DNA of 15,353 bases from Candidatus Iainarchaeum sp. (GCA_043816965.1 JBDRHK010000105.1:1-15353), one strand, 5' to 3'. Counted from the stretch's first letter, positions 1 through 15,353 are shown. The notes: a model not told the origin generated them from the sequence alone. Numbers and translations: made by a program.

Positions 1-863
1 ACCCTTCCAAACTGTTCCTTCCACCAGGGGGCTGTTTCCGAGGGAAGCACAAGGACATCAAACATATTTATGTAATCCTGGACCTCCTCATATGCAGGGT
101 CAATGTATCTTATTTTTCCCATTACATTCAGCTCTTTCGCCTTCTCCTCCATCTCCTTAATGAAATCAGTGTTCACATATTTATCAAGGATTAAATGATA
201 TTGGAAGTTCAGTTTTGAGCAGGCCTCAATAAGTGTAAGGATTCCCTTCTCCTGCGACAGCCTTCCCATAAAGCCAATTGCGAAATTCTCCACACCAAAT
301 TTCTTTTTAAGCGCCGAAACATCCTTCTTCACAAACTTCTCAGGGTCAAAACCCAAATAGGTGATTTTCACATTTCCCTTATATCCCTTTTTCCTCAGCA
401 CATCAACACATTCCTCGTGAATTGCAAGCGCATGCTGGCTGCTCCCTGTGACAATTTTGTAAATAAGCCCCAATGGAAACCTTTGTTTCCTGTAAATATT
501 CTCATAGGTGTTGAACAAAACCTTTGCACCAGTTAATTTCGCCCAAAACCATGCCTGCAAAGCAATAATGCTCCCTGGTTCCTCATTAATGTGAATTATG
601 TCTGGTTTTAGGGAGAGAACTTTAAACAAAAGGGACGGGGAGGGGTAAAAGAACCTGTACATATGCGGAACGAAAACTGCGGTTGGTTTGATAACATTAA
701 TCTTCTCATCTTTCCCAATCTCGGTTTTTGTCTTGAAATCGTCCTTCCAGTTATTGGGATAAATTGTGTGCAGTTCCAGATCCTTGTAAAGCGATAACTC
801 CTTCAGGAGTTTGCGGTAGGCAGTGACACTGAAGCCATGCCCGACCATAAGGACCTTAACCAT
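1..863 (-). CDS. Glycosyltransferase family 4 (GT-B), 3' end cut by the window edge
   Basis: Not in the ORF track; both ends translated by hand. ATG at 863 gives MVKVLMVGHGFSVTAYRKLLKEL..., and the same frame reaches the edge as DVLVLPSETAPWWKEQFGRV, the start of the GT4 E-x7-E donor-binding segment. Overlaps the upstream GT2 by 8 nt. Confidence 0.88.
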   Translation of the reverse strand, partial: MVKVLMVGHGFSVTAYRKLLKELSLYKDLELHTIYPNNWKDDFKTKTEIGKDEKINVIKPTAVFVPHMYRFFYPSPSLLFKVLSLKPDIIHINEEPGSIIALQAWFWAKLTGAKVLFNTYENIYRKQRFPLGLIYKIVTGSSQHALAIHEECVDVLRKKGYKGNVKITYLGFDPEKFVKKDVSALKKKFGVENFAIGFMGRLSQEKGILTLIEACSKLNFQYHLILDKYVNTDFIKEMEEKAKELNVMGKIRYIDPAYEEVQDYINMFDVLVLPSETAPWWKEQFGR

Positions 864-1734
864 TTTTCAGCCTCTTTCCCCTCTTTTCCCGGATTTCTTT
901 CCTGTTCTTGAAATTAATCCAGTAGGCTTTTAACAAATGCTGAATCCTGAGAAGGACAATGCTTTTCAAAACTCGGAGAATCTCATAGGGCAAAGCGCTA
1001 ATCAGCCTATCCCCTGAAAAATTCAGCAGCATAAACCTAATCCGATTTTTGTTCATCACAAAATAGTTCCATGCCTTTGTCTGCTTTTTCTGTGTTGCCT
1101 CCCCCTCATGATGCACAATTGTGGTATCCGGGGTGTATATGACACTAAAGCCTGCCCGCCAAGCCCTGTAGCACCAGTCAACCTCCTCAAAGTAAATTGG
1201 GTTAAAGCCCTCGTCCAATTTACCAATCTTATCAATAACTTCCCTCTTTATCATCAGCGCAGCGCCTGTAACATACTCGACCTCCCTTTCCCCGCCCTCT
1301 GGCAAATTCCTCGCAATCCCTGCATCATCAATCTTCGCACCGGCATGCTGCAGTTTTCCGTTTGGATAAACCAGCCTGCATCCAACAATCCCTGCCTTTT
1401 CATAGGCATCCATTACCCTCACCAAACTTGCCAACCAGTGCCCATTGACAGTTGTGTCATTGTTAAGGAGAAAAATATAGCTCCCCTTTGAGGCATCTAT
1501 TCCCTGATTGTTTCCCCCTGCAAATCCCATGTTGGAGGAATTTTCAATCAGTTTAATTTTGCCCTCCTTCCTTTTCTGGCGCAGGAATTCAACACTCCCA
1601 TCACTGCTCCCATTATCAACGACAATTATCTCGTAAGGGGAATAAAATGTGTTCCTTCCTATTGACTCAAGGCATTTACGGGTGAAATCCATCCCATTCC
1701 AGTTCAGGATAATTATCGAAACAAGCTTTCCCAT
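856..1734 (-). CDS. Glycosyltransferase family 2 (GT-A; WbbL/rhamnosyltransferase-like subgroup)
   Basis: VSIIILNWNG, IIVVDNGSSDGS, NMGFAGGNNQG, FLLNND, VTGAALMI, GKLDEGF-YFEEVDWC-R motifs. Confidence 0.9.
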   Translation of the reverse strand: MGKLVSIIILNWNGMDFTRKCLESIGRNTFYSPYEIIVVDNGSSDGSVEFLRQKRKEGKIKLIENSSNMGFAGGNNQGIDASKGSYIFLLNNDTTVNGHWLASLVRVMDAYEKAGIVGCRLVYPNGKLQHAGAKIDDAGIARNLPEGGEREVEYVTGAALMIKREVIDKIGKLDEGFNPIYFEEVDWCYRAWRAGFSVIYTPDTTIVHHEGEATQKKQTKAWNYFVMNKNRIRFMLLNFSGDRLISALPYEILRVLKSIVLLRIQHLLKAYWINFKNRKEIREKRGKRLKNG

Positions 1735-1761
1735 AGTAAAACCTTAAGGATTAGGAACTAT

Positions 1762-2730
1762 TTATTTTAGATGGTTTCTGTACCAGTCAATGGTTTCCTT
1801 TAGCCCATTTTCCAGCGAATATTTGGGTTTCCAGCCAAGCATCTTTTTAGCCTTTTTGCTTGAGAGCCACTGCCTGTCAATCTCGTTCTCTGCCTTCCCA
1901 AGCACTTTTGGCTTTACTCCCTTGGCGCCGCTTAATTTAATTATTTTATTGAAAAGGTCAATCACCTTTACAGGGGTTTCGGTCCCGAAATTGAACGCCT
2001 CACCGGGAATTCCTTTTTTGTCCATCTTTTCGGCAAGCAATAAATATGCATCTGCAATGTCCTTTACATAAATGTAATCCCTTTCCGGAGTTCCGTCACT
2101 CCTTATTATTGGGGTTTCATTTTTCAGGACTGATTCAATAGTTCCCGGAATAATGCGGTTGAAGTTCATGTCTCCCCCGCCATAGGTGTTCGCATTTCGC
2201 GTTATACAAACAGGGAGTGAGTAAGTGGTAAAATAGCTTTGGGAAAGTATATCTGCGCATGCCTTTGAGGCGTCATAAGGGTAACGCCCAAGGAGCGGGC
2301 TCTCCTCTGTGTAGGGCAGTTTCTTCTGCACACCATAAGCCTTGTCACTGCTTGCAACAATGACCTTTTCCACAGTTTTTGAATTCCTTGCGGCCTCCAG
2401 GATATTCCACGTTCCCTTAATATTGGATTCAAATGTTGAAAGTGGTGAGCGGTTGGCAACACCAACAATCGCCTGTGCCGCAATATGGAAAACAGCCTCG
2501 GTTTCAAACTCATTTGTTGCCCTTTCGAGAACTGAATAAGAAACTAAATCACCCTGCACAACATTAATTTTTCCATTAAGGCCCATTACATCAATATTGT
2601 TCTTCTTCTTCAAATCCCTTACAAGCGCGGTGACATTTGCCCCCTGCTCAACCAGTGCCCTGGCAACCCATGAGCCAATGAAACCATCAACCCCTGTCAC
2701 AAATGCATTTTTCCCTTTCCAGTAATCCAT
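1762..2730 (-). CDS. rfbG: NDP-sugar dehydratase/epimerase (extended SDR), CDP-glucose 4,6-dehydratase-like (RfbG / Bacillus YfnG type)
   Basis: TGVDGFIG (GxxGxxG), SSDKAYG (S/T-D-K as in CDP-Glc 4,6-dehydratases), YDASK (YxxxK). Start moved from 2781 to ATG 2730 (MDYWKGK), which follows GGAGTGA and lies 1 nt after the rfbF stop. Confidence 0.78.
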   Translation of the reverse strand: MDYWKGKNAFVTGVDGFIGSWVARALVEQGANVTALVRDLKKKNNIDVMGLNGKINVVQGDLVSYSVLERATNEFETEAVFHIAAQAIVGVANRSPLSTFESNIKGTWNILEAARNSKTVEKVIVASSDKAYGVQKKLPYTEESPLLGRYPYDASKACADILSQSYFTTYSLPVCITRNANTYGGGDMNFNRIIPGTIESVLKNETPIIRSDGTPERDYIYVKDIADAYLLLAEKMDKKGIPGEAFNFGTETPVKVIDLFNKIIKLSGAKGVKPKVLGKAENEIDRQWLSSKKAKKMLGWKPKYSLENGLKETIDWYRNHLK

Positions 2731-2731
2731 C

Positions 2732-3436
2732 TCAATCACTCCATTTCTTCCAGGGCGCTTTTCCCGATTCCCACAATTCATTCAGCAGCATATTGTCTTT
2801 AAATGTATCCATGCACTCCCAGAAACCTGTGTGCTTGAATGCGGCAATCTCTCCGTCCTTTGCAAGATTTTCAAATGGCTCCCTCTCCAAAACCGAATTC
2901 TCCCCAAGATAATCAAAAACCTTTTTCTCAAAAACAAAAAACCCCCCATTAATCCAGTGCTCGAGCTTTGGTTTTTCCCTGAATTTGGTTATGGTTCCCG
3001 AATCCCCGATTTCCATAATCCCGAACTGGCTCAGGGGATTTACTGCAGTAAGTGTCGCGGCCTTTCCCTTTTTCCCATGGAACTTAATCAGGGCATCCAA
3101 ATCCACATCCCCCAAACCATCCCCATAATTGCATAAAAATCGCCCATCAACATAATCCTCAATCTTTTTCACCCTTCCCCCTGTATTGGTTTCAAGGCCT
3201 GTATCAACAAATTCAATATCCCATTTCTCATGGTTGTTTTTAGAAAAATAATCCTTAATCTTCTCCCCCTTATATCCCAAACAAAGGACAAAATCAGTAA
3301 ACCCAAAGCCTGAATAGCTCTTCATAATATGCCACAAAATAGGCTTTCCGCCGATTTTCGCCAATGGTTTTGGGATTAATTCAGTAATTTCCCCCATTCT
3401 TGTTCCTTTTCCACCACATAGCAGGACTGTCTTCAT
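2732..3436 (-). CDS. rfbF: Glucose-1-phosphate cytidylyltransferase (RfbF-like nucleotidyltransferase)
   Basis: LCGGKGTRM-PKPL, GKPILWHIMK, LCLGYKG, VDTGLETNTGGR, YGDG, WINGGFFV, GFWECMDT, LWESGKAPW. ATG 3436 follows a GAGGTG Shine-Dalgarno. Adjacent to the RfbG-like gene. Confidence 0.85.
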   Translation of the reverse strand: MKTVLLCGGKGTRMGEITELIPKPLAKIGGKPILWHIMKSYSGFGFTDFVLCLGYKGEKIKDYFSKNNHEKWDIEFVDTGLETNTGGRVKKIEDYVDGRFLCNYGDGLGDVDLDALIKFHGKKGKAATLTAVNPLSQFGIMEIGDSGTITKFREKPKLEHWINGGFFVFEKKVFDYLGENSVLEREPFENLAKDGEIAAFKHTGFWECMDTFKDNMLLNELWESGKAPWKKWSD

Positions 3437-3485
3437 AATCAACACCTCTTAAACACAAATAGTTACAGAATTTGCCCCAAAAGGC

Positions 3486-3493
3486 TTTAAAAA
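3486..3493 (-). promoter_or_regulatory. Putative TATA box (TTTTTAAA) upstream of rfbF
   Basis: TTTTTAAA on the minus strand in the 60-nt intergenic gap; GAGGTG lies before ATG 3436. Confidence 0.4.
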
Positions 3494-3496
3494 CCC

Positions 3497-4606
3497 CTAA
3501 TTAGCCCCCTTGAGCAGCTTTTCATACACTCCTTCAAAGCTTTTTATGGCCCTTTCCCAGGCGTATTTTTTCGCGGAATTCCTGGCTTCTGCGCTCAATT
3601 CGGCATAATTTGCCCCTCCTTCATAGCTCAGGGAAAGCAGCTTTTTTGCCACATTTTTCTCAAATGTGTAATCCACAATATAGCCATTCCTGCCATCCTC
3701 CACAATATTCCTGAATGCCCCAATATCATTTACAACAGGCACAATTCCTGATGCCATTGCCTCAACAAGGGAAATCCCAAAGCCCTCATAGCGCGAGGCA
3801 GAAACAAAGAACTCACACCGCGAGCGCAGTTCATCAAGCTCTGTGTCACTCAATTTTCCCATCATGAAAATATTTTCATCCATCCCATTTCCGGAAATTT
3901 TTTCCTTAAGCCCCTTAACCAAACCTTCCCAGTCCCCTCCCACTATGAAAAGTTTTGTCACCGGGTTTTCCCTAACCACAAGGGTGAAAACATCAATCAA
4001 TTTCTCAACCCTTTTGTTCCTTGAAATCCTCCCGACAAAAAGATAGGTATCCTGTTCAACATTCCTTGGAACCGAGGAGAATTTCCCGTAATCAATTGCG
4101 TTCTCAATCAACTCAACCTTGTTCGAAATTTTTGAAAAAAGTTTTTTATCATTTTCGCTCACGGCAATAATTGTAATATCTCTCAGATGCCCCTTGCACC
4201 AGTAATTGAAATACAGTTTTTTCAGCCACATTATTTTTTCAGTGTGGAAAATTCCCCCATGGGTTGAAATCACAATCGGTTTCTTGTGCTCCTTTTTCTT
4301 CCACACAAGGTAATCTGAAAAAAAGCCAATTCCGTGGATGTGAAGGAGGTCAAAACCTTTTACAAACTCCATCACTTTCGGGGCCCAGGCATAATAGGTA
4401 AATGATGTGAAGGGAATCCTGTGCACTGTGATTCCGTCAATTATTTCCTTTGCGCGTAACTCATCGCCACTTTTTGCGCACTTATTTAGAGTAACCACCT
4501 CGACCTCATGCCCCCTTTTTTTCAGCTGCAAAGTTAAATCATAAACCGCCTTTTCCAGCCCCCCAACACAGGGGGAAAAGTGGGGAACAACCTGCAGGAT
4601 TTTCAT
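3497..4606 (-). CDS. Glycosyltransferase family 4, GumH/AceA-like (candidate alpha-mannosyltransferase acting on a lipid-PP-disaccharide)
   Basis: P-VGGLE, HIHGIGFFSDYL, KPIVISTHGGIFHT, VSEND, GRISRNK and EGFGISLVE (E-x7-E). ATGA overlap with the upstream GT2. Confidence 0.88.
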   Translation of the reverse strand: MKILQVVPHFSPCVGGLEKAVYDLTLQLKKRGHEVEVVTLNKCAKSGDELRAKEIIDGITVHRIPFTSFTYYAWAPKVMEFVKGFDLLHIHGIGFFSDYLVWKKKEHKKPIVISTHGGIFHTEKIMWLKKLYFNYWCKGHLRDITIIAVSENDKKLFSKISNKVELIENAIDYGKFSSVPRNVEQDTYLFVGRISRNKRVEKLIDVFTLVVRENPVTKLFIVGGDWEGLVKGLKEKISGNGMDENIFMMGKLSDTELDELRSRCEFFVSASRYEGFGISLVEAMASGIVPVVNDIGAFRNIVEDGRNGYIVDYTFEKNVAKKLLSLSYEGGANYAELSAEARNSAKKYAWERAIKSFEGVYEKLLKGAN

Positions 4607-5568
4607 AAACCCAGCACCTCCCTTAGGAAACCATAAATCAGCCCGCCGCTAAAAACTGCCGAGCGGAGCAGGAGGAAAATCGGGGAAAGGATTGCAACAG
4701 TGAAATCCTTCCTTGATGCATAAATTGCGAAAGGGATTGAACTAATCAAAAAAATTAACAATGAAATCGCGGAAATTAAAATCAATGGCCTGAAAAAAAT
4801 CCCTAGAACTAATGAAATTGCGAAAGCATAAAAGATAATGATTTGGATTTTCAGCCTTTGGGGGGTGTAGGAATCACTGATAATTTTTTCCTTGTGCTTG
4901 CTGTAAAGCCTTATCCTCCAGTATGCGCGGTAGAATTTTGTGTAAAGGTATTCGAGCATTGAGGTCGGATGCTGATGGTAAACCTTTGCCTTTGGGTTGA
5001 ACACAAGTTTGTATTTTTTCTTCGAGATTTTGAACGAAAGGTCAGGGTCCTCCCCTGAAGCAATTGGGAAGCTCTCATCAAATCCCCCAACCTCATCAAA
5101 AACACTTTTCCTGTATGCCGCGGAGTAACTCCCGACAAAATCTATTGATTTGTGCTTTTTCAGCCTTTCATACCTTTCCTCAATCTCTATCTGCACATAT
5201 TTTGCGACAATTTCCATTTGTTTGGTTAAATATGCCCCCTGAACCCCGGCAACTTTGGGATCCGCAAATGGTGCGGCCATTTCATCCAGCCAGTTTTTTG
5301 TGGCAACACAGTCAGAATCAATGAAAACCACGATTTCACCCTTTGCGGCCATTGCCCCTGAATTCCTTGCAGTGGCAGGGCCCTTATTTTTCTGGGAAAT
5401 CAATTCAACATTATTTTTACTTGCAATCTTTTCAGTGTCATCAGTGCTCCCGTCATCAACAACAATAATTTCGTAATTGTGCTTTGTATCCTGATCCTTC
5501 AGTGATTTTAAACACTCACCAATATTCTTCCCGGCGTTGTATGCTGGAACAATAACGGAAATTCTCAT
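4603..5568 (-). CDS. Membrane-anchored glycosyltransferase family 2 with C-terminal transmembrane helices
   Basis: ISVIVPAYN, VVDDGSTD, GPATARNSG, FIDSD (DxD), GGFDESF-GED, followed by hydrophobic C-terminal segments. Confidence 0.9.
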   Translation of the reverse strand: MRISVIVPAYNAGKNIGECLKSLKDQDTKHNYEIIVVDDGSTDDTEKIASKNNVELISQKNKGPATARNSGAMAAKGEIVVFIDSDCVATKNWLDEMAAPFADPKVAGVQGAYLTKQMEIVAKYVQIEIEERYERLKKHKSIDFVGSYSAAYRKSVFDEVGGFDESFPIASGEDPDLSFKISKKKYKLVFNPKAKVYHQHPTSMLEYLYTKFYRAYWRIRLYSKHKEKIISDSYTPQRLKIQIIIFYAFAISLVLGIFFRPLILISAISLLIFLISSIPFAIYASRKDFTVAILSPIFLLLRSAVFSGGLIYGFLREVLGL

Positions 5569-5569
5569 T

Positions 5570-7015
5570 TCAATTACCCTGCGTAAGGTGCTTCAAAAAT
5601 GTTTTTGTGGATTTTATAATTCTCGGTGCTTCCCGGGGATGGGTAAAAATCTGGATGAATTTACTCAGAATATATTTCGGCCGCATGTAAAATCTTTTCC
5701 TCCCCTTATTGCATTCCTCAACCAACTCTTTATTAGTCAAGCCAGGCCTTGAAACCAGGCAGTTGTGGTTTCCCTCTTCATCAAGCCATTTGGAGAAATC
5801 TTCGCTAAGCAAAAATCCCTCTTTCTTTGCCCATTCATATGCTTCGGTCCCAGGATAAACCATTATCGGGAAAAACTGCGCGGTGTCGGGCTCAAGTTCA
5901 ATTGCAAAATCGACAGTTTTTCTGATTGTTTCCTTGGTGTCGCCCTTATTCCCGAGCATGAAACAGCCATGAATAAGAATTCCTGCCTTCTTCGCATCTT
6001 TCATAAACTGCCTAATCCCCTCAATCTTTGTTCCCTTTTTAATGTTGTTGAGAATCTCCTGCTCCCCTGACTCAACACCAACGCATAAAAGCCTGCAACC
6101 TGCCTTTTTCATCTGCTGCAGGGTTTCGAGTTTAACATCAGCCCTTGCATTGCAGCTCCAAACAAGTTTATTCCCTGCCTCAACTTTCCTCCTGCAAAAT
6201 TCTGCAGCCCTTTCAGAATCTGCTGTAAAGGTGTCATCCTCGATGAAAATTTCCTTAACCTCGGGAAAGTTCTTTCTAATGTATTCAAATTCCGCAAGCA
6301 GGTTATCAACGCTCCTTTTCCTGTAGCCCCTTCCATTCATCGTTTGTGGGAGCAGGCAATAGGTGCATTGGAAGGGGCAGCCCCTCCCGCTGATAATTGT
6401 AATTTCAGGGTAAAGGTTCGCAGAATAAAAGTAATTCCTAATGTTCAGGTGTTTTTTGTACACTTCAGAAACAAAAGGAATCTCGTCGAGATTTTCAATC
6501 AGCGCACGATTTTTGTTGTGAATAATTTTACCGCTCTTCCTGAAACTCAAACCGTCAATTTTTTCAAATTCCTTTCCCCCTCTTTCCAGCTCGGCAGCCA
6601 AATCCCGCACGGTGTAATCATACTCGCCGCGGGCGATTGCATCTATCTTGTCGGAAATTTTTAAGGTTTCCTCAGGAAGTGCGCTTGGATGGGTTCCGAC
6701 CAAAATTCCATAGCTCCCTGTCTCGTTTTTTATCTTCTCAAGGAATTTCACATCATTGTAAATGGAAGCAGTTGCGGTATCCATTACCACAAGTTCAGGC
6801 ATGAAACTTTTCGCAATAGACAGTACTTCCCTTTCTCCCAGCCCTTCGGCAGGAGCATCGATAAGTTTTACATTATGCCCTTCCTTTTCCAGAACAGCTG
6901 TTGCATAGGCTAGCCAAATGGGAAAATAAATTGTCCCCCCCTTTGCAACCGCCGGCGACCTTGAGGCGCGCGAAAATTTCGGGAGAAATGGCGGATTTAA
7001 CACTAGTATGCGCAT
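5570..7015 (-). CDS. B12-binding-domain radical SAM protein, HpnJ-like
   Basis: GRGCPFQCTYC (CxxxCxxC) after an N-terminal region of about 200 aa resembling a cobalamin-binding domain; also EDDTFT, WSCNARA, VGVESG, YPGT. GGAG lies upstream of the ATG. Confidence 0.88.
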   Translation of the reverse strand: MRILVLNPPFLPKFSRASRSPAVAKGGTIYFPIWLAYATAVLEKEGHNVKLIDAPAEGLGEREVLSIAKSFMPELVVMDTATASIYNDVKFLEKIKNETGSYGILVGTHPSALPEETLKISDKIDAIARGEYDYTVRDLAAELERGGKEFEKIDGLSFRKSGKIIHNKNRALIENLDEIPFVSEVYKKHLNIRNYFYSANLYPEITIISGRGCPFQCTYCLLPQTMNGRGYRKRSVDNLLAEFEYIRKNFPEVKEIFIEDDTFTADSERAAEFCRRKVEAGNKLVWSCNARADVKLETLQQMKKAGCRLLCVGVESGEQEILNNIKKGTKIEGIRQFMKDAKKAGILIHGCFMLGNKGDTKETIRKTVDFAIELEPDTAQFFPIMVYPGTEAYEWAKKEGFLLSEDFSKWLDEEGNHNCLVSRPGLTNKELVEECNKGRKRFYMRPKYILSKFIQIFTHPREAPRIIKSTKTFLKHLTQGN

Positions 7016-7093
7016 TATATAACTCTCCTAAGGAATTTATTATTCATTTTTGGTACATTGCTCGAAAATGCCCAAAATCAGGGCGAATTGCGG

Positions 7094-7615
7094 CTAATTG
7101 TTCTTCAAAGGCTTGAAATTCTTCCTTTTCTTCAGTACCAAATCCAGTTCAATACTTGGAATGATATGGGCCAACCACCTGTCATAGAAGAAAGGGAACA
7201 AATTAATTATGGAATTAATCCAGCTGAACAGTTTATTATTTGTAAATATGATTTTGTTCCTCACAATCTCATACTTGTAAAACGGCTGTGTTTTATCCCT
7301 GTAATGCTCGAAGGAAATCCAGCTGAAACCAGGCCTTTTATGTTCCCCCATGTAGGCGCGGTGGTTGGTGTAATAGGGCACTCTCGCTTTCACAATCCCT
7401 TCTGGCTTCAGAATCCGCCACATCTCATTCATTATGTGATAGTAATCCATATGCTCAAGGAAATGGTGCGCAAGGAGTTCATCAACAGAATTATCGGGGA
7501 AAGGAAATTTCTTGCTCAAATCAGCGACAATATCCACGCCAGGAAATTTCACCCAGTCAACGCCAATGTATCCCGGAGTCTTCCTAAATCCGCACCCTAA
7601 TTCAACTTTTTTCAT
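7094..7615 (-). CDS. Class I SAM-dependent methyltransferase (small, glycan-cluster type)
   Basis: VELGCG motif I, GVD, ADL-FPFPDNSVD, HFLEHM, EMWRILKPEG. ATG 7615 preferred over TTG 7624. Confidence 0.82.
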   Translation of the reverse strand: MKKVELGCGFRKTPGYIGVDWVKFPGVDIVADLSKKFPFPDNSVDELLAHHFLEHMDYYHIMNEMWRILKPEGIVKARVPYYTNHRAYMGEHKRPGFSWISFEHYRDKTQPFYKYEIVRNKIIFTNNKLFSWINSIINLFPFFYDRWLAHIIPSIELDLVLKKRKNFKPLKNN

Positions 7616-7645
7616 CGCAACCAAATCAACAATTCCTATAAAGTC

Positions 7646-7660
7646 ATTTAAAAGCTTTCC
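7646..7660 (-). promoter_or_regulatory. Archaeal BRE + TATA promoter for the methyltransferase
   Basis: GGAAAGCTTTTAAAT on the minus strand; TTTTAAAT begins 38 nt before ATG 7615. Confidence 0.6.
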
Positions 7661-7664
7661 AAAG

Positions 7665-8537
7665 TTAGATCAGTAGCTTTCCGTGTTTAATGCTCCCCCA
7701 GAGCCTGGCAAATTTCACCAGGAACACATAGCCAATCCCAAGCAGAATTATTGTGAGTGTATGAACTGGAGTCTTATTTTGCAGAAGCACAATCCCTTGA
7801 GGTGATGAGAAATTCATTTTCCCGTCGCTTGCCCACAAACCTGTTGCTGTTTTGAAATCCGCCATAGGATTCCGCAGAAAACCAAACTTAATGTCCATAA
7901 ACTCTTTCGCCCGCTTCGGATGCTTCTTATACAGGAGAGGGTCAACCTGGTGTATCCAAATCCTTTTCAGCCCATATTTGATTTTATTTCCCAAGCCCTC
8001 TGGCTGCTTATGCACATGCTCGAAATCGGCATTCACTTTTTTTACATCAAAACCCAAATCCTGGATTTTGAAAACAGTGTCAGTGTCCTCCCTGTTGCTG
8101 AATGGAAAATTCTCATCAAACTTCTCGGATTTCAGCAGCAACTCTTTCCTGTAGGCGGTGCTTGTCCCTCCGAATTCACTATAAGAGGAAGTAATTCCAA
8201 TTTTTTTATTTTGTTTGAATGGTGAGATTAAATTGCCCAGCCAGTTTTTTGCGGGAATGCAGTCATCGTCCATTATTGCAATTATCTCGCCCTTTGCTTT
8301 GTCAATGCCTTTATTCCTCGCTTTTGCTGGCCCCCCGCTTTTAGCATAAGAAATTGTGGAGATTTTTTTGTTTTTTTCTGAAAATTCTTTTAAAACGGTT
8401 TTAGTATTATCCTTACTTCCATCGTCAACAACAATAATTTCATAGTCAGAAAAATCCTGCCTCAGCATTGCCTCCAAAGTTCTCCGAAGAATATCGACCC
8501 TGTTATGGGTGGCAATTACGACCGTTGCATAAACCAT
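7665..8537 (-). CDS. Glycosyltransferase family 2 with a C-terminal membrane segment
   Basis: TVVIATHNR, VVDDGSKD, GPAKARNKG, MDDDC, FDENF-RED. Start moved from 8606 to ATG 8537, 1 nt after the radical SAM stop. Confidence 0.87.
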   Translation of the reverse strand: MVYATVVIATHNRVDILRRTLEAMLRQDFSDYEIIVVDDGSKDNTKTVLKEFSEKNKKISTISYAKSGGPAKARNKGIDKAKGEIIAIMDDDCIPAKNWLGNLISPFKQNKKIGITSSYSEFGGTSTAYRKELLLKSEKFDENFPFSNREDTDTVFKIQDLGFDVKKVNADFEHVHKQPEGLGNKIKYGLKRIWIHQVDPLLYKKHPKRAKEFMDIKFGFLRNPMADFKTATGLWASDGKMNFSSPQGIVLLQNKTPVHTLTIILLGIGYVFLVKFARLWGSIKHGKLLI

Positions 8538-8538
8538 G

Positions 8539-9612
8539 TCAATCAATAAATCCGGTTTGGGTGCAGTTCCAGCATACGACTGTTTTCTTCTTGGAACGCT
8601 TTGCAATTATGTCCCTGGCATCCCTGTATTTGTCATTGTTCCATATTTTCATAAATGAACTTTTGAAGGCATTCCCGAAATCATATCTCTGCGCATAAAC
8701 TCCGCAGCAAGGGCTTACCGAACCATCCCAATTGACAACGCTGACAAGCCAGGGAAAATAGCACTGGCTTTTCTGCACCTTCCTTTCCTTCTTCTCGTAA
8801 TCATATCTGCTGTAATCCTCATTCTTAGGCAGCCATTCACTTGTCTCATCCACTTTCTGCTCATCTTTTTTGAAAATTTCAGTATCCAGTTCACTTCTCA
8901 CTGCGCCGATTGCCAGTTCATCAGCCCCCCATTTCTTTCTCGTTTCCTCCAGTTTAGGGAGCTCATGCTCATTATGTTTCATAACCAAAAACTGCCATTT
9001 GATGAGCGGGGTTTTTGAATTCAGTTTCTTCTTCCACTTATTTACAATTTTTAAATTCGCAACAACCACCTCCAGTTTCCCGCCCTTCCTGTAAATCTCA
9101 TAGGTTTTTTGGGTTATTCCATCAATCGAGCAATACAATTGGTCTAAACCACTCTCAACCAATTTCTTTGCGGTTTCATCTGAAAAAGGGACATTGAGAT
9201 TTGTGTTAATGCTGGTCCAGATTTTCCTTCCATGTGCTTCTGCAATCATGTCATAAGATTCCTTGTTCAAAAACGGCTCTCCCCAGTTGTTGAAATCAAT
9301 CTCATATAAATAAGCCCCGACCTCATCCAATAGTTTTTTGAATGAAACAAGTTTCATCATTCCCCGGTCCCGATCCTTGCTCCCCCTTCCGGTTGGGCAG
9401 AGCGGGCATTTCAGCATGCAGATGTTTGTGGGGTCAAAGCTGATTTTCAATGGGTAGGCACTCACTTTGCCGCTTTTCAGCACCACTCCCTGAAACATAA
9501 GTGAGATTACGTTGAAGAATTTCCTTAAGGAAAAGTATTTTGTGAAAATAAACCTCTTCACGCTTCGCCTTATTTGGAACCGGTAATAGTTCAAAGTTTG
9601 TAGTACAGTCAT
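8539..9612 (-). CDS. Radical SAM protein with C-terminal twitch/SPASM Fe-S domain
   Basis: CMLKCPLC (CxxxCxxC), WGEPFL, NTN, SIDG, then C-x12-G-x4-CC (CYFPWLVSVVNWDGSVSPCC) and a terminal CWNC. Confidence 0.88.
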   Translation of the reverse strand: MTVLQTLNYYRFQIRRSVKRFIFTKYFSLRKFFNVISLMFQGVVLKSGKVSAYPLKISFDPTNICMLKCPLCPTGRGSKDRDRGMMKLVSFKKLLDEVGAYLYEIDFNNWGEPFLNKESYDMIAEAHGRKIWTSINTNLNVPFSDETAKKLVESGLDQLYCSIDGITQKTYEIYRKGGKLEVVVANLKIVNKWKKKLNSKTPLIKWQFLVMKHNEHELPKLEETRKKWGADELAIGAVRSELDTEIFKKDEQKVDETSEWLPKNEDYSRYDYEKKERKVQKSQCYFPWLVSVVNWDGSVSPCCGVYAQRYDFGNAFKSSFMKIWNNDKYRDARDIIAKRSKKKTVVCWNCTQTGFID

Positions 9613-9655
9613 TGAATCCTCAAGTTTAGGTCTAAATTAAACTAACCAACAACAC

Positions 9656-9669
9656 TTTATATATGTTTT
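9656..9669. promoter_or_regulatory. Possible bidirectional TATA element in the divergent intergenic region
   Basis: 9656-9663 reads TTTATATA on + (40 nt before ATG 9696) and TATATAAA on -, preceded by AAAACA. Confidence 0.5.
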
Positions 9670-9695
9670 CAACAAATTAATTCTTTCGGTACAAA

Positions 9696-10841
9696 ATGCG
9701 AATATTCTACCTCACACACACATTTTCCCTTGATGCAGAGCAGGGAGGGGGCGGGGAAATCTACAGCTCTTACCTGCTGAAAGAGTTGCGCAGGCAGGGC
9801 CATGAGATTTTTGTTTTCACTGTTGGGGGAAAGCCATCCAAAAGCGAGAAGCAATTGGGAATTAAAGTTTACAGGGCCCCCTCAATTGGCCACCACGCGC
9901 TGCATAAATTTGAATATATTTTATTCACCTGGAAGGCAATTAAATTAGCGCGCGAATTCGGAGCTGAAATTGTCCACGCGCAGAATGATGTGCTCCCTGG
10001 GTTGATTGCCCACTTTGTAAAATGGAGGCTGAAGATTCCATTTCTCCTTGGAATGGAGTATATTTCCGAAAATGCCCATTCCCTGAACCTGAAACTGGTT
10101 TATTTGCTCAATAAACTCCTGATTCCGGTTCTTAATTATGATTTCGTGGTTTCAATGAGCGAATTCAATGTGAGCAAATATTTGCTGAAATGGAGAGTTC
10201 CTAAAAATAAAATTAAAGTAATTCCCGTGGGAATTGATTTGCGGGAATTCAAACCTACTGCCCCCTCAAAAGAATTAATTGACAAGTATGGCTCCCATTT
10301 AATAATTTCAATAAAGCCCCTGTATTCCACCAATGCAGAGGGAATCAAGTATATAATTCGTGCATTTAAGCAGCTGGTGGAAATCTACCCTGAATACAAA
10401 TATTTGATTCTGGGGGAGGGGGAAAAGAAACCTGAATTAATTGAACTGGTGAATTCCTTGAATTTGCAGAAAAATGTGCACTTTTTGCCCCCAAAACCGC
10501 ATTCAGCCCTCCCTGAAATCTACTCCTCAGCAGAATTCATGGTCCATTCATTTGTTTATGAGGCAACAACAAGCATGGGCCTTATAGACTCCCTTGCTTG
10601 CGGAGTTCCGCTGGTTGTTACTGATTCTGGGGAAGTGAAAAACGCCTCTCAGGGAGCGGCGATTTTGGCAAAACCAAAAGATGAGAGTTCAATTGCCGGG
10701 GCAATGCTGAAACTGATTGAAAGTCCTTCATTGAGAAAGGAATTGGGAACAAACGCCCGCAAAATCGCGGAAGAAAAATTCTCGATTGAAAAGGTCGCGA
10801 ATGATTTTGTTTCCATTTACAAAAATCTCACTGGGAAATAA
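9696..10841 (+). CDS. Glycosyltransferase family 4 (GT-B), non-canonical donor motif
   Basis: GGGEIY, RQGHEIFV, IVHAQ, IKVIPVGID, ILGEGE, ACGVPLVVTDSG, EKFS. The only plus-strand gene; 14-nt tail-to-tail overlap with alg13. Confidence 0.87.
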   Translation: MRIFYLTHTFSLDAEQGGGGEIYSSYLLKELRRQGHEIFVFTVGGKPSKSEKQLGIKVYRAPSIGHHALHKFEYILFTWKAIKLAREFGAEIVHAQNDVLPGLIAHFVKWRLKIPFLLGMEYISENAHSLNLKLVYLLNKLLIPVLNYDFVVSMSEFNVSKYLLKWRVPKNKIKVIPVGIDLREFKPTAPSKELIDKYGSHLIISIKPLYSTNAEGIKYIIRAFKQLVEIYPEYKYLILGEGEKKPELIELVNSLNLQKNVHFLPPKPHSALPEIYSSAEFMVHSFVYEATTSMGLIDSLACGVPLVVTDSGEVKNASQGAAILAKPKDESSIAGAMLKLIESPSLRKELGTNARKIAEEKFSIEKVANDFVSIYKNLTGK

Positions 10842-11298
10842 ATTCCTCAAGCGCATTTATCAACCCGCTTTTTTCGCTGCTGAATTTCGGAGAGAAATTC
10901 TTTGCGTCAATTATTTTCCGCGTCAAATCAGAAATTTTGTAAACCGCGAGCGCCCTCCCGCTTTTCTCCAGCGCTTGTGCAAGGTCCATCTGATGGTCGT
11001 TCTCATGCTCCCTGAACTTTTTAAGGCGGGGAACAATAATCGCCTTCTTTTTGTTAATCAGCACATCCAAAACCGAACCGCTTCCCCCGTGAATAATAAC
11101 CAAATCAGAATTTTTCAGATTTTTTAGATACTCCCTGCGAGGGAGAAATTTGATTTTTTTAAAATTTTTAGGCTCAAAACCGGAATTTCCCAATTCAACC
11201 ACAAATTCATCCTTTATTTTTCCGATCCCTGCAATTTTATCCACTTCCCTCAGCAAACGGTCGAAGCCAGTATGGGTGCCAGTGGTAACAAAAATCAT
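10828..11298 (-). CDS. alg13: Alg13 / PssE / Cps14G-like nucleotide-sugar-binding subunit (GT28 C-terminal domain)
   Basis: MIFVTTGT-FDRL, VIIHGGSGS, IIVPR-EHENDHQMDLA; TAATG overlap with the alg14-like gene. Confidence 0.85.
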   Translation of the reverse strand: MIFVTTGTHTGFDRLLREVDKIAGIGKIKDEFVVELGNSGFEPKNFKKIKFLPRREYLKNLKNSDLVIIHGGSGSVLDVLINKKKAIIVPRLKKFREHENDHQMDLAQALEKSGRALAVYKISDLTRKIIDAKNFSPKFSSEKSGLINALEEFISQ

Positions 11299-11744
11299 TA
11301 TATCACTGCCCCAGCATATTTTGCCTTCCTGTACTTCCTGTCAATCTGCGGCCATTGCACCAAAAAAAGGTCGGCAATCGGATGAAATACCCTCCCTGAA
11401 AAGGAGGGTGTTTTTACCCTGCAGAAACTTTCGATGAAGATAATTTTCTTCCCGAACAGTTTTGCGATGTAGGCAATAGGCACTGCCACCCCTGCCCCGT
11501 TTGAAATTACCACATCCGGCTTCTCCCGCAAAAAAATTCTAAGGGACTGGAAAAAATTGATGATTAATTTGATTGGATTTCTTTTAGGATCGGTTATAAA
11601 ATAAACTAACTCTTCCTTTGCGAGGTTTTTTGAATTAATCCTTTCAAAAGTGAGGAAGAAATGCCTGTGCTTGGAATAAAAATCTTTAAGTTCCAGCAAT
11701 TCAGTCAAATGCCCACCCGCAGAACAGGCTATGCAAATTTTCAT
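11298..11744 (-). CDS. alg14: Alg14 / PssD / Cps14F-like acceptor-binding subunit
   Basis: CSAGGHLTEL, EKPDVVISNGAGVAVP, FIESFCRV-PSFSG, FLVQW. Preceded by GAGGGTGGTTGA. Confidence 0.87.
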   Translation of the reverse strand: MKICIACSAGGHLTELLELKDFYSKHRHFFLTFERINSKNLAKEELVYFITDPKRNPIKLIINFFQSLRIFLREKPDVVISNGAGVAVPIAYIAKLFGKKIIFIESFCRVKTPSFSGRVFHPIADLFLVQWPQIDRKYRKAKYAGAVI

Positions 11745-11754
11745 TCAACCACCC

Positions 11755-12771
11755 TCAGAAGAAAACCCTGAACCAGTACATCAGTAAAACAATTACGCAA
11801 ACCAAGCCCTGCATTGAGAGAAGTATCTCTGTCACCTGTGGTTCTGTAAACCTGCCCCTTCCCATCACCCAGTGTGTTAAAGAACCACCGCGGGGGTCTG
11901 GTTTTAAGGTTCCATCTTTTTGCGGAATTCCGAAGCATTCGCTCTTCAATCCATGCCTTGCCTTTATCACGAGCTCAATGAAAAAGAGCGCAAAGAGAAG
12001 GAGGCTTATTTTCTCAATATTTCCGATTATTGCAATAGTTGCTGCACTTGCCCCAATCATAAGTGTAAGTGAGTCCCCGCCAAAAATTGATGCAGGGAAC
12101 CAGTTGTACCTGAGAAACGCTATCAGCGCACCTAGCATTGCGGCCGAAATAAGTATTACCTCAATCCTACCCACATGGTCCACAGGAAGTGTGAGCATAA
12201 CAATGAGCTGTGTAAGGATAATGAGAATTCCCATCCCTGCCTCCAGGCCATTAAAGCCGGCAAGCATGTTAACCGCATTGCTTGCGCCGGTAATTGCAAT
12301 TGGGACTATTAGCAATGCATAAAGGATTCCAAAATGCACCTCCCCGAGGAACGGGAAGTACATTGATTTCATCGCAATACTTGCCGGAAGCACCATAAGT
12401 GGCAAAGCGGCAAAAATCGGCACCAGCGCATGCTGCCATTGCTCAATCCCCTTTTTCCAGCCGATTAAATCATCCATCAAACCCAGCAACCCAATGAGAA
12501 CAACAGTTGCAAATGCCGCAAGGATTGCGGTCAGGTTAAATGCCTGCATGTCAAAAAAGCCATAAAGCCCAAGGACAAACATTATTGAAAATGAAAACCC
12601 GAATAAAACTGAAATTCCGCCCATCTCGCTTATTTTCGGCTTTGCAAGCTTGTTCAGGTCCACCCCGACCAGGCCCCTTAACCTGATTCGTTGGATTATG
12701 AATGGGGTGATTGCAAAGGTTATTGCAAAAGCCGCCAGAAAAGCCGCCCCAAGATAATAGAATTCGTCCAT
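11755..12771 (-). CDS. aglH: UDP-GlcNAc:polyprenyl(dolichyl)-phosphate GlcNAc-1-P transferase (Alg7/AglH/GPT type)
   Basis: Polytopic membrane protein with GVDLNK-EMGG, GLMDD, NAVNMLAGFNGLEAG (GPT-type AGxNGLE rather than the DGLDG of MraY/WecA) and YNWFPASIFGGD. ATG 12771 chosen; GTG 12780 is an alternative. Confidence 0.85.
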   Translation of the reverse strand: MDEFYYLGAAFLAAFAITFAITPFIIQRIRLRGLVGVDLNKLAKPKISEMGGISVLFGFSFSIMFVLGLYGFFDMQAFNLTAILAAFATVVLIGLLGLMDDLIGWKKGIEQWQHALVPIFAALPLMVLPASIAMKSMYFPFLGEVHFGILYALLIVPIAITGASNAVNMLAGFNGLEAGMGILIILTQLIVMLTLPVDHVGRIEVILISAAMLGALIAFLRYNWFPASIFGGDSLTLMIGASAATIAIIGNIEKISLLLFALFFIELVIKARHGLKSECFGIPQKDGTLKPDPRGGSLTHWVMGRGRFTEPQVTEILLSMQGLVCVIVLLMYWFRVFF

Positions 12772-12838
12772 TCTAACCACTATTTTAGAATAATAGTTCC
12801 CAAACAGATTAATATTAGTATTGGGTCAAAGCTGGAAA

Positions 12839-14800
12839 TTAGGCAACCACTTTCCAGATTTTAACATCCCCCTTGCTGTAGGCCTCCTCAAAGTGCCTTA
12901 TTGAGGGGTCATTGAAGAAGAGCTTTGAAATCATCATGGAATTAACCTTTGGCCCCACTATGTAGAGCCTTGAATTGTCAGTAGCCCTGTAAACAAAGCC
13001 AACATTCCTTGCGTCGAACTGGACATTGTACTGCGACTGCCATTGGGTTGGCCAGGCAATGAAATCTTTCTCAGGGAAGCTGTTTGGCCCGCAAATATAG
13101 GTAATTTCCGAAGTGAGCTGGTTGAGGCTCCTGCCGCAATCGAAGTAAATTGTGGGCGAACCCGCAGAATCCAGATTTGCCTGGATTCGGGGATCACTGC
13201 CGTCAGTCGTGTCAAATGCATAGAGGTTTAATGAGCCGGTTTTTGTTAAAAGGTCAGCACTTAAAAGCACATAGTCCGATTTGTAACCGTCCACAATTTT
13301 GTATGCCTCCTCCTCGCTCTTGGAAAGTATGAATCTGGCGGTATTCTGGTCGGCGGCATAATCATTGTTTCTGTTGTCCTCAATAACTCCCCTTTCACCC
13401 ACAAATGTAATCCAGTGGCCCTCGTCCCACCAATTGAAAAACTTGCTTCCTTCAGGGGTGTTTTCCTCCACCCAGTAAAGGGATTCTTTCCATCCTGTGG
13501 GGAATTCAATGTTCGGGGTTTTGTTTGAGACAAAGTAGACCCCTGCCCCGACCGCAACAAGCAGCATAAAGCCCATTGCCAATCCAACGGCCTTTTTCTC
13601 GAAGTCAGTCCTGCCCTTCATTAAGATAAACAGCTCATTGAACACAAATCCCGCACTTGCGGCAATTGGCAATCCAAAAGTGTAGGTGAATTTAAGCTTG
13701 CTAATGGCCATGAAACCAGTTATTACCACCCAAAAGAAAATTATTAGCCCAAAGTGTTCCTTCCTGTCGCGCAGGAGCTTGTATGGAATCAAAAATAATG
13801 CCAGCAATGGAAATATCACAAGCGCATTGTATTTCTCGCCCCAAAACTGAAAGCCGGTGTTTTCCTCACCAACAGTCTGCGCAAGAACTGTTGGGCCCTT
13901 TGTCTGCCCCCTGGCAATATTTTCGGCAGATATGGGCGCATAACTTCCCACATAGTTAACTGCCTTTTGATACCAACAGGCAGGGGAGCCTTCACTGCAT
14001 TGCTCCCATTGGAATGCTGTCGCCATAAGTGCGAAGATAATAAACGCAACCCCGAATAACATGACAAATGAGCGTATCCTGTCAAAATTAAAATTCCTAA
14101 ACCACATAATGCCGAGCGAGGTTACAAGATATGCGGCCATTATCATCGGAACCAATAGGAACATCTCCCAGGTAAAAGCCATAATTCCGAAGAAGAGGCC
14201 TGCAAGAACTGCATTGATTAATGCCGCCCTGTTTACTGTTTCGCTTTTCAGCGCCCTCACAAAGAAGATAAAGCCAATAACCATCCACAGGAATCCAAGG
14301 GAATCCTCCTCAAAGAAACCTGCCATTGTCCTGTAAACAAAACTTGGGACAAGTGCCGCGAAAAAGCCCATTGCAACGCCTGTTTTTGTGTTGTACATTT
14401 CCTTTCCCAAAAAGAACATGGCTGCCGCTATCAGTGCACCAAATACTGCGGGCAGGAATTTAACGAAAATTATCCACAAATCCTTGTCATAGGCTCCGCC
14501 AAAGGTAAATACCTTGTAGATAGCCGCCGTAAAAATCCAGAAGAAACTGCTTTCCTTGGGCAAAAGTGAGCCCCCCATTTGATAGTAAGCAAGGGGATCC
14601 CTATCAGGAATCTCATAATTTTCCACCACATATCCCGCAATCCTTGCATGGAAGTAGGAATCAAAACCAAACATAAGGTCATATTTAATCAAATGGCCCC
14701 TGACAGCAAAAGCCAGTAGGAAAATAAGCAGTACAATTGCCCACTTTTTCCAGTCAACTTTCCCCAAAAATTCGAGCCCGCCCTGTATATTAGTATCCAT
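12839..14800 (-). CDS. aglB: Oligosaccharyltransferase AglB (STT3 family)
   Basis: Multi-TM N-terminal domain with GFDSYFH, YRTMAGFFEED, TVGE and KLKF, then a soluble domain with W-ESL-W, WWDEGHWI and DLLTK. Confidence 0.93.
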   Translation of the reverse strand: MDTNIQGGLEFLGKVDWKKWAIVLLIFLLAFAVRGHLIKYDLMFGFDSYFHARIAGYVVENYEIPDRDPLAYYQMGGSLLPKESSFFWIFTAAIYKVFTFGGAYDKDLWIIFVKFLPAVFGALIAAAMFFLGKEMYNTKTGVAMGFFAALVPSFVYRTMAGFFEEDSLGFLWMVIGFIFFVRALKSETVNRAALINAVLAGLFFGIMAFTWEMFLLVPMIMAAYLVTSLGIMWFRNFNFDRIRSFVMLFGVAFIIFALMATAFQWEQCSEGSPACWYQKAVNYVGSYAPISAENIARGQTKGPTVLAQTVGEENTGFQFWGEKYNALVIFPLLALFLIPYKLLRDRKEHFGLIIFFWVVITGFMAISKLKFTYTFGLPIAASAGFVFNELFILMKGRTDFEKKAVGLAMGFMLLVAVGAGVYFVSNKTPNIEFPTGWKESLYWVEENTPEGSKFFNWWDEGHWITFVGERGVIEDNRNNDYAADQNTARFILSKSEEEAYKIVDGYKSDYVLLSADLLTKTGSLNLYAFDTTDGSDPRIQANLDSAGSPTIYFDCGRSLNQLTSEITYICGPNSFPEKDFIAWPTQWQSQYNVQFDARNVGFVYRATDNSRLYIVGPKVNSMMISKLFFNDPSIRHFEEAYSKGDVKIWKVVA

Positions 14801-14829
14801 TCTAACCCTTAAACTAAAAGATATGGTGC

Positions 14830-14839
14830 ATTTAATAAA
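14830..14839 (-). promoter_or_regulatory. TATA box of aglB
   Basis: TTTATTAAAT beginning 39 nt before ATG 14800. Confidence 0.55.
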
Positions 14840-14894
14840 TATAAGTATGATTTAGTTAGGCTTTCCTAAAACCGTTATATTTTCCCGATTCTTT

Positions 14895-14910
14895 AAAAAT
14901 TTGGAAAAAA
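14895..14910 (-). terminator. Possible archaeal oligo-T terminator after the small basic ORF
   Basis: TTTTTTCCAAATTTTT on the minus strand, 4 nt after the stop at 14915. Confidence 0.35.
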
Positions 14911-14914
14911 TCGA

Positions 14915-15160
14915 TTATTTTCCGCCACGATTCTTTGGTCTTGCACGCTTACGAGTAAAGACTTCCGCTGATTTGATTGGGCCATCAGTACCGACAGGAG
15001 TCATTGAGTGGCTGGTAACCCTACGATTTAAAGGGTTCACTGAACGACGTCCTTCTGGATGTGCATCCTTCAATCTGCCCTTTGTGCCAAGCACAGCCGT
15101 AAATGTCCCTTCTCTTCTATCCCTTCCTTTTCCGCTCGGCAAAAACTTTCTTGAACCCAT
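14915..15160 (-). CDS. Small basic hypothetical protein (81 aa)
   Basis: Has its own TATA (TTTATTAA, 39 nt before the ATG), GGTGGT before the ATG and a T-tract after the stop. 21 Lys/Arg versus 6 Asp/Glu. No family recognised. Confidence 0.6.
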   Translation of the reverse strand: MGSRKFLPSGKGRDRREGTFTAVLGTKGRLKDAHPEGRRSVNPLNRRVTSHSMTPVGTDGPIKSAEVFTRKRARPKNRGGK

Positions 15161-15190
15161 CTGACCACCAAAATAATAAACTCTCTCCTG

Positions 15191-15200
15191 ATTAATAAAG
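15191..15200 (-). promoter_or_regulatory. TATA box of the small basic ORF
   Basis: CTTTATTAAT preceded by purine-rich GGAAAAACAGAA; same 8-mer and spacing as the aglB promoter. Confidence 0.5.
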
Positions 15201-15298
15201 ATTCTGTTTTTCCGTATCTGCTAACGATTTGACCGAAAACTGGAAATATGAGTATTTACATACGTTTTCTCGTGTTTTAAGTGAACTCCCAATCACTA

Positions 15299-15353
15299 TT
15301 AGTCAGAGTTGAGCATCTTGAAATGCTTGTTGTTCGGCTTGAGGCCGAAAACC
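15299..15353 (-). CDS. Possible 3' end of an upstream gene entering from beyond the window (...VFGLKPNNKHFKMLNSD*)
   Basis: Open frame from the edge ends in TAA followed by in-frame TAG and TGA. Only 17 codons are visible. Confidence 0.35.
   Translation of the reverse strand, partial: VFGLKPNNKHFKMLNSD

Follow-up and report, generated by a model that had tools for sequence, protein, structure and literature searches.

An HpnJ-like radical SAM protein paired with a membrane glycosyltransferase in an archaeal AglB locus, a candidate sugar ring-contraction cassette

HpnJ is the radical SAM protein of bacteriohopanetetrol cyclitol ether synthesis. BHT-glucosamine builds up in the hpnJ knockout, and glycosylated lipids persist in the mutant for calditol synthase, which places both enzymes after sugar transfer (PMC9092360). 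Calditol synthase (Cds) is an archaeal radical SAM enzyme proposed to contract a lipid-linked hexose to a cyclopentyl polyol after glycosyl transfer (PMC13459092, PMC9092360). Non-methylating cobalamin radical SAM enzymes are described as few, with HpnJ and BchE among them (PMC13598231). As these papers present it, the assignment of ring contraction to HpnJ rests on one knockout only, with no in vitro demonstration (PMC9092360, PMC13459092).

The window analysed here is a DNA stretch of 15,353 nt from Candidatus Iainarchaeum sp. A sequence-only reading had pointed out a radical SAM–GT2 gene pair in an AglB locus and interpreted it as a candidate sugar ring-contraction system. Our analysis confirmed the observation of the pair and partly supported the interpretation. 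An HpnJ-like enzyme paired with a membrane GT2 in an AglB locus suggests that surface glycans carry a sugar modification not yet described. The features of the window are listed in Table 1.

Table 1. Annotated features of the window.
Feature	Coordinates	Strand	Details
CDP-glucose 4,6-dehydratase-like (1762-2781) and glucose-1-phosphate cytidylyltransferase-like (2732-3445)	1762..3445	minus	nucleotide-sugar supply
GT4 glycosyltransferase	3497..4606	minus	Pfam; 4-nt overlap with the stop of the GT2; downstream partner, conserved
Membrane-anchored inverting-type GT2, P0002	4603..5568	minus	321 aa, ATG, three C-terminal TM helices
HpnJ-like B12-domain (class B type) radical SAM, P0001	5570..7015	minus	481 aa, ATG start
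Small class I SAM-dependent methyltransferase	7094..7624	minus	Methyltransf_11 (Pfam); 78 nt upstream of radical SAM
GT2 glycosyltransferase, soluble type	7665..8606	minus	Pfam; conserved upstream block member
Second radical SAM, SPASM/twitch type	8539..9612	minus	Pfam and NCBIfam; variable locus member
Alg13-like (10828-11298) and Alg14-like (11298-11744) GlcNAc-transferase subunits	10828..11744	minus	Glyco_tran_28_C, Alg14 (Pfam)
Polyprenyl-phosphate HexNAc-1-phosphate transferase, MraY/Alg7 type	11755..12780	minus	Pfam Glycos_transf_4, 111.3 bits
AglB oligosaccharyltransferase	12839..14800	minus	STT3 and AglB-core domains; WWDEG at residue 457

The radical SAM protein P0001 and its family

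The Pfam search showed that P0001 carries a B12-binding domain (PF02310, residues 22–139, 45.8 bits, cut-off 32.1) and a Radical_SAM domain (PF04055, residues 207–371, 84 bits). Its CxxxCxxC motif, CPFQCTYC, lies at residue 213. P0001 has the class B arrangement, in which the radical SAM core comes after a Rossmann-type B12-binding domain at the N-terminus. The AlphaFold model (pLDDT 95.7) matched the folds of TsrM, OxsB, MgmA, CysS and TokK in a structure search, and the best structural match was AprD4. AprD4 is not known to carry cobalamin. Since it has the same fold, the B12-type domain of P0001 alone is no proof of cofactor use.

The best NCBIfam model for P0001 was HpnJ (TIGR03471, 458.9 bits), with residues 1–479 aligned onto positions 1–469 of 472. 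The curated equivalog cut-off of 577.6 bits was not reached. Eight orthologues of P0001 scored 374–453 bits with this model, versus 843.2 bits for the annotated HpnJ control. P0001 has the full-length colinear B12-binding and radical SAM architecture of HpnJ, including CxxxCxxC, and the two proteins share 190/481 residues (40%, E 6e-113). The identity to annotated HpnJ from Burkholderiaceae and Methylobacterium replicons was 36.6–40%, and that to BchE was 24–26%. BchE (TIGR02026) was the second family, with 165.9 bits, below its cut-off of 481.35 bits. Among methylase models the highest score was 115 bits (PhpK-type), and HpnR gave 90 bits; the AprD4 model also gave 90 bits. All seven segments quoted as HpnJ-like in the sequence-only reading (FPIWLA, CLLPQT, WSCNARA, NIKKG and KRFYMRP among them) are in P0001, at residues 31, 173, 220, 251, 286, 324 and 440, and each aligned with the corresponding stretch of annotated HpnJ.

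For comparison with C-methyltransferases we used the protein of locus L172 (S. clavuligerus pSCL4), a probable MoeK5 judging by gene order together with Pfam matches. Six true HpnJ have 132 invariant columns; P0001 keeps 65% of them, and the probable MoeK5 and two BchE keep 39–40%. At eight HpnJ-invariant positions the P0001 clade has a different residue, likewise fixed; six of these positions fall within residues 15–38. Y186, P251, R308, F337 and H349 are positions that P0001 shares specifically with HpnJ. HpnJ was the best family for 89/96 full-length representatives, of which only 4 reached the cut-off.

In a careful maximum-likelihood tree of 88 rows, BchE was the outgroup. The window clade comprised 37 rows (support 100/99), and true HpnJ formed a 6-row clade of its own (98/97). 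The window clade and the HpnJ-containing group joined only at the level of 51 to 56 rows (95/66, 98/82, 100/99), and P0001 was not monophyletic with true HpnJ. The probable MoeK5 and BchE fell outside a 73-row clade (100/98) holding P0001, so P0001 grouped neither with BchE nor with this probable C-methyltransferase, and the grouping that the sequence-only reading had named as refuting it did not appear. Judged by sequence, HpnJ is much the nearest of the named families, and P0001 is placed in a large uncharacterised clade, sister of the group holding HpnJ, and not among HpnJ equivalog members. The claimed HpnJ-specific match thus held for HpnJ-likeness, in score, identity and tree, and failed for equivalog membership, given the cut-off and the separate clade.

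The partner glycosyltransferase, the cassette and the AglB locus

The cassette consists of P0001 and the membrane GT2 directly after it, and in the window also of the class I methyltransferase just upstream. The sequence at the junction reads TGA, one base, ATG, as had been noted: P0002 begins one base past the stop of the 481-aa B12-domain radical SAM. P0002 matched Glycos_transf_2 (133.7 bits), as well as Glyco_trans_2_3 and Glyco_transf_21. Hydropathy exceeded 1.6 in 19-residue windows from residues 238 to 316, and the AlphaFold model (pLDDT 96.7) placed helices at 237–255, 261–285 and 289–319. Both support the C-terminal TM helices reported earlier. The conserved motifs are DSD at 84 and GED at 172–174. 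The nearest fold was PcManGT (E 1e-15), TM helices included, and the model also matched hyaluronan synthase (TM 0.70–0.75) and BcsA cellulose synthase (TM 0.74). P0002 has the features of a minimal cellulose-synthase-like membrane GT2 of the PcManGT type, namely GT-A, DXD, a catalytic acid and three TM helices. P0002 has nothing in common with HpnI beyond the GT2 fold. BLASTP against annotated HpnI gave only E 0.041 over 39 residues, and HpnI (TIGR03472) was absent among the NCBIfam matches listed for P0002. Seven partner glycosyltransferases likewise had no HpnI among their listed matches; two HpnI controls scored 496 and 452 bits.

Coupling of the two genes was examined in related loci. A GT2 adjoined the radical SAM, or was separated from it only by a methyltransferase, in 9/12 assessable genome or plasmid loci and 14/20 assessable metagenome loci; 6/20 metagenome loci had no adjacent GT2. 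In the phylum, 20 loci were surveyed, which represent 19/29 family groups (two loci from f4). The GT2 orthologue lay within 1 kb of the radical SAM in 14 of these and within 5 kb in 16, and the remaining four genomes held a 48–54% identical GT2 orthologue elsewhere. P0131 is a natural radical SAM–GT2 fusion, and P0148 is a GT4–radical SAM fusion. Annotated hpnJ likewise adjoins its own GT2 gene, hpnI. The conserved adjacency and the natural fusion indicate that the radical SAM is functionally tied to a membrane GT2, which agrees with the coupling proposed from the sequence.

The class I methyltransferase often joins the pair as a third partner and was absent from the sequence-only account. Its ORF opens with TTG at 7624, and the likely start is ATG at 7615 (MKKVELGCG...), with motif I (ELGCG) visible in the translation. 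Methyltransferases are adjacent or fused to P0124, P0061 and P0100 of the window clade and to P0155 and P0183 of neighbouring clades, and they also occur at L008 and L125. No such counterpart was present in the two hpnJ clusters that were read (L088 and L092).

The window has the gene set of an archaeal AglB N-glycosylation locus: AglB with WWDxG, a HexNAc-1-P transferase and Alg13/Alg14. The Alg13/Alg14-like pair matched PssE (129 bits) and PssD (153 bits), both over cut-off. The cytidylyltransferase-like and dehydratase-like genes scored 276.6 and 213.2 bits with NCBIfam, respectively, both just under the equivalog cut-offs. The second radical SAM had W_rSAM_matur as its best NCBIfam match (116.8 bits, below the cut-off of 380), and L190 has a 57%-identical orthologue of it in the same position. 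The recurring order in the phylum is GT2, radical SAM, sometimes methyltransferase, membrane GT2 and GT4. In most phylum loci the upstream side of the radical SAM has an orthologue of the soluble-type GT2. The GT4 orthologue directly follows the membrane GT2 in L173, L174, L176, L180, L183–L187, L190 and L192, and in L177 it comes 5 kb later. The AglB locus gene set was also found beside orthologues in L176, L180, L185, L188, L190 and L101, and AglB, HexNAc-1-P transferase, Alg13 or Alg14 was within 9 kb of the radical SAM in 9/20 family-representative loci. The order in L101 is AglB, HexNAc-1-P transferase, radical SAM, Alg14 and Alg13. The aglB linkage described for the window is repeated across several of the phylum's lineages, where the gene likewise lies in N-glycosylation loci.

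Orthologues of P0001 (E ≤ 1e-100) were found in 99/151 sampled phylum genomes and in 46/55 high-quality ones, all roughly 1 Mb in size. The cassette is not confined to archaea and was also found in Planctomycetota, Omnitrophota and Fibrobacterota. The Planctomycetota and Omnitrophota cassettes are inside polysaccharide clusters of the Wzy/Wzz/export type. In Fibrobacterota the pair stands alone, in the order thioredoxin, radical SAM, GT2 (~380 aa) and flavin reductase; at two loci it has a geranylgeranyl-reductase-like gene beside it and no large glycan cluster around it. A Lawsonia plasmid carries a radical SAM relative without an adjacent GT2, together with five class I methyltransferases.

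Proposed pathway and alternatives

The best explanation, which we hold tentatively and at somewhat short of an even chance, is a conserved cassette built into the dolichol-linked N-glycan locus that performs an HpnJ-type ring contraction. We infer the following order. The GT2, minimal and cellulose-synthase-like with three TM helices, would add a hexose to a lipid-linked acceptor at the cytoplasmic face; its fold matches to PcManGT and hyaluronan synthase are in line with a membrane acceptor. The radical SAM would then abstract a hydrogen from the membrane-tethered sugar, and the pyranose would be rearranged to a five-membered carbocycle, in the way suggested for HpnJ and calditol synthase. 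The methyltransferase may cap a hydroxyl. The GT4 would extend the glycan, which would be flipped and then transferred by AglB. As the partner GT2 is not HpnI and no YdjC/HpnK-type deacetylase was found in the profile search, the substrate sugar probably differs from the glucosamine of HpnJ. Several observations count against ring contraction: the sub-cut-off score of P0001, its separate clade and the eight changed HpnJ-invariant positions; the methyltransferase partner or fusion, which equally fits a methylation-centred pathway; the closest solved fold, AprD4, a sugar 1,2-diol dehydratase; and the 6/20 metagenome loci and the Lawsonia plasmid without an adjacent GT2.

P0001 may instead be a cobalamin-dependent radical SAM C-methyltransferase that acts on an unactivated carbon of the GT2-installed sugar, like MoeK5, GenK and GenD1. 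The class I methyltransferase would then supply an O-methyl group, and the residue would end up methylated on both carbon and oxygen. We regard this as possible, if on the unlikely side. C-methylation is described as the commonest chemistry of the class (PMC9204698, PMC13598231), and a stringent similarity network is reported to co-localise HpnJ with Fom3 and MoeK5 (PMC9204698). The methyltransferases adjacent or fused to clade members, including those on the Lawsonia plasmid, and the secondary NCBIfam matches of P0001, which are mostly methylases, point the same way. However, the closest characterised relative, well ahead of the rest, is the non-methylase HpnJ (459 bits versus at most 115 for any methylase model), and the probable MoeK5, the sole MoeK5/Fom3/GenK-type sequence compared, is 29.5% identical and outside the 73-row clade. 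A different radical reaction on the sugar, such as AprD4-like 1,2-diol dehydration (deoxygenation), epimerisation, oxidation or a C–C cross-link, with a B12-like domain that may not bind cobalamin, seems improbable. AprD4 acts on an aminoglycoside sugar, no solved structure matched better in sequence (E 1.2e-21) or fold (TM 0.77/0.82), its NCBIfam model gives the score noted above, and function switches are frequent in the superfamily, with HpnJ the best family of most representatives and few at its cut-off. AprD4 is nevertheless far more distant than HpnJ at 20–21% identity, no AprD3-type reductase partner was seen, and the context calls for no deoxygenation beyond the separate NDP-sugar dehydratases present.

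Whatever the chemistry, the cassette could modify a free glycolipid or a polyprenyl-phosphate monosaccharide carrier and not the growing N-glycan, in which case its presence in the AglB locus would come from the common use of dolichol carriers. We consider this target rather unlikely. PcManGT is a dolichyl-phosphate-dependent enzyme of N-glycan synthesis on dolichyl-phosphate-linked acceptors. Both HpnJ and calditol synthase are described as acting on lipid head groups (PMC9092360), the Fibrobacterota pair stands apart from glycan clusters, with two loci next to a geranylgeranyl-reductase-like gene, and both true hpnJ clusters, like the Altiarchaeota relative L069, are flanked by LPG_synthase_TM genes. 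Against a lipid target, the gene lies between glycan-extending glycosyltransferases in a recurring order in the window's phylum, AglB, Alg7-type or Alg13/14 genes are close by in the 9/20 loci, the L101 radical SAM is between the HexNAc-1-P transferase and Alg14, and the Planctomycetota and Omnitrophota copies are in polysaccharide clusters. A genuine HpnJ of hopanoid side-chain biosynthesis, suggested by the best family match and 40% identity, is effectively refuted, and we give it next to no probability. P0001 scored far below the true control and fell in a separate clade, and neither HpnI nor HpnK was found. The check for squalene-hopene cyclase (SHC, PF13243) proposed from the sequence gave 0/6 orthologue-carrying genomes, comprising the window's own (86% complete) and five others. 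A genome survey, as reported, found the HpnJ model only alongside SHC and HpnH (bioRxiv 10.1101/2025.07.29.667474).

Comparison with known systems

AprD4 (PDB 6FD2), the 1,2-diol dehydratase of apramycin biosynthesis, is the closest solved structure to P0001 and acts on a sugar ring. Unlike P0001, it belongs to an aminoglycoside pathway, has the reductase AprD3 as its partner and shows no GT2 coupling. BchE, the anaerobic Mg-protoporphyrin IX monomethyl ester cyclase, resembles the HpnJ-type proposal as a cobalamin radical SAM enzyme that forms a ring and does not methylate. It differs from the P0001 family in score, in identity and as the tree outgroup, and its substrate is a porphyrin. The C-methyltransferases MoeK5, Fom3 and GenK are of the same enzyme class as P0001, and MoeK5 and GenK methylate sugar carbons. 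On the glycosyltransferase side, the archaeal mannosyltransferase PcManGT of Pyrobaculum calidifontis (PDB 6YV7), the best fold match of P0002, is only 20% identical to it. PcManGT is described with a GT-A domain and three antiparallel TM helices (PMC10569066).

The likeness of Cds (Saci_1489, Sulfolobus acidocaldarius) to P0001 is in the proposed chemistry only, by description, and no calditol-named model was among the best 25 NCBIfam matches of P0001. P0001 differs from HpnJ in the missing SHC, HpnH context, HpnI and HpnK, in a partner GT2 of another subfamily, in the frequent methyltransferase partner, and in its archaeal N-glycan and bacterial polysaccharide loci. The two share the two-domain architecture, length, full-length colinearity and a neighbouring membrane GT2, and they are alike in the likely substrate, a sugar already on a membrane-bound carrier.

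The glycan locus and its genes

ORF, Pfam and NCBIfam scans showed that the window is a glycan locus with nearly all genes on the minus strand. Two further glycosyltransferases also lie in it. Its source genome (window contig C105) is 1.34 Mb in 109 contigs and 86% complete. Top hits assign the lineage to Candidatus Iainarchaeum / Diapherotrites, a DPANN group. A shadow ORF (7058–7600, +) was rejected as a gene; it matches no family and runs antisense to the methyltransferase gene.

Genes of the glycan locus, with positions in the window
Gene	Position	Strand	Remarks
AglB	12839–14800	−	STT3 and AglB-core domains, WWDEG at residue 457
HexNAc-1-P transferase	11755–12780	−	Glycos_transf_4
Alg14-like	11298–11744	−	
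Alg13-like	10828–11298	−	
GT4	9696–10841	+	
SPASM radical SAM	8539–9612	−	
GT2	7665–8606	−	
Small class I methyltransferase	7094–7624	−	Intact ORF, motif I ELGCG visible
B12-domain radical SAM P0001	5570–7015	−	481 aa
Membrane GT2 P0002	4603–5568	−	
GT4	3497–4606	−	
CDP-glucose-type nucleotide-sugar genes	1762–3445	−	

The Alg14-like and Alg13-like genes of the window are separate and overlap by one base. At two related loci (L008, 2674–3648; L093, 153–1136), the Alg13 and Alg14 domains were called as one ORF of 324–327 aa. The glucose-1-phosphate cytidylyltransferase-like ORF (2732–3445, −) has a GTG start, overlaps the dehydratase-like gene by 50 nt and matches its model in two stretches with 276.6 bits (cut-off 300.25). 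Its start or N-terminal part may be atypical. The second radical SAM protein is of the SPASM/twitch type, and its top match, a tungsten-cofactor maturase model, scored 116.8 bits, far under its 380-bit cut-off. Locus L190 has an orthologue (57% identical) in the same position, within the order SPASM radical SAM, GT2, HpnJ-like radical SAM, GT2 and GT4, and carries two weaker copies besides. This protein may be another sugar-modifying radical enzyme.

Relation of P0001 to HpnJ

The NCBIfam scan showed that P0001 matches the model of HpnJ, the hopanoid B12-domain radical SAM, over its whole length with 458.9 bits. BchE followed with 165.9 bits, and every methylase model gave 115 bits or less. 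Among plasmid and chromid sequences, tblastn matched P0001 with 36.6–40% identity over 93–100% of the query to annotated hpnJ genes (Paraburkholderia, Mycetohabitans, Caballeronia, Methylobacterium), and with 24–26% identity to bchE genes. Pairwise, P0001 and annotated HpnJ share 190 of 481 residues (E 6e-113). P0001 keeps 65% of the 132 columns invariant in six true HpnJ, and a probable MoeK5 and two BchE keep 39–40%. The CxxxCxxC motif lies at residue 213. All seven segments quoted as HpnJ-like in the sequence-only reading are found in P0001, each aligning with a counterpart stretch of annotated HpnJ. The specific likeness to HpnJ claimed there stands, but P0001 is not HpnJ itself: it falls short of the model cut-off of 577.6 bits, and an annotated HpnJ control scored 843 bits.

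The sequence space around P0001 is very large: a threshold of E ≤ 1e-3 gave 50,186 representative clusters, and E ≤ 1e-30 still gave 7,222. Among the best 150 representatives, the 96 members of 440–560 aa were scanned with NCBIfam (54 shorter, longer or fused ones were left out); HpnJ was the top family for 89 of the 96, and four reached its cut-off. A Pfam scan of 16 homologues took in 14 of the 54, plus two of the 96 and P0061/P0100. In five radical SAM homologues (P0127, P0133, P0137, P0168 and P0187), an intein separates the B12 domain from the radical SAM core; it lies near the CxxxCxxC motif, around query residues 209–236, and has LAGLIDADG_3 in all five and Intein_splicing in four.

A careful maximum-likelihood tree (88 rows, LG+G4) placed the six true HpnJ in one clade (98/97) and P0001 in a separate 37-row clade (100/99). 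Several fusion proteins belong to the latter, as do orthologues of Iainarchaeota, Fibrobacterota, Planctomycetota, Omnitrophota and Lawsonia. These two clades are united at the levels of 51, 52 and 56 rows (95/66, 98/82, 100/99). P0001 is thus a member of a distinct HpnJ-sister clade. Outside the 73-row clade that holds P0001 and HpnJ (100/98) lie BchE and L172, a probable MoeK5 orthologue from S. clavuligerus pSCL4; L172 is the one probable methylase placed, so the result covers it only. We take it to be a probable MoeK5 from its gene order and its Pfam hits (epimerase, two Asn-synthase-like genes, radical SAM). The tree and BchE score, both proposed in the sequence-only reading, set P0001 closer to HpnJ. 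BchE identity was rejected on score, sequence identity and placement.

A true HpnJ in a hopanoid pathway was also rejected, on the sub-cut-off score, the separate clade and the missing pathway signals. The expected absence of squalene-hopene cyclase was borne out, as its domain was detected neither in the genome of the window nor in any of five other genomes with an orthologue. No YdjC-type deacetylase HpnK was found, and the partner GT2 gave no HpnI signal (two HpnI controls, 496 and 452 bits). A published survey reports the HpnJ model only in genomes with squalene-hopene cyclase and HpnH (bioRxiv 10.1101/2025.07.29.667474).

The source genome contains six further HpnJ-model matches of 30–228 bits (L002–L007, on contigs C104, C1, C97, C59, C92 and C15). 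The five strongest are open frames of 471–514 aa, the size of a B12 radical SAM. This is a high number for a member of DPANN, implying that cobalamin is salvaged. The paralogue L002 groups with a neighbour gene of an Altiarchaeota locus, L069.

Coupling to the membrane GT2 and to glycan genes

The coupling of the radical SAM to the GT2 is the strongest new result. P0001 ends just before P0002, as first read: a single base separates its stop codon TGA from the GT2 start codon ATG, and the P0002 stop overlaps the next GT4 by 4 nt. Hydropathy and the structure model agree on three C-terminal hydrophobic helices in P0002, as expected of a GT2 with transmembrane helices there. The P0002 model (pLDDT 96.7) is nearest to PcManGT and to hyaluronan and cellulose synthases, including the membrane part, which fits a GT2 acting on a lipid-linked acceptor at the membrane. 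PcManGT is an archaeal membrane GT2 with three transmembrane helices (PMC10569066).

The GT2 adjoins the radical SAM gene, or is separated from it only by a methyltransferase, at 9 of 12 assessable genome or plasmid loci (≥50% identity) and at 14 of 20 assessable metagenome loci (≥45% identity). The exceptions among the 12 are L018, the Lawsonia plasmid and L010. L010 is a weak test: tblastn at 1e-5 found no GT2 downstream, and it was counted as negative with low certainty because Fibrobacterota GT2s are only 23–33% identical to P0002. A family sample of 20 loci covered 19 of the 29 family groups of the phylum, with two loci from group f4. In 14 of these, a P0002 orthologue (49–59% identical) was found no more than 1 kb away, and a limit of 5 kb raised the number to 16; the remaining four genomes have an orthologue elsewhere (48–54% identical). 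Because the locus sets partly overlap, their counts are not independent. L185 and L182 are the contigs of L008 and L018, respectively, and from identical Pfam scores L104 appears to be L017, and both L099 and L106 appear to be L018.

Natural fusion proteins also occur. P0131 is a natural fusion of radical SAM and GT2 with the same GT2 Pfam signature as P0002, and P0148 is a GT4-radical SAM fusion. P0124, P0155 and P0183 carry a class I methyltransferase, and P0061 and P0100 an FkbM-type one. The order radical SAM, methyltransferase, GT2 was seen at four loci (L008, L125, L176, L191), and the Lawsonia plasmid has radical SAM followed by methyltransferase. A complex prediction for P0001 and P0002 with two alignments scored 0.00 and was counted neither for nor against.

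Linkage to GT2 and N-glycan genes, for which a neighbourhood survey had been suggested, recurs across the loci of the phylum. AglB, HexNAc-1-P transferase, Alg13 or Alg14 lies within 9 kb of the orthologue at 9 of the 20 family-sample loci, AglB itself at five. A metagenome locus (L101) has the order AglB, HexNAc-1-P transferase, radical SAM, Alg14, Alg13; the recurring order is GT2, radical SAM, sometimes methyltransferase, membrane GT2 and GT4. A search for P0001 orthologues at E ≤ 1e-100 was positive for 99 of the 151 genomes sampled from the phylum, including 46 of the 55 of high quality, and for 48 of 62 genera. Only one genome of the same genus gave no match; it has a GT2 fragment (85% identical) at a contig end, and an assembly gap probably explains the miss. 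Conservation in 46 of the 55 good genomes, which are about 1 Mb in size, speaks for an important modification of surface glycans.

In Planctomycetota and Omnitrophota (L016, L058), the pair lies in Wzy/Wzz/export-type polysaccharide clusters. Fibrobacterota have a stand-alone module of thioredoxin, radical SAM, GT2 and flavin reductase. A thioredoxin gene lies directly upstream of the pair at L009, L012, L095, L097 and L100 (Fibrobacterota and related metagenome loci), a flavin-reductase-like gene downstream at L012 and L100, and a DUF362/4Fe-4S ferredoxin-type gene upstream at L108 and L109. The products of these flanking genes may serve specifically as electron donors to radical SAM or cobalamin cofactors. 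The 27-kb plasmid 1 of Lawsonia intracellularis (L087) is mostly a glycan-modification island, in which the 50%-identical P0001 orthologue overlaps a class I methyltransferase, one of five methyltransferases there. The island has another radical SAM, three GT2s, a GDP-heptose-type pathway made up of SIS, GHMP-kinase and HAD/nucleotidyltransferase genes, and DUF2142, DUF2304 and DUF6077 membrane proteins. In Chitinispirillales (L013, 3784–6092; L103, 2010–4326), an acyl-CoA dehydrogenase and a geranylgeranyl-reductase-like gene precede the pair, which hints at an isoprenoid lipid acceptor. An LPG_synthase_TM gene accompanies hpnI/hpnJ(/hpnK) in Paraburkholderia and Mycetohabitans (L088, L092), and another adjoins the GT2 pair of an Altiarchaeota relative with 40% identity (L069, 8527–9534). 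That relative further has a methyltransferase and two additional B12 radical SAM genes. The LPG_synthase_TM protein may be a shared membrane accessory, perhaps flippase-like.

Candidate chemistry and comparison with known systems

The family is a very large HpnJ-sister clade without hopanoid context, fused to or adjoining a membrane GT2, often with methyltransferase partners, and embedded in N-glycan and polysaccharide loci. At the cytoplasmic face, the GT2 would transfer a hexose to a dolichol-linked intermediate, and this sugar would next be remodelled by the radical SAM. We propose this order because hpnJ and cds (calditol synthase) mutants accumulate glycosylated lipid (PMC9092360).

Among the chemistries, we tentatively place HpnJ-type ring contraction by P0001 first, at somewhat less than an even chance, because no member of the 56-row clade other than HpnJ has been characterised and because BchE, the next relative, is likewise a non-methylase that forms a ring. 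C-methylation has to be taken seriously as a rival, possible if on the whole improbable: most enzymes of this class are methylases, methyltransferase partners of the orthologues are abundant, and HpnJ co-localised with Fom3 and MoeK5 in a published network (PMC9204698). AprD4-like or other radical chemistry appears distinctly unlikely. The P0001 model (pLDDT 95.7) has as its nearest solved structure the sugar 1,2-diol dehydratase AprD4 (TM 0.77/0.82), followed by TsrM, OxsB, MgmA, CysS and TokK. Independently of the chemistry, the cassette may act on a free glycolipid or carrier instead of an N-glycan precursor. It is conceivable, though doubtful, that the cassette makes a carbocyclic (cyclitol-type) residue, possibly O-methylated, in the protein N-glycan or its dolichol-linked precursor in almost all members of this DPANN phylum, and in surface polysaccharides of several bacterial phyla.

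Be it ring contraction, C-methylation or deoxygenation, the chemistry predicts that archaeal N-glycans, and glycans of Fibrobacterota, Planctomycetota, Omnitrophota and Lawsonia, contain a residue not described before. The chemistry of the cassette is open to direct test, and enzymologists are offered many small, soluble homologues with high-confidence folds. We found no description of the family, or of any radical SAM in an aglB locus, in the literature searched, in which subscription journals were thinly covered, and no report there of a carbocyclic sugar in a protein glycan. Carbocyclic sugars are known from lipids, as calditol and BHT cyclitol ether, and from a single LPS, as caryose, whose biosynthesis is not known (PMC9092360). 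If the carbocyclic reading is true, N-glycans would gain their first carbocyclic sugar, and HpnJ/calditol-type ring contraction would extend from lipid head groups to glycans. To our knowledge, HpnJ-type chemistry is known only from such head groups (hopanoid cyclitol ether, calditol), and we know of no reconstitution of the conversion of a pyranose to a five-membered carbocycle, for which small soluble enzymes would then be on offer. The annotated hpnJ adjoins its own GT2 gene hpnI, as the P0001 gene adjoins that of P0002, so the two systems share the logic of the gene pair, though their GT2s are not orthologous.
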